NCBI GenBank assembly: GCA_965208905.1
Contig: OZ242365.1
Location: 1,312,001-1,376,000, forward strand
DNA length: 64,000 nucleotides
Origin: Nitrosopumilaceae archaeon
Lineage (GTDB): Archaea > Thermoproteota > Nitrososphaeria > Nitrososphaerales > Nitrosopumilaceae
Direction of reading: 5' to 3'
The position numbers were made by a program, and so were the translations under genes. Below the pieces are notes generated by a model that was given only the letters and a program-made list of their open reading frames with translations, was not told the origin of the DNA and made no database searches. Shown here piece after piece: positions 1 to 64,000 of the stretch; positions within the stretch are counted from its first letter, which is position 1, and every line of letters starts with the position of its first letter.

Positions 1-197
1 GATGTAAAACCATCCAGTGTGTTTGGTAGTTTGAATGGCTGTAGTATATATACCACCACCCTCTCCATATATTCGCCGCCAAACATATACTCTGATACGG
101 CCCTATTGTACACATACCGTACCACATGGCCCATGCGGTGCGCCCAATCTGCAAACAACTCATCCCTGTATAGCGGTACCCTGACTATCCGTATCAT
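1..197 (-). CDS. tnpB: TnpB/Cas12f-like nuclease, 5' part only (runs off window start); paralog of 32790..34145
   Basis: Manual translation from ATG at 197 gives MIRIVRVPLYRDELFADWAHRMGHVVRYVYNRAVSEYMFGGEYMERVVVYILQPFKLP..., colinear with the N-terminus of the 451-aa TnpB. Upstream DNA also aligns, ending in TATGTAATTCCC (297-308). Confidence 0.85.
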   Translation of the reverse strand, partial: MIRIVRVPLYRDELFADWAHRMGHVVRYVYNRAVSEYMFGGEYMERVVVYILQPFKLPNTLDGFT

Positions 198-494
198 AAT
201 GTGTTATACGGTATATGGTATTTAAGGGGATTGATGCAGTCACGAAATCTGTGTTGGGTCAGCATTGACTCTCAAAACAGAGGCTGTGTACTTTTGTATG
301 TAATTCCCCTTCTGTACTATCTACGTGAGTTGGCAACCACTGTAACATGTGTGAGTTGGGGCCGTAGTCGGAGGATCCGATCTTTGTAAGAATGAAAAAG
401 GGCAAAGGGTGATGGTTAGACTGCCAACCTTGTGGCGACCTGTATGGGGGTCATCCACTTGTTGGTTCCTTCGATGGTTATCCCGGCGGCCTAG

Positions 495-956
495 TCAACC
501 GGTCGGTTCAATACATGCCGTACTGCTGATGTACTCGGCAACGAACAGACTATCTATGCGAACCATTGGACCTTCGTTGCCCTGTATGCACTCGGCATGC
601 GTGTGCATGTTATGCTGGTGTGTGCTCAGGTGCAGGATGAGCTGCGCGCCTGTTTCAAGATTGGCTACCCCGACGCGCAGCGAACCGCCGCCGATATGGG
701 CGTTACCTTCGAACTCCTCCTTGGCGTTGGGGAACCGCTCGTACATTGTCAGATACGCCGGATGTTCCGCAAACGCCTCCATCAACTCCTCGTTGGACCG
801 AGTGTCGATGCTCAGCCTCCCAAGATCGCTGTACAGCACCAGCCCGGGGACGACCGTCAGCAGGAACAGGGTGAACAGGGTAATTCCCATGCCTATCCCT
901 AGATAGTATGCAAGGCGTTGAATCTTTTCCAATGGATGGTACCCGCGAACAATCAC
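495..956 (-). CDS. Hypothetical membrane-anchored protein, paralog of 989..1408
   Basis: 153-aa ORF with N-terminal hydrophobic helix; shares AYxxxYERxPxA, GVxNxxTGxQLxL and DxLFxAExxxxTxCI motifs with the neighbour. Confidence 0.7.
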   Translation of the reverse strand: MIVRGYHPLEKIQRLAYYLGIGMGITLFTLFLLTVVPGLVLYSDLGRLSIDTRSNEELMEAFAEHPAYLTMYERFPNAKEEFEGNAHIGGGSLRVGVANLETGAQLILHLSTHQHNMHTHAECIQGNEGPMVRIDSLFVAEYISSTACIEPTG

Positions 957-988
957 ATTTATCTGTGTCTAGCAAATACATCGTCCCG

Positions 989-1408
989 ATGGAGGCCCTC
1001 AAGAAAGCTACCTATATCACGGTCATATCAGTATCACTCATACTATGCGTGATATTCGTGTTGATGGCGATACCCAACCTAGCAACTACCTGGGAACATC
1101 ATCAAGAGCGCATAGATCCCGACGAGGCAATCGCCGCGATACGGGACGATGCCGCCTACCGGGCACTCTACGAACGATACCCAGACGCGGTTGAAAGGGT
1201 CAACCAGGACCGCTACCAGGTGGAACTGGAGGCTGGGGTAATGAACACTGATACCGGCAACCAACTCGTCCTGAGGATATATGCCTTTCCGGGAGACCGC
1301 CACATAACGGTGCATTGCTTCTACATGGCCAACGACGAGGAACAATACGTTGACGGACTATTCGCCGCCGAGTTTGTCAGGACGACAGACTGCATATCCG
1401 CACCATGA
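989..1408 (+). CDS. Hypothetical membrane-anchored protein, paralog of 495..956
   Basis: Likely start ATG 989 (MEALKK) inside ORF 908..1408; TM helix and shared motifs. Confidence 0.7.
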   Translation: MEALKKATYITVISVSLILCVIFVLMAIPNLATTWEHHQERIDPDEAIAAIRDDAAYRALYERYPDAVERVNQDRYQVELEAGVMNTDTGNQLVLRIYAFPGDRHITVHCFYMANDEEQYVDGLFAAEFVRTTDCISAP

Positions 1409-1697
1409 CCGCCGAGGTTATATCGACAGGCAAACCCACCGCAGGTAGTTTTGGGCCGGGCGTGAGCCGAACCCGCTAGGGCCTAGTTTTGAGTGACCTC
1501 CTACCAATTCTTGAGAAAATCAGAGCCCAAACACCCAAAGTCTTTGTGGTGGACTTTTATCTGTAGTGCTGACCAGAACTAGCTACTGCCAAATTGTGAG
1601 ATGAATAACGAATCTAATCTGTATGTCTAAATATTTTGATAAACAGTCATGAAAAATTATCCAAATATCTTTTAAACTCTTAAAACATACAATCTCT

Positions 1698-2621
1698 GTG
1701 ACAGGTAATAGAGCATTGATTATAGGTATTGGTGGCGGATCTAGATTAGCAGAGAATACGTATAACATGCTAGATGCGGACTGCCTAATCGTGTCAACTG
1801 ATACGGCAGACACTGCGTATCCTCATCCACACATACGTATTTTGTGTGATAATATGGTGAATCCTTCGGTAGAATCGATAAGAGCCTCTTCACAGGAGGC
1901 AATGGATAGTTTGTATAGAGTGATGGTTGAGTATGATACTGTAATCGTCCTGGCCAATCTGGCAGGCAGAACGGGAGCTGCTATAGCGCCTCTTATAACA
2001 GAGATGGGCTATAAACTACAAAATACGGTAATATCGTTTTGTATAATGCCATTTCGATTTGAAAAAGATCGTATTTTTAACGCTGGAGTCTCTCTACACA
2101 AAGTTCAAACTAATTCAAACTCTCTGGTTATACTAGATAATGACTCTTTACTAGAATGCAATCCAAATCTTACTATAGATGAGTGCTATCGCGTAGGAAA
2201 CGATGCCCTGGAGAGTGTTCTGGCATCATTTGGCCGCGCCCAATTATCGGGTCAATCTGTAGTTGCAACAGGCCCAGAAAGGAATGATGCAGATGAATCA
2301 CTACATGATGCAATAAAGATGTTATACGCCACAGCGCCCCCCAACAGCGTAAAGCGATCCATAATTTATGTGTCCGGCAACATACCGGTGGGGACTGTTG
2401 AGGAGATATCTAAACTGACTGCCGGAGTTACAGATGCATCTGTAGAGATAGTGACTGAACATGATGATACAGGTGTAATGCTGGTCTCAGCATTGAGTAC
2501 ACTGGGCAAGTTTGAAGCGTATGATCCCTTGAATGACATCCCCACAAAACTTGATGACGAATACCCTGATGGTGTGGGTGTGAAGCTCTTTACAGATACA
2601 GAACTGTATAGTATAGAATAA
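1698..2621 (+). CDS. ftsZ: Divergent FtsZ/tubulin-family GTPase
   Basis: IGIGGGS N-terminal loop, degenerate signature LAGRTGAAIAP, MPFRFE, ILDND. Confidence 0.75.
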   Translation: MTGNRALIIGIGGGSRLAENTYNMLDADCLIVSTDTADTAYPHPHIRILCDNMVNPSVESIRASSQEAMDSLYRVMVEYDTVIVLANLAGRTGAAIAPLITEMGYKLQNTVISFCIMPFRFEKDRIFNAGVSLHKVQTNSNSLVILDNDSLLECNPNLTIDECYRVGNDALESVLASFGRAQLSGQSVVATGPERNDADESLHDAIKMLYATAPPNSVKRSIIYVSGNIPVGTVEEISKLTAGVTDASVEIVTEHDDTGVMLVSALSTLGKFEAYDPLNDIPTKLDDEYPDGVGVKLFTDTELYSIE

Positions 2622-3047
2622 CTATTTTTTATCTTCTTGAGCAGGCGGCGTATCTTCAGTTTTAGATGTGGTGGTCTCTTTTACAGTATCTGCCGACTCA
2701 GTCTGATCTGACTCTATCTGAGGCGTCTCGTCTTCTGCCCTTTCTGGCTTGGTTGCATCAGGCTCACTGACCTCCACCGATGAGGTCAGCTCTCCATCGT
2801 AATTCATCACAATGACAGCGTCAGTAGTATCGTCCTCTATTATCTCTACAGTTATCTTGCGGGGCGGACTCCGAACACCTCGAGCCCATATTGTTTCAGC
2901 CAATTCTGAATCTATCTTTACATGGTCATTTCCAGTGTGGCGCTTTACATATTCTCTGATCATGTTGATCGCTCTAACTGCCCTATGCTGTCTTTGAGAT
3001 AACAACACCTTGCCTAGATTTATCGTGTAGACATTCTCCATGGACAT
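2622..3047 (-). CDS. rpl31e: 50S ribosomal protein L31e
   Basis: YTINL...RAVRAINMIREYVKRH...IWARGVRSPPRKI, acidic tail. Confidence 0.95.
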   Translation of the reverse strand: MSMENVYTINLGKVLLSQRQHRAVRAINMIREYVKRHTGNDHVKIDSELAETIWARGVRSPPRKITVEIIEDDTTDAVIVMNYDGELTSSVEVSEPDATKPERAEDETPQIESDQTESADTVKETTTSKTEDTPPAQEDKK

Positions 3048-3206
3048 TTAACCCACTCTCGTCCTGGCACTTCTCCATGATCTACGTTTTGGATTGGTTC
3101 GTACTCCCTTCTTTGTCTTTAATATGACCCATGTGGGAACAGGTCTTGCCTCTTTTGATTTTTTAATGAGTCGAATCTTACGGGATGATGATTTACGTGC
3201 AGCCAT
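3048..3206 (-). CDS. rpl39e: 50S ribosomal protein L39e (below ORF-track cutoff)
   Basis: Manual translation MAARKSSSRKIRLIKKSKEARPVPTWVILKTKKGVRTNPKRRSWRSARTRVG; directly upstream of rpl31e. Confidence 0.93.
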   Translation of the reverse strand: MAARKSSSRKIRLIKKSKEARPVPTWVILKTKKGVRTNPKRRSWRSARTRVG

Positions 3207-3231
3207 ATCAGATACCAAACAGGTGCTATTT

Positions 3232-3771
3232 TTAAACTATGGTTTTCTTTACTTGGTATAGGATGCGCGCCGTTGCCCCCCAAATTATCATATCCTTGTA
3301 GTATAGATTGAACATATGCGGACCATGCTCGGTATCTGGTTCTAACGTGTCAAGTAGGGGCTCTAGCGGTATCTGTAAAATACGGGATACCTCTGCATTT
3401 GGAGACAATTTTGGGATGTCATTTAGTATGGCCACAAACGGCAGTATCATGAACTTTGAGTTTAGAGTACGAACGGCATCTAACTGCCCGATTACGTTCT
3501 GACGATCAACTCTCAATCCAACCTCTTCGTGAGTCTCCCGTAGTGCCGTGTGACACAAATCAATATCTCCACCCTCGGGCTTACCTCCGGGAAATGATGC
3601 CTCACCAGCATGTATGCGCATATGTTCGGATTTTACGGTCATTATTATGTGCGGACAGCTTCCGTATATGAGCAGTAGTACCGATGCGGGCTTCAAGCCG
3701 TTTGGCTCCAGAGTTGGGTTTAAAGGCGTGTTTAAGCATGACCTAACAGTACTCAAATCCATACATGTCAT
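3232..3771 (-). CDS. Nudix hydrolase, CoA pyrophosphatase type
   Basis: HAGEASFPGG...ALRETHEEVGL Nudix box; IWGATARIL. Confidence 0.9.
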   Translation of the reverse strand: MTCMDLSTVRSCLNTPLNPTLEPNGLKPASVLLLIYGSCPHIIMTVKSEHMRIHAGEASFPGGKPEGGDIDLCHTALRETHEEVGLRVDRQNVIGQLDAVRTLNSKFMILPFVAILNDIPKLSPNAEVSRILQIPLEPLLDTLEPDTEHGPHMFNLYYKDMIIWGATARILYQVKKTIV

Positions 3772-3823
3772 GTATTATGGTGATATTTCAAGAATTTTAA
3801 AGAAGGTATCATAACAACAGTAC

Positions 3824-4558
3824 ATGACCCTGACATATGAGGCAAATCCTCCCAAAGTTACACCAAATACTACAAACACAGACAACATTGTACAATTTGT
3901 GAATAGACTTGGGCGTACGGCCGAAGTATGTGGTGGTATTCACATAACCGAAAATGTTCTGGGGTATAGTCGTGTGTCACCAATATTGGTAGGACATCAT
4001 CTTTACGAGTACATGCCTGGCGTTATAATGACACTCACAATGCGTGTTCGTGACAAAAGCACATCGGAGATAGATGCATTTGTACATGATGCAATAGATG
4101 AAGAGTTTTCAGGTGTACTGGTGGTAGCTGGAGACGGCACTCTGGATTCACCAAACCTGAACCATGCCCCTAGCAGTGTAGTGCGTAGACTGCGCAAGGA
4201 CGGTATAGACAAAAATCTGAAACTATACCTATCTGTACCTGTAAATCCAGTTTATACGCGTATGACATCAAAGATCAATGCGCAGCCGCATGGCTTTATG
4301 ACACAAGTTATACAGGACTACTCTCAGGTGGAGGACATAATGACAAACCTCCCAGACTTTGATATAATTCCAATTGTTCTATATCCGTCTCCCAAAAACC
4401 ACAAAGCCGCCTCATTTCTGCAGATAGATATGTCTCAATATGTCGATAACTTTCCATCATTTGTTGATAAGATACATGATCTGACCGGTAATGTCTTACT
4501 GACCTCCCCCGGAGATCATGCAAGTCTGTATGAGTTTTTGGCGACACATCGATATTAG
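3824..4558 (+). CDS. Methylenetetrahydrofolate reductase-like protein
   Basis: TYEANPPK, LVVAGD and FMTQ motifs; adjacent to methionine synthase domain. Confidence 0.65.
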   Translation: MTLTYEANPPKVTPNTTNTDNIVQFVNRLGRTAEVCGGIHITENVLGYSRVSPILVGHHLYEYMPGVIMTLTMRVRDKSTSEIDAFVHDAIDEEFSGVLVVAGDGTLDSPNLNHAPSSVVRRLRKDGIDKNLKLYLSVPVNPVYTRMTSKINAQPHGFMTQVIQDYSQVEDIMTNLPDFDIIPIVLYPSPKNHKAASFLQIDMSQYVDNFPSFVDKIHDLTGNVLLTSPGDHASLYEFLATHRY

Positions 4559-4691
4559 TGTCGGATGGATTGATACGCAAAACAGAACCACATTTCATAA
4601 GAATATATGTTGATCATAACACGTCAAATTCACAAAGACACTGAATCTGTCTTGTATCGTATAGACATCTCAATCTGTATACATCAGAGCA

Positions 4692-5633
4692 CTATTTGGC
4701 TCGGGAGTCTATTATCTCTCGCATTGCTTTGATGTGTTTTGGATTTGTGCCACAACAACCCCCAATTATGCGGAGGTTGGAAAACTTGTCAAGAAAGTCA
4801 TCCAAGATGGATGCCATCTCATCCGGCTTCATCTTATATACGGCAACTCCGTTATCATTTTCGGGCATTCCTGCATTTGGTACCACAAGTATGGGATGAG
4901 ACGACTCTGCATTCAACCATCTTATACTGGGAGTCATCTCAACAGGACCTGTCGAGCAGTTTAAGCCGAACACATCTATCCCCATATCTGCCACAGTTGT
5001 ATATGCTGCCTGTATTGGTGTCCCCAAAAGCATTCTGCCGTACGGATCCAACGTGGCATTGACAATTATGGGCACTCGCCTCTGTGTGGATTTTTGAGCG
5101 CGTAAGGATCCCTCGATGGCCAACTTTACCTCTAGAATATCCTGACTTGTTTCGATCAATAGTGCATCTGCCCCACCCTGTATCAGTCCGGTAGCTTGCA
5201 GTTCAAAGGCCTTGGATATCTCATCTAGAGGCTTTTGTCCCAAGTCGGGATCATTGGTACTAGGAAGGTATCCTGTGGGTCCCATACTGCCTATGACATA
5301 TCTTGGAGTGTCTGTATACTCTTGGCAGACACTCTTTGCCAACTCGGCCACGTTCTTGTTAAAAGATACTGTACTATGACCAAATCCATACTCATCCAGC
5401 TTTATGGTATTGGAGCTAAATGAGTTTGTCTCAACACAATCCGCCCCGGCATCCAAATATCCCTTATGTATATTGCGTATCCATTCCCGATGTGTGACTG
5501 TCAAACCATCATTAAATCCATCTTGATCATTAGGAAAATCGATTGGCTGTGGATTTAAACTCTGAATCTGTGTGCCCATGGCCCCATCAAACAACAGTAT
5601 CCTGTTTTTGAGTGCTTGAGAAAACGACTCCAC
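4692..5633 (-). CDS. Homocysteine S-methyltransferase (MetH N-terminal homocysteine-binding domain)
   Basis: LFDGAMGT, GLNCSTGP, PNAGMP and IGGCCGT Zn-binding motifs. Confidence 0.92.
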   Translation of the reverse strand: MESFSQALKNRILLFDGAMGTQIQSLNPQPIDFPNDQDGFNDGLTVTHREWIRNIHKGYLDAGADCVETNSFSSNTIKLDEYGFGHSTVSFNKNVAELAKSVCQEYTDTPRYVIGSMGPTGYLPSTNDPDLGQKPLDEISKAFELQATGLIQGGADALLIETSQDILEVKLAIEGSLRAQKSTQRRVPIIVNATLDPYGRMLLGTPIQAAYTTVADMGIDVFGLNCSTGPVEMTPSIRWLNAESSHPILVVPNAGMPENDNGVAVYKMKPDEMASILDDFLDKFSNLRIIGGCCGTNPKHIKAMREIIDSRAK

Positions 5634-5907
5634 GGCTTTTAGACTACCTTTAGTAGTTTATGTCTTTTGACTTTTTCCACAGTATGATATTATTCGTCAG
5701 TATAAGTTATCCAAAATCTAGGTAAAACTAAGAATACCTAGTTCTTGAACCTTCATTTATGGCGATTTTCCTACGATTGAAACTGTCCAGACAAATCCAC
5801 AGACTACATATTTGATCGCATCTACATTGGAGTTGTAACACACTGCGCCTATACAGTGAATCATATCACTATATCTTGATGTCGAATTTCCATAGATAAT
5901 ATGGAGT

Positions 5908-7056
5908 ATGTGCCAATCATACACTGTGCAGATTCAAAATGTAGTCAGAGCAGCCACGTTCTTTCAACACGCAGGTATAGCCATGATTATAGTCTTTATA
6001 CCCATAATGGCCAAAGATATAACTGCGTCATTTCTGGAGGTTGGACTCATTGTAGCCTCGTATAGTCTGGCACAGATACTATCGGAGTTATACTTTGGTC
6101 GAAGGTCTGATGCATCAGGACACCGCATGATATTCATTCGAGCGGGCTTTATCGGATGCGCCATTGTCTTTGGCCTTCATTATTTTGCTACTGATGCATT
6201 GTTACTACTTGTGGCTCGTATATCTGCAGGTATCGTCACGGGCATAATGATACCTGCATTTGTAGCATACTCGTACGAGCTGACCGGTGACGGACGGCAG
6301 GCAGCAACTGTAATATCCTTTCATGCATTGGGCTGGATGGTTGGTATACTGGCCACAGGTGTGGTTGGAGATATAGGCCTGGCATTCTTGGTCAGCTCTG
6401 CCTTTTTTGTTGGGGGATTTGTTTTGACTCTCCGGTTGCCAGAGGCGGGTTTTGGTTCGGGCCCAGTATCAGGTTCCATCCGTCGCATAATATCAAAGAA
6501 CAGATATCTATTTTGGGCAGTACTGCTACGACACATTGCTGCAAGTGCAGTATGGACAATACTGCCAGTGATATTGGTGGAATATATGGATGCGCAACTA
6601 TACCATATATCTGTAATATACGTCGTGAATACATTCACCGCTTTTATAATCATGAATATGATGGTTCACAAGATACAGATCACGGATCGTCGCAAGATAC
6701 AGGTGGGACTAGCCGGAATAATTCCTGCCATTCTAGGAATGTCCATAATAAACGAGTGGTGGATGGCCATGCCGTTTATGGTACTAGTGGGGATATCGTG
6801 GGCCATGCTCTTTGTGGGAGGTAACTTTTACCTAATGGAACGTAATCCACACTCTACATCCTCCGGCCTGTTCAGCTCTACAATATCCGTGGCTACTGTG
6901 ATAGGCCCTGTGATTGGAGGTACGATAGCAGCCATCACCGACTATCAATACGTGATGTATGTATCTGCAATTATAGCGGGCGGTGGTCTGATGTCATCAA
7001 TACTGATACCTACCTTAAGCCCCAACGAGACATCACCCGATCCTCCACCTTCTTGA
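5908..7056 (+). CDS. MFS transporter
   Basis: About 12 hydrophobic segments; motif A-like FGRRSDASGHR. Confidence 0.85.
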   Translation: MCQSYTVQIQNVVRAATFFQHAGIAMIIVFIPIMAKDITASFLEVGLIVASYSLAQILSELYFGRRSDASGHRMIFIRAGFIGCAIVFGLHYFATDALLLLVARISAGIVTGIMIPAFVAYSYELTGDGRQAATVISFHALGWMVGILATGVVGDIGLAFLVSSAFFVGGFVLTLRLPEAGFGSGPVSGSIRRIISKNRYLFWAVLLRHIAASAVWTILPVILVEYMDAQLYHISVIYVVNTFTAFIIMNMMVHKIQITDRRKIQVGLAGIIPAILGMSIINEWWMAMPFMVLVGISWAMLFVGGNFYLMERNPHSTSSGLFSSTISVATVIGPVIGGTIAAITDYQYVMYVSAIIAGGGLMSSILIPTLSPNETSPDPPPS

Positions 7057-7765
7057 AGACGAACCCATCTATACCAATACCAATACCCATTATCAGTATC
7101 ATGATTGCGATTATCTGACTGACATCATTTAGTTGACGTCCTACATTCAACAAGAAACCCAGACCTAAAAATGAGAAGAGTAGCTCAGCGCCAATTACTC
7201 CCCTCCATGCAAAGGCCCAACCTTGCTTAAATCCAGATATTACGTATGGAAATGCTGCAGGTATCAGCAGTCTTATAACCATATCTCTTCCATTTGCGCC
7301 CATGTTTCGAGCCGCTTCAATGTAATGAGGATTGATGTTCTGTATTCCTGAGCTGGTGTTTATGGTTACTGCAAATATGGCGCCTATTGCTGTCACAAAG
7401 ATTATTCCCTCATCGGTAAGACCAAACCAAAGTATTGCCAAGGGCACCCATGCCACAGAAGGTATGGATTGAAGTCCCAAGACCAATGAACCTATGGTTT
7501 GATCAACTATCTTGACTCTGGCCATAAATATTCCCAAGACCAGACCGCCTAAAGCCGCTATTAAAAAGCCAGAGACTAACCTGAAGAGACTAGTCCCCAT
7601 ACCGTGAAACAGACTACCGTCACTGGCCATGAACGCCAAATCTTCAACAACTTGGTATGGTGATGGGAATATGTTGTTGGGCCACAACTCGGACATGGCC
7701 ACCGCCTGCCATACGGCTATAAGTGCAACATAAAATGCTATTTTTTTGGTTAATAAAGGGATCAT
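7010..7765 (-). CDS. ABC transporter permease, SsuC/TauC/NrtB type
   Basis: EAARNMGA EAA motif; LQSIPSVAWVPLAILWFG. Confidence 0.9.
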   Translation of the reverse strand: MIPLLTKKIAFYVALIAVWQAVAMSELWPNNIFPSPYQVVEDLAFMASDGSLFHGMGTSLFRLVSGFLIAALGGLVLGIFMARVKIVDQTIGSLVLGLQSIPSVAWVPLAILWFGLTDEGIIFVTAIGAIFAVTINTSSGIQNINPHYIEAARNMGANGRDMVIRLLIPAAFPYVISGFKQGWAFAWRGVIGAELLFSFLGLGFLLNVGRQLNDVSQIIAIMILIMGIGIGIDGFVFKKVEDRVMSRWGLR

Positions 7766-7989
7766 CTAATATATTCCACCCCTTTGTAATCCTGCAACTC
7801 TTTGATATATCTCACTTGTGGGATTGAGATTGGCAAGTATGCCGACCCGATGAACCATAACCACCAATTCATATCTGTACAGACACATCAAAGACAACCC
7901 TGTGTAATCTTTATATCTAGATTTATTATATCTCGGTCTTTCATACGACCATCTTGATGTGTAGAATGGTGGACTTTAAGAGTATACAT
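7766..7989 (-). pseudogene. Possible decayed remnant of the ABC ATP-binding subunit
   Basis: ATG overlaps the binding-protein stop (TAATG), then a short frame ending in a stop; occupies the usual ATPase slot; similarity weak. Confidence 0.3.
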
Positions 7990-8987
7990 TATGGACTTCC
8001 TGAAATCATGTATAGCCCCTCTAAATTATACCCATTTCGACCTAGATATCCCAAGGCATCTGCACGTTCAGCAAATACGTCTATCGAAGTACTTACTGTG
8101 TCAGTCGTAAAGTGAATGTTCTGTAATGCTATATCTATTATGCCATCCGGAAATGCCCGGCCCAGTTCAGACTCCACATACTTGTTAAACAACTCCCGCG
8201 CCTCTGTGGGGTTTTCACGAATCCAGTGTGCAGTTGAATTATGTGTCTTTAGCCATGCGGATACGGTCTCTGGATTCTCTTCCACAAACTGCTGTCGGGC
8301 TACCAACACTACTGATGCAAACATCCCGTCCTCCCATAGCTCCTCCTCATGGAATAGTCTATGACCATTCAACTCTTCCACAAGAATTGTGGCCCATGGC
8401 TCTGGCACCCAGGCTGCATCTATCTCTCCCTTTACAAAGAGCGTATATGTGTCCGGATTGGCAATATTTAGCACAGTCACACTTCCACCCTTTTCTGCTG
8501 GAACAAGATTGTGCTGTGCAAGATAGTGTCTTAGTGATATGTCCTGACTGTTTCCTATCTGTGGAGCCGAGATTCGAGTGTTATGCAAATCCGATGCTTG
8601 CGCAATCTGTGAGTCTGGGTGTATCACAAAGCTACTTCCGCCACTGGCAGCACCTGATATTATGCGAACCGAGCCGTCTGTAGACTTTAAGAATCCATTT
8701 ATGGCAGGTCCTGGCCCAACATACGCCATATCTATAGAACCCGAAAATAAGGCCTCTATGGCCTGTGGACCACTATCAAACAGTCTGACCTCCAGATTTA
8801 CTTCCTCCCCGATACTCCTCTCGAAAGAACCCATCTCCATACCTATTACGGGAATTGCATGCGCAACATTGGGAAAGAATGCAACTCGAAACCTATTCTC
8901 ATTGGAATCTTCAAGCATCGTGGCATAGACAGCTAGTCCCACCATAACTGCACCCGCACAAGCCATGACTAAAATTTTAGGTATCAC
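7989..8987 (-). CDS. ABC substrate-binding protein, SsuA/TauA type
   Basis: FFPNVAHA, SGPQAIEALFSGSIDMAYVGPGP, AWVPEPW. Confidence 0.88.
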   Translation of the reverse strand: MIPKILVMACAGAVMVGLAVYATMLEDSNENRFRVAFFPNVAHAIPVIGMEMGSFERSIGEEVNLEVRLFDSGPQAIEALFSGSIDMAYVGPGPAINGFLKSTDGSVRIISGAASGGSSFVIHPDSQIAQASDLHNTRISAPQIGNSQDISLRHYLAQHNLVPAEKGGSVTVLNIANPDTYTLFVKGEIDAAWVPEPWATILVEELNGHRLFHEEELWEDGMFASVVLVARQQFVEENPETVSAWLKTHNSTAHWIRENPTEARELFNKYVESELGRAFPDGIIDIALQNIHFTTDTVSTSIDVFAERADALGYLGRNGYNLEGLYMISGSP

Positions 8988-9130
8988 ACATTAGGGGTGT
9001 GTTCCACTAATATAAAACCCCGAAGTCTTCTCCGGCAGCCCTACACTAGTCATTGATGGCCTTGTAAATCGAAAGTTAAATAATCTTGAAGAATAGTATA
9101 TGTTAGAGAAGATATTGAAGGGGTTTAGCT

Positions 9131-10603
9131 TTGAGTGGAAGATTTGAAAAACGCATAGCGGTGAGAAAGACCTTGGATCCTATGACTCGATCTGTGGATC
9201 TTGACGGACGTATCATAGATTGTAACGACAAGTATGCCCGTATGCTCGGATATATGAAAGACGAAGTTATCGGCATGTCAATCTTTGATCATACTCCGGA
9301 AGAGAGTCACGAGCGACTTAAAACCATATTTAACCAATGGAGATGTCATGAATCTGTCAACAATCGTCGATTCCCACTGATTACTCGAAGTGGTAATGTA
9401 TTTGATGTTTTAATAACAGTGGGGGATGTGGTTGGTAGTGATGGTAAACTGGTTCGAAGTCGTACAGTACTTTTAGACTATGAGGAAGTACAAAATCTGC
9501 AAGAGTTGGTAAAACTCAGCAAGTATGAAAGCTTGTATGAGCATTCACCAGAGATGTACAGAACTGTAAATACTGACGGTATAATAGTACACTGCAACAA
9601 CAGGTATGCAGAAAAGATGGAGTATGCAAAGTCTGAAATAATTGGCCGTAACCTAGTAGAACATACTGCAGACAAAAGTATCTCGGATATTTTAATAAAT
9701 ATGGCACAGTGGCGTTTTAGTGGTGTATGCCATAGTGGTGAAATATGGATGAAGCCAAAGACCAGCAAAGAGTTTCTTGCCCTAGTTACCCCTACTAATC
9801 TGTATGATGATGAGGGTGCACTGATAGGACGTAATGTAGTAATACAAGATATGACAAAGATGCAAGAGACGACACAAATGTTGGAAGAACGTCGCAAAAT
9901 TGATCAAATGAAAGATGAGTTTCTTACAGGGATAACCCATGAATTAAAGACTCCGTTAACTCCAATTATTGGATTTTCCCAAGCATTAGGAAAGCCAGGA
10001 ATGTTGGGAGACCTTAACAAGAGACAGGCTGATGCTGTAAATACAATCCTGAACAACGCAACTCATCTGAAACAATTGGTGACGGATTTATTAGACATAC
10101 ACAAACTGGAGCTCGGAAGAATGAAGTTCAAGATGACTGAATTTGATCTCAAAGATCTATTGAACAACGTAACATCATCTATAATACATGCTGCAAATGA
10201 AAAAAATATAAAGATCAAAGTTACATCCAAGACGAGAGGAACGATTGTCGGTGATCAGTTCCGTATAGCTGAGGTAATGACGAACATACTGTATAATGCG
10301 ATTGACTTTTCTCCCAATGATACTGGCAGAATAGAGATAATTGTTGAAAAAGAAGATGAAATGATAAAGTTCTCCATAAAAGACAACGGCGCAGGTATTC
10401 CCGAAGATAAGCAGTCCGAACTATTCAACAAATTCTATCAGATTGCCACATCTATGGAACGTAGGCATGGTGGGACTGGCCTAGGCCTCTCTATATGTAA
10501 AGGATTGGTAGAAGGTATGGGTGGAACCATCGGTGTTGTAAGCAAGATGGGTGAGGGCAGCACATTTCACTTTACGATAAACCCAAGAGGTGTAGAATCT
10601 TGA
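9131..10603 (+). CDS. PAS-PAS sensor histidine kinase
   Basis: THELKTPL H-box, N-box NILYNAIDF, DNGAGI, GTGLGL; two PAS repeats. Confidence 0.93.
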   Translation: MSGRFEKRIAVRKTLDPMTRSVDLDGRIIDCNDKYARMLGYMKDEVIGMSIFDHTPEESHERLKTIFNQWRCHESVNNRRFPLITRSGNVFDVLITVGDVVGSDGKLVRSRTVLLDYEEVQNLQELVKLSKYESLYEHSPEMYRTVNTDGIIVHCNNRYAEKMEYAKSEIIGRNLVEHTADKSISDILINMAQWRFSGVCHSGEIWMKPKTSKEFLALVTPTNLYDDEGALIGRNVVIQDMTKMQETTQMLEERRKIDQMKDEFLTGITHELKTPLTPIIGFSQALGKPGMLGDLNKRQADAVNTILNNATHLKQLVTDLLDIHKLELGRMKFKMTEFDLKDLLNNVTSSIIHAANEKNIKIKVTSKTRGTIVGDQFRIAEVMTNILYNAIDFSPNDTGRIEIIVEKEDEMIKFSIKDNGAGIPEDKQSELFNKFYQIATSMERRHGGTGLGLSICKGLVEGMGGTIGVVSKMGEGSTFHFTINPRGVES

Positions 10604-10971
10604 AGATACTGGCCGTGGATGACAATCCTGATATCATCAAGCTTGTGCAATTAACGGTCGAAGTGATGGGCCATGAATTTGAGTCTGCTGGTGGCGGGGT
10701 TGAGGGCCTAGAAAAAATAAAAGAAACAAAGTACGATATGGTGTTTTTGGATTTGTCTATGCCTGACTTTACCGGTATGGATGTTATTGAATCATTGGAG
10801 AAAGATGGCACGATAAAAGATCAACACATCATACTCTTTACCGCCTCGTTTCTTGGAATGGGTGAGCTGGAAGAGGAGCTGATCAAAAAAGGAATTCACT
10901 CGGTTCTTGCAAAACCTGCAGATATCGATAAAATTATGGATAAAATCAACAGTATTGAAGCAATGCTGTGA
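10600..10971 (+). CDS. Single-domain response regulator receiver
   Basis: VDDN, FLDLSMP, FTA, KP; overlaps the kinase stop. Confidence 0.92.
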   Translation: MKILAVDDNPDIIKLVQLTVEVMGHEFESAGGGVEGLEKIKETKYDMVFLDLSMPDFTGMDVIESLEKDGTIKDQHIILFTASFLGMGELEEELIKKGIHSVLAKPADIDKIMDKINSIEAML

Positions 10972-11041
10972 CTGTATGTCGGTGGACTGAAATACTTGAT
11001 ACAGAGGTAACTATATGAATTAGTAGTGTAATATTTAGACA

Positions 11042-12673
11042 ATGCATTGTACATGGATGTGCTCATCACTCATCTTATTTACACTTACCATATTGATCAT
11101 AATACCCGACACATATGCACAGATGTCTGAGTTGCATTCTAGTACCATATCGGTTACTTTGAACGACGCTGATACATACAGCACTCACAATATGGTGGTA
11201 TCATGCTCTGATTCAGTACTGGTGTATGGAATTAACTTGATCATACAGCACAATGATGCTGCAGACAGGTATGCCATACATGAGAATACTATACGACTAG
11301 GAGCACATACACTACAACATACAACATACATATCAAATAATCATAACACTGATGTATTGTTGTTTGGAGAGGTCATAACAGATTTAAGATACCCACTTTT
11401 GATACCAAAATATACGTCGCTAATTATACCTGTACAGGTACACGATGATACGCCGGGAAAACCTGCCAAGGCAGTATTAGATATTACATATGTATCTGAT
11501 CCTGAGGTACAATGTACTCAAGTAGGGCTTTATGGGCCTCAAAGGATTGGTTTTTTGGATAATGTGAACCCAAATAGTGTACATATAGACCGGCAGAGGC
11601 TAGAAGCTATAAATTTATCTGTAGACGACTACAATGAATATCTGAAAGATCTGGGAGAGGAGTGGTGGATAGATGTGGTCATTAAAGATAACAACTCTGA
11701 CACTGAAGTATCATTGATAAAGACTAGAGAGTTTCATGATGAAGGCATAGACATCATAATTGGACCGTCTGCAAGTAGCTCAGTCGCTGCAGTCTATGAC
11801 TATACTAAACGTAACGACATGTTACTGATATCATGCTGTTCCACTGCTCCCTCATTGGCCATACCTGATCATATATTCCGCATGGCCCCGGATGACACTA
11901 ATCAAGCTCAGGCACTAGCCGCCGTTATGACTGATGATGGAATAGATACGGTAGTCACCATATATCGAGATGATACTTATGGTCAGGGTCTTAGCGATGA
12001 GCTTGTAAATGCGATGGAACAGCGGGGTGGCATAGTTGCCTCTACAATACATTTTTCGCCTAATGTCGAAGATCTTGATGCAACATCCCTTGTCGCCCGC
12101 TTAGCGTCTGTAGTACAAGACCTGAGTGAAGTGAATGGTTCAGACAGGGTAGCTGTAGTTGCAATATCTTTTACCGAAATTACAGATATAGTGGAGGCGG
12201 CATTGGATTATCCAGTACTTAGTCAAGTACGTTGGTATGGTTCAGAATCTGTTGTCAATCTAAGAGATATGACCGAGGGTGAACTTGGTGTATTCTCAAA
12301 TACAGTAAATCTCAGCGGCGTGATACAACATGTCTCTCCAAACCCGTTGAATACACAGATAGAGAGTAAGATACGTATGCAATTAGACCTGTTGGAGGAT
12401 GAATCTGTAAACATATTCGCATACACTGCATATGATGCCATACTGGTATTGGGTAATGCGATGCTGACTACACAGAGTTCACAAACAGATTCATTGATAG
12501 ACGCACTACCTCATGTGTCTATGAAAACGTTTGGGGCGTCAAACAGTGTCCAATTTAATGAAAACGGGGATCTAGCTGCTGTCGACTATGGCATATGGAG
12601 GGTAATGGATGAACATTGGTCCCTGGTGGGCATATATACGCAATCATCAGATACAATAACAGGGTTGTCATGA
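11042..12673 (+). CDS. Type I periplasmic (LivK-like) binding protein with extra N-terminal domain
   Basis: Signal peptide; IIGPSASS, STAPSLA, FRMAPDD, DDTYGQGL, AYDA, FNENGD. Confidence 0.82.
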   Translation: MHCTWMCSSLILFTLTILIIIPDTYAQMSELHSSTISVTLNDADTYSTHNMVVSCSDSVLVYGINLIIQHNDAADRYAIHENTIRLGAHTLQHTTYISNNHNTDVLLFGEVITDLRYPLLIPKYTSLIIPVQVHDDTPGKPAKAVLDITYVSDPEVQCTQVGLYGPQRIGFLDNVNPNSVHIDRQRLEAINLSVDDYNEYLKDLGEEWWIDVVIKDNNSDTEVSLIKTREFHDEGIDIIIGPSASSSVAAVYDYTKRNDMLLISCCSTAPSLAIPDHIFRMAPDDTNQAQALAAVMTDDGIDTVVTIYRDDTYGQGLSDELVNAMEQRGGIVASTIHFSPNVEDLDATSLVARLASVVQDLSEVNGSDRVAVVAISFTEITDIVEAALDYPVLSQVRWYGSESVVNLRDMTEGELGVFSNTVNLSGVIQHVSPNPLNTQIESKIRMQLDLLEDESVNIFAYTAYDAILVLGNAMLTTQSSQTDSLIDALPHVSMKTFGASNSVQFNENGDLAAVDYGIWRVMDEHWSLVGIYTQSSDTITGLS

Positions 12674-13335
12674 TGGACACAAACGATATATCCAAAGAAC
12701 CACTAAACATACTGTTCAATCCGGACACCATATCAAAAAAGAATGTATGGGATATAGATCTGGCGGAGATTTTAAACATGTTGTCTATGCTACTGGAGAA
12801 AAAAGAGAACAAGGATCTTCAAGTAGCCGGAATAGCCGCCCTGTCATCCTCTCTGATATATAAGATGAAGGTGGACAGTATATTTGCTCTTCAGGCAGAG
12901 GCCATGGCAAAAAAGCCGCCCCCACAACGTGTACACATGGATATACAGACAATACCTATGCCGTATAGGCATCAATCTACATATGCAGTATCTGTTGATG
13001 ACCTGTTAACACTATTACAGAATCTGGTTGTATCCATGGCAAATCCCCGGAACCACCGATCTGGCGCACCAAAAACTACCATTGAACCAGCTTTTGATAT
13101 TGAGGATCATCTACTATCGTTGGAAAAGATCATAGGCCGGTACCAAGATCTCATTCTACTAAAGATAAAAGATAACGACCGTGTCAGTCTTTATGATATT
13201 GTAACTGGATTAGATTCGTTGGACTCCATTAGGTGCTTCTTTGCAGCACTGTTTTTGGCTCGGGACCGGCAAGTAGAGTTGGAACAAAACGGTGAAGATA
13301 TCATGATAATGTTACCAACAAATGATATACAATAG
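12670..13335 (+). CDS. scpA: Segregation and condensation protein A (kleisin)
   Basis: VWDIDL, ALSSSLIYKMKV, C-terminal FFAALFLA...VELEQ; start ATG 12670 overlaps the upstream stop. Confidence 0.8.
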   Translation: MMDTNDISKEPLNILFNPDTISKKNVWDIDLAEILNMLSMLLEKKENKDLQVAGIAALSSSLIYKMKVDSIFALQAEAMAKKPPPQRVHMDIQTIPMPYRHQSTYAVSVDDLLTLLQNLVVSMANPRNHRSGAPKTTIEPAFDIEDHLLSLEKIIGRYQDLILLKIKDNDRVSLYDIVTGLDSLDSIRCFFAALFLARDRQVELEQNGEDIMIMLPTNDIQ

Positions 13336-13489
13336 ATTGGTACTGATGCCACATAATTATATTTGAGAATGATAAAGCACAAGAGTCACACAAGGCATAT
13401 CACGTGGTTAAGATGACTGGTGTTCAGACACTCAACAGACATAAAAGGCAAATCGTTTATTATGTTAACTACGCTATCCATATTTAGAT

Positions 13490-13879
13490 ATGAAGATACT
13501 CATCATAGATGATAATACAGACATACGAATGTTGTTAGAGATGACCATTAACGCGATGGGTCATGAATTTAATTCTACTCCCAGCGGGTTGGAGGGTTTG
13601 GAGATGATAAAGAGAGAGATATATGATCTTGTGTTATTGGATTTGACCATGCCCAACTTTTCTGGACTTGACGTTTTAAATGCCTTAGATGAAGAAGGAT
13701 TATGTACTCGACAGCCAATAGTACTATTTACTGCATCATTATATCTTAGCACATCCGATATGGAGGAAAAACTCATGAACAAAGAAATCCATTCTATACT
13801 GTCAAAACCTTCAGATATTGATCAAATAATGCAAAAAATAAACGAAATACAGGCAGAGTATGAGTCTAAAAATAAATAA
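13490..13879 (+). CDS. Single-domain response regulator receiver (paralog of 10600..10971)
   Basis: IDDN, LLDLTMP, FTAS, KP. Confidence 0.92.
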   Translation: MKILIIDDNTDIRMLLEMTINAMGHEFNSTPSGLEGLEMIKREIYDLVLLDLTMPNFSGLDVLNALDEEGLCTRQPIVLFTASLYLSTSDMEEKLMNKEIHSILSKPSDIDQIMQKINEIQAEYESKNK

Positions 13880-14836
13880 CATATCGAAAGATGGAAATGT
13901 GCTGTGACTAGGTATGAAAGCCTCTCAGACACGATCTAGAACCATTTGTGAAGAAAATTACTAATCTAGTTGGTAAGCTTTGACTTTGGCGGTCATATCG
14001 TATAGCATGCGGAAACACAACAACAGACATAGTATCATTCTAAAATCCGTATATAGCCACAGTGTGGAATGTCTGTGTATTTGATAATGTTGATCGTTTT
14101 CAAGATGTTTGCTACAATGCTTGCCGGTAATTTCCCACAACGTATTGAATGTGATGATCTGACCAACCCATATATAACAAAAAAGATAGGCCAGGAGAGA
14201 AAAAACCTAACAAGAAAACAGCCAGGCAACTGCAAAACATAACCGGGAGTGAGTACTCAAAGATATGTCTGACTATGCTCAAAGGGCTGAATCTACAGTT
14301 CTCTGACAAGATCATACAAAGTGGAATATAGGCGACTTTTATCGATTTATTGTATCCATATGCACCAACGGCAAAGCAAAGAATACTGGTGTGTGACAGT
14401 ACGAGAGTAAAAACAGAGTGTGGCGTAGTTGCCCAGTAAAAGATCACTCTACAATAAAATCAAATACACTACATGTTAAACTACCATGTATCTATGGTGT
14501 TGCGCATGGTAAAACACTCCAAGCGATACGGCTATCATGCAGTGCAGTCGATGATCCATCGACATACATAACATACCACTGTACGCCAAGACCGCTTGGG
14601 CTTGCCATACGGGGCGGGATTAACCGTCTGGTCCTTTTGTTTGGATATGATCTTTAGATTCATATAGCGCGCTACATACTTATCAATCTGACTGTCCGTA
14701 GGGGTCCGCAATGCCGACTCGCAGTAAAAAGGCATGCGAATTATGAAACTCTCCGAATTCAAAAACATTTGTCTGCTATTGGAGTGGACCCCATAGAATG
14801 TTACTGTTTTCGGCATGATTTTACATACATCTTCCA

Positions 14837-15694
14837 TCATTTATTTGTCATCTCCAACTGTTCGGCAAATTCTACTGGTGTCATGTATCCGATAGAGGAA
14901 TGAATCCTCTCGGTGTTGTAATCTACAAAGGCCTTTGCAATGATCGTCTCTGCCTCCTGATAGTTCGCAAACTCGTGCGGCCAGATGTATTCCTTTTTCA
15001 GCGTCTTGTGAAATGATTCGACATGTCCGTTCTGCTCCGGCGTATTCTTGTAGATGAATTCATGTTTGCCGATGCCAAGGGCCTGAACCGCATGTCTAAA
15101 GTCGCGGCTCGTATACTGGTTGCCGTTGTCCGTACGCAATCGTAATTGTGAGCAGTCAGGTTTCTCTGCGGCAACCGCGTTGGTGATTGAGGTGATTGCA
15201 ATGTCTCGTGTGGCATTGACATCAAACGCGTAGGCGATCCACTTGCGCGTAAAGCAGTCAATTACGTTGAAGCAGTAGCACCAGCCGTCTATACCGCACC
15301 AGATGTATGTGATGTCCGTCTCCCACAACTGGTGTGGGGCTTTGGGTTTGAAGAGCTTTTGACCCGCTCGAATGATGTCGTTTTTGGTATTTTGTGGCTG
15401 GATGTAGCCCATTTTGCGATATATCCGCTGTATCTGCTTGCGGTTCACCACAATTCCCGTATCGCGCGTTATCTGGGCCGCCATGCGCCGTGTGCCGTAC
15501 GTGGGCCTCTTTCTGCTCGTATCTAGCACAGTGCTCAATATATCCGGATTCAATCCCATGTCTCTGGGCTTGGGTTTGTAGTACCATTGGCGCCTGGATA
15601 CGCCCGCATACCCTAGCGACTTGCGCAGGCTCAAATGTTGTTCCTGCATGATTTTTACCGCGTTCAATCGTTGCTTGCCTCCAAGGTTTTTTTT
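14837..15694 (-). CDS. IS3 transposase OrfB (rve DDE), expressed by -1 frameshift
   Basis: WETDITY, RTDNGNQY, NGHVESFHKTLKKE; A8C slippery run (T8 at 15687-15694 on + strand) in the orfA/orfB overlap. Confidence 0.88.
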   Translation of the reverse strand, partial: KKNLGGKQRLNAVKIMQEQHLSLRKSLGYAGVSRRQWYYKPKPRDMGLNPDILSTVLDTSRKRPTYGTRRMAAQITRDTGIVVNRKQIQRIYRKMGYIQPQNTKNDIIRAGQKLFKPKAPHQLWETDITYIWCGIDGWCYCFNVIDCFTRKWIAYAFDVNATRDIAITSITNAVAAEKPDCSQLRLRTDNGNQYTSRDFRHAVQALGIGKHEFIYKNTPEQNGHVESFHKTLKKEYIWPHEFANYQEAETIIAKAFVDYNTERIHSSIGYMTPVEFAEQLEMTNK

Positions 15695-15954
15695 AAAGCG
15701 TCGTTTGCGATTGTCAGATCCCCTATGATTCGCTTTAGGTCGCCGTTCTCCTTTTTGATGGCCTTTATCGGATCCTTCTTTCCGTGATGGGTCAGTCCGG
15801 ACTTGCCTGCGTCCATGAACTTTTGCCGCCAGGCTTGAAACGTTTGGGGATGAACGTTGTGCTTGCGGCACAGCTCGGCCGTGCCAATATTGGTCTTGAT
15901 TGATTCCAAAACGATCTGGATCTTTTGGTCTGGAGTAAACTTTGTTCTTACCAT
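15664..15954 (-). CDS. IS3 transposase OrfA (HTH)
   Basis: KFTPDQKIQIVLE...AELCRKHNV...WRQKF plus coiled coil. Confidence 0.9.
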   Translation of the reverse strand: MVRTKFTPDQKIQIVLESIKTNIGTAELCRKHNVHPQTFQAWRQKFMDAGKSGLTHHGKKDPIKAIKKENGDLKRIIGDLTIANDALKKTLEASND

Positions 15955-16444
15955 GGCATCATCCCTCCCATTACGACTTTAAGCTGTATGAACGTGAGTG
16001 TTCTCATTCTAGCGGGGTCCCCACCAATACAGGCACAATCTGATTTGCGTTTAGAATGCCTTCAGACAATTTCGGAGACTTATGTTAACTCTACTGACAA
16101 TACTCTTGACAACATGTTTAACATTATTGAGGAAGGCCGTTTAACTGGTAATACAGCGACTCATGCGTTAATTATTGGTCAAACACGTGTTATCATAGAC
16201 AGTACAACTAGTCTTATCCTTGCCGATTTCTGTAGCTCTTTCGGATAAATGTATGTTTTATCTTAGTGTTTTGAACAATGCCTTCTGGGGTAGTGATACT
16301 TGCATACAATCATGTTATGACATCAGGCCCATAAACTTGACAGTTCCTAGAAGCACGTATGATAACTTTTAAAGTGTAATATTATACGAATAACCAATGA
16401 AAAAAATGACTATAGTTAGGTGCATAAATAACCCGACACCAGTT

Positions 16445-17452
16445 TTACACCGGTAGGATTTTGTCTAAATTTCTGAACAGAATGCTGCGCGGATCAAACT
16501 TTATTTCCAGCGACTCGTATATCCGCATGATTTTCCTCCGGAAATATCTCTTGGCAGGTCGCTTGAAAGTCCGCCGTATCCTTGCCTTGCCGTTGAGCCA
16601 CAGCCATTCGGCCGGATTCAGAAATGGTGAGTACGGCGGCAGAAATATTAGTTTGATGAAATCACTATTCTTTTTCAAGTATCGCTTTACGCGGCTAGAG
16701 TTGTGATATGCAGCATTATCCAGTATTACGGCAACCTTGCCGAACCGTTTTTTCGTCTTGTTCAAATATCTGATAAAGGACCTGTCGTTGGCCTTGCTAG
16801 CGGCCATATAGCATGTCTGCCCATCTAGCGTGATGCCACCGTATATGGTCTGGCGCTGGTTGCCGAGTGGCGTTTGTACCGGTATGGCATCACCGCGTGT
16901 ATAGACTGCGCCGCTGCCAAACATACTTAAATTTTGGTGGCTTTCGTCTACCATCACGAGTGTAAAACCGTCCTTTTCAAACATTTCTGCCTCCTTTTTG
17001 GTGTCTTTCTGCCAGATTTCGAGATCTTTCCTTGGTGGAATTCGGTCGGATATCCGGGGAGTCTTCCGTATAGTGAAGCCAAGAGACCTAAGGATACGGC
17101 GCGCTTGTGATTCGCTGTATTTTATGCCGGTCTTTTTCTCAGCCAGTTTAACAAATCCGTAGGCGGTAAATCGCTTGACACCGTTAATTATGTTCTCTAA
17201 TGTGTGGCGCGGTACGAAAGATGGACGGCCAGGCCTCGCACCATCGGCGAGGCCATCCAGGCCTTTGTGGTCGTAGGCATTAAGCCAATCATATATGGTG
17301 CTACGATCGACACCAAGCACATCCGCTGCCGCAGAGATGGTATATCCTTTAATGCGCACCATGTTTACGGCTACGATACGGGCGTGCTGTGTCGCACTCT
17401 TAGTCTGTTTTAGGGCAGCCTTTATTTTTTGGGCATTAGTTTGGTTATTCAT
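16445..17452 (-). CDS. IS630-family transposase
   Basis: N-terminal HTH, GRP, VDES / LDNAAYH / LPPYSPFLNPAE triad. Confidence 0.92.
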   Translation of the reverse strand: MNNQTNAQKIKAALKQTKSATQHARIVAVNMVRIKGYTISAAADVLGVDRSTIYDWLNAYDHKGLDGLADGARPGRPSFVPRHTLENIINGVKRFTAYGFVKLAEKKTGIKYSESQARRILRSLGFTIRKTPRISDRIPPRKDLEIWQKDTKKEAEMFEKDGFTLVMVDESHQNLSMFGSGAVYTRGDAIPVQTPLGNQRQTIYGGITLDGQTCYMAASKANDRSFIRYLNKTKKRFGKVAVILDNAAYHNSSRVKRYLKKNSDFIKLIFLPPYSPFLNPAEWLWLNGKARIRRTFKRPAKRYFRRKIMRIYESLEIKFDPRSILFRNLDKILPV

Positions 17453-17469
17453 ATAATTAGTTAGTAATT

Positions 17470-18291
17470 TTGATCATTTATGTATTTCTAATAGAGTGTA
17501 GGATTATTTATGCTCCCAACTATATAATGCTGGCATGCGGTATGATAGTATGTACAGGATTGCTTGCATGGTCACAGTCTAACAATGTGACAGCCGAGGC
17601 CAATACCACAGACGAGATTGCCATGAAGGGTTTTTCGCCCGATATACTGGCGCATAATGTAAAGTATGAAGTGGTAAGTGTTGAATCGTTTTATCACGAT
17701 ACAATTGAGTATCTGGATTACTATGGTACGGGATTTGTGTATGATTCCGAGCATATTATCACAGCAAGGCATATAGTTGAGGATGCAATAGACGATCCCG
17801 ATAATATTACTATCGATGTAACTACCGAATATGGCATAACATGTGTTGGCTACGTCATTGGCAGTATGGAAGATTTAGACATAGCAGTGATAAAATTATA
17901 TGACAGTCCTAATTGTTTTGATCTGAATGATGATGATCTGGAAGATGTCGACGATCATGGTTTAATGTCAGTGTCCGTATCGAGTCAGGGTGTGGATGTT
18001 GGTGACTGGGTTATGAGTGCGGGATATATAGACGACTATTGGCCAGTTTATACCGTTGGTGTGATAAGCCATACTGGTTTCGCAAGCGAACTAATATCTA
18101 CGGATGTTATAGTACATAGTGCTGCCTTGGGAGATGGTTCTAGTGGTAGTCCTGTCTATGATTTATACGGTAATGTAATCGGCATGACTTATGCTGGCTG
18201 GTCAGGTGAGCATAGAATATCCCTCGCTCACACCATACCAATAGATGTCGTATATGATGCCGTTGAGTTTATTATTAGATATTCGAATTAG
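17470..18291 (+). CDS. Secreted trypsin-like (S1/HtrA-type) serine protease; true start probably near 17527
   Basis: Triad ITARHIV, DIAVIK, GDGSSGSP; acidic composition; no PDZ domain. Confidence 0.82.
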   Translation: MIIYVFLIECRIIYAPNYIMLACGMIVCTGLLAWSQSNNVTAEANTTDEIAMKGFSPDILAHNVKYEVVSVESFYHDTIEYLDYYGTGFVYDSEHIITARHIVEDAIDDPDNITIDVTTEYGITCVGYVIGSMEDLDIAVIKLYDSPNCFDLNDDDLEDVDDHGLMSVSVSSQGVDVGDWVMSAGYIDDYWPVYTVGVISHTGFASELISTDVIVHSAALGDGSSGSPVYDLYGNVIGMTYAGWSGEHRISLAHTIPIDVVYDAVEFIIRYSN

Positions 18292-18355
18292 GTAACTTTT
18301 CATTTTTTTATTTTTGTTACAGCCGATTAGGGACTTGACAGTGAAGAGTATACAA

Positions 18356-18547
18356 TTACGTCACTTTATCTTTTTCAAGAATCTTATATATCAAAGAGTA
18401 TATGTTAGTCAATGAACCAGCTAACAGTAAGGCAAGCGTCAATCCAGCAACACTGACCAACTCCATCTGTGTATCGCTGAGTTCGGGTAGGATGTTAGAA
18501 CCAAGTATGATAAAATATGCTGCGTATACAATGATCACCAAACACAT
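18356..18547 (-). CDS. Small hydrophobic protein or gene fragment
   Basis: 63 aa, two hydrophobic segments. Confidence 0.35.
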   Translation of the reverse strand: MCLVIIVYAAYFIILGSNILPELSDTQMELVSVAGLTLALLLAGSLTNIYSLIYKILEKDKVT

Positions 18548-18902
18548 TGCCTGTTTTCAAGTGGAGTGAACCCCTCGTTTTGATACCACTTTTTACATTA
18601 AATTCCGAATGATTCTAGCCGTCATTAATTTGTCATCTCCCACTGTGCGGTAAATTCTACTGCCTGGCGGGGAAATTACATAGGCGAGGGTCCAAGTGGA
18701 AACGTAGGTTAAGCTGAGCTCACATACCACTTTGGTACAGTTCACGCGTCACCGGCAGTTAGTAAACTGGACTTTATTTGCTGGTAAGTAAGTAATATTA
18801 TCAGCCCATAATATTACCAGCTGACAGATCACGTCTAATATATTCCTGAGTTAGTAATATAATAATCATTAAACCTTAATACATTGGCAAATATACGTCT
18901 GT

Positions 18903-20033
18903 ATGGACAGAAGCGACTTTGGCAACCCGTTTGGGGTACTGATGGAAGAGTCGGACTATCACGCGTTCATTCCCGGCAGGATCCCGCCGAAGATTGAGTA
19001 CGATAATATCTTGGTTGGTGAGATAAACAGGACCGAGAGCAGTCTGGGCGAGCTCAGAGCCACGGCAGAATCGTTTCCCATACCCAAGGCGCTGGAGAGA
19101 CTCTTTGGAAGAATGGAGGCGGTCAAGAGCTCAAGCATAGAGGGGACGACGGCATCATTCCAAGACACTCTGAGGTGGGATCTTGACCAGATGTCATCAG
19201 ATGAGGCCCGACGCCTACGCATGAGAGAAGTACTCAACTGTCGATCTATACTACAGAAGAGGTGGCCGGACGCTAGGTCTGGTGAGCAACTGAATAACAA
19301 CACCATAAAGGTAATGCACCGCTCTCTGTGGCATGATATGGAGGGGGAGGAGATGTTCTCCGGTGAGTACCGCCTGCACCAGAACTGGATCGGGGGAGGG
19401 GGAAACGTGGACGATGCAACATATATTCCGCCCCCGCCCCGATACATTCCCACGCTGATGGATGAATTGGAAGCGTTCATCAATGATCCGGTCGGGGTGC
19501 CCGGCCTTTTACAGTGCGCTATAGTACACTATCAGTTTGAAGCGATACACCCATTCCATGATGGGAATGGGCGAGTTGGTAGGATCATGCTGTGCCTCAT
19601 GCTGTCGGTCCATGCGCAGCTTATCTGGCCGCTGGACATAAGTACGTACATTAGGCGTAAACAGATACAGTACCAAAACAGCCTGTTCAGGGTCAGCACC
19701 TGTAGTGAGTGGTATGGGTGGTTCAGGTTTGTCTTAGGTGTAATCCAGGATGTCGCTACCGGCTCCATAAGAAGAATACGGCTCCTTCAAGAGGAGATAG
19801 AACGATGCAAGGGATTGTCAAGTACTAGTAACGGTATTGAGCTGGTAGACATGTTGGTGGAGCACCCAATGGTTACAATTCCACAGATCCGTGCCCGCCT
19901 AGGTATGTCATACCCGGGAGCCAAGCACCTAGTCGAGACATTTGTGGAGATTGGTATACTGACGGAGCTCCACACCAAAAGGAAGCCTAGGTTGTTCTTT
20001 GCTCCTAACATAATGAAGCTGGTTCATGATTAG
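18903..20033 (+). CDS. Fic-family protein (Fic_N + Fic + C-terminal HTH)
   Basis: Canonical HPFHDGNGRVGR; SSSIEGT inhibitory motif. Confidence 0.92.
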   Translation: MDRSDFGNPFGVLMEESDYHAFIPGRIPPKIEYDNILVGEINRTESSLGELRATAESFPIPKALERLFGRMEAVKSSSIEGTTASFQDTLRWDLDQMSSDEARRLRMREVLNCRSILQKRWPDARSGEQLNNNTIKVMHRSLWHDMEGEEMFSGEYRLHQNWIGGGGNVDDATYIPPPPRYIPTLMDELEAFINDPVGVPGLLQCAIVHYQFEAIHPFHDGNGRVGRIMLCLMLSVHAQLIWPLDISTYIRRKQIQYQNSLFRVSTCSEWYGWFRFVLGVIQDVATGSIRRIRLLQEEIERCKGLSSTSNGIELVDMLVEHPMVTIPQIRARLGMSYPGAKHLVETFVEIGILTELHTKRKPRLFFAPNIMKLVHD

Positions 20034-20039
20034 CCGTCG

Positions 20040-20283
20040 GGCATCATACGTGGACAGGGTGCGCTGCCAAGTTTTCTGGCAACCACCTCGCTCTGACAGG
20101 CAACCAAGCAGATGGTAATACTGTGTCCGTACGACCTCTCCTGATCCTGCTTTCTGAGCACGGCGGCCTGTAGCCTGTCTCTGGACTTGCCGGGGTGTTC
20201 GCGCCTGTATGTCTCTTCCAGCTCGGATCAATGCACCCTCAATAGGTATCTTCTCATCTCTTTACCAGTGTCTCCTTTGGCAT
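20040..20283 (-). pseudogene. IS630-type transposase N-terminal remnant
   Basis: Minus-strand frame ELEETYRREHPGKSRDRLQAAVLRKQ, broken by stops and frameshifts. Confidence 0.55.
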
Positions 20284-20510
20284 AGGTGGTAGACAGGCCG
20301 AACTCACAAGATTAGACTTTAGTAAAAAGCGAATAGAATAATCCCCCATAGACATACACTAAGTTGGGTCTGGCAAATATGCTTGATTAGGCTAATGTCT
20401 GTTTGGATGGTGGTGACCGATTACAGTCGGTCTGACTACTACTAAAAGTGTCCGAGTCGCTACTATCTAATTTTGGTTACAAACCACTCACAAGTCTGTT
20501 GTTGAGTTTT

Positions 20511-20528
20511 TTGTAATATATATTACAA
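20511..20528. promoter_or_regulatory. Perfect 18-bp palindrome beside the hsp20 TATA box (candidate operator)
   Basis: TTGTAATATATATTACAA followed by TTTATATT; ATG at 20565. Confidence 0.5.
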
Positions 20529-20564
20529 TAATTTATATTATGTAATGTCTATTACATATTTAGT

Positions 20565-20981
20565 ATGAAAATAACATTACTTGAAGATTTTGACAAAATC
20601 TTTGAGCAGATATTCTCAGGAAACTGTTACATGGCACCATCACTGTGCTACTGCCATGATGCGACCAACTCTAATAACATACCGGACATACAAACGTCTC
20701 AAGGCAATACAATACAAATAGACACTATTCACGACAAAGAGAATAATGAGATAAAGCTAGTATCAGAAATACCTGGTGTCGAAAAGAAAGACATACAGGT
20801 TGTCGTCGATGACAATGTTGTCTCAATTGATGCTGTTCGTGATGAGCGAAAGTATCATGCTCATATACGACTTAATCAGTCGCTGTCTGGCGATGTTAGT
20901 GCTACATACAGGAATGGAATCCTAGAGATCACCTTGGGTCTAAATAGCAGACCAAAAGGAAGAGAGGTGAAGGTAGAATAA
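20565..20981 (+). CDS. Small heat-shock protein Hsp20
   Basis: EIPGVEKKDI, ATYRNGILEI alpha-crystallin motifs. Confidence 0.9.
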   Translation: MKITLLEDFDKIFEQIFSGNCYMAPSLCYCHDATNSNNIPDIQTSQGNTIQIDTIHDKENNEIKLVSEIPGVEKKDIQVVVDDNVVSIDAVRDERKYHAHIRLNQSLSGDVSATYRNGILEITLGLNSRPKGREVKVE

Positions 20982-21021
20982 CCTTCTTTTTTTATTATTT
21001 TTATGGGAGTGTATGGGGTGA

Positions 21022-23172
<2,151 letters not shown>

Positions 23173-23269
23173 CATAACTGTGAAAAATAGTAACAACTCA
23201 TACCCTGTATATACAGTTTCATAACAACCTGACGGCTGCCAGTTATGTATATCTCATCAAACACCTGCA

Positions 23270-23503
23270 CCGGCATTACCATGCGAAAGTGCTGGACGAC
23301 GCGTGTGATGACATAGAGATACTGCACCTGCCGCCCCACACCCCGCAGCTCAACCCCATCTAGGCAGAGTGGAGGAAAGTAAGGGCGGCCATCGCCGACA
23401 TCTTCTTTGATGGCCTGTACAGTATGCGGAATGCCATAAGGCAGATTATTCGCAACGGGGAGATGACAATAGTTAAAATGTTTGACTGGCTGCTGGTACC
23501 ATA
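23270..23503 (+). pseudogene. IS630 transposase C-terminal remnant
   Basis: IEILHLPPHTPQLNPI*AEWRKVRAAIADIFF...; stop at the catalytic Glu position. Confidence 0.7.
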
Positions 23504-23755
23504 GCGGCCCGATGCGTCTTGGAACTATCCCGGGGCCGGAAGTGGCCTACCCGTCTTCCGCAACCAGCTCTCTACAGGCGATGGGGCGGTAATGTCTATC
23601 TATTCATTCTGAGTTTTTCCATTCTTTTTGACGAGTACCATACATGACAATCCGGGTGCTTGGGAATGGCAATCGTATTTTTGAAGCCATACAATTTTGG
23701 GCGTAGACCTACCGTTCCTTTAGATCATCTGTGATAGTACGGCACTTGTGCGGCC

Positions 23756-25691
23756 TTATGGTGGCAGATCCGCGGGAGCAAGTATGTCCGACACATAATA
23801 TCCTGACCCAAATATCAGACCATCGTGCATTACAAGCCATGTGCGCTTGGTCTCTTCGTTGCTTGTTACCGGATTTATATGGTTATAGGCGACCCATGTG
23901 CCGGTTCCACGGCTGATTGCATCTATAATGTCTTGTGTGGCGAGCACCTCTGTAATGGCGCCCCAGTCTGCGACCTGTCCTATCAGATTTGGATTTACGT
24001 TCTGCGCCAGTGTGGTTCCTGTCTGCGGGTCGACTACAAAGAGATATGTGGCGAGTGGTTCGTCCGGTGTAGCATCAAATGCTGCAATGGCGGCATCCTT
24101 ACCCTTGTCCTCATATTGAAGTACGCTGCTAAACGTCACGGCCTGCACCTGTGAGTCCAGTATGTAATAACCCGAGCCAAAGACCAGTCCATCGTGCAGC
24201 TGCAAGTATGTGCGCTTTAGTTGCTCTACACCCGTAGCCGGATTGTGGAATGTGTACGTAAGCCATATTCTGCCGTTCTCTCTTAGCTCTGCAAGCACAT
24301 CATCAACCGACCTGCCGGATGTGTCAAGTATGGTCTCGGGTTGTCCCACCCTGGCAGGCACTACCCCATCGGCCAATCTGGTCCAGGATGTGGCGTTTAT
24401 CACAAACGGGTATAACGCGTCGGTAATGACAGGTTGTTTAGGCGTTATGATGTCAACCCACGCGTTGTTCTCACGGTTCGACTCGTAGATAAACCTAGCA
24501 TAGTCTGTCACCGACTGAGTATCAGCATCTGCAACGGTATATGGTGATAAGAAGATATAGTCATCATGGAAAATATACCATGCGCGTTTGATCTGCGTTA
24601 TACCGGTAAAAACGTCGTAAAATGCAACCTGTGTCCACCATGAATCTCCCTCCTCGAGTTGGTCTAACATCACATCGTTGCCCGTTGTCGATAGGGGGCG
24701 AACAGACCCGGCTAGACTGGGTACTCCCCCATGTGCAAGAATGTGTGTCGAGTTTGTCGCCACAGGATACATATCAATATGGTTAAGCATGCCCGAAGAA
24801 ATGACATCAAAGCCCGTCTCGGGATTGTTTCTGTATGTATAGATAGTATCGTCTACTACTGATTGTACCCGAATATCTGGTAGTGATATGCTTGCACCAA
24901 ATATGTAGCCATCATACAATATGATATACGAATGAGTGAGCTGGTCAGTCTGGGTTGCTGGATTTCGTGACATATGCCACACCCAGATACCGTCCTCATG
25001 AGACTGTAGCTCTTCTTTGATGTCTTGCAGAGATTTGTCGGCCATATTCAGGTAGGGGCTGATGGTTCCCACCAGTCCGGGCGCCCTTCCATGAGCCTCC
25101 ACCTCCAGCGTTGCGGCATTAAGCACAAAGGTCGACTGTGTCGATAGGGGATCGGGTACATCCGGTGTTATGATATCAAAGGCAGCAATACCGCGGGCCA
25201 TATACAGGATTTTGGCCGAGTCTGCCAGAGACTGGGCCCTGAAGTCGTGCGGATAATAACCCGAGCCAAAGACCAGTCCATCATACAGGTAGAGCCAAGT
25301 ACGTTTGAGCTGACTCACATCGGTAGCCGGGTTGTGGAATGTGTACGTCACCCATACACTGCCCCTTACCTCTAGTTCATCTAGCACATCTGTAACAGAC
25401 CTTGAGGAGGTATCAAGTATGGTCTCGGGTTGTCCCACCCTGGCAGGCACTACGCCATCGGCCAATCTGGTCCAGGATGTGGCGTTTATTATAAATGGGT
25501 ACAGCTCATCTGTTATGACGGGCGCCTCGGGGGTGATAATATCAAAGGCACCAACACCATGTGTCTCGTACAGCTGCACTGTATCCTCTATAAATTGTTG
25601 GACCTCAGAGTCTGGCAGGTAGTACCCTGCGCCAAATATGTAGCCATCATATAGGTGCAACAGTGTGCGCTTTGTCTGTGGCTGTCCGTTG
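23756..25691 (-). pseudogene. Multi-Cache-like repeat protein, 5'-truncated by a transposon end
   Basis: Repeated WxxYxFxNP...KRTW...DGLVFGSGYY modules; frame stays open to the TIR at 25692 and no continuation is seen beyond the element. Confidence 0.7.
24324..25489. repeat. Intragenic direct repeat, 77 bp (24324-24400 and 25413-25489), one mismatch
   Basis: Both copies encode INATSWTRLADGVVPARVGQPETILD; offset 1089 bp keeps frame. Confidence 0.9.
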
Positions 25692-25782
25692 GGAACTGGT
25701 GCATCTTGGTGACCTAGTGTGTGGTGGTGCGTGGGTGACCTGAGTTGAATTACTCAAATTAAAATGAAATGAAAAGGGGGAT

Positions 25783-27027
25783 TTATGCTGTGGATTTAGT
25801 TGCGGCTTGAATGAGTGTCATCCATTTGTTGTTACCTTCAACGGTAATACCTGCGGCCTCTGCTGGGGTTATTTGATTCGGTAATCCCAAGTGGGGTTTT
25901 ACAAAATTGTGATATAATCGCAGTCCAGAGATTATGCCAGAGTCTTCACGCTTAAGGCCACGGCACACTTTCTCTCTATGTCGCAGTGTTGCTCCGTTGA
26001 ATGATTCCATTTGGTTGTTATGATGTATGCCGTCAAACGCCACATCATGAATGTGTTCTGTATCTTTGTGTAGGAAGTTCTTTGCCTTGTATTGTTGCTT
26101 CCATGCATGATGGAAGTTAGCCGCTTTATCACTGATTAATGTGGTTGGGACTTTGCCTGTTACTTTTTTGGCTTGTTTAAACATGGGTGCCACATCATCA
26201 TTGCCCTTGTGTTCTGCTACCATCTTGGCTATCCAGAAGCGTGTCTCACTGTCTAGCATGGCGAATAGGTACTTTCTATTACCCTTGATTTTCAGATATA
26301 ACTCATCGGTACGCCATTGTTCACCAACTTGGGGTTTAATCTTGTCAACGAAGGTTTCCATCAGTTCTGCGTATTGTTTGCCCCATCGTTGTATGGTAGT
26401 GTGTACTACTGTAATACCAACCATCTTGAGTGTATTGGCCACCTTCCGTGAGGATAATCCACTAAACAGGAGATCTACTGCTTGAGTGATATGTTCAGGT
26501 GATGCCTGCTTCTTTTCAAATCCTAGGTTTTGGATAAATCTCCTGCCACACGTCCTGCACCCGAACTGTTGTTTGCCACGCTTAATACCCTTCTTGATAA
26601 TATCAGTTGAGTCACAGAATTTGCATTTTGTAAGGTCAACAACCTTGATAGTAGTGGTAACTTCCTCTTGGACGGCTGCCCTCATTCGCTTGCTAATTTC
26701 GATTGCATGAGCGTGCTTGCATACAACACCCCTGTACATTGAATCGGGACAGGAACAAACCCATCCTGATTCTGTATGTATCACCTCATAGACTTTACTA
26801 GAGGATTGACTTCTTACAGTATAGGTTGTATCATCTATTCTGGTTATCTGATTAGGCTTGCCTGCTATCTGCGCACCCCGTGTGATTCTAGCCGCCTGAC
26901 CGGGGCTATGGTTCTTATGGGGTGATAAGATAGTAGGCTCAGAGTGCAATTTGCTCTTCATTGGGATGGTCGAGATCCCTCTGACTTTCTTTTCATCATC
27001 GCCATACTTTGTTATTGTTTTATTCAT
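25783..27027 (-). CDS. IS6/IS240-like DDE transposase with N-terminal SWIM finger and Zn ribbon
   Basis: CSCPD...CKHAHA, CKFC...CRTC, WRTDELY, LISDKA, NNQMES. Confidence 0.85.
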   Translation of the reverse strand: MNKTITKYGDDEKKVRGISTIPMKSKLHSEPTILSPHKNHSPGQAARITRGAQIAGKPNQITRIDDTTYTVRSQSSSKVYEVIHTESGWVCSCPDSMYRGVVCKHAHAIEISKRMRAAVQEEVTTTIKVVDLTKCKFCDSTDIIKKGIKRGKQQFGCRTCGRRFIQNLGFEKKQASPEHITQAVDLLFSGLSSRKVANTLKMVGITVVHTTIQRWGKQYAELMETFVDKIKPQVGEQWRTDELYLKIKGNRKYLFAMLDSETRFWIAKMVAEHKGNDDVAPMFKQAKKVTGKVPTTLISDKAANFHHAWKQQYKAKNFLHKDTEHIHDVAFDGIHHNNQMESFNGATLRHREKVCRGLKREDSGIISGLRLYHNFVKPHLGLPNQITPAEAAGITVEGNNKWMTLIQAATKSTA

Positions 27028-27105
27028 GTATGTTATTAACGGTACGGTTATTTAACTGTTGCCAAAACCGCACGGTTTTTATATAGACATGTCTGTAATG
27101 TAATA

Positions 27106-27294
27106 ATGACGCGATGGAAAAAGAACGAGACAGAGTTCAGAGTCAAGATGCACCATTATAAGAACAGGGACGGCTCCGGCACATCAAGTTGCCGGATTCC
27201 CAGTCCTATAATTAACTACATGGGAAAGCCCAACGAATTGATATTTGTGATCAATAATAAGACGGGGGAGGTAGTCGTAAGTGCAGGTGACTAA
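27106..27294 (+). CDS. Small protein, possible AbrB/SpoVT-like DNA-binding regulator
   Basis: 62 aa, RIPSPIINYMGKPNELIFVI pattern; divergent from the transposase and overlapping the MTase start. Confidence 0.55.
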   Translation: MTRWKKNETEFRVKMHHYKNRDGSGTSSCRIPSPIINYMGKPNELIFVINNKTGEVVVSAGD

Positions 27295-28342
27295 AACACT
27301 GGCGTATGAACCAGATGCCGTATCTGACTTTGACCTGCTTATGGGCGATTCGGCAGACGTACTGACACGATTTCCGGATAATTCGATCAACTGCACCGTC
27401 ACGTCCCCACCGTACTGGGGACAACGCGAGTATGACACAAAAGACAGCATCGGACATGAAGGTTCGTTTGATGAATACATGCAACACTTGATATGCGTGT
27501 TTGACCAAGTGTATAGGGTAACGGCAAAAGATGGGTCGTTGTGGCTCAACATCGGGGACAGATACCACAACAAGAATCTCATGGGTATGCCTTGGAGGGT
27601 CGCGCTTGCCCTGAAGGATCGGGGATGGATACTGCGCAATGACATAATTTGGAACAAGGTACGCATGACTCAGAGCGCAAAGGACAGGCTCCGTGACCTG
27701 CACGAGTATGTGTTTCACTTCGTCAAGAATCCAAAATATTACTATAACAGGAAGGCTATACTGATCAAGCACGACGAGAAACCCAAAAGACGTAACGGTA
27801 GACTTGTGTCAATCACAGGTACAAGTGGGATCCGTTACAGGGAACAGATACGACTGTCAACGCATCTCTCAGACACGGAAAAACAAAACGCAGTTACGGC
27901 ATTGGACAATACACTACACGACATGGCAGACGGCAAGATTGTGGATTTTCGCATGGCCATACGCGGACAACAAAGAACGTCACATGGTTCCAGTGAAAAG
28001 ATCAGTGGTAGAGCAAAAGAGATAGAAAAGTACGGATTCTATGTCATATCGCAGAGTTCGGAGGGATACATGCCTACCGACTTGTGGAGTATCGTACCGG
28101 AAGACACACACCGAAAAGACATACACTGCGCGGTATATCCAACTACCCTCTTGGAGATCCCGATAAAGGCGACATGTCCACCGGGAGGACTCGTACTAGA
28201 TCCGTTTACGGGAACTGGTACTACTATAGTGGCCGCCCTCAAGCACGGCAAGCGTGGTATAGGCATAGACGTGAGTAGCGCTTATCTTACACATGCAGAA
28301 AACAGGATAAAGACATTCCAGCAGACGGGACTAGAATGTTGA
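27281..28342 (+). CDS. Site-specific DNA methyltransferase, beta class (likely N4-cytosine)
   Basis: TSPPYW motif IV N-terminal; DPFTGTGTT motif I C-terminal. Confidence 0.92.
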   Translation: MQVTKTLAYEPDAVSDFDLLMGDSADVLTRFPDNSINCTVTSPPYWGQREYDTKDSIGHEGSFDEYMQHLICVFDQVYRVTAKDGSLWLNIGDRYHNKNLMGMPWRVALALKDRGWILRNDIIWNKVRMTQSAKDRLRDLHEYVFHFVKNPKYYYNRKAILIKHDEKPKRRNGRLVSITGTSGIRYREQIRLSTHLSDTEKQNAVTALDNTLHDMADGKIVDFRMAIRGQQRTSHGSSEKISGRAKEIEKYGFYVISQSSEGYMPTDLWSIVPEDTHRKDIHCAVYPTTLLEIPIKATCPPGGLVLDPFTGTGTTIVAALKHGKRGIGIDVSSAYLTHAENRIKTFQQTGLEC

Positions 28343-29176
28343 GACCGGATCACTTTTGTTTATTTTTGCCCCTATGATTTTTTTGGCGTCCTCATAGTTG
28401 ATGAGCAGGTTACCATCAACTGCAAACGAGAACAAGAGATCAACCCACCTCGTGGCCATAATCTTCTTTCTGCGTATGCGGTATCGTTTATCTTCTTCTA
28501 CAAGTGAGTACAGGAAAAACATGAATGTCTCAGTAGAGTAGGACTTGATCTCATGCGTTTGTATCTTGAATTTCGATGTGAACTGCTCCCACAACTCGTC
28601 CTGCATGACGGCTATATATGGCATCTTCCATTCGTCGAACAACTGTCCCTTGAAGATAAACTGTGGTAGAAATCCCTTGAAGGACGCAAGCGTATTTAAC
28701 CCAAATGTGTAACTTTTTTTGAGCCTATCATTTAACAGGTCATCTATCGCAGTCGCAAATGATCCCGTACCCGTTGTGGCATCGGACTGTATCTCTACCC
28801 CTATGAACCTGTTTGGGTCTCTGACCGGTGTTAATATCCAGTCAAGATTACCGTAATCAAATCTCTCGTTGTCTGTCTTCTTTGCCAGTTTGACTTCGTT
28901 GCGTGCGTCAGTTTGTACCTCGGATCCCCAAATAAAGTCTCGTATTTCGTGCAGTATCTTATAATCGTCCTCATAAAATCGCCGCGGGCAGATGATCCTG
29001 TTTCTGTCTCCCAGACATGCAGAACAGTTGCCGTATTTCGATGCAGTTCGGTTGGGCTTGTCACACTGGACGATGCGCCTGTCAAACGGACACCCATAAT
29101 CGCGGTTGCGAAAGCGGGCCTTGGCCACGTCTGAATCGAATTTTTCGCCAAACGCCTCCAACTGTCTATTTGTCAT
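28331..29176 (-). CDS. NotI-family restriction endonuclease
   Basis: Cys4 cluster CPF...CDK...GNCS...ICPRRF, then NLDWIL...VEIQS PD-(D/E)xK variant; convergent with the MTase. Confidence 0.8.
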   Translation of the reverse strand: MTNRQLEAFGEKFDSDVAKARFRNRDYGCPFDRRIVQCDKPNRTASKYGNCSACLGDRNRIICPRRFYEDDYKILHEIRDFIWGSEVQTDARNEVKLAKKTDNERFDYGNLDWILTPVRDPNRFIGVEIQSDATTGTGSFATAIDDLLNDRLKKSYTFGLNTLASFKGFLPQFIFKGQLFDEWKMPYIAVMQDELWEQFTSKFKIQTHEIKSYSTETFMFFLYSLVEEDKRYRIRRKKIMATRWVDLLFSFAVDGNLLINYEDAKKIIGAKINKSDPVSTF

Positions 29177-29644
29177 GAAATATGTTGACTGACTTGTTTA
29201 TAATATATCTTGAGAGTGTGTGATATAATTCCCGGGGATTCCTAGGTCACCCACGCACCACCGTACAACAGGTCACCAAGATGCACCAGTTCCTATTTCG
29301 TGCAGTATCTTATAATCGTCCTCATAAAATCGCCGCGGGCAGATGATCCTGTTTCTGTCTCCCAGACATGCAGAACAGTTGCCGTATTTCGATGCAGTTC
29401 GGTTGGGCTTGTCACACTGGACGATGCGCCTGTCAAACGGACACCCATAATCGCGGTTGCGAAAGCGGGCCTTGGCCACGTCTGAATCGAATTTTTCGCC
29501 AAACGCCTCCAACTGTCTATTTGTCATGAAATATGTTGACTGACTTGTTTATAATATATCTTGAGAGTGTGTGATATAATTCCCGGGGATTCCTAGGTCA
29601 CCCACGCACCACCGTACAACAGGTCACCAAGATGCACCAGTTCC
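28943..29644. repeat. Tandem duplication of 351 bp (28943-29293, 29294-29644) including REase 5' end, promoter and right TIR
   Basis: Copies appear identical by eye; creates truncated ORF 29273..29527. Confidence 0.92.
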
Positions 29645-29688
29645 AAAATAACGTTACTGATATATACTTTGATTCAATAGCATCTGTT

Positions 29689-31266
29689 ATGGCTGGAAAG
29701 CGAATAGTTCTCACGGCCGACCGTAGTCTGATGACTAACTACCGCGGGAACTTTTTATACGGTTTTATCGCTTGTGGCCCGTATGAAGTTTTACCTGAAT
29801 GGGTATTCGATAAAGTATTCTGCCCTGCCGTAGAGACTGACCCACAGACCGGCGAGGCCAAGGTTGCGCAGGTGGGATTGAGGCGGGTAGAGAGCGCACT
29901 ACTTCAGGGGTATGGTCGAGACGAGGTGTTTGTGGCCAATCCAGATCATCTAGACAAGGTCATAGGTCCAGACACCAAAGTGGTAGGAATCAATGTTATG
30001 GACCCTCTGGGAATGGCACCGGTTACCACCACCATGTCACCAGAAAAGTTGTCATATGTGGCAATGAAATTCAAAAAGATGTGTGCCTCGATAATTCAAC
30101 TAAAGAAGAAGCATAACTTTCACGTGGTCGTGGGTGGAAATGGAGCTTGGGAGCTGGCAAAGACTGACCGTATGAGAATACATGGCGTAGACACCGTGGT
30201 GGTGGGCGAAGCAGATGAGTTGGCTTTAGATCTATTTCATGATTTGGAGGCGGGTGATGCCCCCGAACTGATGCACTGCTTTGTCAAAAACATACAGAAT
30301 ATACCCCGAATACAGGGGCCTACTGTCAACTCACTAATTGAGGCCATGCGGGGTTGTGGGCGAGGATGCGACTTTTGTGACGTCAATAAACGCTCCAAAA
30401 AAGATCTTCCCATAGATAGACTCCAGACCGAAGCAAAGATCAATCTGGATTATGGATTTGACTCCATATGGCTACATTCAGATGAGATGCTCCTATACGG
30501 GTGTGATAATCGTGACTTTATACCCAACAAAGATGCCATCACCGAGTTGTGGAGCGGTATGAAGAATTTAGGGGCTAATTTTGTGGGAACGACACATATG
30601 ACATTCTCGGCAGTGGCCGCAGATCCGGACCTGATGTATCAGATAGCAAACATCAATCGTCAACATGAGTCTGGAAGATGGCTTGCCACAAACCTTGGTA
30701 TAGAGACTGTGTCTCCCAAGATGGTAAGAAAGCACTTGGGGGTCAAAACCAGACCGTTCTCATATGAAGAATGGGGTAGTGTGGTTAGGGAAGGTGCTGC
30801 CATACTTAACAAGAATCACTGGTTCCCGGCAGCCACCATAATAATTGGATGGCCGGATGAGACCCCTGAAGATGTACAGTATACGATAGACATGATGGAT
30901 GACTTCCGGACGATGGACTTTAGAGGACTGGTGGCACCATTACTATATCAAGACTTTAGTGAAAAGAACTCTATGCATTTTGGTAACTTGAACGAGGCCC
31001 AGTTTACACTATTCTGGAGATGCTGGGAGAATAATCTACGGGTAATCAACGATATTATTCCAATAATACTGCGCAACAAGACATATGGCCCGCCCATGAA
31101 AGTGTTTATGTATGGTATAATCAAGGCTGGAACGTGGGCTATAATGAGATATCTTCGGGGTCTCTGTAAAGATTTGTTTAATGGCCGTACCCCCGATGAA
31201 ATAATCGAAAAATACTCAAAGAGTCGTTCTGTCTCTGCTCCCCGTATGCAAACAAAGAAACTCTAA
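29689..31266 (+). CDS. Radical SAM protein, GDGT ring synthase (GrsA/GrsB)-like
   Basis: CGRGCDFC; N-terminus LTADRSLMTNY...GLRRVESALL resembles Grs proteins as recalled; start ATG 29689 (the upstream extension lies in the TIR). Confidence 0.7.
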   Translation: MAGKRIVLTADRSLMTNYRGNFLYGFIACGPYEVLPEWVFDKVFCPAVETDPQTGEAKVAQVGLRRVESALLQGYGRDEVFVANPDHLDKVIGPDTKVVGINVMDPLGMAPVTTTMSPEKLSYVAMKFKKMCASIIQLKKKHNFHVVVGGNGAWELAKTDRMRIHGVDTVVVGEADELALDLFHDLEAGDAPELMHCFVKNIQNIPRIQGPTVNSLIEAMRGCGRGCDFCDVNKRSKKDLPIDRLQTEAKINLDYGFDSIWLHSDEMLLYGCDNRDFIPNKDAITELWSGMKNLGANFVGTTHMTFSAVAADPDLMYQIANINRQHESGRWLATNLGIETVSPKMVRKHLGVKTRPFSYEEWGSVVREGAAILNKNHWFPAATIIIGWPDETPEDVQYTIDMMDDFRTMDFRGLVAPLLYQDFSEKNSMHFGNLNEAQFTLFWRCWENNLRVINDIIPIILRNKTYGPPMKVFMYGIIKAGTWAIMRYLRGLCKDLFNGRTPDEIIEKYSKSRSVSAPRMQTKKL

Positions 31267-31583
31267 AGGTTGTCCAGTGCCTTGTCTGCAATCGTGTTGC
31301 GTTTTGGTGTCAGAACGACAAAGTACATCTTGTCAGCACGCTCGACTGATTCTACGATGTGATGTTCGCCTGTTGAGATGTCAAACTCATAGATTCCTGG
31401 TTCAAGTGACCCTTTAGCGTATACCATCAGAAAGCTGTCGGTATTCTGTGACAGTGGTATAAATGACATCAGGTATCCTTTATACGAGTTTATTGGTAGC
31501 GTATTCTTCATCGGTGCTGCTGCCGAAGACAACAGCATGAAGACATCTTTTAGACTATCAAATTCAGTATATTCTACATTCAT
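31263..31583 (-). CDS. Hypothetical protein
   Basis: 106-aa ORF convergent with the radical SAM gene. Confidence 0.7.
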   Translation of the reverse strand: MNVEYTEFDSLKDVFMLLSSAAAPMKNTLPINSYKGYLMSFIPLSQNTDSFLMVYAKGSLEPGIYEFDISTGEHHIVESVERADKMYFVVLTPKRNTIADKALDNL

Positions 31584-31844
31584 GTCAATGTGCTATAATC
31601 AATCTATAATAATAATCTAGACACAAGAGGGTAACTTTTGATCAAAATGCCAACATCACCGTGTTGTATGGTATACTGTGAACGTTACACATTTTATTTC
31701 GCTTGCCAAAAAGTAGACTATAAGATGAGTTATTCTTACTGTGCAGTGGGTTGTGTAGAATAGCAGCACATTTTTGGTTCTGGTTACGAGTGTTTGTGGG
31801 CTGTTTTTCGGTCAGCTGTAACCAAACAAACACATTTAACAGTG

Positions 31845-32276
31845 ATGACTCTGAATAACGATGTGAAGATAAAACGTGTTGCCAACGTTATACTCGCAGT
31901 AAAAGATCTAGATCGTTCGTTGCACTTTTATCATGAAATAATTGGCTTGCCAATAAAGATGCAGAGGCGCACATGGATTGACTTGGGAGTGAGTGGGGGA
32001 TTGCTTAGTTTGCATCCCGCATCACTGACTGCTGAACATCTAGGTGGTTCCATTGACAATGGCATTACAATTGGATTTTTAGTTGGTGATGTAAGATCTG
32101 CATTGGAAGAACTACAAGAGAAAGGAGTTCGAGTGTATCGCGACATTGTAGAGCGCGAAGCCGGAAAGAATGCTATAGTATATGACCCCGACGATTATTT
32201 GATATCTCTCTTTGAGCCAAACTTTAAGGATAAAGAACAACAGACTGGCGGTTATCACGGTTTCACCCCTGCCTAA
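31845..32276 (+). CDS. VOC/glyoxalase-family protein
   Basis: VILAVKDLDRSLHFYHEIIGL, FLVGDV, YDPDDYLISL. Confidence 0.85.
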   Translation: MTLNNDVKIKRVANVILAVKDLDRSLHFYHEIIGLPIKMQRRTWIDLGVSGGLLSLHPASLTAEHLGGSIDNGITIGFLVGDVRSALEELQEKGVRVYRDIVEREAGKNAIVYDPDDYLISLFEPNFKDKEQQTGGYHGFTPA

Positions 32277-32303
32277 ACTATTATCAAACTTTTAGTGTCT
32301 TTA

Positions 32304-32684
32304 TTATTCTGTAATGACTTTTTTGACAGACTCTATGACATTCATGTAATCATCATCCTTGCCACTTATGGTTACGATATATGCTATGTTTTCGGAGGGT
32401 ATGAGGACCATCTTTACCTTTTTATGAACTACTAACATATGCTCCATTCTTCCGATATGATCTTCAGAATCTCGACTTATATTTAGAATCGTGGATAAGA
32501 CAAAGAACTCGTTTTTTGCCTGTTCGCGACCCAACATGGGCTGAGTCCCTGACCGTATAAACCCGGTAACTGTACGCCCGTACTTGTTTATTGCGCCCAC
32601 ATATCGTATACTACTTGAAATATTCAGTATACTCTTGCATATCTTTGCTTGTTTGTCTACATTAGTGCTCTGTCTTTCTGACAT
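32304..32684 (-). CDS. Roadblock/profilin-like fold protein of the thaumarchaeal expanded type
   Basis: IRYVGAINKYGRTVTG...IGRMEHMLVVHKKV pattern. Confidence 0.6.
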   Translation of the reverse strand: MSERQSTNVDKQAKICKSILNISSSIRYVGAINKYGRTVTGFIRSGTQPMLGREQAKNEFFVLSTILNISRDSEDHIGRMEHMLVVHKKVKMVLIPSENIAYIVTISGKDDDYMNVIESVKKVITE

Positions 32685-32784
32685 GATGTAACCTTGCTTA
32701 TCAATGATAAGTATGTTTGCTATATGCTGATGTGATGTATCGTAAATGATGTAGAACCCATACGACTATCATCTCACCAATTAT

Positions 32785-34263
32785 GGGAATTATATAGATA
32801 AGAAAACAGCCACAGCTGCGCGCTTATCCCTTTTCTGACGACTTTTCTGTATGGAGTGGAGCATGGCGGGTGTTGGCTTGTAGCCCTCCTTGTGCCCCGG
32901 CCGTCTTAGGACGACGTTCCCCGCCGCCCGATACAGAATGTTCCAGGCGGCATTGACATCCGCGTGGAACACTCTGGTACAGTTAGTGCAAATGAACTTA
33001 TCGCGTGATATACGCGACTCTGAGTCTACGTGACCACACACATGGCACGTCTGGCTCGTATATTTGGCCGATGCCCCCAACAGCGGTATGTTGTGCATCT
33101 CACACCACTGCGCAAGCTTGCGCAGGAACTCCCCAACACGGTTCTCCCGCATTGAACGGTTCATGGCGCGTTTGTAATTCCCGCCATGGGTGGTCATATC
33201 CTTTACGGAGAGCGATTCGACCACGACTGCGTCCACACCATTAGTTATCTGCGCAATCGTCTGATTTATCGTGTTCGCGGCTATGTTGTTGGCCTTCCTG
33301 TATAGCCGCTTAATTTGGTCATTCAATACACACCACTTCCGGCCATGCCGTACCTTATGGTCACGAAGGTTCTTGAGCGCGTCAATCTCCCGCAGGATTG
33401 CTCTATGGCGTGTGTTGTGTATTGTAACATTGCCATTTGTGTCGACGGTAACTGCCAGGTGTTTGCCGCCCACATCAACACCACGTATTACACCTGTATT
33501 GCGGTGCGGCTCGACCGGGACGCGCACGGCGATATGTATCTCAAACATGTGGTCGGACGGCTTTGTATGCTTGTCCACCCGTTTGGTGACATCAACTATC
33601 TTGAATGAGCGCATGTCCCATGATACATCGATGGGCTTGGCGGTCTCCACCGTACCATATCCGGGGATATGTATGGTGTGCTCACCTTTTCGTACAGGCG
33701 GTGTAACGGAACAAAGTATGATGCGGCCGTCTTTGCGGCGGTACGGCGCGTGGTCTGAGTTGTCATCTATAACCCTTCTACATGCGGCGGAGGCATCCTG
33801 TATGGCGCCCCTGCCAAACGATGCGGGGCACTCGCGCAGCCATGTATGTTTGGCGCGCCACCCCGTAAGCTGCTTGAACATGCCATACTTTAATGCCCTC
33901 TTTGACGGCCCAAAATCATATGTATGGTAGTCATCGTCCAGCGTACCTGATGTAAAACCACCTAGTTTGCCCGGCAGTTTGAATGGCTGAAGGATGTCCA
34001 CTACCACCCTCTCCATATATTCGCCACCAAACAAATACTCTGATACGGCGCGGTTGTACACATATCTTGACGCATGATTCGTGCGGTGCGCCCACTCTAC
34101 AAACAACACATCCTTTCGTAGCGGTACCTTGACTATCCGTATCATGATGTGTAATACGGTATACTGGTATTTAAGGAAGAATGTGGCGCATAGGCATGAA
34201 ATCCATGGTGGTTTAGGCGTTAACCAAAACCTCCGCAGGGGTGTTCTAATCTATATAATTCCC
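32785..34263 (-). mobile_element. Non-autonomous TIR element carrying only tnpB, with 8-bp TSD
   Basis: GGGAATTATATAGAT (32785-32799) and exact inverse ATCTATATAATTCCC (34249-34263); CCAATTAT at 32777-32784 and 34264-34271. Confidence 0.92.
32790..34145 (-). CDS. tnpB: TnpB/Cas12f-like RNA-guided nuclease
   Basis: RuvC-I GVDVG, RuvC-II VVESL, Zn finger CHVC...CTNC, RuvC-III HADVNAAWNI. Confidence 0.92.
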   Translation of the reverse strand: MIRIVKVPLRKDVLFVEWAHRTNHASRYVYNRAVSEYLFGGEYMERVVVDILQPFKLPGKLGGFTSGTLDDDYHTYDFGPSKRALKYGMFKQLTGWRAKHTWLRECPASFGRGAIQDASAACRRVIDDNSDHAPYRRKDGRIILCSVTPPVRKGEHTIHIPGYGTVETAKPIDVSWDMRSFKIVDVTKRVDKHTKPSDHMFEIHIAVRVPVEPHRNTGVIRGVDVGGKHLAVTVDTNGNVTIHNTRHRAILREIDALKNLRDHKVRHGRKWCVLNDQIKRLYRKANNIAANTINQTIAQITNGVDAVVVESLSVKDMTTHGGNYKRAMNRSMRENRVGEFLRKLAQWCEMHNIPLLGASAKYTSQTCHVCGHVDSESRISRDKFICTNCTRVFHADVNAAWNILYRAAGNVVLRRPGHKEGYKPTPAMLHSIQKSRQKRDKRAAVAVFLSI

Positions 34264-34311
34264 CCAATTATCATACAAAACATCAAATATGTCTTGTAAA
34301 ACTTACTATGT

Positions 34312-34674
34312 ATGGATGCTTCAAGCGATATGCTAAAGACACTATATGGTCTTAATCCTGACATGTACAACATGGCATTTCAATTCCCACGCCTTCCACC
34401 CGCAGCACTGAAGAGGATTGGTATCAATAATGATACGTTTTATCGCCTAGGTGATGACATACTTTCTGCTGACTTTGAAACGTTTCGGGCAGCCTTTCTA
34501 GAGCGAGCCAATGCCCTCACTACTGGATCTGCAACAGTTCCTCCGGGCCATCCACTGAGTAGCGGACGCAGACTTTTAAACTCTGTAATTGCCGAAAGGG
34601 ACAAACTACAAAAGGAGAATCAAGAGTTGCGCGAACAACTCAAAGCTACCCCCGACACCAATACACCGCCATAA
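34312..34674 (+). CDS. Hypothetical protein with C-terminal coiled coil
   Basis: 120-aa ORF; ERDKLQKENQELREQL. Confidence 0.55.
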   Translation: MDASSDMLKTLYGLNPDMYNMAFQFPRLPPAALKRIGINNDTFYRLGDDILSADFETFRAAFLERANALTTGSATVPPGHPLSSGRRLLNSVIAERDKLQKENQELREQLKATPDTNTPP

Positions 34675-34807
34675 CCCTACGTTGGTAATCCTGATACTTT
34701 TGCTGTGAGTATATCTCTACGATTAGGACCGCTAACCCGCCCAGTTAGAGTGACGTTCTTTGACTATGGATTATCCGAGATTGGACATAAATGACATCGA
34801 ATAAAAA

Positions 34808-35314
34808 TTACATATCTGATATTATATCTGCTCGTTTTGAAGAGATTTCCTTCTTGGCGTACTGTCTGATATCGTTTAACACATCAGGATTGGCGTCCTT
34901 GTATCGTTTAGATTCCATAAACATGTCTATCTTATCGGCATCATGCACTAGAATTGACTCGGGAGTCTTGGCTTCTACATACTCGCTCCATATGTCCTTG
35001 TATTGGTTATGTAGCTTTTTTGGAAGTTTTTCTAGTATGTCATCCATGGCCTTTTGGGTGTGCTTCTTCTTTTCGTTCCGGGGCATCTGATCCGGGGTAA
35101 TATCTCCGATTATGCCTTCGGCGATATCGTGCAGCAGGGACATCTTGACTACGCGCTCCGTATCTAAACCTTCCATGTCCGACAATGCCATTGCAATGAC
35201 ACTTGCACCATAACTATGATCAGCTACAGTCTCACCCTCTTCCACACCTGCTTTTATCCAACCAGAACGGTATATCTCTTTGAGATCCAATGCTGCATTT
35301 GCTAAATCCATCAA
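34808..35314 (-). CDS. HD-domain hydrolase (YfbR/HDDC2-like 5'-deoxynucleotidase)
   Basis: RSGW, ETVADHS, LLHDIAE, GDITP, DADKID. Confidence 0.88.
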   Translation of the reverse strand: MMDLANAALDLKEIYRSGWIKAGVEEGETVADHSYGASVIAMALSDMEGLDTERVVKMSLLHDIAEGIIGDITPDQMPRNEKKKHTQKAMDDILEKLPKKLHNQYKDIWSEYVEAKTPESILVHDADKIDMFMESKRYKDANPDVLNDIRQYAKKEISSKRADIISDM

Positions 35315-35433
35315 TACTTTCTCACATCTCCCTCAAGTAAACCGGAGCCAAGGTGTACCCTGTCTATATGTTTTGATAACAACTCGGCAGTTTTAAAAGT
35401 TGATCCACAATACGGACATACAAAATGCTCCAT
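35311..35433 (-). CDS. Small C2H2 zinc-finger protein
   Basis: MEHFVCPYCGSTFKTAELLSKHIDRVH; start ATG 35433. Confidence 0.7.
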   Translation of the reverse strand: MEHFVCPYCGSTFKTAELLSKHIDRVHLGSGLLEGDVRKY

Positions 35434-35705
35434 AATTTCCAGGTATATGTTTGATAATAAATAATTTCTGATTAATCTACAACGTTTCATAATTCGCATG
35501 CCTTTCGACAGGTCGTCTGGTTCCATGGCTGGCAGTGGCCGGCGGGACGATATAAGGACGCGGCGCGTTTCTTGGACATACACCAGGTTACAAATATCAT
35601 AGGCCTTCTGCAGATTACTAGAATAATCCACTAGGATCGCTCACTAGAATAACCCAATAGAATCACTAGATATCATTATAAAACTCAAAGTATTGCTCAC
35701 CTATA

Positions 35706-38700
35706 ATGATTAAATTAATGCTAGTAGCCATTATTACATTCTCACTGGCCGGAGTATCAGTACTTGCTTACTATGATACTCCCCAGAGCAATGCCGTGCC
35801 ACAGAGTGCAGGCATTCCGTTTGCAGAAGCTTCCACCCTACCCTCTGTTTCTCATGAAATATGGATAGAGGCAGTAAAAATGCCCGATGGGATGTACGCA
35901 TACAAACTTGCCGCATATGACATGGATGGCACATCTGTGATCGACAGGTTTAGCACTAAACCATCAATTCCCGGTCCGACTCTGATCTTTACCGAGGGCG
36001 ATGAGGTTACGCTGCACCTGACAAATTTAGCCTGCAAGGATGATTATCTCATAGGAAGTAATGGACCGAACGAGAATTCTTATCTTGGAATTCACGTTCA
36101 CGGCGTGCATTATTCTATAGAAGATGATGCAAGCTACCAGCGAATGCATATGACCGGCACCACCGCTGAATCCGCCGCAAGCTGTGGCGATTCGGTGACT
36201 TACGAATGGGATGTCGGCGTTGGAACTGCTGGAACATGGCCTTATCACGATCACACATTCAGCAAGAATGAAATCGGCTCCGAAGATCTGGGACTGTTCG
36301 GGACTGTCATTGTAAACCCCGCAAGCGGGACGGTTTCTGGTTTTGTCAATGGCGAGACTGGAACGATAGATTCAATACCCGTTGAAGACATCGAAAAGGA
36401 ATTCATCCTTTGGATGGTTTCCTCCAAAGTTTTGGGTACAAGTGTCTTTTATGGTATGGAAGTTGATAATGACGTAAACAATGATGGTACCATAACCACA
36501 GACGACATCAAGCAGACCCCGTTGTGGACCAATCCTCCGCTCTACGCAACCGACGGTGCCAAAGTCAGATACCATGTACTTGGCATAGGTGATGAAACAC
36601 ACGCATTCCACCTTCACGGCCACCGCTGGGTTGAAGCTACCGGAGGCGCAGCCGACATCATCGATGTAAAGGAGATATCGCCACTGCAGCGCCACACATT
36701 CGTCATTGAAGCGAGCGATAACGGAAATGAGCACACAGGTACGGAAGGTTGGATGTATCACTGTCATGTGTTTGAACACATGGAAGCTGGTATGAACGGA
36801 ATGATGATGGTAATCGACGGTAGCGATACGCTGCCGGAGATCGGCGCCGTCTTTACACTGAGCGATGAGCCGGGGACTTGGATGAAAACCTTGGATTCCG
36901 GGTTTACCGACGTACTTGACGATGCCTTAGCCGCTTCCACCCTGACCATCTCTGATGAGGCAGGTGAAGAAACGGTAATTCCATCACTGAACGCTAACCC
37001 GGAGGAGGGTACAGGATTCCCGCTGGATTATCTAGGCGTATTGTCTCCTGGATTCGCGGATTCTGAGGGCCGCTCCTTGGCGGTTATCGAGACCGGCCAA
37101 ACCGTACTGTTTGGCATGAAAGACTCGCAAACAAAACACACCATCACTGCGCTAATCTATCCGACTTCTGCCGCTTCGGATGGGCCGATTGGCGGCAACG
37201 GCGTATTGACGCAAGCCGGCATAGGACTCTTTGATGCCCAGACTGGTATCCGAGGCTCCACATTCATCACTGATGATGATGGATTTGCAGCCACGCTTGA
37301 CGAGCCCGGACTGTACGTGTTTGTCTGCAAGATACACCCGTATATGCTCAGCGCAGTCATAGTTGACGACCCCGAAACAAACATACATCTGGGTAATGTC
37401 AACAAGGATTCCGGCGGCACAACAATTCCACTATTGGACCTCTCTGACAACCTGACCATTCTGACCCGCACCGGCACGTCCTTCCCGACAACGGTGTCCA
37501 TAAGTCCAGACGATCCGTTGATCGGACTGGTTACATCCTTGGTCAAGACATTCTACGCGATCACCGACCCGTCCAACTGGAAGGATTACACCCAAGATAC
37601 ATGGAATGTAAACCTTCCACCAGCACCATTGACTACAAACAACAACGATGTATGGATCTTCTTGGTCGATGGTGATACCGTGGGTACCATTGCGGGATTG
37701 ACGGCTCCGTCCAACCCCGACACCGGAACAGTCGCGTCAACCATCCTGCCTCTAGGCTTGGACAGCTCTATGTCTATCAGCGCAGATGTCCCGCAAGTCA
37801 GCGGAGTAGGCGAGGTTTGGGTGAATACGCAGTTTGAGGCCACAGTGGGCAAGAACCTGCTGGGCACGCACGCGGACAAGCCAGGTACCATAACTGTGAT
37901 TAACGCAGATGACTGGAGCATTGAGCGCAAGCTTTCCTTGCCTGAACTTGGGACGAACGATCCACAAAGATTGGCCACGAGTTTGGGCATGAACAACCCC
38001 CATAATCTCTGGGCCGATGCCAAAAACGAGGTTATCTACCAGACTCAGTGGTTTGACAAACGGATGGTTGCATTCGAACGCGAATCCGGAGACGTAATCA
38101 AGGACATGTTTGTTGGTGAATCTCCATCACACGTTATGACTGCTCCTGCGGGAAGCGGTGAAGGAAACATTTACCTTGCCATGAACGGCGAGGAACAAAT
38201 TACAGTGGTAGATCCCAACACCTTTGATATCATTCAACAGATATCTACCGGTCCGCGTTCACACCCACACGGTCATTGGATATCCAGTGACGGCTCAAAA
38301 ATCGTAACTCCAGACTTTATAGGACTGAAGGCATCCATCATAGATCTTGAAGAAGGTACCGTGACCAGTGCTGCACATGCGGATGGTTCCACCCTGTTGA
38401 TTACGCCGATTGCAACCGGCATGATGGGTGATGTTTCAAAGTTCTATACCGCCGATTTCCTAGGAAACACCCTATCGGTAATTGATCTTAGTACAAACAC
38501 CATTACAAAACAAATAGACATAATTGCCGAAACTGGTGGCATAGTTGGACTTCCAATCCAGACGCCGGTTAGTCCGGATGATAAATGGATGGTTACTGCA
38601 CACACACTTGGCACAAAGATCACCGTCGTTGATACTCGTACGGATGAAATTGTTGCCACTCTTCCATGTGATCCCGAATGCCATGGTGTTCAGTGGGGCG

Positions 38701-39065
38701 CAAAAAAGAACGGAGGATACTTGGCATACGTGTCCAGTAAATTCTCCAATGCTCTGATTGTCGTCGATCCTGACCCTAATGGAAACGGTAGCGCCCTTGA
38801 CGCAAGGGTTATTGGGAAGATTGTTCTCACAGAGCAGTTTGATACAGACATGGATGACCGAGTATACGATCACGCCGGAATGGGAGGACAAGGTCTCCTT
38901 ACAGTTCCAAATGTTTATGCGGGATGGATTCAGCAAACTATCGAAGCATGCTCAGATGGACAAGGAGAGCTCAGCGAACAACTGTGTGGAGAAGAGATGG
39001 TCGCATTCTTAGAATCACTAGAAGACGAACACTTGGACCCATTAAATCCTGCTAACGACGGCTAA
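35706..39065 (+). CDS. Secreted two-domain multicopper oxidase fused to cupredoxin and YVTN-type beta-propeller
   Basis: HVHG, WPYHDH, HAFHLHGH, HCHVFEHMEAGM; CKIHPYM; propeller repeats. Confidence 0.85.
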   Translation: MIKLMLVAIITFSLAGVSVLAYYDTPQSNAVPQSAGIPFAEASTLPSVSHEIWIEAVKMPDGMYAYKLAAYDMDGTSVIDRFSTKPSIPGPTLIFTEGDEVTLHLTNLACKDDYLIGSNGPNENSYLGIHVHGVHYSIEDDASYQRMHMTGTTAESAASCGDSVTYEWDVGVGTAGTWPYHDHTFSKNEIGSEDLGLFGTVIVNPASGTVSGFVNGETGTIDSIPVEDIEKEFILWMVSSKVLGTSVFYGMEVDNDVNNDGTITTDDIKQTPLWTNPPLYATDGAKVRYHVLGIGDETHAFHLHGHRWVEATGGAADIIDVKEISPLQRHTFVIEASDNGNEHTGTEGWMYHCHVFEHMEAGMNGMMMVIDGSDTLPEIGAVFTLSDEPGTWMKTLDSGFTDVLDDALAASTLTISDEAGEETVIPSLNANPEEGTGFPLDYLGVLSPGFADSEGRSLAVIETGQTVLFGMKDSQTKHTITALIYPTSAASDGPIGGNGVLTQAGIGLFDAQTGIRGSTFITDDDGFAATLDEPGLYVFVCKIHPYMLSAVIVDDPETNIHLGNVNKDSGGTTIPLLDLSDNLTILTRTGTSFPTTVSISPDDPLIGLVTSLVKTFYAITDPSNWKDYTQDTWNVNLPPAPLTTNNNDVWIFLVDGDTVGTIAGLTAPSNPDTGTVASTILPLGLDSSMSISADVPQVSGVGEVWVNTQFEATVGKNLLGTHADKPGTITVINADDWSIERKLSLPELGTNDPQRLATSLGMNNPHNLWADAKNEVIYQTQWFDKRMVAFERESGDVIKDMFVGESPSHVMTAPAGSGEGNIYLAMNGEEQITVVDPNTFDIIQQISTGPRSHPHGHWISSDGSKIVTPDFIGLKASIIDLEEGTVTSAAHADGSTLLITPIATGMMGDVSKFYTADFLGNTLSVIDLSTNTITKQIDIIAETGGIVGLPIQTPVSPDDKWMVTAHTLGTKITVVDTRTDEIVATLPCDPECHGVQWGAKKNGGYLAYVSSKFSNALIVVDPDPNGNGSALDARVIGKIVLTEQFDTDMDDRVYDHAGMGGQGLLTVPNVYAGWIQQTIEACSDGQGELSEQLCGEEMVAFLESLEDEHLDPLNPANDG

Positions 39066-39456
39066 ACAATACAACAATAATTTTTTTGTTTTTTAGAAAT
39101 GCCACAAACTGTGGTGATGGATCTACCTGTCAAATCGGGCGGATAGAATCTTCTTATCCGCCTGCCTACAAATGAGTATGTCAGAAAGGTGATGTGCTGA
39201 CATACGACAACAGCCACCAATAATTGAAAGCGCAGGTGGAAATAATAATATCCTCGTTCAAGAGGCTGCTGGGAGCGGCTCTCCGGGCAGTAAAACCCGA
39301 GTATATGATGGGGACGCACCATCTCTGGATTACCGTCTGAATGTATACAATCGTGCTGCTGGTGCCGGGCCTCCTGAGGCTTTATACTAGTGGACACACC
39401 AGATGAGATGAAGACAGAACAACATTAAAAATACCATCACTTAATAATACACACTG

Positions 39457-39819
39457 TTGCCTGATGACACCATCGTTGTATATGTGGATGGTCGGGGCGG
39501 TAACTCTAGTGGGTATGGCTACTATGCGCCAAATACGGGAGAATCAGATTTTATCAAGAAGTCAGACCTGACAAATATGGAGGCTGAATATACTGCAATT
39601 TTATTTGCATTGGAAAAGTATGCGTATACACAAAAACCACTTGTGTTGTATAGTGATGCGCAAACTGTAGTCTTGCAGATAAATCATGAATACTCTATAA
39701 AAAAAGATACACTTCGAGACCTGGCCCGTAAAATATGGCTCTTAATTAAAGAATATCCTTCAGTTGAGATAAAATGGATACCGCGTGAAGAGAACCTTGC
39801 AGGCAAGATGTTGGGCTGA
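39457..39819 (+). CDS. rnhA: Ribonuclease HI-family protein
   Basis: YVDG, TNMEAEY, YSDAQ, WIPREEN. Confidence 0.82.
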   Translation: MPDDTIVVYVDGRGGNSSGYGYYAPNTGESDFIKKSDLTNMEAEYTAILFALEKYAYTQKPLVLYSDAQTVVLQINHEYSIKKDTLRDLARKIWLLIKEYPSVEIKWIPREENLAGKMLG

Positions 39820-40587
39820 CTATGACCCACTCAGACTGCGCCGGTATATGCATTGTGTGGGGTCTACGTACATTGAATCATCTGGCATAGTGTATCCGCC
39901 GGTCACAATATTAGAACCGCGTACGACAACATAGGGTGTTGATTGGGATCCCTCACCCATGATGTAGTTGCCTGCCGATGCCATACTGTCTGCTACAGCC
40001 TGAAATGTTACCTTGAGCGGCTTTCCGTCCAAGTCTGAGCGACCGCGCATGTCTATAACTGGCGAGAGTCCCGCACACGCTACGGCGACACCAACAGTTC
40101 CTACACGACCTGGCATTAGGCGACTGTCTGCTAGTATGACCCCCACAAGAATACCTGTATCTAAAAATATGCGGCGACGAAGAGTCTCGGCAGTCTTATG
40201 CGGAGATGCAGGATACATTATCAAACTATCATGTCCAGCATTGGATGCATCAATTCCTGCATTTGGGGCCATCATGCCATTTGTGAAAGCTAAAACAAAC
40301 CCGTTCATGCCACCTAATGTATAATCAGACTCTCGTAGTATGACCTCTGCTGTCTTTGATTTTATTCTATATCTGTTGGAGATATGTTGCGCATAGTCTG
40401 AAACGTGTATGGTATTGGTTTGTATGATGCGGCCTTCGGATATTGCAGCAAATTTTGTAGACACTATAACGACATCACCAGGTAATATTTTTAGATGATT
40501 TTTATATAATCCATCTTTGAGGCATCTGTACAAATCAAATCTATCACTCTGTCTCTTTACACGTACGGGGAATAAATTCATCTTCAT
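39820..40587 (-). CDS. cofE: Coenzyme F420-0:L-glutamate ligase
   Basis: STKFAAISEG, PNAGIDASN, VILADS, MGEG. Confidence 0.88.
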   Translation of the reverse strand: MKMNLFPVRVKRQSDRFDLYRCLKDGLYKNHLKILPGDVVIVSTKFAAISEGRIIQTNTIHVSDYAQHISNRYRIKSKTAEVILRESDYTLGGMNGFVLAFTNGMMAPNAGIDASNAGHDSLIMYPASPHKTAETLRRRIFLDTGILVGVILADSRLMPGRVGTVGVAVACAGLSPVIDMRGRSDLDGKPLKVTFQAVADSMASAGNYIMGEGSQSTPYVVVRGSNIVTGGYTMPDDSMYVDPTQCIYRRSLSGS

Positions 40588-40666
40588 ATATTATAACACC
40601 ACAAGGGAATTTTTAGCGTTACCATGATGATGCCAAAGTTTTAAAATCCTCCATTATAATAACAAA

Positions 40667-41941
40667 TTGTTGAATCTTGTAGAGAAGATACTGGCCCGGG
40701 CATCAAAGCGGGATAGTGTATCACCCGGCGATGTGATATTTGCCGATGTGGACAAGGCCATGCTGCATGATGTCTCTGGCCCTGGCGTTATCAAGGTGTT
40801 TGAAAAGCTAAAAAAAAAGGGAATAAAGACCGACAAACTCTGGAACCCCTCAAAAGTCTGGGTGGCTGAAGACCACTTTGTTCCATCTGCAGAGAAGATA
40901 TCTGCGCAAAATATAGTGAAATTATCAAAGTTCACAAAATCATATGGAATCCAACGTCACTACAAGTATGGCATGGGTCAGTATGGCATATGCCACTCTC
41001 TGTCTCATGAGGAAGCACTGGTACTTCCAGGCGAGGTATATGTTGGTGGCGACTCTCACACAAACACCACCGGCGCATTGGGAGCCTTTGCCTGCGGATT
41101 GGGTCATACAGACATGGCATATGTACTGTTACATGGTCGTATATGGTTCCGCGTACCCGAGACCATACTGTTCAAGATAAGTGGTAGCCTACCAAAGAGT
41201 GTGAGCGCCAAGGATGTAATACTGCGCATTATAGGCGATATTGGTACTGACGGTGGCGCATATCGTACAATGCAGTTTGCTGGAGATACAGTATCTAACA
41301 TGTCTGTTGAGGATAGATTGACACTGTGCAACATGACCACCGAAGCCGGAGCAAAAAACGGCATTGTCTCAGCAGACAACAAGACGATACAATACTTGAC
41401 CGAGAGAGGAGCCTCATCAATATCTCCAATATATCAAGATGATGATGCAGAGTACTCAGATGTATATGAGTATGATGCAGAGTCTCTTGTACCCGTGGTT
41501 GCAGAACCTTATTCTCCTGAAAATGTAACTCCTGTATCCGAGGCGCCTACAGAAGATTTGGACAAAGCATACATTGGGTCTTGCACAGGTGCCAAATACG
41601 AAGATCTGGTGGCCGCCACCCGCATACTCAAAGGTCGAAAGGTAAAGATTCGCACCGAAGTGTTACCTGCTACAATATCGATATATAGACGTGCTGTAGA
41701 GGGCGGTCTTGTATCTACACTGATGGAGTCTGGCGCCATGGTTGGCCCCCCCACATGTGGTGCATGTTGTGGAGCTCACATGGGTGTACTGGCGGATAAA
41801 GAGGTGTGCATAAGTACTACAAATCGTAACTTCCCTGGTAGGATGGGTCATGTAACGTCACGAACGTATCTGGCCTCACCTGCAGTGGCCGCAGCCTCGG
41901 CAGTGACTGGCCGTATAACTCATCCGGAGGATTTGGATTGA
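40667..41941 (+). CDS. Homoaconitase / 3-isopropylmalate dehydratase large subunit (archaeal type)
   Basis: GGDSHT, IGSCTG, CGACCG, TNRNFPGRMG. Confidence 0.9.
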   Translation: MLNLVEKILARASKRDSVSPGDVIFADVDKAMLHDVSGPGVIKVFEKLKKKGIKTDKLWNPSKVWVAEDHFVPSAEKISAQNIVKLSKFTKSYGIQRHYKYGMGQYGICHSLSHEEALVLPGEVYVGGDSHTNTTGALGAFACGLGHTDMAYVLLHGRIWFRVPETILFKISGSLPKSVSAKDVILRIIGDIGTDGGAYRTMQFAGDTVSNMSVEDRLTLCNMTTEAGAKNGIVSADNKTIQYLTERGASSISPIYQDDDAEYSDVYEYDAESLVPVVAEPYSPENVTPVSEAPTEDLDKAYIGSCTGAKYEDLVAATRILKGRKVKIRTEVLPATISIYRRAVEGGLVSTLMESGAMVGPPTCGACCGAHMGVLADKEVCISTTNRNFPGRMGHVTSRTYLASPAVAAASAVTGRITHPEDLD

Positions 41942-42417
41942 GTGGCAAAGTAGTAAAGTATGATCAAGACAATATAGACACCGATGTTATAATCCCTGGT
42001 CAATACCTAAAGATACACGACTATGCGGAGCTGGCCACACATGCAATGGAGGGACTAGACGAGTCCTTTCACTCTAAAAAGGGGACGTATATAGTTGCAG
42101 GTAGGAATTTTGGCTGCGGCTCATCGCGAGAACATGCGCCCATTGCACTATCTGAATCCGGCATAAAAGCAGTCTTAGCACTATCTTTTGCGCGCATATT
42201 TTATAGAAACTCAGTGGATGGAGCATTTCTCCTACCTATAGAGATTGACCAACATACATACAATGAGATATCTGATGGTGATGATATACAAGTCGACATA
42301 ACATCAAACAAGGTAATGAATAATACCACCAAAAAGACATATTCAATAAAACCATTTCCAGATATTATACGAGATATAATAGATGCTGGAGGCTTGTTTG
42401 GGTATGTCCCAAAATAG
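41938..42417 (+). CDS. Homoaconitase / isopropylmalate dehydratase small subunit
   Basis: [21 protein letters not shown]. Confidence 0.9.
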
Positions 42418-42418
42418 T

Positions 42419-43825
42419 ATGGCACGTACACTGTTTGAGAAGGTTTGGGATGCACACCAGATAATACCAAAGAGTACTGGTCCATCTTTGATATATATCG
42501 ACAGGCACCTCATACACGAAGTTACATCCCCTCAGGCATTTGATGGACTCAGACTTGCATCTAGACGGGTGCGCCGGCCTGACCTGACCGTGGCCACAGT
42601 AGATCATAACATACCTACAGGCAGACGCGGCCTACCGATACTGGATCAGACCTCATCAGTACAGATAAACACTCTGGAGTCAAACTGCAAAGAATTTGGA
42701 ATAAAACTGTACGGCATGGATAGTCCACAACAGGGTATAGTGCATGTTATTGGCCCTCAACTAGGCATCACACTGCCGGGTAGTACTATTGTATGTGGCG
42801 ACTCACACACATCAACCCATGGAGCCTTTGGTGCATTTGCTCTGGGGATTGGTACGAGTGAGGTGGAGCATGTCTTAGCTACACAGACACTCTGGGTGGT
42901 AAAACCCCGAACATACAAGATTGTAATGAGCGGCCAAACAAGACGTGGTGTTACATCCAAGGATTTGATACTATACATGATACGACATCTGGGTACTGGC
43001 GGTGGCGCCGGCTCTGTCTTTGAGTATATGGGTGATGCCATACGTGGCATGAATATGGAGCAGCGTATGACCATATGCAACATGTCAATAGAGGGAGGAG
43101 CGCGGGCCGGTATGATTGCGCCCGATGACACAACGTATGATTATCTGCGCAATCGCCTTCATACACCACCTAATTTTGAACATATGGTGGATAGATGGAA
43201 GGAGACACTATACACTGATAATGATGCCAAGTTTGATAGATCATTTACCATAAATACGGATAGCGTATCTCCCCAGATATCTTGGGGGACCAACCCCGGC
43301 ATGACATGTGATATAACCGATACCGTTCCAGACCCCATAAACTACTCTGGTGGCGACATAAATCTGGAGCGGGGGGCTCGTCGAGCCTTACAATACATGA
43401 ACCTTGAGCCTGGAACCCCGATGACCGACATCAAGGTGGATAGAGTCTTTATCGGATCATGTACTAATGCCCGTCTACACGATCTTGTGGAAGCATCGGA
43501 TATCATTCAAGGTGGCCATGTGGCAGAAGGCGTACGCGCCATGGTGGTACCCGGCTCCCAAATGGTCAAAGCGCAGGCAGAAGAGATGGGAATCCATGAC
43601 ATATTCATAAATGCCGGCTTTGAATGGCGTAACTCTGGCTGTAGCATGTGTCTAGGCATGAACCCTGACATTCTAGAGCCTGGCCAACGATGTGCTAGTA
43701 CCTCGAACCGTAACTTTGAGGGCAGACAAGGTAGTGGTGGACGTACACACTTGGTAAGCCCGGCCATGGCGGCAGCTGCTGCAATACACGGCAAATTCGT
43801 CGATATACGGGAGTTGATACAATGA
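42419..43825 (+). CDS. leuC: 3-isopropylmalate dehydratase large subunit
   Basis: [37 protein letters not shown]. Confidence 0.95.
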
Positions 43826-44382
43826 AGCCCTTTGATAATGTCACATCACGCATAACGCCGCTTCCTGACCACAATGTAGATACCGACCAAATAATACCAA
43901 AACAGTTCCTAAAACTGGTCACCAGAACAGGTTTTGGCAAGTATCTGTTCTTTGATCGTAGAAGTTCTGACTTTGTCCTAGACGATCCAAGATACAAAGG
44001 TTCCAAAATTTTAGTAGCCGGGGATAACTTTGGTTGTGGCTCATCCCGGGAACATGCAGTATGGGCGCTTCAGGACTTTGGCTTTGATGTTGTAATATCT
44101 ACATCGTTTGCGGACATATTTTATAGCAACTGCATAAAAAACGGCGTTCTTCCCATATGCATACCTGATACACAGACACTGTTATCCGAAAAGAATAGCA
44201 TCACTGTAGATCTCCAAAGACAGACTATACAGCATACATCTGGTACAATCCATTTTGAAATTGATCCGCATCACAAGGTGACACTCTTGGAGGGCCTAGA
44301 TGACATATCACGTACACTTCAATATGACGATATGATCACTCTGTTTGAGAAGGACTCGCCGACTCCATCTGTTGTATTATAG
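43822..44382 (+). CDS. leuD: 3-isopropylmalate dehydratase small subunit
   Basis: [28 protein letters not shown]. Confidence 0.95.
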
Positions 44383-45064
44383 TCTGTATTGTGTCATGGT
44401 GTCTATCCAGTATTATGGGAGACTCTATGTCCACCCATGGTGTACTACCTATGTCATAAGACACTATGGTGTCTGTTTTAGAGAGTTCCTCTAGTATGTC
44501 ATATGACAGATTGACATGGCCCTTCTTCTCTCTTATTGCCTGCATGACATTATCTCCGAGCATGTATATTCCCAGACACTCCTGGTGTGGCAATCGCAAT
44601 ACTGGCTTTTCTCGGAACTCTTGTATTATACTCTCTTCAGTTACAGTGGCAAAGCCGGTCTCTTCTTGTCGATAAGATCGTGTAGCTATACAGGCAGATG
44701 CAGACTTTGCCTTGTACAGCTCTGCCATGGATGGTATATTTAATGCGCACAGATTATCCGAGAACCACAGTATAAAGTCGCCTTCCACATCTACACATCG
44801 TAGGTCCCCCCCCGTACCATCACTGCCATCCTGAACAAATGTTATGGGTTTGTCACTGTGCTTGTAGTAGTTTTGAATCTGTGCACCCATGTTGGCTAAA
44901 TCTGTTATTATGATGATGTCTGATATGGCATCAAAGGATTCCAGATAGTCTGTTATGTATTGTATGATGGGTTTGCCGTTTATGGGCATCATGGTCTTTG
45001 GAAAGTATTCGGTAAAAGGACGGGCTCGTTTGCCCTGCCCACCTGCCATGATGACTGCCTTCAT
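44336..45064 (-). CDS. Sugar-phosphate nucleotidyltransferase
   Basis: MAGGQGKRARPFT...PKTM, EKP. Confidence 0.88.
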   Translation of the reverse strand: MKAVIMAGGQGKRARPFTEYFPKTMMPINGKPIIQYITDYLESFDAISDIIIITDLANMGAQIQNYYKHSDKPITFVQDGSDGTGGDLRCVDVEGDFILWFSDNLCALNIPSMAELYKAKSASACIATRSYRQEETGFATVTEESIIQEFREKPVLRLPHQECLGIYMLGDNVMQAIREKKGHVNLSYDILEELSKTDTIVSYDIGSTPWVDIESPIILDRHHDTIQTIIQQMESASPSQTE

Positions 45065-45507
45065 CGGTATGACTTTTGTTTTCGGCGCCGTGCACCAGGC
45101 CCACCAAACTTTTTGGGCTCTTTGCGTCGGGCATCTCCGCTTATCAGATACTTGTCATAGTCGGTCAATCTCTTTCGCAGATCGTCTCGTACAGGTTTTT
45201 GTAGAGGATGATCCTTTGGCTCCTTACGTGACTTTGTCCAACCCACTAAGGCTCGGGATATGGCAATGGATGCGGCTCCTGCCTGACCCATATATCCTCC
45301 CCCTCTGACTCTTACTGAGATGTCCACCTTGTCGCGAACGTCTCCCACCACCTCTAGTGGCGCCAACATGGTCTCACGCGCTACCTCTTGCGGTATAATC
45401 TCTATGGGTATGTTGTTTATTCGAACACTACCATGACCTTTCTGTATGTGTACAAAAGCCCTTGCGGTCTTTCGTGTGGCAAAGTAAATTTCAGTCTTGA
45501 TGGTCAT
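45061..45507 (-). CDS. rps9: 30S ribosomal protein S9
   Basis: RKTARA, GGGYMGQA, KKFGGPGARRRKQKSYR. Confidence 0.97.
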   Translation of the reverse strand: MTIKTEIYFATRKTARAFVHIQKGHGSVRINNIPIEIIPQEVARETMLAPLEVVGDVRDKVDISVRVRGGGYMGQAGAASIAISRALVGWTKSRKEPKDHPLQKPVRDDLRKRLTDYDKYLISGDARRKEPKKFGGPGARRRKQKSYR

Positions 45508-45968
45508 TCAGTCCACCCTATAGTCCTGCCTAAATCTGCCATTGTTGTATAGTTTGGTGCATCTCGGGTTATGTATGCCTTTTGTATTGTAATCTTTTTG
45601 AGCGACTTTACATCCTTGGGAGCTCCTATATAGGTACGCAACCGTTTGTGGGCTGCACGGCCAGAGGGCTTTTTGCGTGGAAGCATGCCGCGAATCATTC
45701 TCTTCATTATGGTGTCCGGTCGCCGGGGGTGGAATGGTCCGTGCTTGGGGTTTAGTATACTGGATATCTCTAGAAAGTCTCTATACTCTTTTATGATGTT
45801 TGAGCGGGTGCCACTAATCATTATCTTTTCACAGTTTATCAGAGTTACATGATTGCCATTTAGCAACATCTTTGCCGCGTGCGATGCCAGCCTGCCGGCT
45901 ATATGATTTGTAGAGTCTATGACTATGTGTTCGCTGGTGCCTTTCGGCTCTACTGCTTTGTCATCCAA
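45504..45968 (-). CDS. rpl13: 50S ribosomal protein L13
   Basis: GRLAS, GPFHPRRP, RGMLP. Confidence 0.96.
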   Translation of the reverse strand: MDDKAVEPKGTSEHIVIDSTNHIAGRLASHAAKMLLNGNHVTLINCEKIMISGTRSNIIKEYRDFLEISSILNPKHGPFHPRRPDTIMKRMIRGMLPRKKPSGRAAHKRLRTYIGAPKDVKSLKKITIQKAYITRDAPNYTTMADLGRTIGWTE

Positions 45969-46308
45969 GAAGAATCACTCCGGTACCTGTTGGTCTTTCG
46001 TTGGTCAGTGTCTTATAATCTAATATACGGCCACCAGCATTTGTGACCTTTGATACGGCAGTCTTAGATATGTCAAAGCAGAACAGCGATATGTTGTGTG
46101 TTATGTCTCCGGTACCCAACACCTTACCTGGAAATATCACAACATCGCCATCTTTAGTCAACTTTTCAATACCATTAACATTTATGACTCTCTTGGAGAT
46201 TGCAGTCTTTAGTGCAAACTCTGAAACCCTCTTCCAGATGGGCGCCTTGTGCGTTACAGACATTCGTCTCAAATCTCGAGCCATGCGCACAATATGCTCA
46301 TTTACCAT
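45961..46308 (-). CDS. rpl18e: 50S ribosomal protein L18e
   Basis: APIWKRV, PGKVLGTG. Confidence 0.94.
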   Translation of the reverse strand: MVNEHIVRMARDLRRMSVTHKAPIWKRVSEFALKTAISKRVINVNGIEKLTKDGDVVIFPGKVLGTGDITHNISLFCFDISKTAVSKVTNAGGRILDYKTLTNERPTGTGVILLG

Positions 46309-46335
46309 GTCGTCATTGTCCCTAAAGTGCCCATA

Positions 46336-46956
46336 TTAATCTATGACTTGTTTGAACTCTTCTAGCCTGCCCGATAACTCTTGCATACCAGCCATTATGA
46401 TATCTGCAGGATCTCGAGATCCCGTAGTCTCTACCTTTAATTCAAACCCATCCTCTTCTGTGCCGGTCAATACGGAGATGTTTGCCGAGTTCCACTTTGC
46501 ATGTTCGGACCCACGTCCTAATTTAGCATGACATTCCATGACTACTTTTTGCATGGGGGCCAATGTGGCTATTGGAATGTCATCGTTTACCGGCCTCACC
46601 TCCGGGTCCTCAGAGGAGAGTCGTGCTGTTGTTACATCTGTAGTTTGATCAGTCTTACCCGAGTCTAGTACCAGCATGACAGTACTGTTGGAACCCTCAT
46701 CCTCCCCTTGATAGTCGCGCTGATCAGACATGTACTTCCCTGATGGTGTTGTGAGTGGCACCAATGCCAAGCGATGCGCCAGATACTCGTCGGCAAATAC
46801 GGTGGTGTTCTCTATTACATCTACTGTCTCTATGGCAAATGTGGGTACACCGTTTAGACATATTCGTCGGAGGGCATTGGCGTATTGTATGGGAAACCCA
46901 TTCATCTTTATGGTTATACTGGTATCACTTCTGTCTATTACCTCAACTGAATACAA
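46336..46956 (-). CDS. rpoD: DNA-directed RNA polymerase subunit D (Rpo3)
   Basis: ANALRR, EYLAHRLALVPL, GSEHAKW. Confidence 0.95.
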   Translation of the reverse strand: MYSVEVIDRSDTSITIKMNGFPIQYANALRRICLNGVPTFAIETVDVIENTTVFADEYLAHRLALVPLTTPSGKYMSDQRDYQGEDEGSNSTVMLVLDSGKTDQTTDVTTARLSSEDPEVRPVNDDIPIATLAPMQKVVMECHAKLGRGSEHAKWNSANISVLTGTEEDGFELKVETTGSRDPADIIMAGMQELSGRLEEFKQVID

Positions 46957-47217
46957 TCTAGTCTGTCAACTAATTTTACAAATATGAATGTAACTTTTTA
47001 CAGACACGTATGTATTTGCCCCTACCTCGCAACTGTATGCGGCCCACACAAGCTGGCAATAAACGGAATTGTAACATCTATGTAACCGGAGCTGGGGCGT
47101 AACACGCGTAACCCAGCTGGCCTGTGTAGATGTGACAATTCTATGAGCGGGAAGAGGTTATCAAGATTATCGAAGGTTATTCGTCCACTTGGTGTGTATC
47201 CAACCCAATTCTATCTT

Positions 47218-47697
47218 CTAGGGCCAGTAACACCTGTGAATCAAACTGATAGAGCCTTCGCCATCGGGCCACTCATCGTATTCAATGCTATAATGACATC
47301 TGTTGAACTTCTTACTGAACTCGAAGTCGGTCGGGTCAACCCGGTGTAAAGTCTCACCATCCCCAACCATTCTAGGTATCTCCACACCACACTCCGCGAC
47401 AAGAGTAGTGTTTGTAAACGTCAAACGATTACCCTCTTTGGTGACAGTTATGAGGCAATCATTTTGGCTGGTAGCATAGAGCGCTACACTTCCTAGGCTT
47501 TCTGTAATCGCTACACTCCACTCCTCAGGAATGCCTTCCAAGTCATGTGGCTGGTTATTGGTTGGCGGCACCCACCACCAACTCGGCACCACCATGTCAA
47601 AGATAAATCCTCCTACGATCACCAGCAGTCCGATGGTGGCATACTTATAGGTGTTGCGGGTCATGGTAGCTCCAACGTAGTGCACCGTTATAAGCAT
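47218..47697 (-). CDS. Hypothetical membrane-anchored protein
   Basis: TM segment near N-terminus; start probably internal (MTRNTY). Confidence 0.55.
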   Translation of the reverse strand: MLITVHYVGATMTRNTYKYATIGLLVIVGGFIFDMVVPSWWWVPPTNNQPHDLEGIPEEWSVAITESLGSVALYATSQNDCLITVTKEGNRLTFTNTTLVAECGVEIPRMVGDGETLHRVDPTDFEFSKKFNRCHYSIEYDEWPDGEGSISLIHRCYWP

Positions 47698-47818
47698 TAA
47701 GATGATTCTGCCAGTCTGACTATGCGTGTTACACCACGATCAGATTACGTGGATGTTACAACTCCACAGAATAGATAGATATCTAAGGTCGGTGTTTGCA
47801 TGTAACTGGTGAAGTGTA

Positions 47819-48064
47819 ATGTATGAAGACCGAATATTACGTCTATTAGAACAAAACCCAACAGCCTTATACACAGAGGAAGATATCCAATTAACACTCA
47901 TTGGTAAAAATTCGGACTTATTTCAACGACATAATCCGCTCATGATTAGTCCAGAACGCCATAACCTCACTAAGGCTTTGGCAAATTTGGTACAGCGGGG
48001 CAAAGTATACAAAAACAAAACCGAAAATAAAGTACTATGTGGTGTCCAACAATGGTTCTATTAG
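47819..48064 (+). CDS. Hypothetical protein, possibly winged-helix-like
   Basis: 81-aa ORF; ALANLVQRGKV pattern. Confidence 0.45.
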   Translation: MYEDRILRLLEQNPTALYTEEDIQLTLIGKNSDLFQRHNPLMISPERHNLTKALANLVQRGKVYKNKTENKVLCGVQQWFY

Positions 48065-48359
48065 CTTAACATAAGGCATTGTTGGGAAGTATGTTTTAGG
48101 TTACTCGTGTTATACTATACACCAGGTTACGTAGATGTTACAGAATCCAATAAACACAACATTTAACAAAAGATATGCTTTATGCGCGGGGCGCCTGCTA
48201 GGAGCCTGCACAAGGCCATGCCGCGCAGTACCTGACAGGATAGTCCGCTGTCACCCGGAAGTGGGAATGCCCACTATCTACCAGAACAAGAATCTTTCCG
48301 TACTTGCGGTACAGCCCAACCAAGCGCAGAACGAATGTTACAGAGTCGATTCTATTTAT

Positions 48360-49013
48360 ATGCGAACAATGAGAATACGGCGGATGAGCCGCCCCGTTGA
48401 CGTACTGTACAAGATAGTGTCCAGAAGAGGCTTGAGCAGGATGCTCACGTTCGACACACCCCATCTGTTCAAGGCTATCCACACGATGTTCCACCAGACG
48501 TATACCAGCCGCCAAACACTATGCGACAGTCTACGTATAGGGGAGGGGGCAGCAAAGACTCTGGTGTTGCGCCTAAAGCAGTCCGGCCTGGCAGACACCA
48601 TACGGGCAGGCATGTTTTTGACCGGCGATGGTAGGCGTTTTGCTGAGGAGATGTTCCGGACAATACCGTCTCAGTGCCCCGTGGGGCCATGTAGCGTAGC
48701 AAACCAGAGACACAATCACGCGATTCTCGTGAGAGGTTACGCATCGGGAATAGGCAGCGGCATAGACCAGCGCGACTATGCAATAATGTACGGAGCCAAA
48801 GGCGCGACCACCCTGGCCTTCAAAGGCGGCAGGTTCGTATTTCCCAATGAGGTGGTGGACTGCCTGGGCGAGGATCATGAGGCAAGGACCGCCCTGCTTG
48901 ATGGTCTGAGGCCCATGGATGGCGATCTGGTCATCACTGCGTCCGCTGACGATCCCCTCGTAGCTGAAATCTCTGCGATCAACTCCGCACTACGGACGCT
49001 ATACTCAGATTAG
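48360..49013 (+). CDS. Winged-HTH + DUF4443-like putative regulator (start uncertain)
   Basis: SRQTLCDSLRIGEGAAKTL HTH; SGIDQRDYAIMYGAKGATTL. Confidence 0.72.
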   Translation: MRTMRIRRMSRPVDVLYKIVSRRGLSRMLTFDTPHLFKAIHTMFHQTYTSRQTLCDSLRIGEGAAKTLVLRLKQSGLADTIRAGMFLTGDGRRFAEEMFRTIPSQCPVGPCSVANQRHNHAILVRGYASGIGSGIDQRDYAIMYGAKGATTLAFKGGRFVFPNEVVDCLGEDHEARTALLDGLRPMDGDLVITASADDPLVAEISAINSALRTLYSD

Positions 49014-49090
49014 GCATCACCGATGATGCAGATGCCGTGTGTGGCGGCGCCTTTTCGCGCCCCTGTTGCCGTAAATGTGATGTACGCATG

Positions 49091-49822
49091 TCAGTGTTGC
49101 TCCAACTTTGTTTCGGAGTCTGGCCTAAACCTCTGCCACAGGGTACCCAGGATTATGGCTAACGCGGTCCAGAATATGGTGACGCCGACGGCCGACATAA
49201 TCCTGAATCCGTCCAGCAACTCTGCCTGAATTGTTACCTCGTCCAGGTTGGGCGGCATCAGCGCAAACGCAACAGCCACCAGCGCAGCATATCCGGCAAA
49301 GGCCACAAACCTTCTGTTCTTCGCCACCCGCCGGTACACCTGGTAAAAGCCCACGACACCAAATCCTGTGATGGCAATAAACGAGAGGTAGAGTACCGCG
49401 CGCAGTACGACTGTCTCGCCATCCCCCACCGTGGGTGGGTTCGCCGGGTACTTGAGGAACGGGACCAAGTATACAGAGAACCACATGATTGCAGCCAGTA
49501 CTGAGGCCCTCTTCAGATCACCCCCCTTTGGTAGGGCATCCCTGGACAGCGCATACACTATACCAAAGAGCGCCCCCATAGACGTTCCCAATATGGCGCT
49601 GGCCAAAACCTGCCCCTCTTTCTGCCAGATCCTGTACGACTCGTACTCCGTCCAGAACTCCGGGGTGTCTTCCGCCTGACCAGACGCAAACAAGGCCTGG
49701 TTCTCTATCATGATGGCACCATCCAAGTACGGCTCCACCAAGGCCAAGTTGGCTAGGCCATGAATGGTTCCCGCCGTTGCGCCTGCAACCAGCACTACTG
49801 CAATAAAAAGAATAGTCTTCAA
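49091..49822 (-). CDS. cbtA: Cobalt transporter subunit CbtA
   Basis: PFLKYPANPPTVG motif; multiple TM segments. Confidence 0.88.
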   Translation of the reverse strand: MKTILFIAVVLVAGATAGTIHGLANLALVEPYLDGAIMIENQALFASGQAEDTPEFWTEYESYRIWQKEGQVLASAILGTSMGALFGIVYALSRDALPKGGDLKRASVLAAIMWFSVYLVPFLKYPANPPTVGDGETVVLRAVLYLSFIAITGFGVVGFYQVYRRVAKNRRFVAFAGYAALVAVAFALMPPNLDEVTIQAELLDGFRIMSAVGVTIFWTALAIILGTLWQRFRPDSETKLEQH

Positions 49823-49838
49823 GGCTACCTCTCAGAAT

Positions 49839-50057
49839 CTAGTGGCACGGAAATCCCGCTGCATGCCTCATGTCATGGGTCAACTCGTGAAGGTACATAT
49901 CCTCAAACGCCTGTTCACCGAATGCTATACTAAAGATATGTCCCTGATCAAAGCCAACTATAAACAGGCCAACCGCAAATACCAGCCCCAGAACCACGAT
50001 CGCAGCCACCGGTACCTTCCCAGGAGATATGGTAACTTGCATTAATGAATTTGTCAT
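49839..50057 (-). CDS. cbtB: Cobalt transporter subunit CbtB
   Basis: HELTHDMRHAAGFPCH C-terminus. Confidence 0.92.
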   Translation of the reverse strand: MTNSLMQVTISPGKVPVAAIVVLGLVFAVGLFIVGFDQGHIFSIAFGEQAFEDMYLHELTHDMRHAAGFPCH

Positions 50058-50149
50058 ACCATTAGGCCTAACTCTTTGCTATATAAACCCTTGGATGATT
50101 TGTCCAATTTATAAATAAACCGTGTGGAAGACAATATTTCATAGTTTTC

Positions 50150-50382
50150 ATGTCTTTCGGCTGCGGATCTGCATCGTAGACTCCTAGCCTGCCCGGAAAG
50201 CGCGGAACGTAGACGGATCCCGTCTCCCTAAACTCGGCCCGCAACCTCCGAATGTACCTTGGCGTTACTTCTGGCTCGGGTATCACGACCGACACCCTCT
50301 TGCCCTTCGCAAGTTGGTTCATGGCGTACCGGATGGCCTTAGATGCCAGGCGCTTTGTCATCTTTCTTCTTGATCGATACAA
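50150..50382 (-). pseudogene. IS481-like transposase N-terminal (HTH) remnant
   Basis: KAIRYAMNQLAKG...VTPRYIRRLRAEFRETG...PGR, then truncated. Confidence 0.55.
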
Positions 50383-50650
50383 TGTATAATACTCCTTTAC
50401 GGTTTACTTGATATTAGTGGGACCTAATTGTCGTACAGTAGACCCGCTCCTTACCATGCATAAAATATATATACGATCCGGCGGTTGAATTCTCGTTGAA
50501 TAAAATGCTATGCGGGCTAACTGTGATAACAGTGGCCTTATTGGCACGTGTAATACCAAATTTTGCCGCTGCAGAAGAACAGATACAAGCATCCTTCTTC
50601 CCATACTATGAATTTACCGAGAATTTTGATGTGCCAGAGGTGGCTCTAAA

Positions 50651-51436
50651 TTGCAACTAGACACAATACTGAGTGTAAACGATCTTTGGGTTAATTATGG
50701 GACGAAGATTGCTGTAGAGAGTGTAAGTTATGATGTACAAGAGGGTGATCTGGTAGGTGTGGTAGGTGCTAACGGATCTGGCAAGAGCTCTATGTTCAAA
50801 GCAATACTTGGATTATTACCTCATAGAGGTACTGTGAGCCTCTTTGGACGTGCATTTCATAGAGATCTGTTACGTTCAGTGGGATATGTTCCCCAAAAAA
50901 TCTCATTTGAACCTATGTTTCCGGCTACAGTATTTGATGTGGTCGCCATGGCATTGACGCGCGCTACCTTGACTCCAACCGATCGCCGGCACGGGATTGT
51001 AGATTCTGACATGTCCAACTCTGAGAAGGTAATGAAGTGCTTAAATACTGTTCGTATGTGGGGTCTACGTCACCGTAGAATAGGTGCACTCTCTGGAGGC
51101 GAGCTTCAAAGGGTCTTTATAGCGCAATCATTGGTGCGTAACCCATCATTACTAATAATGGACGAACCTGCAGTTGGCCTTGATGTAAAATCACAAAAAC
51201 TGTTCTATTCCATAATGCAGGAGGCTAATAGTGAATATGGGATAACAATGATAGTGTCATTACACAACATGGACGTGGTTAAGGAGTACAGCAATAAGGT
51301 AGTTTGTATGAATCGTACATTAGCTTTTCATGGAAAAACATCTGACTTCTTTGCAGATGAAAAGTTATTGGGGCTGTGCACAGAATACAAACTACAAGAT
51401 CGTCCTCATCCTCACGAACATTCACACGAGGCGTGA
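50651..51436 (+). CDS. znuC: Zn/Mn ABC transporter ATP-binding subunit
   Basis: GANGSGKS, YVPQ, LSGGELQR, MDEP; His-rich tail. Confidence 0.88.
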   Translation: MQLDTILSVNDLWVNYGTKIAVESVSYDVQEGDLVGVVGANGSGKSSMFKAILGLLPHRGTVSLFGRAFHRDLLRSVGYVPQKISFEPMFPATVFDVVAMALTRATLTPTDRRHGIVDSDMSNSEKVMKCLNTVRMWGLRHRRIGALSGGELQRVFIAQSLVRNPSLLIMDEPAVGLDVKSQKLFYSIMQEANSEYGITMIVSLHNMDVVKEYSNKVVCMNRTLAFHGKTSDFFADEKLLGLCTEYKLQDRPHPHEHSHEA

Positions 51437-51495
51437 TGTTGTATGTTACACTGAATATATGAGAGTTTTTGGTGCTATGAGTATGGAGATGCATA

Positions 51496-52308
51496 ATGTT
51501 AGAAATTCTTGAGTATGGTTTTATACAGAGGGCACTGATTTCTGGGATAGCCATTTCCGCTATATGTTCCATGGTGGGGTGCTTTTTGGTTATGCGTCGA
51601 TATGCTCTCTTTGGGGATGGTATAGCCCATGTGGCATTTGGAGGTGTAGCTGTTGGACTGTTTATGGGAATAATCCCTTTCTGGTCGGCATTTGTTGTAT
51701 CTATTCTGGGTAGTCTAGGGCTACAAAAGATGCAGAACTCTAAGGTTTCTGGAGAGGTGGCGGTTGCGGTCACTTTGGTCTCTGGCCTGTCGGTGGGTGT
51801 CATACTAACTAGTATAGCTGGTGGCTTTACTTTAGACCTCTTTAGCTTTTTGTTTGGTAGTATTATACTGGTGAGTACCAATGACATGATTACAATACTA
51901 TCCATTAGTGGTGTGGTGGCTTTGGTAATAATTCTACTGTACAGAAGACTGTTATTCATTACATTTAATGCGGAATTGGCACGTGTATCTGGCATTCGGG
52001 TAACGCTTTTGAACTATCTGTTTGCAGTATTGGCGGCGATTACTGTTGTGGTTGCAATGAGACTTACTGGCATATTACTAATAACTGCCCTAATCGTTCT
52101 ACCCACGTTATCTGCCTCTAAATTTAATCGTGGATTCAAGGGTACAATGATAATATCTGCGGCGATATCATCCTCATCGGTGATTAGTGGAATATTCATC
52201 TCTTATCTGTTGGACTGGGCCCCCTCAGGTACTATAGTGGCGCTTTTAGTACTGTCTATGGTAGGAGTATACACTTCATATATGATAATGGGGCGCCTCT
52301 TCCGCTAA
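51496..52308 (+). CDS. znuB: Zn/Mn ABC transporter permease
   Basis: GDGIAHVAFGG, LFGSII, GILLITAL. Confidence 0.9.
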   Translation: MLEILEYGFIQRALISGIAISAICSMVGCFLVMRRYALFGDGIAHVAFGGVAVGLFMGIIPFWSAFVVSILGSLGLQKMQNSKVSGEVAVAVTLVSGLSVGVILTSIAGGFTLDLFSFLFGSIILVSTNDMITILSISGVVALVIILLYRRLLFITFNAELARVSGIRVTLLNYLFAVLAAITVVVAMRLTGILLITALIVLPTLSASKFNRGFKGTMIISAAISSSSVISGIFISYLLDWAPSGTIVALLVLSMVGVYTSYMIMGRLFR

Positions 52309-52316
52309 CATCCGTA

Positions 52317-53081
52317 TCAATAATGATTCTTTATGTGTTTACCGCAGTAGTGGGATCCAGCTATGGGTTTCTCTTTGCACACTATGAGTCGCCTGTGTTG
52401 GCAGTCTTCGGATTTAGGTAAAGACTTTGTAGCTATATCTTTAACGTAACGCGCCTCTACATGATCTGGTTCTATCCTTAATGCTGCATCACAACACTCT
52501 ATGGCCTCGGCGTATCGGCCCAGACGATCCATGGAAATGCCTTTGAGGTAGTATGCTTCCGCATTATTCAAGTCCATACCTAGTGCCTCATCAAAACATT
52601 TTATGGCCTCATCATATCTCTCTAAATTATTCATCGAGTCACCTTTGAATATGCGCGCTTGTACATTATTCGAGTCTATCTCTAGTGCCTTGTCATAACA
52701 CTCTATGGCCTCCTCATAGCGTCCCAAATTATAGATGGCATCGCCCTTGAAGACATGCATGTTCGTGTCATCTGGGTCTATCTGTAATGCTGCATCATAA
52801 CACAACATGGCATCTTTGTACTGTTCTACGCGATACATGATATCGCCCTTTAACCTGTAAGCTTGTGCATTATTCGAGTCCATCTCTAGTGCTTTGTCAC
52901 AATACTCTATGGCCTTTGAATATTGCTTTAGATGATACAGAGCATCACCCTTGAACATGTAGGCCTCGCTATCGTTTGGGTCTGCCTTTATGGCTTCACT
53001 ATAACATTTTATTGCTTCATTGTAGTCTCCCACACTATGAAATTGATTCCCTTTAATTGTGAATTTATATTCCATGCTCAC
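52317..53081 (-). CDS. Tetratricopeptide repeat protein
   Basis: About six 34-aa repeats (KG.AL..L..Y.EAI.CYD.AL..DP). Confidence 0.92.
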   Translation of the reverse strand: MSMEYKFTIKGNQFHSVGDYNEAIKCYSEAIKADPNDSEAYMFKGDALYHLKQYSKAIEYCDKALEMDSNNAQAYRLKGDIMYRVEQYKDAMLCYDAALQIDPDDTNMHVFKGDAIYNLGRYEEAIECYDKALEIDSNNVQARIFKGDSMNNLERYDEAIKCFDEALGMDLNNAEAYYLKGISMDRLGRYAEAIECCDAALRIEPDHVEARYVKDIATKSLPKSEDCQHRRLIVCKEKPIAGSHYCGKHIKNHY

Positions 53082-53356
53082 CTATTACCTCCTCGTCTAT
53101 TAAATATTTGAGATTCATGAACTTTAAACTACTAATATCTGATTCATAAAACACCCATAAGTTACCTACAAACATTTTGCACTCATATTATAATATAGAA
53201 TACTAATTAAATATGTACTGAATAGGGAATTTATTGTGTAACTTTTTAATTATAGCAATTTTATCTCCAAACATATCGTATGGAAGTATTTTGGTAACAC
53301 AAAACAGATGTAAGATTTAGCGCATCAGCCACAACCAATATTTTGCAAATATGGAC

Positions 53357-53730
53357 AGGGCTATCGGGATGATCCGGACGATGCCAATCCTCAAGACCTC
53401 CCGGGCCAGACTGACATACTTTATCGAGAGGCACGCCGCCACTGGTACCAAGATCTACACCGACGACAACGCGGCCTGCCGCAACCTGCTCAACCACGGG
53501 CCGTCGACTACTCGACAGGCGAGTACGTCCGGGGATGGGTCCATATCAACGGGATGGAGTCGTTCTGGGCCTTGCTACGGCGCGGCTATGACGGGGCGTT
53601 TCACCACTTGTCCAAGAAGCGCCTGCACCGGTACGCCAACAAGTTCACGGGGAGACTGCACGCCAGGGTCCTAGATATGATGGTCAGGAGTGTGGTCGGG
53701 AAGAGGCTGACGTATAGTCAACTGGTACAA
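53357..53730 (+). pseudogene. IS1595-family transposase remnant
   Basis: IYTDD, NGMESFWALLRRG...HHLSKKRLHRY, KRLTY split across frames. Confidence 0.82.
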
Positions 53731-53767
53731 GTCTACCTTTATAACCAATTGTGTGTTACACTTAAAA

Positions 53768-55471
53768 ATGAAAGTAAGTTTAATTATGCTCTTGCTGGCA
53801 GCGGTTGTTGCCACAGGAGCTACGATGACTAGCGCATACGCCCAACAGAACGGAGAGTCGATGGAAGCAATGGAGTCGATGGAAGCAATGGAAGCCCCAA
53901 TGCCCCCATCACCGTTTGCTCCCGGACAGTCAGTCTACTTCCCTCACGCTATGATCGGTCAGATAACCTCTAATCTTCCGCTGCCACCCTTCGACATGGC
54001 CAACGGCAACGCAGTCTTTGGGGTAATAATCCCAAACTTGGGTACTTGGATTCACCAAGAGGTATCCCCACACTTTGCGGACCCGTCGCTGTCGTTCAGA
54101 TATGTTACGCTGATTCTTAATGCCGGCTACGACGCGACGGCGCCTTATCACGAGACGGCCGTCGGCGTATACTCACGTATTGACAACCGCCCGGCAAGTG
54201 AATCTGCCGACAGCTACAACATCAACGTTGCATCCATCTATTCGGGATACCGGATGGGGATGGCGTTCGACCCAGACCGTGAACCGCAATGGCGGGCTAT
54301 GATGACTAACAATGGCTTGGACCCTGACGATGACACCGGATTGGACCTAGACTGCTCCCAGACGCACCAACTAGACTCGCCCATCGCCATAGGTAACTTG
54401 GCGAGCAAGTGTGTACTGGAGGCGCGGTGGTCTGATGGTTTCAACCACTTTGGGGATGAAACACCAGGACAACCATTCCGGGACACCACAGGCTATTCAC
54501 CCGTCAACTCGGCCAACGAGCTGGTTGATCCGTCCAGGTGGCAACCTCTGATAAAACAACTCAGAGAGGGCACTTGGGTATCTCAACAGTTCACCACGCC
54601 ACAGTGGGCCGTGACCGAGCCATACTCGGACATCGATCCGAGAGAGTTCAGAGCACCACCCCCGTTCGCCAGTGACCACGCCTTTATGGACGACTACAAG
54701 GCACAGGCTGACGAGGTACTGGCTGCAGTAGCAGGCCTGACGGACGAACAGAAGATGCTGGTGGAATACTTCGACAACAAGGCACGTGAGACACTGTTCT
54801 TCCCGGCTGTAGAGGCGCTCCCAAACACAATGGACTTTTGGCAACTGGACTTTATGTTGCACATAGCCCAGTTTGATGCAGGAATTGTTGCTTGGCAAGA
54901 GAAGGCCAGATACGATGCCGTGCGCCCTGTTACCGCAATAAACTATCTGTATAGTGATGAGATCGTTCAGACCTATGGAATAGGCGGAGACGGTCCGAGA
55001 TCCATCGCAGGCAGCGAGTGGTACAGCTACGCTAACACTGGAGATCATCCAGAGTACCCATCCGCTACTGCATGCTTCTGCGCGGCGCAAGCTCAAGCTT
55101 GGAGGAATTATCTAGGTGGAGATGAAATCCCAGACGTTACCCTACCCAACGGGGAGGTTGTCGACGGATTCGTCGGAATATTGCCCGCAGGATCGTCCAT
55201 ACACGAACCAGGAGTGACCCCTGCCAATGACGTAGTAGTAACCTATGACACTTGGACAGAATATGAGCAAGATTGCGCGGAAAGTAGGATATGGGCTGGT
55301 CTGCACTTTAGAGCGGCAGTAGAAGAGTCGCTCAATACGTGTAGCGATATAGGCAATGCGGCTTGGGACTACTTCTCAACACTGCTGGACGGGACAGCCC
55401 CGCTCAGACAGCCTGCTGAGAAACAAGACCAGGATCCGTTGCTGAACAGACCACACTTCACCGGACGATAA
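53768..55471 (+). CDS. Secreted vanadium-dependent haloperoxidase-like (PAP2) protein
   Basis: Signal peptide; WQEKARYDAVRP, HPEYPSAT, SRIWAGLHF. Confidence 0.8.
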   Translation: MKVSLIMLLLAAVVATGATMTSAYAQQNGESMEAMESMEAMEAPMPPSPFAPGQSVYFPHAMIGQITSNLPLPPFDMANGNAVFGVIIPNLGTWIHQEVSPHFADPSLSFRYVTLILNAGYDATAPYHETAVGVYSRIDNRPASESADSYNINVASIYSGYRMGMAFDPDREPQWRAMMTNNGLDPDDDTGLDLDCSQTHQLDSPIAIGNLASKCVLEARWSDGFNHFGDETPGQPFRDTTGYSPVNSANELVDPSRWQPLIKQLREGTWVSQQFTTPQWAVTEPYSDIDPREFRAPPPFASDHAFMDDYKAQADEVLAAVAGLTDEQKMLVEYFDNKARETLFFPAVEALPNTMDFWQLDFMLHIAQFDAGIVAWQEKARYDAVRPVTAINYLYSDEIVQTYGIGGDGPRSIAGSEWYSYANTGDHPEYPSATACFCAAQAQAWRNYLGGDEIPDVTLPNGEVVDGFVGILPAGSSIHEPGVTPANDVVVTYDTWTEYEQDCAESRIWAGLHFRAAVEESLNTCSDIGNAAWDYFSTLLDGTAPLRQPAEKQDQDPLLNRPHFTGR

Positions 55472-55559
55472 GACTAACATTTCTTTTTTCTTTTTTTATT
55501 TATTCATCTGGTATTGTATTTACAAGAGTCATGCCGCGCCCCATCCTTGCCGTCAACCA

Positions 55560-55961
55560 TTGAACCTCCATCCGGTTCGGGCTGGCGAATTCGTGCTGAG
55601 TATGAGTGTGGCACGCGTTCATGCTGCCCCAGCCGAATATGGGTGGGGGATGTCCACTGAATTTGAGGCTGAGCTTCTTGATCGTGTAATCGAATTGATA
55701 AACTCAAGACCGTACCACCCACAAATCAACTGCAAATTGGAGAGGTTCCACCGTAGTGTAGAAGAGGAGATGGAGCATTGGGATACTCTGTCCGAATACG
55801 TGACATCCTACAACGAGCGCAGACTTAGCGTCTCACTGGACATCAACAATCACCAGACATCGTTGAAGGTATTTTCAAACAAAAGATCTCTCGAAACAAT
55901 AAAGCCGCCCCAACTGAATGGCGGAGGACGTAAACAATGGGGCGCAATGATTTCAATATAA
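55560..55961 (+). pseudogene. IS481-like transposase C-terminal (integrase core) remnant
   Basis: RPYHPQINCKLERFHRS...YNERR. Confidence 0.72.
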
Positions 55962-56000
55962 TACAGGAAATATTTTGGTAACACAAAACAGATGTAAGAT

Positions 56001-56357
56001 TTAGCGCATCAACCACGACCAATATTTTGCAAATATGGACCGGTCTCCTTGTTGTTTTATGACCACAGTACTGTCTTTGGATTTGAGATGTGCTTGGATA
56101 GTTTCAAGAATTGTACCCTCATCTTTTACCTTTGAGTTTTGCTTATGTAGATGAGTCACCAATTTTTTAATGAAATCCTCCTTAACACGTATAGTAAAAA
56201 ACCACCAACCCATAGCAAACTCTGCATCATCATCGAATCTATATGATACAGTATCGTGTACTATCATGCTTTGTAGGTGATCAAATATTTCTCTTAATAT
56301 GAGTGCATCTGAATCTAGATTCCTTGTTGCTACACTGTATAACGGAATCCATGACAT
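56001..56357 (-). CDS. Hypothetical protein
   Basis: 118-aa ORF; its last 13 codons are duplicated at 53317-53356. Confidence 0.7.
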   Translation of the reverse strand: MSWIPLYSVATRNLDSDALILREIFDHLQSMIVHDTVSYRFDDDAEFAMGWWFFTIRVKEDFIKKLVTHLHKQNSKVKDEGTILETIQAHLKSKDSTVVIKQQGDRSIFAKYWSWLMR

Positions 56358-56596
56358 ACAACGCTATGCTTTCCTTTTATGTATAAAAGCACCTACTGTG
56401 CATGCTTCTGGTAAGTTAACGTGAGATAGATCATCTTGGAAAGTGAGTGAGATACTTCGAATCTGTCAAAAAGGGTACATGAAACGGGACGGTTAAGAAC
56501 TAAGTACCTCAACACACCTGTTAAGTGGTGGTACCTGAGGGGTTCTGGGATATATTAGGTACATAGAGTGTAGTGTAACAGAAGATCATGAAATCA

Positions 56597-57082
56597 CTAG
56601 CCAGACAACTTATAGTTGGTGTTTTCCTTTAACCATTGTCGGATAGTAGAATGAAGACCCCTCAACTCTGGGTCCCAAAGATACCTTACTGTTTCCTTAT
56701 GTGCGCCTAACTCATCCAATACCATTCCAAAATACGACATCACATGCTGTTTTGTGAGTACACTATCATAGTATAAAGAGGTGACTGTAGTTAGATGATT
56801 GAGGTATTTTACACGTATGAACTTTAAGTTGTCATCTGTCTCAAATGTTTCTTGGTGGGATATCATAGAACACGCTGTGTACAAGTCCTTATCATTATAC
56901 AGCTTCTCCCACAATTTTAGTATGAGATGTGCTGAATCAATCCAGACTCGTTGGTTCAACATATCTTTTTGTTGTTGAACCTGATGTCGGTTTGAGCGCC
57001 ATATCGCAAATGCAACCACCGCACTACCGCAGAATGTAAGTGCCGCAATGATTACGGAGATTGCCAATCCGAGATCAAACAT
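56597..57082 (-). CDS. Hypothetical protein with N-terminal TM helix
   Basis: 161-aa ORF. Confidence 0.6.
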   Translation of the reverse strand: MFDLGLAISVIIAALTFCGSAVVAFAIWRSNRHQVQQQKDMLNQRVWIDSAHLILKLWEKLYNDKDLYTACSMISHQETFETDDNLKFIRVKYLNHLTTVTSLYYDSVLTKQHVMSYFGMVLDELGAHKETVRYLWDPELRGLHSTIRQWLKENTNYKLSG

Positions 57083-57481
57083 CTTTGATCAAATCGGTGC
57101 CTAACCATATAAGCATGATGCAGAATGTTTTTTACCCCTAATCGCCATATTATAGTGTGGAACACTTGGAACCCATTATACTTGATTTCTACCTTCATAG
57201 ACAGCACGTAGATTTATCTGAACCCAAACCAGGAGGCAGGCCGGAAAAAGCCATCATGGCAAAACGTACAAAACATATCTACAAGCCTGTTGTTGCCATA
57301 CCTAGTGTTCGCACATAGGTTCTGTAACATCTTGTTTTATCCGGAAATCATGTCGCGCTATATTCTGGTCGTCAGTCATGAATATCATCCTCCATCCATG
57401 TAGGGTTTTGACTTCTTGTTTCAACAGTTGCCTTCTTTTTTTGAAAGAAATTAGTTGATATGTACATAAAAAATAAAAAAG

Positions 57482-58741
57482 TTAGGATGTTGACTTTGCA
57501 GCTGCTTGAATCATGGTAAGCCACTTGTTGTCACCTTCAACGGTGATACCTGCAGCCTCGGCGGGGGTTATCTGGTTTGGGAGTCCAAGGTGTGGGCGTA
57601 CAAAGTTGTGATACAATCGCAATCCAGAGATTATGCTAGAGTCATCCTTCTTCAAACCACGGCACACTTTCTCACGGTGTCGTAGTGTTGCCCCGTTGAA
57701 GGATTCCATTTGGTTGTTATGATGTATGCCATCAAAGGCAACATCATGTATATGCTCGGTCTCTTTGTGCAGAAAGTTCTTTGCTTTATACTGTTGTTTC
57801 CAAGCATGGTGAAAGTTGGCTGCCTTGTCACTAATTAATGTGGTTGGAACTTTACCCGTTACCTTCTTGGCCTGTTTAAACATCGGTGCTACGTCGTCAT
57901 TGCCTTTGTGTTCGGCTACCATCTTGGCTATCCAAAACCTAGTCTCTGAATCAAGCATTGCAAATAGATATTTGCGGTTACCCTTGATTTTCAGGTATAA
58001 TTCATCTGTACGCCACTGTTCACCGACTTGTGGTTTAATCTTGTCAACAAAGGTCTCCATAAGTTCACCATACTGTTTACCCCAATTTTGTATGGTAACA
58101 TGAGTAGTCTTAAGTCCAGTCATTTCAAGGCTGCGGGCAACCTTCCTACTAGATAAGCCGCTAAACAGTAAATCTACAGCCTGTGTAATCTGTTCAGGTG
58201 TGGCTCTCTTGCGAGTGAACCCGACATTATGAGTGAACCGCTTAAGGCAGTCTATACACTTGAACTGCTGAACTGGACCTTTCTTGAACTTTCGTATACC
58301 ACATTTCACTACATTGGTTGACTCACAAAATTTACACTTGGTAAGGTCAACCTGCTTGATAATGATTTTAGGTACTTCCTGTTGTACCGCTTTTCTTATT
58401 CGGCGGCTTATCTCGACTGCATGAATATGCTTGCATATTACACCACGATACATATGATCCGGGCATGAACAAATCCAGCCATGCTCGGTGGATAATACCT
58501 CGTATACTTTATCGGATGATTGGGAACGTACCGTGTATGTCAGGTCGTCTATTCTCGTGATTTGGTTAGATTTACTGACTATTTGAGCGCCCCGTGTTAT
58601 GCGGTCATTGGTGGTCTGTCCAGTCACATTGCCAACTGATATATTGTATAATGGTGTAATATGCTCAGAGTGCAATTCGCTCGTCATTGGGGTTGCTGCC
58701 CCTCTGGCTTTTGTTTTCATCATCGCATTTGTTATTGTCAT
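57482..58741 (-). CDS. IS6/IS240-like DDE transposase with SWIM finger (paralog of 25783..27027)
   Basis: Catalytic half nearly identical to the first copy; CSCPD...CKHIH. Confidence 0.85.
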   Translation of the reverse strand: MTITNAMMKTKARGAATPMTSELHSEHITPLYNISVGNVTGQTTNDRITRGAQIVSKSNQITRIDDLTYTVRSQSSDKVYEVLSTEHGWICSCPDHMYRGVICKHIHAVEISRRIRKAVQQEVPKIIIKQVDLTKCKFCESTNVVKCGIRKFKKGPVQQFKCIDCLKRFTHNVGFTRKRATPEQITQAVDLLFSGLSSRKVARSLEMTGLKTTHVTIQNWGKQYGELMETFVDKIKPQVGEQWRTDELYLKIKGNRKYLFAMLDSETRFWIAKMVAEHKGNDDVAPMFKQAKKVTGKVPTTLISDKAANFHHAWKQQYKAKNFLHKETEHIHDVAFDGIHHNNQMESFNGATLRHREKVCRGLKKDDSSIISGLRLYHNFVRPHLGLPNQITPAEAAGITVEGDNKWLTMIQAAAKSTS

Positions 58742-58816
58742 TAACTACCCTATGGTATAACGATAATATATAGTTATCCCATAGAAGGGTTAAAATAACT
58801 GACATGTGGGTTAAGT

Positions 58817-59047
58817 GTGTTGGGAATTACTAAAAAAACAATCAAGGGTCTGGAATACATCTATTTTGCCTATTATGACGAGACATCAAAATCTAAACAA
58901 TACAAATCGTGTGGGTCTGCTACCAATAAGGAATCTATGATCAAAGCTATATCACTTGAGCGCGAGTATCTGAAGCGACGTAAGAATAAACTAAACGAGG
59001 AAATTACACAGATACAGGAGAAAATAGATGGACTTGCAAAGTTATAA
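58817..59047 (+). CDS. Small basic protein divergent from the transposase
   Basis: KKTIKGLEYIYFAYY...KSCG plus coiled coil. Confidence 0.6.
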   Translation: MLGITKKTIKGLEYIYFAYYDETSKSKQYKSCGSATNKESMIKAISLEREYLKRRKNKLNEEITQIQEKIDGLAKL

Positions 59048-59162
59048 TACGAGGCCTACGGCCAAATACGAGGCCTACGGCCAAATACGAGGCCTACGGC
59101 CAAATACGAGGCCTACGGCCAAATACGAGGCCTACGGCCAAATACGAGGCCTACGGCCAAAT
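59046..59162. repeat. Tandem repeat, 6 x 19 bp (AATACGAGGCCTACGGCCA)
   Basis: Six exact units, no spacers. Confidence 0.95.
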
Positions 59163-59231
59163 TATACAAGCGGCGCCATACTATACAATACATACAACGC
59201 CTTATCAATTCATCGGAGGCTGTATATGTGA

Positions 59232-60680
59232 ATGTCTGGCATCAAGAACCGGACAATATTCACAGGCGACAACCTAGAGATATTACGTGGCTTTCCAGAT
59301 GAATTTGTTGATTTAATATATCTAGACCCGCCATTTAACTCAAAACATAACTATGCTGCCCCCATAGGTTCTAAGGCGGCTGGGGCTGCCTTCAAGGATA
59401 CGTGGACTTTACAAGATGTGGATGTATCATGGTGGGGGGAGATTGCCGAGACAAACACTGCCCTGTATAAGGCACTAGAGGCAGCCAAACATACAGCAGG
59501 CAAGAGTGCCATGTCCTATCTAATCTACATGGCAATACGCATACTAGAGATGTATCGTATACTAAAGAGTACAGGTTCTATATACTTGCATTGCGACCCA
59601 ACCATGTCTCATTATTTGAAGATGGTGTTGGATTCGATTTTTGGAGTAGTGAATTTTAAGAACGAGATTGTATGGAAACGATCAAAGGGACATCCACTAT
59701 CCATTAAAAAATTTGAAGCAGTAGCAGACTATATCTTAGTTTATCAAAAATCAGGTAACAGTGTTTTCTACCCAGTAAAATTACCAATGGATGAACAAAC
59801 AATAAAAAGAGATTATAGATATAAAGATGAACATGGGCGTTACAGTACATGTTCATTAACAGGTGGCAAGGCTGGCGGTGAATCTGCGTACTTACCATTT
59901 AACGGTGCATTACCATCTTCAGGACGTGGATGGGCGCCACCTACTAGGCAAAAGATACCACAATGGGCAGCAAAAATATTACCTTCAGATTATGAAAAGA
60001 TGAATCAACTTGAAAAATGCCACGCTTTAGATGCTATTGGAATGATAGTATGGTCTGCTAATAACGTGCCTAGATACAAACACTATCTAAAAGACGTTCC
60101 ATACAAACTTGCTAATAGTGTATGGTATGACATAAAATTACTAACCTCCCATTCCAAAGAAAAACTCGGCTACCCCACCCAAAAACCCATAGCCTTGTTA
60201 GAACGTATAATACAAGCCTCTACAAACGAGGGAGATATTGTACTAGATCCGTTTTGTGGATGTGCGACCGCCTGTTCAGCAGCTGAACGGCTAAACCGAG
60301 AGTGGATTGGTATAGACATATCACCAAAGGCGGTTGAGTTGATGAACGCCAGAATGGTCAGCGAGGCAGGGATTGAAAAGTGGACAAAGGGCGCAGGAAT
60401 GGTAATTCAAAGGACGGACATACCAATACGCAAAGGCAATAGATCAAAGAACATAAAACATCAACTATTCGGTATGCAGGAAGGCAGATGTAATCTATGC
60501 AGACATGAAATTGAATTTCGACATATGGAAGTCGACCATGTAATACCAAGGGCCAAGGGTGGACCTGATGATGATGGCAACCTCCAACTATTATGCGGTC
60601 ATTGCAATCGTGTTAAAGGTAAGGGGACAATGGCAGAAGCAAAGGTGAGACTGATCAAGCTGGGAATAGTAGCCCGTTAG
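59232..60680 (+). CDS. Beta-class N6-adenine DNA methyltransferase fused to a C-terminal HNH nuclease domain
   Basis: IYLDPPFN, YPTQKP, DPFCGCAT; CNLC...VDHVIP...NLQLLCGHCNRVK. Confidence 0.88.
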   Translation: MSGIKNRTIFTGDNLEILRGFPDEFVDLIYLDPPFNSKHNYAAPIGSKAAGAAFKDTWTLQDVDVSWWGEIAETNTALYKALEAAKHTAGKSAMSYLIYMAIRILEMYRILKSTGSIYLHCDPTMSHYLKMVLDSIFGVVNFKNEIVWKRSKGHPLSIKKFEAVADYILVYQKSGNSVFYPVKLPMDEQTIKRDYRYKDEHGRYSTCSLTGGKAGGESAYLPFNGALPSSGRGWAPPTRQKIPQWAAKILPSDYEKMNQLEKCHALDAIGMIVWSANNVPRYKHYLKDVPYKLANSVWYDIKLLTSHSKEKLGYPTQKPIALLERIIQASTNEGDIVLDPFCGCATACSAAERLNREWIGIDISPKAVELMNARMVSEAGIEKWTKGAGMVIQRTDIPIRKGNRSKNIKHQLFGMQEGRCNLCRHEIEFRHMEVDHVIPRAKGGPDDDGNLQLLCGHCNRVKGKGTMAEAKVRLIKLGIVAR

Positions 60681-60981
60681 GTCATCGATTTTACACCATC
60701 ACACAGATCACTTTACAAAACCACCATCACACAAATTTGACAGCATATATCACTACACACGTTCTTGACAGTTCCCAAAACGAATTAGGGAATCTATACA
60801 AGGTGCATCTTGGTGATTTGATGTGTAGTGATGTATTGGTGATCTGAACAAGCATGTAAAGGTGACTTCTTACAGAATTTTGACTACTTACTGAATATAA
60901 TTAGTGTGGATGGTTGCGTGTAACTCCCCGACCTATATTCTGACGTAGTGCATGTCCTAAATGGCCTACCCATTTTTTCAT

Positions 60982-61383
60982 TTACCGTATATCTACGGTA
61001 GTTGTAGAATCTGGATTTGAAGAGAAAAGCCAGCCACGGGTTTGAGCTACTACTCTGAGATTCTTAGATATTCTCTTAATTTGACTTTTTGTAGAATTCC
61101 CAAACTCAATGAATGCATGTTCCTCGTATGGTATATGATCATCCACAACATCCAGATTCATGCGTGTACATTCGTTCACGGTCACAGCCATAACCCCGCT
61201 TGATTCTTTGTGTAATGTAGATGTATAATGTTGCCATGCTTTTTTAGCTGTTATTTGATCTCCATCGTAAACTGATAGACGGCACGGATCTCTTGATGAA
61301 GGACGAAATGCTCTAGATCCAGCACGACCTTCTCTAACGAAATTAGGATGAATCTGCCGGTATAGTTGGGTCTCACCATTCAT
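60982..61383 (-). CDS. Hypothetical protein, possible ART/RES-like fold
   Basis: LYRQ...LSVYD...EEHAFI; overlaps the upstream gene by 4 bp. Confidence 0.65.
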   Translation of the reverse strand: MNGETQLYRQIHPNFVREGRAGSRAFRPSSRDPCRLSVYDGDQITAKKAWQHYTSTLHKESSGVMAVTVNECTRMNLDVVDDHIPYEEHAFIEFGNSTKSQIKRISKNLRVVAQTRGWLFSSNPDSTTTVDIR

Positions 61384-62507
61384 TTCAACATCTCTTTCAT
61401 GGAGCGTATTTGGTTAGCCACCCATTCCCAACTATCCTGCTTGTTAAGATCTAATACCGTCTCATCACTGGAATTAGTACTAACATCATACCAACTCCAT
61501 TCGCCACTATGCTTTACAAGATCTACCTCTAGGCTAATTTCCCGTTTACCTATACTCCATTCTAAATCAAGATCACCCTTGGGAGTGGGGTATATGTGAG
61601 GAAGCACAACATTGTTGGGATAATATTGCTTGAAGATGTCAGATAGCCAATCCAAGCCATCATGACTAGGAGCAACACCTTCACCATTTAACCAACCAGT
61701 TTTCATGGTACGCAGCTCATCTAACTGTACCAATACATCCAGTTTATCCAGTAAATGGATGTGAGTTATTGATTCAATAGAGATACGTCCATCTCGACTG
61801 TGCTGAACAGTACCCTGTATCTGTACTCTTGCATTGTCCTTATATCTGTCGAATGCTTTCATAATGATGTCATAGTAAGGGTCCGGCAGATGGCCTGTAA
61901 CTAACGGACCATAGACCTGTTGTAGACTAAATGTCATGTTTTTTTGATCTATCTTATGCACGGAGCCACGTAGAACTACCTCACTCGCACGCCTAATTGT
62001 GGATGTAAGAGATAGTACCTTATCGCGTATTTTTTTGGTTAGCCTAGCCGGAGTTTGATGCGTGGAGGCAGTCAACTCTAATGTCTCATCATCACGAAGA
62101 TTATGTCCTATATGCTTAAGGTGTTCTAACATGTCATACGATGGAACCTCGTCTGGTGGTAGTTGTTCATCCTGTGCCAGATGCTTAATAGTCTCTACTA
62201 TATACTCTTTCGCACTCTCAAAATATTTTTGGTGTAGTATCTGCCCATCCAATGTCTGTTGTGTTGTGGTGAGTTTGAATACTGGTACGGTGCTTCCACT
62301 TTCAATACTAACTAATTCCAAATCAACTTTACTAAAGTCAGGTGAAGAACGTCTACGATTTGGATTATCTTTTAAATACTGCCATCGCGCTACTTCTATC
62401 ACCATCTCTTGCAGGGCATGCAAGTTGGGAAGAACGTCTTTCGGTATCCCCCCGTTCTTAAATCGCGCTCCATCCAACCGAGGTCGTAAAAAATCTACGC
62501 TTGGCAT
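61380..62507 (-). CDS. Hypothetical protein, three apparent domains
   Basis: 375-aa ORF; IESGS motif, OB-like middle, C-terminal GWLNGEG...HIYPTPKGDLDLEW. Confidence 0.75.
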   Translation of the reverse strand: MPSVDFLRPRLDGARFKNGGIPKDVLPNLHALQEMVIEVARWQYLKDNPNRRRSSPDFSKVDLELVSIESGSTVPVFKLTTTQQTLDGQILHQKYFESAKEYIVETIKHLAQDEQLPPDEVPSYDMLEHLKHIGHNLRDDETLELTASTHQTPARLTKKIRDKVLSLTSTIRRASEVVLRGSVHKIDQKNMTFSLQQVYGPLVTGHLPDPYYDIIMKAFDRYKDNARVQIQGTVQHSRDGRISIESITHIHLLDKLDVLVQLDELRTMKTGWLNGEGVAPSHDGLDWLSDIFKQYYPNNVVLPHIYPTPKGDLDLEWSIGKREISLEVDLVKHSGEWSWYDVSTNSSDETVLDLNKQDSWEWVANQIRSMKEMLK

Positions 62508-62879
62508 AAGATCACCAAAACAGGACAGACTTGGTGCGTACTACACAAAAACTTAAACTCGGCTTTCATCTACCCCTCAACACTATATCTACTATAATAA
62601 TCCATACCCGCTTAATCCAATTCAGATTTACCCTTCAATCCTGATGCTGAAAATACAAGAAGAGAACAAAAGATGTGACAGGCCTTGCAGGAAGAGTTCT
62701 GCTACAAAGCAGGAGATTATGTATGTAATAGTTGAAGTTAATTTTTCAAATTTGTATTTTTTAAACATTGTATTTCTCAGATCACTATACTATCATCTCA
62801 CCCACTTTCCAACATATTCTATCTCACGTTAACTTACCAGAAGCTATGTGTCGTTGTTATATCGGCGACACATGTACTC

Positions 62880-63010
62880 TTCCTGTTGGACCTGAGAGTC
62901 GACAGGAACTGGCCCCTCCGAGGGCGCTTACCAGAATGGCTCAAGGTACGTGAAAAGCTTCAGCCCCTCCGAGGGCGGATGGAAGTTTACCATGGTCAGG
63001 TCCGACTATC
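62880..63010 (+). ncRNA. Candidate IS110 bridge-RNA-like structured non-coding end
   Basis: Repeated hairpin GCCCCTCCGAGGGCG (62912-62926, 62963-62977); GGACCTGA/TCAGGTCC long-range complement. Confidence 0.45.
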
Positions 63011-63028
63011 CACTAAAAAGGAGGTGAA

Positions 63029-64000
63029 ATGAAAAAAAGAATTGCATTACATCGGAATTGACGTACACATGAGAAGATGTGTGGCCACCACCAAGGGAAG
63101 ATCCAAAAAGGTGTTAGACCAGTTTGAGTTCAACAACGACCTGCACGGGATACGTGCGTTCGCCAGCAGAATGCTGCGCCGCGAGTACACGCCGGCGGTA
63201 GCCGTCTTTGAGTCCACCGGTAACTATTGGAAGGTACTCCACAACGAGCTAGAGGAGACAGACATCAAGCCGGTCCTGGTCAACCCGTACGACCTCAAGA
63301 TCATCACTCAGGCAAAGTTTAAGGACGACCGGGTTGACTCTGAGAGGTTGTCCGACCTAGCCAGGGGAGACCTGTATAGACCATCCTACGTTCCCACCCA
63401 GAAAGAGATGGACCTGCGCGAGCTTACCCGCACCCGCCTGGATTTGCGGTACGACGCCACCGAACACAAGAACCACGTGCACGCTATCCTGACCAAATAT
63501 CCGCTCAAGAGGCCCCCGAATATCTACACGGCCAAGGGTATGGAATGGCTGCAGACCGCACCCGTCCGGAACTACGACCGAATGGCGCTTGACTCCCACC
63601 TGTATATCCTTAATGCTACCGAGAGACGCATATCCCTGCTGGAAAAGGAGATCTGCAGGATAGCCATCTTTGACCCGCGGGCCCGTCTTATGATGACCAT
63701 GCCCGGGGTGGGACCGGTCACCGCGGTGACCGTCCTGGCGGAGATAGGGGACACAGGCCGGTTCGCCAGGCCTGAGCAGCTGACCGCCTACGCGGGTCTG
63801 GTGCCGTCCCACAGGAACAGCGCAGACACAGTCCGGACCGGCGGCATCACCAAAGTCCGGATCCCGCTGGCTCAGGAACGCGGCCGTAGAGGCGGCGTTC
63901 GTGGCTGTCCGGCACGACCCATACCGCAAGGGTAGATACGAGCGACTGGCCGCCAGGAGAGGCCCGCAGAAGGCTCGGGTCGCCGCGGCTCGGGAGATGC
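63029..64000 (+). pseudogene. IS110-family recombinase, frameshifted, runs off window end
   Basis: YIGIDVH, FESTG, KDDRVDS, PGVG, YAGLVP...S; frame break near 63858 before GSRWLRNAAVEAA. Confidence 0.85.

Follow-up and report, generated by a model that had tools for sequence, protein, structure and literature searches.

A 64,000-nucleotide stretch of a Nitrosopumilaceae genome (the window) contains what is very probably an autonomous, recently active IS6-type transposon of 3602 bp carrying a captured type II restriction-modification (R-M) module, a reading to which we assign a probability of roughly 0.85. The preliminary description had proposed a self-contained mobile unit here, and two identical copies with the same boundaries, empty target sites and 8-bp duplications bear this out. 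The features of the element and its flanks, in window coordinates, are as follows.

25684..25691, no strand: 8-bp flank at site X, GTCCGTTG, which recurs after the right end of the second copy
25692..25741, plus strand: left terminal inverted repeat (TIR), 50 bp, tip GGAACTG
25708-25715 (outer) and 25734-25741 (inner): GGTGACCT boxes of the left arm
25783..27027, minus strand: transposase, 414 aa, with SWIM-type CxC..CxH, CxxC..CxxC zinc ribbon and IS6-type DDE
27028..27105, no strand: 78 bp separating the divergently oriented transposase gene and small ORF (from the ORF map), the presumed divergent promoter region
27106..27294, plus strand: small ORF, 62 aa, whose last 14 nt overlap the start of the methyltransferase gene
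27281..28342, plus strand: DNA methyltransferase, 353 aa, beta-class order (PF01555, E 5e-48)
28331..29176, minus strand: NotI-family restriction endonuclease, 281 aa (PF12183, E 6e-6, 26.2 bits, cut-off 22)
29244..29293, minus strand: right terminal inverted repeat IRR1 of the canonical unit, matching the end of the second copy
29294..29644, minus strand: the terminal 351 bp repeated in tandem, with a second right end, IRR2 (29595-29644)
29645..29652, no strand: 8-bp flank at site Y, AAAATAAC, which recurs before the left end of the second copy

The canonical unit spans 25692-29293, its boundaries being set by a second copy that is 100% identical over 3602 bp, ends at the same positions and lies 510 kb away (G000:C1:1851328-1854929). 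Of the extent first proposed, 25692..29644, the left end stands, whereas the right end proved to be where an exact tandem repeat of 351 bp stops (28943-29293 = 29294-29644), a repeat that includes the true right end. The duplication boundary falls exactly at the IRR1 tip, and the 5' part of the nuclease gene is present within the repeat as an 84-aa ORF (29273-29527). Word depth in run X1 is about 24 on the flanks, 49 inside the element and 72 on the 29294-29644 unit, which fits two full copies plus an extra 351 bp.

The left arm (25692-25741) is 91-92% complementary to either right arm (29595-29647 or 29244-29293). Of their 50 positions, 46 are shared by the two arms; the four that differ all lie in the spacer separating the boxes. 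Each 50-bp TIR does hold two GGTGACCT boxes, as had been claimed, at arm positions 17-24 and 43-50 and thus 26 bp apart in both arms; the doubled-box score was reached by 3.5% of 200 shuffles of one arm. The 24-nt tip occurs three times in the window, against 0.00 expected (100 shuffles). The same exact tip has no match in JGI metagenome contigs or in IMG/VR, where it likewise revealed no virus or plasmid carrier, and this element is therefore known only from its own genome and sample.

The two copies are directly repeated and their 8-bp flanks are swapped, in the order X-[E]-Y ... Y-[E]-X. Both GTCCGTTG and AAAATAAC occur once at the empty sites and twice in the source genome. Contigs of two runs from other studies, X5 and X7, show site X empty, and an ORF of 789 aa that spans the junction is restored when the X flanks are joined. 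Site Y is empty in X7 and in a related genome (G005:C2), where the flanks overlap by exactly the 8-mer. On the interior of the element, the contigs of X5 and X7 yield one match only, 217 nt in X5 (28911-29124, 6 differences), from which neither absence nor expression can be inferred.

Genes of the element

All four genes recognized in the preliminary description are present. The single transposase ORF matches PF13610 (DDE_Tnp_IS240) with an E-value of 1.2e-14 and 55 bits, against a cut-off of 27. In an alignment of 11 paralogues, D241, D300 and E341 of the DDE domain are invariant, as are the residues of the SWIM motif (C91, C93, C103 and H105) and of the zinc ribbon (C135, C138, C157 and C160); the SWIM profile PF04434 is matched in paralogues.

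The small divergent ORF beside the transposase gene has homologues in the same position at three related loci (L015, L029 and L069). We assign it to the transposon backbone because it is kept in relatives with other cargo. It has no Pfam match at E-values up to 10, and its predicted structure (pLDDT 81) found no Foldseek match at E <= 0.001 and no fold match among 48,161 chains in VIA-align (best Z 3.1). A motif, RIPxPIxxxxG, prompted the idea of an AbrB/MazE/SpoVT-type DNA-binding protein, which is a weak lead: an Atlas lead of 0.86 stands against an hhalign probability of 1.5%, and BLASTP gave no match to the MazE-like ORF of locus L039.

The methyltransferase is of the N4/N6 type, with a complete domain, SPPY near the N-terminus and FTGTG near the C-terminus. 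Its gene and that of the nuclease are convergent with a 12-nt overlap, and an adjacent methyltransferase and separate endonuclease gene form the arrangement of a type II R-M system. One of the 63 nuclease homologues bears the name NotI family. A phmmer search against solved structures returned chance matches only (E 0.15), with no sequence link to NotI. The NotI assignment comes from the PF12183 match and from the predicted structure (pLDDT 83), for which the top four Foldseek matches are NotI chains (3c25 and 3bvq; E 5e-9 to 2e-6, probability 1.00, TM 0.60-0.63), the next match having an E-value of 1e-2. NotI nucleases combine an N-terminal Cys-rich metal site with a PD-(D/E)XK core. C29, C38, C51 and C63, which we take to be this metal site, are invariant across 28 nuclease homologues.

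Both copies of the element hold the methyltransferase and nuclease genes, intact and at full length, between the same ends, which is the arrangement that marks a tIS, an insertion sequence with internal passenger genes. Relatives of the nuclease with 54-62% identity occur at 14 metagenome loci that have neither the transposase nor the small ORF, which argues that the R-M module is captured cargo. At least eight of these 14 loci further contain a weak match to the methyltransferase, at the level of motifs. In the source genome, GCGGCCGC is not avoided (37 seen against 38 expected); CGGCCG is under-represented (395 against 587 expected), and so are many other palindromes. The module may be active and serve addiction or defence.

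Related elements and their cargo

The source genome encodes 13 full-length paralogues of the transposase, nine of which adjoin R-M or methylase genes of differing kinds. Six of the 16 PF01555 genes in the genome lie inside these elements, against about 0.8 expected for elements that make up 4.8% of the genome. A sibling element within the window (56404-62844) encodes a transposase 78% identical to this one and likewise carries a methyltransferase; its 53-nt ends each have two GTGAGATA boxes at an offset of 26, as here. The sibling differs in its length of 6441 bp and in its cargo, a fusion of methyltransferase (MTase) and HNH together with unknown ORFs, and it is present as a single copy for which no perfect 8-bp duplication was found.

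Relatives were delimited across Nitrososphaeria and their cargo listed, much as the preliminary description had suggested for Nitrososphaerota, and TIR-bounded, cargo-bearing relatives were found to recur. In other Nitrososphaeria we delimited 27 further elements, in 28 copies, that range from 2.0 to 6.7 kb and share the doubled-end design. All 33 TIR-bounded relatives delimited, ranging from 2042 to 6685 bp, carry extra genes; none is a bare IS, the smallest being 2042 bp. Doubled sites were found in 22 of the 33 left arms, and the tips include GGTTCTGTCAA and GGAACTGTCAAAA. Of 32 related TIR-bounded copies, 21 have perfect 8-bp duplications at their flanks and 11 lack them.

DNA methyltransferase or R-M cargo is present at 18 of 34 loci of close relatives. 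One transposase lineage carries at least 13 different R-M types, and R-M cargo of many enzyme families adjoins transposases that are 72-81% identical to the one described here. Among more distant members, R-M genes were found at one of 20 loci, the cargo otherwise being of other defence types or unknown. This rarity indicates that the class carries cargo in general, without being specific to R-M, so that the class of R-M unit transposons put forward earlier stands as a recurrent class, but not with R-M as its class-wide cargo.

Movement and alternative readings

The backbone of the transposon comprises the left end, the SWIM/zinc-ribbon IS6-type transposase, the small conserved ORF and the right end. 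Each 50-bp end contains two copies of a site of about 20 bp, both closing in GGTGACCT and lying 26 bp apart, which may be terminal and sub-terminal binding sites for the transposase. The transposase would cut at the GG tips and join them to the target with an 8-bp stagger, and transposition may be replicative, proceeding via a cointegrate as in IS6/IS26. Swapped flanks on directly repeated copies are the expected residue of one IS6-type cointegrate, and a 351-bp duplication ending at an inverted repeat tip is expected of a transposase-made joint. No single step on one circle can produce such an arrangement of copies and flanks; for the cointegrate reading to hold, the ancestor must have had two circles, or further rearrangements are required. 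The cargo might benefit the element in two ways: cells losing it may be killed, because restriction would outlast methylation, and the host may gain a new restriction specificity against viruses.

Alternatively, the swapped flanks might reflect an assembly mis-phasing of the two 3.6-kb repeats, or a real two-replicon state, with no cointegrate. There would then be two circles, of about 1.70 and 0.51 Mb, and each copy would be a simple insertion flanked by an ordinary 8-bp duplication. The other pairing of the flanks does give two perfect duplications, Logan contigs are unable to phase the left and right junctions, and in G005 the Y region is on a contig of its own, 88.6 kb long, the ends of which correspond to the two ends of the 510-kb arc. 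We nonetheless think this unlikely, given that the source genome is one contig rated 99.57% complete, that several relatives of the same genus or family are single contigs of 1.6-2.7 Mb, and that we know of no 0.5-Mb second replicon in the Nitrosopumilaceae. Two other genomes (G006 and G009) are too diverged to inform chromosome topology, and in a 98% identical genome (G008) the contig stops about 130 bp before site X and the 5' end of the gene differs. The cumulative GC skew is weak and turns near 1.84 Mb, close to the second copy, which may be coincidence. Cut-and-paste movement would also be compatible with the flanks if homologous recombination between two simple insertions, with rearrangements, had swapped them later. 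Repeats able to drive such rearrangement are abundant in the genome and include the 13 paralogues and an IS3-like ORF with identical Pfam matches in two elements (L015 and L017); G005 is strongly rearranged near X, and ordinary paired duplications are seen in 21 of the 32 relatives. However, by our own derivation this route requires three or more additional events, neither an excision footprint nor evidence of circles was seen, and IS6 members are described as cointegrate-forming (PMC7986276); we consider cut-and-paste unlikely.

The alternative to unit transposition is that an R-M islet which happened to lie beside an IS was copied by segmental duplication or gene conversion. There are only two copies, both in one genome, but both stop exactly at the inverted repeats with no homology seen beyond them, relatives have both targets empty, each with one copy of its 8-mer, and 33 relatives share the TIR-bounded design; we regard such copying as very improbable indeed. 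The R-M genes might also be inert passengers of an element that spreads only as a selfish IS, drawing no addiction or defence benefit from them. Their predicted function comes from sequence and structural models, and in several sibling elements the cargo is broken, including an EcoRI-type methylase in two ORFs (L047), a split MTase-HNH (L043), an MmeI_C fragment (E6) and a type ISP enzyme divided between two ORFs (L016). Against inert carriage, the methyltransferase and nuclease are full length and identical in both copies, and the nuclease retains all 55 columns invariant across the 28 homologues, an alignment in which it is the first row and hence keeps them all. In addition, varied R-M families recur beside transposases 72-81% identical to this one, and this recurrence argues that carriage of such modules is selected, leaving the idea of inert passengers doubtful.

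Significance and relation to known elements

R-M systems have been argued to be mobile selfish units, and, to our knowledge, autonomous transposons dedicated to R-M are known only as isolated bacterial cases. The elements described here may form a class-wide undescribed IS6 branch that is never a bare IS, whose SWIM/zinc-ribbon transposase reads two sites per end, and which is the main vehicle, within and between genomes, for R-M and other defence modules in ammonia-oxidising archaea; we put this joint reading at about even odds. If it is true, the 351-bp duplication and solo right ends would show cargo pickup via a displaced right end. Papers on sponge-associated Thaumarchaeota repeatedly report that transposases and R-M systems are co-enriched, with no link drawn between them, and the transposase excess is called unexplained in the available text of one of these studies (PMC7848895). 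A physical linkage of R-M genes and transposases would account for this joint enrichment. With its fresh copies, empty sites and terminal duplication, the element is a good candidate for a first archaeal IS6-type transposition assay, and its nuclease could provide a new NotI-family specificity.

Two other readings of the element were rejected. Tn3-family transposons have a large DDE transposase, a resolvase with a res site, inverted repeats of about 38 bp and a 5-bp duplication; the element contains no resolvase or Tn3 domains, and its duplication is 8 bp, not 5 bp. A composite transposon is disfavored by the lack of a flanking IS pair.

Several features are shared with IS6/IS26 as reviewed in the available text of PMC7986276: the DDE_Tnp_IS240 domain, a single transposase gene, 8-bp target duplications, a GG tip followed by CTG (here GGAACTGG), and directly repeated copies with split duplications, as cointegrates leave. 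Some IS6 clades (zinc-finger h and i) also share N-terminal CxxC extensions, but the zinc-finger clades of that text are clostridial, whereas this branch is archaeal (Nitrososphaeria), and the word SWIM has no occurrences there, whereas the motif is present here (PMC7986276). The element further differs in its length of 3.6 kb, against 0.7-0.9 kb and up to about 1.8 kb, in its 50-bp doubled ends, against inverted repeats of 15-20 bp with cTGTt / caaa motifs, and in carrying cargo inside, with three ORFs beyond the transposase (PMC7986276). In the usual view IS6 elements are minimal ISs that move cargo only as pairs, and an archaeal branch with internal cargo and doubled end sites blurs the distinction between IS and unit transposon inside one family. 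The preliminary description had taken the same baseline; its size of about 0.8 kb and short repeats agree with the review, while its restriction of cargo to composites has one exception there, ISDsp3, an IS6-type member with a passenger gene inside its ends (PMC7986276). ISDsp3, compared here by its description, occurs once, in a strain of Dehalococcoides, and its one passenger is hypothetical (PMC7986276), whereas here a whole branch always carries cargo, often a complete R-M system. No description of a cargo-bearing IS6 branch was found in the available text of the literature searched.

Like this element, the units described by Furuta, Abe and Kobayashi in 2010 have R-M genes flanked by imperfect inverted repeats, of 65 bp in X. 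oryzae and 26 bp in N. gonorrhoeae, and an 8-bp duplication shown by an empty site (PMC2853133). In the available text of that study they are isolated bacterial cases, no archaeal unit having survived the authors' selection, and a family, an IS6 link and doubled end sites are not described; the X. oryzae unit is without a transposase, and that of N. gonorrhoeae has a COG3677-type one that is probably inactive (PMC2853133). In the translocatable units and pseudo-compound transposons of IS26, direct copies likewise bracket a segment and have split duplications, but there the cargo lies between the IS copies (PMC7986276), whereas here it lies inside each copy and the bracketed segment would be 510 kb of chromosome.

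Anatomy and copies of the element

The element is a real, recently active and self-contained restriction-modification (R-M) transposon. The gene set proposed in the preliminary description, comprising a transposase, a small ORF, a methyltransferase and a NotI-type nuclease inside terminal inverted repeats (TIRs) with two boxes each, was recovered by ORF listing, Pfam and repeat search.

Features of the element (window coordinates)
25692-25741: left inverted arm; arms are 50-53 nt (repeat search)
25783-27027, minus strand: transposase gene, 414 aa; PF13610 DDE_Tnp_IS240, E 1.2e-14 (ORF listing and Pfam)
27106-27294, plus strand: small ORF, 62 aa; no Pfam match
27281-28342, plus strand: methyltransferase gene; PF01555, E 5e-48
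28331-29176, minus strand: nuclease gene, convergent with the methyltransferase gene; PF12183 NotI, 26.2 bits against a cut-off of 22
29244-29293 and 29595-29644: right inverted arms

The 24-nt tip of the arms occurs three times in the window, where none is expected. Left and right arm types are identical at 46 of 50 positions, with all four differences confined to the spacer separating the two GGTGACCT boxes of each arm, which are spaced 26 bp apart. The right end is doubled, as the terminal 351 bp, containing the 5' part of the nuclease gene and the inverted repeat, are exactly tandemly repeated (28943-29293 = 29294-29644). A whole-genome search of G000, the genome holding the window, located a second copy on the same contig (G000:C1:1851328-1854929), 3602 bp long and 100% identical, that stops where the first right arm does, which sets the canonical unit at 25692-29293. 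Of the span originally proposed, 25692-29644, the left end stands, and the right end proved to be that of the tandem 351-bp copy.

The window copy is flanked by GTCCGTTG on the left and AAAATAAC on the right, and the second copy by AAAATAAC on the left and GTCCGTTG on the right, so that the flanks are swapped. Both target sites, X and Y, were also found empty. At site X, contigs from X5 and X7, sequencing runs of two other studies, join the window copy's left flank directly to the second copy's right flank, and joining the X flanks in silico with a script restored a 789-aa ORF across the junction. At site Y, an 11.4-kb X7 contig joins the second copy's left flank to the window copy's right flank; in the related genome G005, the counterparts of the Y flanks are C2:33199-34698 and C2:34691-37546, overlapping by exactly 8 bp at 98% identity. 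The unit has been shown to move as a whole.

In X1, a sequencing run of the probable source sample, word depth was ~24 in the flanks, 49 in the element interior and 72 on a 351-nt unitig corresponding to 29294-29644, while a companion run, X2, gave 10 : 20-22 : 32 for flanks, interior and 351-nt segment. These ratios, from runs that are not independent of the assembly, support two complete copies and a single additional terminal segment in the raw data. Loose ends at window 29293 and 29645 in both runs reveal that the right end also continues into sequences absent from the assembled genome, which may mark additional insertions in strains or organisms that share the sample.

The insertion at site X interrupts a Cache-domain gene (window 23756-25660 plus L002:5103-5544) belonging to a multi-copy family marked by internal repeats (366-735 bp) and numerous paralogues across G000 and its relatives. 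A radical SAM gene has its first in-frame ATG 44 bp downstream of site Y, and at this distance from the native start the insertion may change the promoter or N-terminus of the gene. Within window 29632-29691, the outer right end provides another ATG in frame, at 29632, which precedes the likely native start (29689) by 19 codons.

Relatives and their cargo

By tblastn, G000 holds 13 full-length transposase paralogues, with 38-81% identity apart from the duplicate copy. Besides the two copies described above, five of these are enclosed by long inverted repeats.

Sibling elements in G000
E2 (window 56404-62844): 6441 bp, MTase-HNH
E3: 3409 bp, D12 methylase and HaeIII-type nuclease
E4: 3374 bp, PF01555 methylase
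E5: 3692 bp, MTase-HNH
E6: 3354 bp, MmeI_C fragment

Three paralogues without a clear repeat pair adjoin a PF01555 methylase, a type ISP enzyme and an Eco57I-like methylase. Of the 13 copies, 12 were surveyed for neighbours: nine adjoin an R-M or methylase gene, a tenth adjoins a remnant and two have other or unknown neighbours. Six of the 16 PF01555 genes of G000 lie inside these elements, against ~0.8 expected by our own arithmetic, as ~4.8% of the genome lies no more than 3.5 kb from a copy.

The ends of E2 are 53 nt long with two GTGAGATA boxes, its transposase is 78% identical to that of the element studied here, and it has three ORFs without Pfam matches besides the MTase-HNH fusion gene. 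Solo right-end-like sequences with no element attached occur at G000:C1:741921-741959, 1938415-1938464 and 1638071-1638109 (0, 2 and 4 mismatches, respectively, in the 24-nt tip), the first also being seen as contigs in X1 and X2. Two IS6-like elements have, beside or inside them, a 344-aa transposase ORF of the IS3 type (rve), the Pfam scores of the two ORFs being identical (L015:5927-6961, after the methylase gene, and L017:1604-2638), and IS630-, IS66-, IS110- and IS5-type ISs also crowd related loci.

A scan at one genome per species yielded 56 loci, all but two fragments coming from Nitrosopumilaceae or other Thaumarchaeota MAGs. The repeat search covered the 36 loci with near-full-length matches, the other 20 being partial and outside this analysis, and 34 of the 36 were annotated (L026 and L045, a second copy of L044's element, were excluded). 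A DNA methyltransferase is present in 10 of 14 TIR-bounded elements and within 3.5 kb in 8 of 20 other loci, counts to which kin do not contribute independently (L044/L046, L032/L033, L027/L047/L069 and L020-L022 each repeat one element type). Partner nucleases are of the MunI, HinP1I, CfrBI, MvaI/BcnI, GmrSD-HNH, PD-(D/E)XK and His-Me types. A profile search of the class matched 143 of 401 genomes at E <= 1e-60; the window's family contributed 101 positives among 223 genomes and a second family 27 among 78. These tallies include five genomes flagged unpublished.

Twenty further loci were hand-picked, not at random, among the stronger matches of other genera and families, and 13 of them have the same kind of ends, spanning 2339-6195 bp. 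Their cargo is HicB-like, Fic, AbiV-HEPN, a CAP12-type TIR protein, proteasome-like, ArsR-like or unknown, with one type I-like M+S pair. Since this distant cargo is mostly non-R-M, R-M is predominant only among close relatives. The survey of transposase and TIR called for in the preliminary description delimited 33 TIR-bounded elements of 2042-6685 bp (a 34th copy, L045, duplicates L044's element), all with cargo and none a bare IS. An internal direct repeat of a strength attained by no more than 4% of shuffles is found in 22 of the 33 left arms, at offsets of 25-28 (n=14), 36-37 (n=6) or 20 (n=2). Perfect 8-bp flanking repeats beside a G..CTG tip accompany 21 of 32 copies, this element excluded.

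At E <= 0.001 the nuclease has 63 homologues; the majority carry PF12183 and one is named a NotI family enzyme. Searching by sequence with phmmer did not link it to NotI; with a model built from 28 homologues (pLDDT 83), the top four Foldseek hits were NotI chains (E 5e-9 to 2e-6, TM ~0.6), the next standing at E 1e-2. In the methyltransferase, SPPY is located close to the N-terminus and FTGTG close to the C-terminus; the SPPY motif is suggestive of N4-cytosine methylation. Among 6-bp palindromes in G000, CGGCCG ranks third in under-representation (395 seen, 587 expected, z -7.9), CTATAG and TATATA are depleted even more, and GCGGCCGC is at expectation (37 seen vs 38). A CGGCCG-like sequence would be no more than a weak guess at the methylated motif.

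Nuclease relatives at 54-62% identity occur in 14 metagenome loci, at least 8 of which also have a weak, motif-level methyltransferase match, and the transposase and small ORF are absent from all 14; the R-M pair is therefore a module found elsewhere and captured by the element. A 217-nt contig from the X5 RNA library matches the nuclease 5' region (window 28911-29124) with 6 differences, showing that another sponge sample contains a near relative of this gene. Homologues of the small ORF lie between transposase and cargo in L015 (47% identity), L029 and L069, where the cargo is unlike that of this element, so the small ORF, unlike the captured R-M pair, is part of the transposon backbone. Its paralogues at 32-39% identity are found away from the listed transposase matches (L076:475-645, L077:255-425, L078:392-562), with a tandem twin at G000:C1:1473152-1473322. 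Other members have small DNA-binding-type ORFs beside the transposase, namely MazE/AbrB-like (L039:6698-6913), HicB-like (L084:7416-7736) and ArsR-like (L097:5583-5909), which suggests a small regulator slot as a common feature of the family backbone.

Swapped flanks and a proposed mechanism

Direct copies with swapped flanks on one circle cannot have arisen in a single step. Two circles may have been fused by a single IS6 cointegrate, or an intramolecular replicative inversion may have been followed by an inversion flipping one copy. Alternatively, two simple insertions could have preceded an excision with re-entry at a different repeat, or the assembly may have mis-phased the two repeats. 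The related genomes compared did not discriminate among these four options. In the 98%-identical relative G005, the 88.6-kb contig C2 aligns to G000:C1 at 1814.6-1851.3 kb and 1341.6-1395.6 kb, bringing together the two extremities of the 510-kb arc that separates the copies, which meet at the empty Y site, and the sequence just past C2 maps within the G005 main contig at ~46.6 kb. This points to large rearrangements in G005, or to an unplaced or excised segment.

The element combines an IS6-type DDE enzyme with GG tips and 8-bp staggered targets. The two boxes per end would serve as terminal and sub-terminal binding sites, perhaps recognised by the transposase through its SWIM and zinc-ribbon part; boxes are kept within an element, and from one element to another the spacer and box sequence change together with the transposase. 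Transposition would be replicative via a cointegrate, as PMC7986276 describes for IS6, a reading that fits both the swapped 8-bp flanks on direct copies and the boundary of the 351-bp duplication exactly at the inverted repeat tip. The duplication itself could have formed if the element once inserted into its own copy at 28943-28950 and the long left parts later recombined. A displaced right end can lengthen the mobilised segment, as the duplication shows, and we propose that the three solo right-end-like sequences could likewise act as displaced ends, allowing cargo acquisition. R-M systems are well established as selfish elements; on this basis, the module would stabilise the element through the killing of cells that lose it, and would also add a restriction specificity.

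Comparison with known systems

In the available portion of PMC7986276, IS6 inverted repeats are 15-20 bp, a passenger gene is reported only in ISDsp3, zinc-finger clades are clostridial and the word SWIM is absent. The accessible parts of PMC13343696, PMC11410982 and PMC12988326 hold nothing on IS6 elements with cargo. PMC6563490 describes IS-like transposons of Thaumarchaeota as having one or two genes. The R-M units in PMC2853133, bounded by inverted repeats and flanked by 8-bp duplications, are isolated bacterial cases, and the text available there has no archaeal example. Transposases and R-M are both enriched in sponge Thaumarchaeota, with no physical link drawn in the available sections of PMC7848895 and PMC6790972. 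A full-text literature search found no description of such elements; ISfinder, TnCentral and paper supplements could hold entries. The under-described transposon class anticipated in the preliminary description is borne out as a recurrent archaeal branch: the element is one member of a large branch that appears to be undescribed so far. By enzyme type and 8-bp duplication it is related to the IS6 family, whereas its size, end structure and cargo fall outside the family description.

Follow-up and report, generated by a model that had tools for sequence, protein, structure and literature searches.

Archaeal genomes often carry dozens of tnpB genes without a TnpA, and the way in which these genes move has so far been unclear. 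A second question was left open in a 2026 review (PMC13565253), namely what a transposon that leaves behind a double-strand break and a target-site duplication (TSD) could gain from an RNA-guided homing nuclease. Both questions are raised by one locus in the closed genome (one contig, 99.6% complete) of a sponge-associated archaeon of the Nitrosopumilaceae. In the window analysed here, a stretch of 64,000 nucleotides of contig OZ242365.1, a tnpB gene lies between terminal inverted repeats (TIRs) that are flanked by an 8-bp TSD. How does such a cassette move, and what might its nuclease do for it?

A tnpB gene enclosed by IS1595-type ends

The cassette reads as a non-autonomous element of 1,479 bp (~1.5 kb) at window positions 32785-34263. 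The original prediction, made from the letters of this DNA, described a TIR of 15 perfect base pairs (about 23 bp with two mismatches) and an 8-bp duplication on both flanks, and direct reading and a repeat search recovered the same structures. Specifically, GGGAATTATATAGAT at 32785-32799 recurs as its exact reverse complement at 34249-34263, the arms compared over 23 nt differ at positions 16 and 21, and CCAATTAT stands as an exact direct duplication at 32777-32784 and 34264-34271. In the family consensus the TIR is 24 bp long.

The sole long ORF of the cassette (32790-34145, minus strand) encodes a TnpB of 451 amino acids, and among ORFs of at least 100 amino acids it is the only one with a family match. 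As had been claimed, its stop codon (32790-32792) falls inside the right TIR, five bases from the element end. The same check of ORFs of at least 100 amino acids for family matches found no DDE_Tnp_IS1595 transposase gene in the cassette. Because there is no transposase gene inside, we class the cassette as an IS1595-family derivative that depends on a transposase supplied in trans, rather than as an insertion sequence. The features of the locus are as follows, in window coordinates.

32777..32784, no strand: TSD copy at the right end (the tnpB 3′ side); the tnpB strand reads ATAATTGG, and these 8 nt would begin the predicted guide
32785..32808, no strand: right-end TIR; its terminal 12-13 nt are common to all IS1595-type elements of the genome
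32790..34145, minus strand: tnpB, 451 aa, with RuvC D-E-D and zinc finger intact
32785..32984, minus strand: predicted scaffold of the omegaRNA; it overlaps tnpB at the 3′ end and reaches the element's last base
32909..32929, minus strand: conserved 8-bp stem with a 5-nt loop at 32917-32921
32796..32829, minus strand: terminal hairpin, 11 nt short of the element end
32765..32784, minus strand: predicted guide source, comprising the TSD and adjoining flank read through past the right end, as suggested by the position of the TAM-like motif
34168..34175, minus strand: TATA-like A/T-rich box, a putative promoter element, ~27 nt ahead of the tnpB start codon
34240..34263, no strand: left-end TIR, from sequence and repeat search
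34264..34271, no strand: TSD copy at the left end, from sequence and repeat search
34272..34275, minus strand: TAM-like flank, TATG on the tnpB strand; its G (34272) adjoins the TSD on the 5′ side
53497..53649, plus strand: IS1595-family transposase remnant, the C-terminal part of the DDE domain
1..316, minus strand: left end of a second family copy that spans genome 1310837-1312308 and is truncated by the window start; TSD copy at 309-316

A different TnpB family of the genome has a box in a position like that of the cassette's TATA-like box.

Insertion at the locus and distribution of the cassette

The element was inserted at this locus and duplicated 8 bp in doing so. The empty site is preserved in the sister genome G005, where the same flanks, 97% identical to those of the cassette, enclose one copy of the 8-mer with one SNP (CCAATAAT). 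The genome itself holds 16 family copies that are mutually 79-95% identical. TSDs that match at at least 7 of their 8 positions flank 13 of the 16, each of a different sequence and 12 of them perfect, while matching TSDs are absent from the other three. Thus the search for further copies with TSDs and the search for an empty site, both proposed with the original prediction, bore it out: with 15 further copies that have the same ends, and with the empty site in G005, the structure is far beyond chance.

The same packaging extends to other genomes. In G006, whose TnpB is ~65% identical at the DNA level, three of three elements have TSDs; G015, which belongs to another genus, carries seven elements, six with TSDs; and G002 has a single one. 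The 13-nt terminus is present in 6 of the 61 family genomes, and IS1595 is present in all four genomes that have two or more matches to this terminus. A related-locus search of the genome contigs returned one locus only.

IS1595 transposons with the same ends

The closed genome yields 75 matches to PF07282. Searches of the same genome for Y1 TnpA (PF01797) and for serine TnpA (PF00239) gave no matches. It does carry four intact IS1595 transposons of 2.1-2.8 kb, at genome positions 675271, 1043578, 1211856 and 1770047, whose transposases match PF12762 and PF12760. Family naming follows NCBIfam NF033547 and Pfam PF12762, and the former model gives 173-177 bits on the two of the four transposases that were scored. 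The ends of these transposons begin GGGAATTATA and their TSDs are 8 bp long. The first 10-13 nt of the cassette are identical to those of all four, and none of the four matches the cassette beyond this terminal segment. The autonomous copies in this genome carry a DNA methylase-HNH gene.

Seven more autonomous elements of this kind are present in sister genomes, four in G005 and three in G004. Two of those in G005 have TIRs that agree with that of the cassette at 21 of 24 positions, the closest match found, and this sister genome is without the cassette. No tnpB gene lies inside any of the 11 autonomous elements (four in this genome, four in G005 and three in G004). Both the IS1595-type ends with 8-bp TSDs and the intact transposases between such ends, which the original prediction had led us to expect, are found in four transposase-encoding elements here, and the same holds in three sister genomes.

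An IS1595 remnant had also been noticed within the window at 53357-53730. Its identity is confirmed by a PF12762 match of 38.2 bits at genome positions 1365497-1365649 (window 53497-53649), while NF033547 gives 23 bits, under its cut-off, on the C-terminal end at window 53554-53829. This remnant is not a functional partner. Since the cassette shares IS1595 ends and 8-bp TSDs, and since the genome has neither Y1 nor serine TnpA, capture by a DDE transposon followed by movement in trans remains the best reading of the locus, as first proposed. The evidence supports probable trans-mobilization by an IS1595 transposase.

The TnpB protein and its predicted omegaRNA

Pfam finds OrfB_IS605 and Cas12f1-like_TNB in the 451-aa protein, with PF07282 and PF01385 above their cut-offs, and the NCBIfam model guided_TnpB (NF040570) gives 126.9 bits (cut-off, 100). 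The exception models IS607_TnpB and IS200_TnpB score this protein far below their cut-offs. An intact RuvC domain and zinc finger had been claimed, and alignment to the solved TnpB 8iaz indeed retains the RuvC residues D (GVDVGG), E (VVVESL) and D (HADVNAA) together with the CxxC...CxxC zinc finger. Both CxxC pairs and the three acidic residues are likewise retained in an alignment to 9yyg. The catalytic E sits 57 residues ahead of the first Cys of the zinc finger, which is the canonical TnpB layout.

Intact tnpB ORFs (at least 449 aa) are present in 14 of the 16 family copies, with a median dN/dS of 0.21 over the 91 pairs of these 14. This value indicates that the 16 diverged copies are kept under purifying selection. 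As part of the explanation that we favor (see below), the sole cargo of the cassette is probably a functional tnpB together with an omegaRNA.

The RNA itself was assessed by using an alignment of 21 sequences from four genomes. Over its 18 pairs, 96% of cells form pairs, versus 36-50% when slid, and eight pairs are altered on both sides. Synonymous divergence is lower across the predicted scaffold region (32785-32984), and the folding z-score of this region is -3.0. These data support a putative covarying RNA structure that overlaps the tnpB 3′ end and extends to the element's last base. A terminal hairpin keeps its position while its stem sequence varies between families; its distance to the element end is 11 nt in six of eight folded representatives and 15 nt in the other two. 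A search of Rfam with 32500-34500 at E values up to 5 returned only four chance-level matches, all below gathering scores.

The loop at 32917-32921 reads GGGAA on the tnpB strand, which is complementary to UUCCC, the last five bases of the element, and the GGG of this loop is invariant in all 21 sequences. We infer a candidate pseudoknot between the loop and the terminal UUCCC, ~133 nt from the scaffold end, for which both sides are invariant and show no covariation. The right TIR also contains a run of four U residues, where archaeal transcription might stop ahead of the flank. Sponge metatranscriptome contigs from four runs cover only 32898-33237 and 33565-33779, both in the 3′ half of tnpB and neither across the right end, and are silent on ends, strand and level.

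A one-sided motif beside the duplication

Immediately 5′ of the left TSD, 13 of 13 family copies have a G (binomial p = 4.5e-9), and the family consensus of this flank is A-T-N-G. On the mirrored side there is no motif, with G in only 3 of the 13. The preference is wider than this one family, in that G occupies position -1 in 23 of 24 sites across clade A/G006/G015, where A is the family of the cassette. Two TnpB families that share a second type of TIR (see below) have different one-sided motifs, TTA|C and TT(G). In the first of these, family 2, TA is found at nine of nine sites and C at eight of nine, and in the second TT is found at seven of seven.

A one-sided G of this kind fits a TAM, with a guide that would be read from the TSD and flank. 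The position of the motif places the predicted start of the guide at, or within one base of, the first base of the TSD. Indirect support is given to one further suggestion of the original prediction, that a guide taken from TSD and flank could be aimed at empty alleles, by both the TAM-like motif and the covarying 3′ RNA.

A model for mobility and retention

Our preferred explanation is that the cassette is a non-autonomous transposon with IS1595-family (ISNwi1-like) ends whose sole cargo is tnpB and an omegaRNA, and we assign this reading as a whole, including movement by IS1595 and the TAM and guide scheme, a probability of about 0.75. An IS1595 transposase supplied in trans would bind the shared terminal 12-13 bp and move the cassette. 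The omegaRNA scaffold would overlap the tnpB 3′ end, with the right TIR serving as the RNA's own 3′ end, and the guide would be taken from the TSD and flank. The conserved G of A-T-N-G just 5′ of the left TSD would act as TAM. A vacated or never-occupied allele, which consists of TAM, one TSD and flank, would then be the precise target of that copy's TnpB, and a cut there would favor restoration or retention of the element by recombination.

A more far-reaching version, which we hold only tentatively and consider somewhat improbable, is that the recognition of a TAM by TnpB and the life cycle of a DDE transposon are linked, either because the complex helps in the choice of site or because frequent excision spares only TAM-adjacent copies via homing. 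If so, the flank 5′ of the left TSD would spell the TAM of each TnpB family (A-T-N-G, TTAC, TATTG), TnpB-omegaRNA modules would have been swapped freely among at least two kinds of DDE ends in this archaeal lineage, and the many “orphan” TnpBs of genomes that have no TnpA would be explained.

Alternatively, IS1595 could move the cassette in trans while the flank motif reflects an asymmetric preference of the transposase, with TnpB and its RNA being cargo, or serving another role such as regulation or competition against other elements, and no targeting of empty sites. Family B, which has the same terminus, shows no conserved -1 base (G in one of only five sites), and therefore the motif could reflect the preferences of particular transposases. 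The inner parts of the TIRs differ among TnpB families, so that different transposases could serve different families, and positions 1-4 of the TSD are A/T-rich, as is typical of transposase preference. However, at the flanks of the 11 autonomous IS1595 elements G is found at background level (5 of 22), and the motif is strictly one-sided whereas the target consensus of DDE transposases is usually symmetric. Moreover, the motif is located exactly where a TAM is required for a guide that begins past the right end, and the family 2 motif TTAC is described as a target/TAM of IS608 (PMC13565253). On this evidence we judge an explanation by transposase preference to be unlikely.

TnpB and its RNA might also help to choose or make the insertion, by holding the target at the TAM or by a staggered cut, so that the TSD and its adjacency to the TAM would be products of TnpB rather than of later selection. 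It is in keeping with such a role that 13 of 13 copies adjoin the motif though the presumed transposase shows no such preference, that 75 TnpB genes face few transposases, and that G015 has seven cassettes but one IS1595 gene, which lacks recognizable ends. Yet the 8-bp TSD and termini are those of IS1595 elements without TnpB, TnpBs are known to cut some 15-21 nt from the TAM rather than within 8 nt, and a retention filter accounts for the pattern without a new activity, which makes participation of TnpB in insertion quite improbable. Least credible of all is that the cassette belongs to the usual tnpB-only elements of IS200/IS605 type (IS1341 group), with ends that merely resemble inverted repeats, and is moved by Y1 TnpA: although the protein is a TnpB and insertion adjoins a short specific motif as in IS605, the variable 8-bp TSDs at 13 sites with one documented empty site, the 24-bp consensus TIR, the termini common to cassette and IS1595 transposons and the lack of any Y1 or serine transposase in the genome all argue against it, as does the description of IS200/IS605 elements as being without TIRs or TSDs (PMC13565253, PMC3627910). 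Membership in IS607 was likewise rejected on the presence of TIR and TSD and the zero PF00239 matches in the genome.

Relation to known TnpB and Fanzor systems

The concept of a TnpB in DDE inverted repeats has precedents. Altae-Tran et al. (2023, PNAS, PMC10691335) described TnpBs of prokaryotes that lie within inverted repeats of DDE type, among them solo copies mobilized in trans, and a review names ISL2, IS630 and IS1031 as DDE partners of TnpB (PMC13565253). As described in the 2023 report, such TnpBs resemble that of the cassette in lying between the inverted terminal repeats of a DDE transposon with the tnpB 3′ end close to the transposon end, and solo TnpBs that share ends with transposase-bearing elements are read as trans-mobilized; the cassette is of this solo form. 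The original prediction had proposed a prokaryotic parallel to Fanzors in TIR elements, and this parallel stands, but the idea had been published before with regard to other DDE families (PMC10691335).

Compared with the systems presented in the main text of that report, which does not mention IS1595, the cassette differs in having IS1595 as its partner. Also, no element with both genes occurs among the 11 autonomous IS1595 elements, and the tie between tnpB and IS1595 is drawn from common ends rather than from gene neighborhood. Several TnpB lineages occur on the same ends here, and a one-sided TAM-like motif is documented beside the 8-bp TSD. What appears to be new is the partnership with IS1595, an arrangement that is strictly in trans, and the register between TAM and TSD.

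Fanzor1 and Fanzor2* in eukaryotic TIR transposons (Bao and Jurka 2013, PMC3627910; Yoon et al. 2023, PMC10711439) likewise are described as sole nuclease genes of non-autonomous TIR/TSD elements, with an RNA that runs through the TIR, as predicted for the cassette, and with the 5′ TSD region located at the TAM. However, the Fanzor TSD is reported as part of the scaffold, with the guide beginning beyond it, whereas the guide of the cassette is predicted to start at, or within one base of, the first base of the TSD. Fanzor hosts are eukaryotic or viral and the cassette is archaeal, and its TnpB lacks the Fanzor rearrangement that brings the catalytic E next to the zinc finger. Membership among the Fanzors was rejected on this host and on the canonical position of the catalytic E. 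The cassettes parallel, among prokaryotes, the route of Fanzors onto eukaryotic DNA transposons.

IS1595 elements of the ISNwi1-like kind share with the cassette ends that begin GGGAATTAT, 8-bp TSDs and a tolerance of non-transposase cargo. The subgroup name and end consensus follow ISfinder and the original prediction. Unlike these elements the cassette has no transposase gene, and its cargo is an RNA-guided nuclease with a predicted RNA. The tnpB-only elements of the IS1341 group in turn resemble it in carrying tnpB alone beside a short TAM (a candidate in the case of the cassette) and in having an omegaRNA (predicted here) that covers the tnpB 3′ end and stops where the element stops, but the cassette has TIRs and TSDs and its genome has no TnpA anywhere.

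These cassettes are a natural experiment on the question posed in the review (PMC13565253). Their insertion sites hint at the target choice of the nuclease, and with the help of one-sided flank motifs, TAMs and guide registers could be deduced from genome sequence alone. The motifs also point to compact nucleases (~450 aa) with defined scaffolds.

Other TnpB families and a second type of end

The original prediction envisaged a single captured TnpB lineage, but several families were found instead, three with IS1595-type ends and two more with a different TIR. For at least five TnpB families, then, the closed genome gives an answer to the question of mobility: they are housed in DDE-type TIR/TSD cassettes. 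Several separate captures of TnpB by these ends may have occurred, which we offer as a lead and not as a result; the TnpB tree is a quick version with a midpoint root and long-branch warnings.

The second type of TIR begins GGTTCC, and such ends may resemble those of the IS6 family. PF13610 (IS240/IS6-like DDE) was considered as a partner and rejected, as none of its 13 ORFs has such termini within ~1.6 kb. An rve-type transposase that adjoins one GGTTCC end proved to belong to a separate insertion sequence inserted into a cassette. The two longest ORFs of a 1.5-kb element that has both GGTTCC ends gave no Pfam match. The ends of TnpB families 1 and 5 are inverted-repeat-like in appearance.

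A tnpB cassette with transposon ends and its copy family

The tnpB-only element of the window, here called the cassette, ends in GGGAATTATATAGAT and its exact reverse complement, a terminal inverted repeat (TIR) of 15 perfect base pairs that extends to 23 bp if mismatches are allowed at positions 16 and 21. Identical 8-mers, as in a target site duplication (TSD), lie on both flanks, and the G+C content of the element (0.50-0.57) is set off from that of its surroundings (about 0.38-0.41).

Features of the cassette (window coordinates)
32785-34263: whole element, 1,479 bp
32777-32784 and 34264-34271: TSD CCAATTAT on both sides
32790-34145, minus strand: tnpB, the sole long ORF, 451 aa
32785-32984, tnpB strand: predicted omegaRNA region, last 200 nt of the element

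The original prediction of an intact tnpB enclosed by TIRs and 8-bp duplications holds in every part. The protein matches the Pfam families OrfB_IS605 and Cas12f1-like_TNB, scores above the cut-off of the NCBIfam model guided_TnpB and, when aligned to solved TnpBs, retains the RuvC D-E-D triad and the CxxC...CxxC zinc finger. The stop codon lies inside the TIR, five bases from the cassette end.

The cassette is a real insertion and was recently mobile. In the sister genome G005, of the same genus, its flanks match at 97% identity and abut with a single 8-mer between them (CCAATAAT, one SNP), which is the empty site expected of such an insertion. Within the closed genome that contains the window (2.21 Mb, 99.6% complete), the cassette belongs to a family of 16 copies with 79-95% identity to the window's copy, one of which is cut by the window start (window bases 1-308). 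Their consensus TIR is 24 bp long. Flanking 8-mers, all different in sequence, match at seven or eight of eight positions in 13 copies (12 perfectly); the remaining three lack such matching 8-mers. A full-length ORF is present in 14 of the 16, and the median dN/dS among 91 pairs of intact copies is 0.21; the TnpB protein was therefore kept working while the copies diverged.

These copies differ among themselves by up to 21%, and all that G005 has of the family is an 82-nt match at 73%. The family may have been diverse when it arrived in the genome, or it may have been lost from G005. One copy (genome 1972621-1975198) is split by an insertion of ~1.1 kb, with its outer 8-bp TSD intact. Three fragments of ~165-205 bp (genome 1493807-1494010, 2197132-2197325 and 1694379-1694542; 82-85% identical) consist of the right TIR, on the side of the tnpB 3′ end, and the predicted omegaRNA region only; they may be remnants of truncated copies or independent guide RNA modules.

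IS1595 transposons share the cassette termini

The TnpB TNB domain has 75 matches in the window's closed genome, where searches for the Y1 transposase of IS200/IS605 and the serine recombinase of IS607 gave no match. The same genome carries four intact transposons of the IS1595 family, each 2.1-2.8 kb long. All four start with GGGAATTATA, are flanked by 8-bp duplications and encode transposases matching PF12762 and PF12760; the two scanned with the NCBIfam IS1595 model scored 173 and 177 bits (cut-off 75). The predicted IS1595 transposase remnant is likewise present, near 53.5 kb of the window. G005 and a second sister genome, G004, add seven autonomous elements with ends of this type; in two of those from G005, 21 of 24 TIR positions agree with the cassette consensus. 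tnpB is absent from all 11 autonomous elements of these three genomes.

Among 61 Nitrosopumilaceae genomes, the 13-nt terminus occurs in six and an IS1595 transposase in nine, and all four genomes with at least two termini also have the transposase, a co-occurrence that, given the relatedness of the genomes, is weak support for the partnership. Each of five other genomes of the genus that were examined likewise has IS1595.

The matching autonomous transposons, the 8-bp TSDs and the missing Y1 and serine transposases together support the proposal that a TnpB lineage was captured by a DDE transposon family and moved in trans. The cassette is best read as a TnpB-omegaRNA module held in DDE-type ends, seen only in a trans-dependent form and probably moved by an IS1595 transposase.

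Two of the four IS1595 elements (genome 1043578-1046414 and 1770047-1772736), like loci L092 and L093 of G005, carry a passenger gene for an N6/N4 DNA methylase-HNH nuclease domain fusion, and another IS, encoding a 335-aa HTH protein, has inserted into some of the G005 examples. G005 has 10 IS1595 matches, eight with open frames longer than 300 aa. A second, small IS1595-family type of 1.2-1.3 kb with ends CGCTCAT... and 8-bp TSDs was observed in G005 (L095, L096) and in the further sister genomes G006 (L100-L102) and G009 (L106, L107).

The same packaging in other TnpB lineages

IS1595-ended TnpB modules are numerous and are spread over several TnpB lineages. Two other TnpB families of the window's genome, B (445 aa) and F (470 aa), share the terminal 12-13 nt but have different inner TIRs, and the stop codon of family B, too, is five bases short of the element end. 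In G006 the same termini enclose TnpB genes with ~65% DNA identity, and 8-bp TSDs are present in three of three cases. Genome G015, which belongs to a different genus, has seven elements of 1.9-2.1 kb with these termini and a tnpB (543-583 aa where intact; one element is interrupted), and six of them have perfect 8-bp TSDs.

Families 2 (~520 aa, 14 members) and 3 (~464 aa, 10 members) of the window's genome instead have a different 25-nt TIR starting GGTTCCTCCCGCAA, again with 8-bp TSDs.

Examples of family 2 and family 3 cassettes (genome coordinates, outside the window)
60267-61884
239554-241169
28035-29550
1677879-1679392

A search of the window's genome for a transposase belonging to these GGTTCC-type ends found none. 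TIR types do not track TnpB clades in a quick, unfinished tree, which hints that ends may have been exchanged repeatedly among TnpB lineages. The genome contains 75 GGTTCCTCCCGCAA-type termini, some as miniature elements of 355-585 bp.

An older view held that prokaryotic tnpB-only elements are without TIRs and TSDs (PMC3627910). A 2023 survey of TnpB diversity describes six DDE-transposase-associated branches, every one with inverted terminal repeats, and solo TnpBs between the same ends interpreted as moved in trans (PMC10691335); a 2026 review names ISL2, IS630 and IS1031 as the DDE partners and calls such cases rare (PMC13565253). IS1595 is absent from the main text of the 2023 survey, whose supplements may bear on this point (PMC10691335), and a search of the available literature on TnpB with IS1595 ends yielded no report.

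A predicted omegaRNA at the right end

The last 200 nt of the cassette are conserved beyond coding requirement, with a synonymous difference of 0.22-0.28 at the 3′ end versus 0.33-0.48 in mid-gene. Covariation at element 3′ ends was found in an alignment of 21 sequences from four genomes, in which RNAalifold gives 18 pairs, spread over an 8-bp stem, a 5-bp helix with long-range pairing and an inner helix. These positions pair in 96% of cells versus 36-50% with partners slid, eight pairs are changed on both sides, and none of 500 shuffles reached the covariation score, all figures that are inflated by relatedness. The terminal segment of the element is adjoined by a hairpin with a stem that varies from family to family; this hairpin stops 11 nt short of the element end in six of eight folded representatives and 15 nt short of it in the two from G015. 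An Rfam search of the region gave no match, and RNA-library contigs overlap only part of the cassette tnpB.

The loop of the 8-bp stem is GGGAA, with GGG invariant in all 21 sequences, and is complementary to the last five bases of the element, ~133 nt downstream. This candidate pseudoknot, suggested by complementarity, resembles in its spacing that of an IS607-type reRNA, at positions about -130 and -3 (PMC10711439). If it holds, the scaffold would, like that of IS605-type TnpBs, end at the last base of the cassette, with the right TIR used by transposase and RNA alike.

One-sided flank motifs and the putative TAM

When target sites were rebuilt with every cassette oriented by its tnpB, the base immediately preceding the left TSD copy (the tnpB 5′ side) was G in 13 of 13 cassette-family sites (binomial p = 4.5e-9 vs 22.8% G), versus 3 of 13 at the mirrored position of the other flank. 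A at -4 (9/13), T at -3 (10/13) and T as the first TSD base (10/13) are also frequent.

Sites with G at -1
Cassette family plus same-clade relatives in G006 and G015: 23/24
Family B (same termini): 1/5
11 autonomous IS1595 elements, 22 flanks: 5/22, equal to background

Families 2 and 3 also have one-sided motifs, each its own. That of family 2 is TTA|C (TA at -2/-1 in 9/9, T at -3 in 6/9, C as first TSD base in 8/9), and TTAC is a known target of IS608 (PMC13565253). Family 3 shows TT(G), with TT at -3/-2 in all seven sites and G at -1 in four.

These motifs appear on one side only, differ with the TnpB family and are missing beside transposons without tnpB, and they lie immediately 5′ of the stretch found after the right end. 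All of this is expected of a TAM, the short motif 5′ of a TnpB target, if the guide is read from TSD and flank. The predicted origin of the guide gains support from these motifs; that the omegaRNA reads through into the flank and that the motif is the TAM we infer. For the window's copy, ATAATTGGTGAGATG would form the start of the guide; in the empty allele TATG directly precedes it. In Fanzors, TIR and TSD are reported to belong to the RNA scaffold, with the guide beyond the TSD (PMC10711439); the cassette would differ, since its flank motifs put the guide start at the first or second TSD base.

If the transposase has no preference for G, the presence of 13 of 13 copies beside a putative TAM would mean either that copies elsewhere were lost or that TnpB shares in site choice. 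Such loss could reflect excision without RNA-guided restoration, which is what TnpB would then provide to its element.

Other mobile DNA

A family 3 cassette (genome 805876-808440) is split by an IS whose transposase has HTH and rve (integrase core) domains; the gene for this transposase also occurs free, at genome 2031703-2032716. The window holds two of 13 genomic IS240/IS6-like DDE-domain ORFs of 356-501 aa (window 25897-26319 and 57602-58018; genome 1337897-1338319 and 1369602-1370018), which are 66-82% identical over the ORF only and have no recognisable common ends. A 3.6-kb stretch at window about 25692-29293 is duplicated exactly near genome 1.85 Mb; adjoining this duplicated stretch are IS1595-like termini (GGGAATTATATC...), two of them identical and with the same flank (window 29222-29233 and 29573-29584) and a third at genome 1854858.
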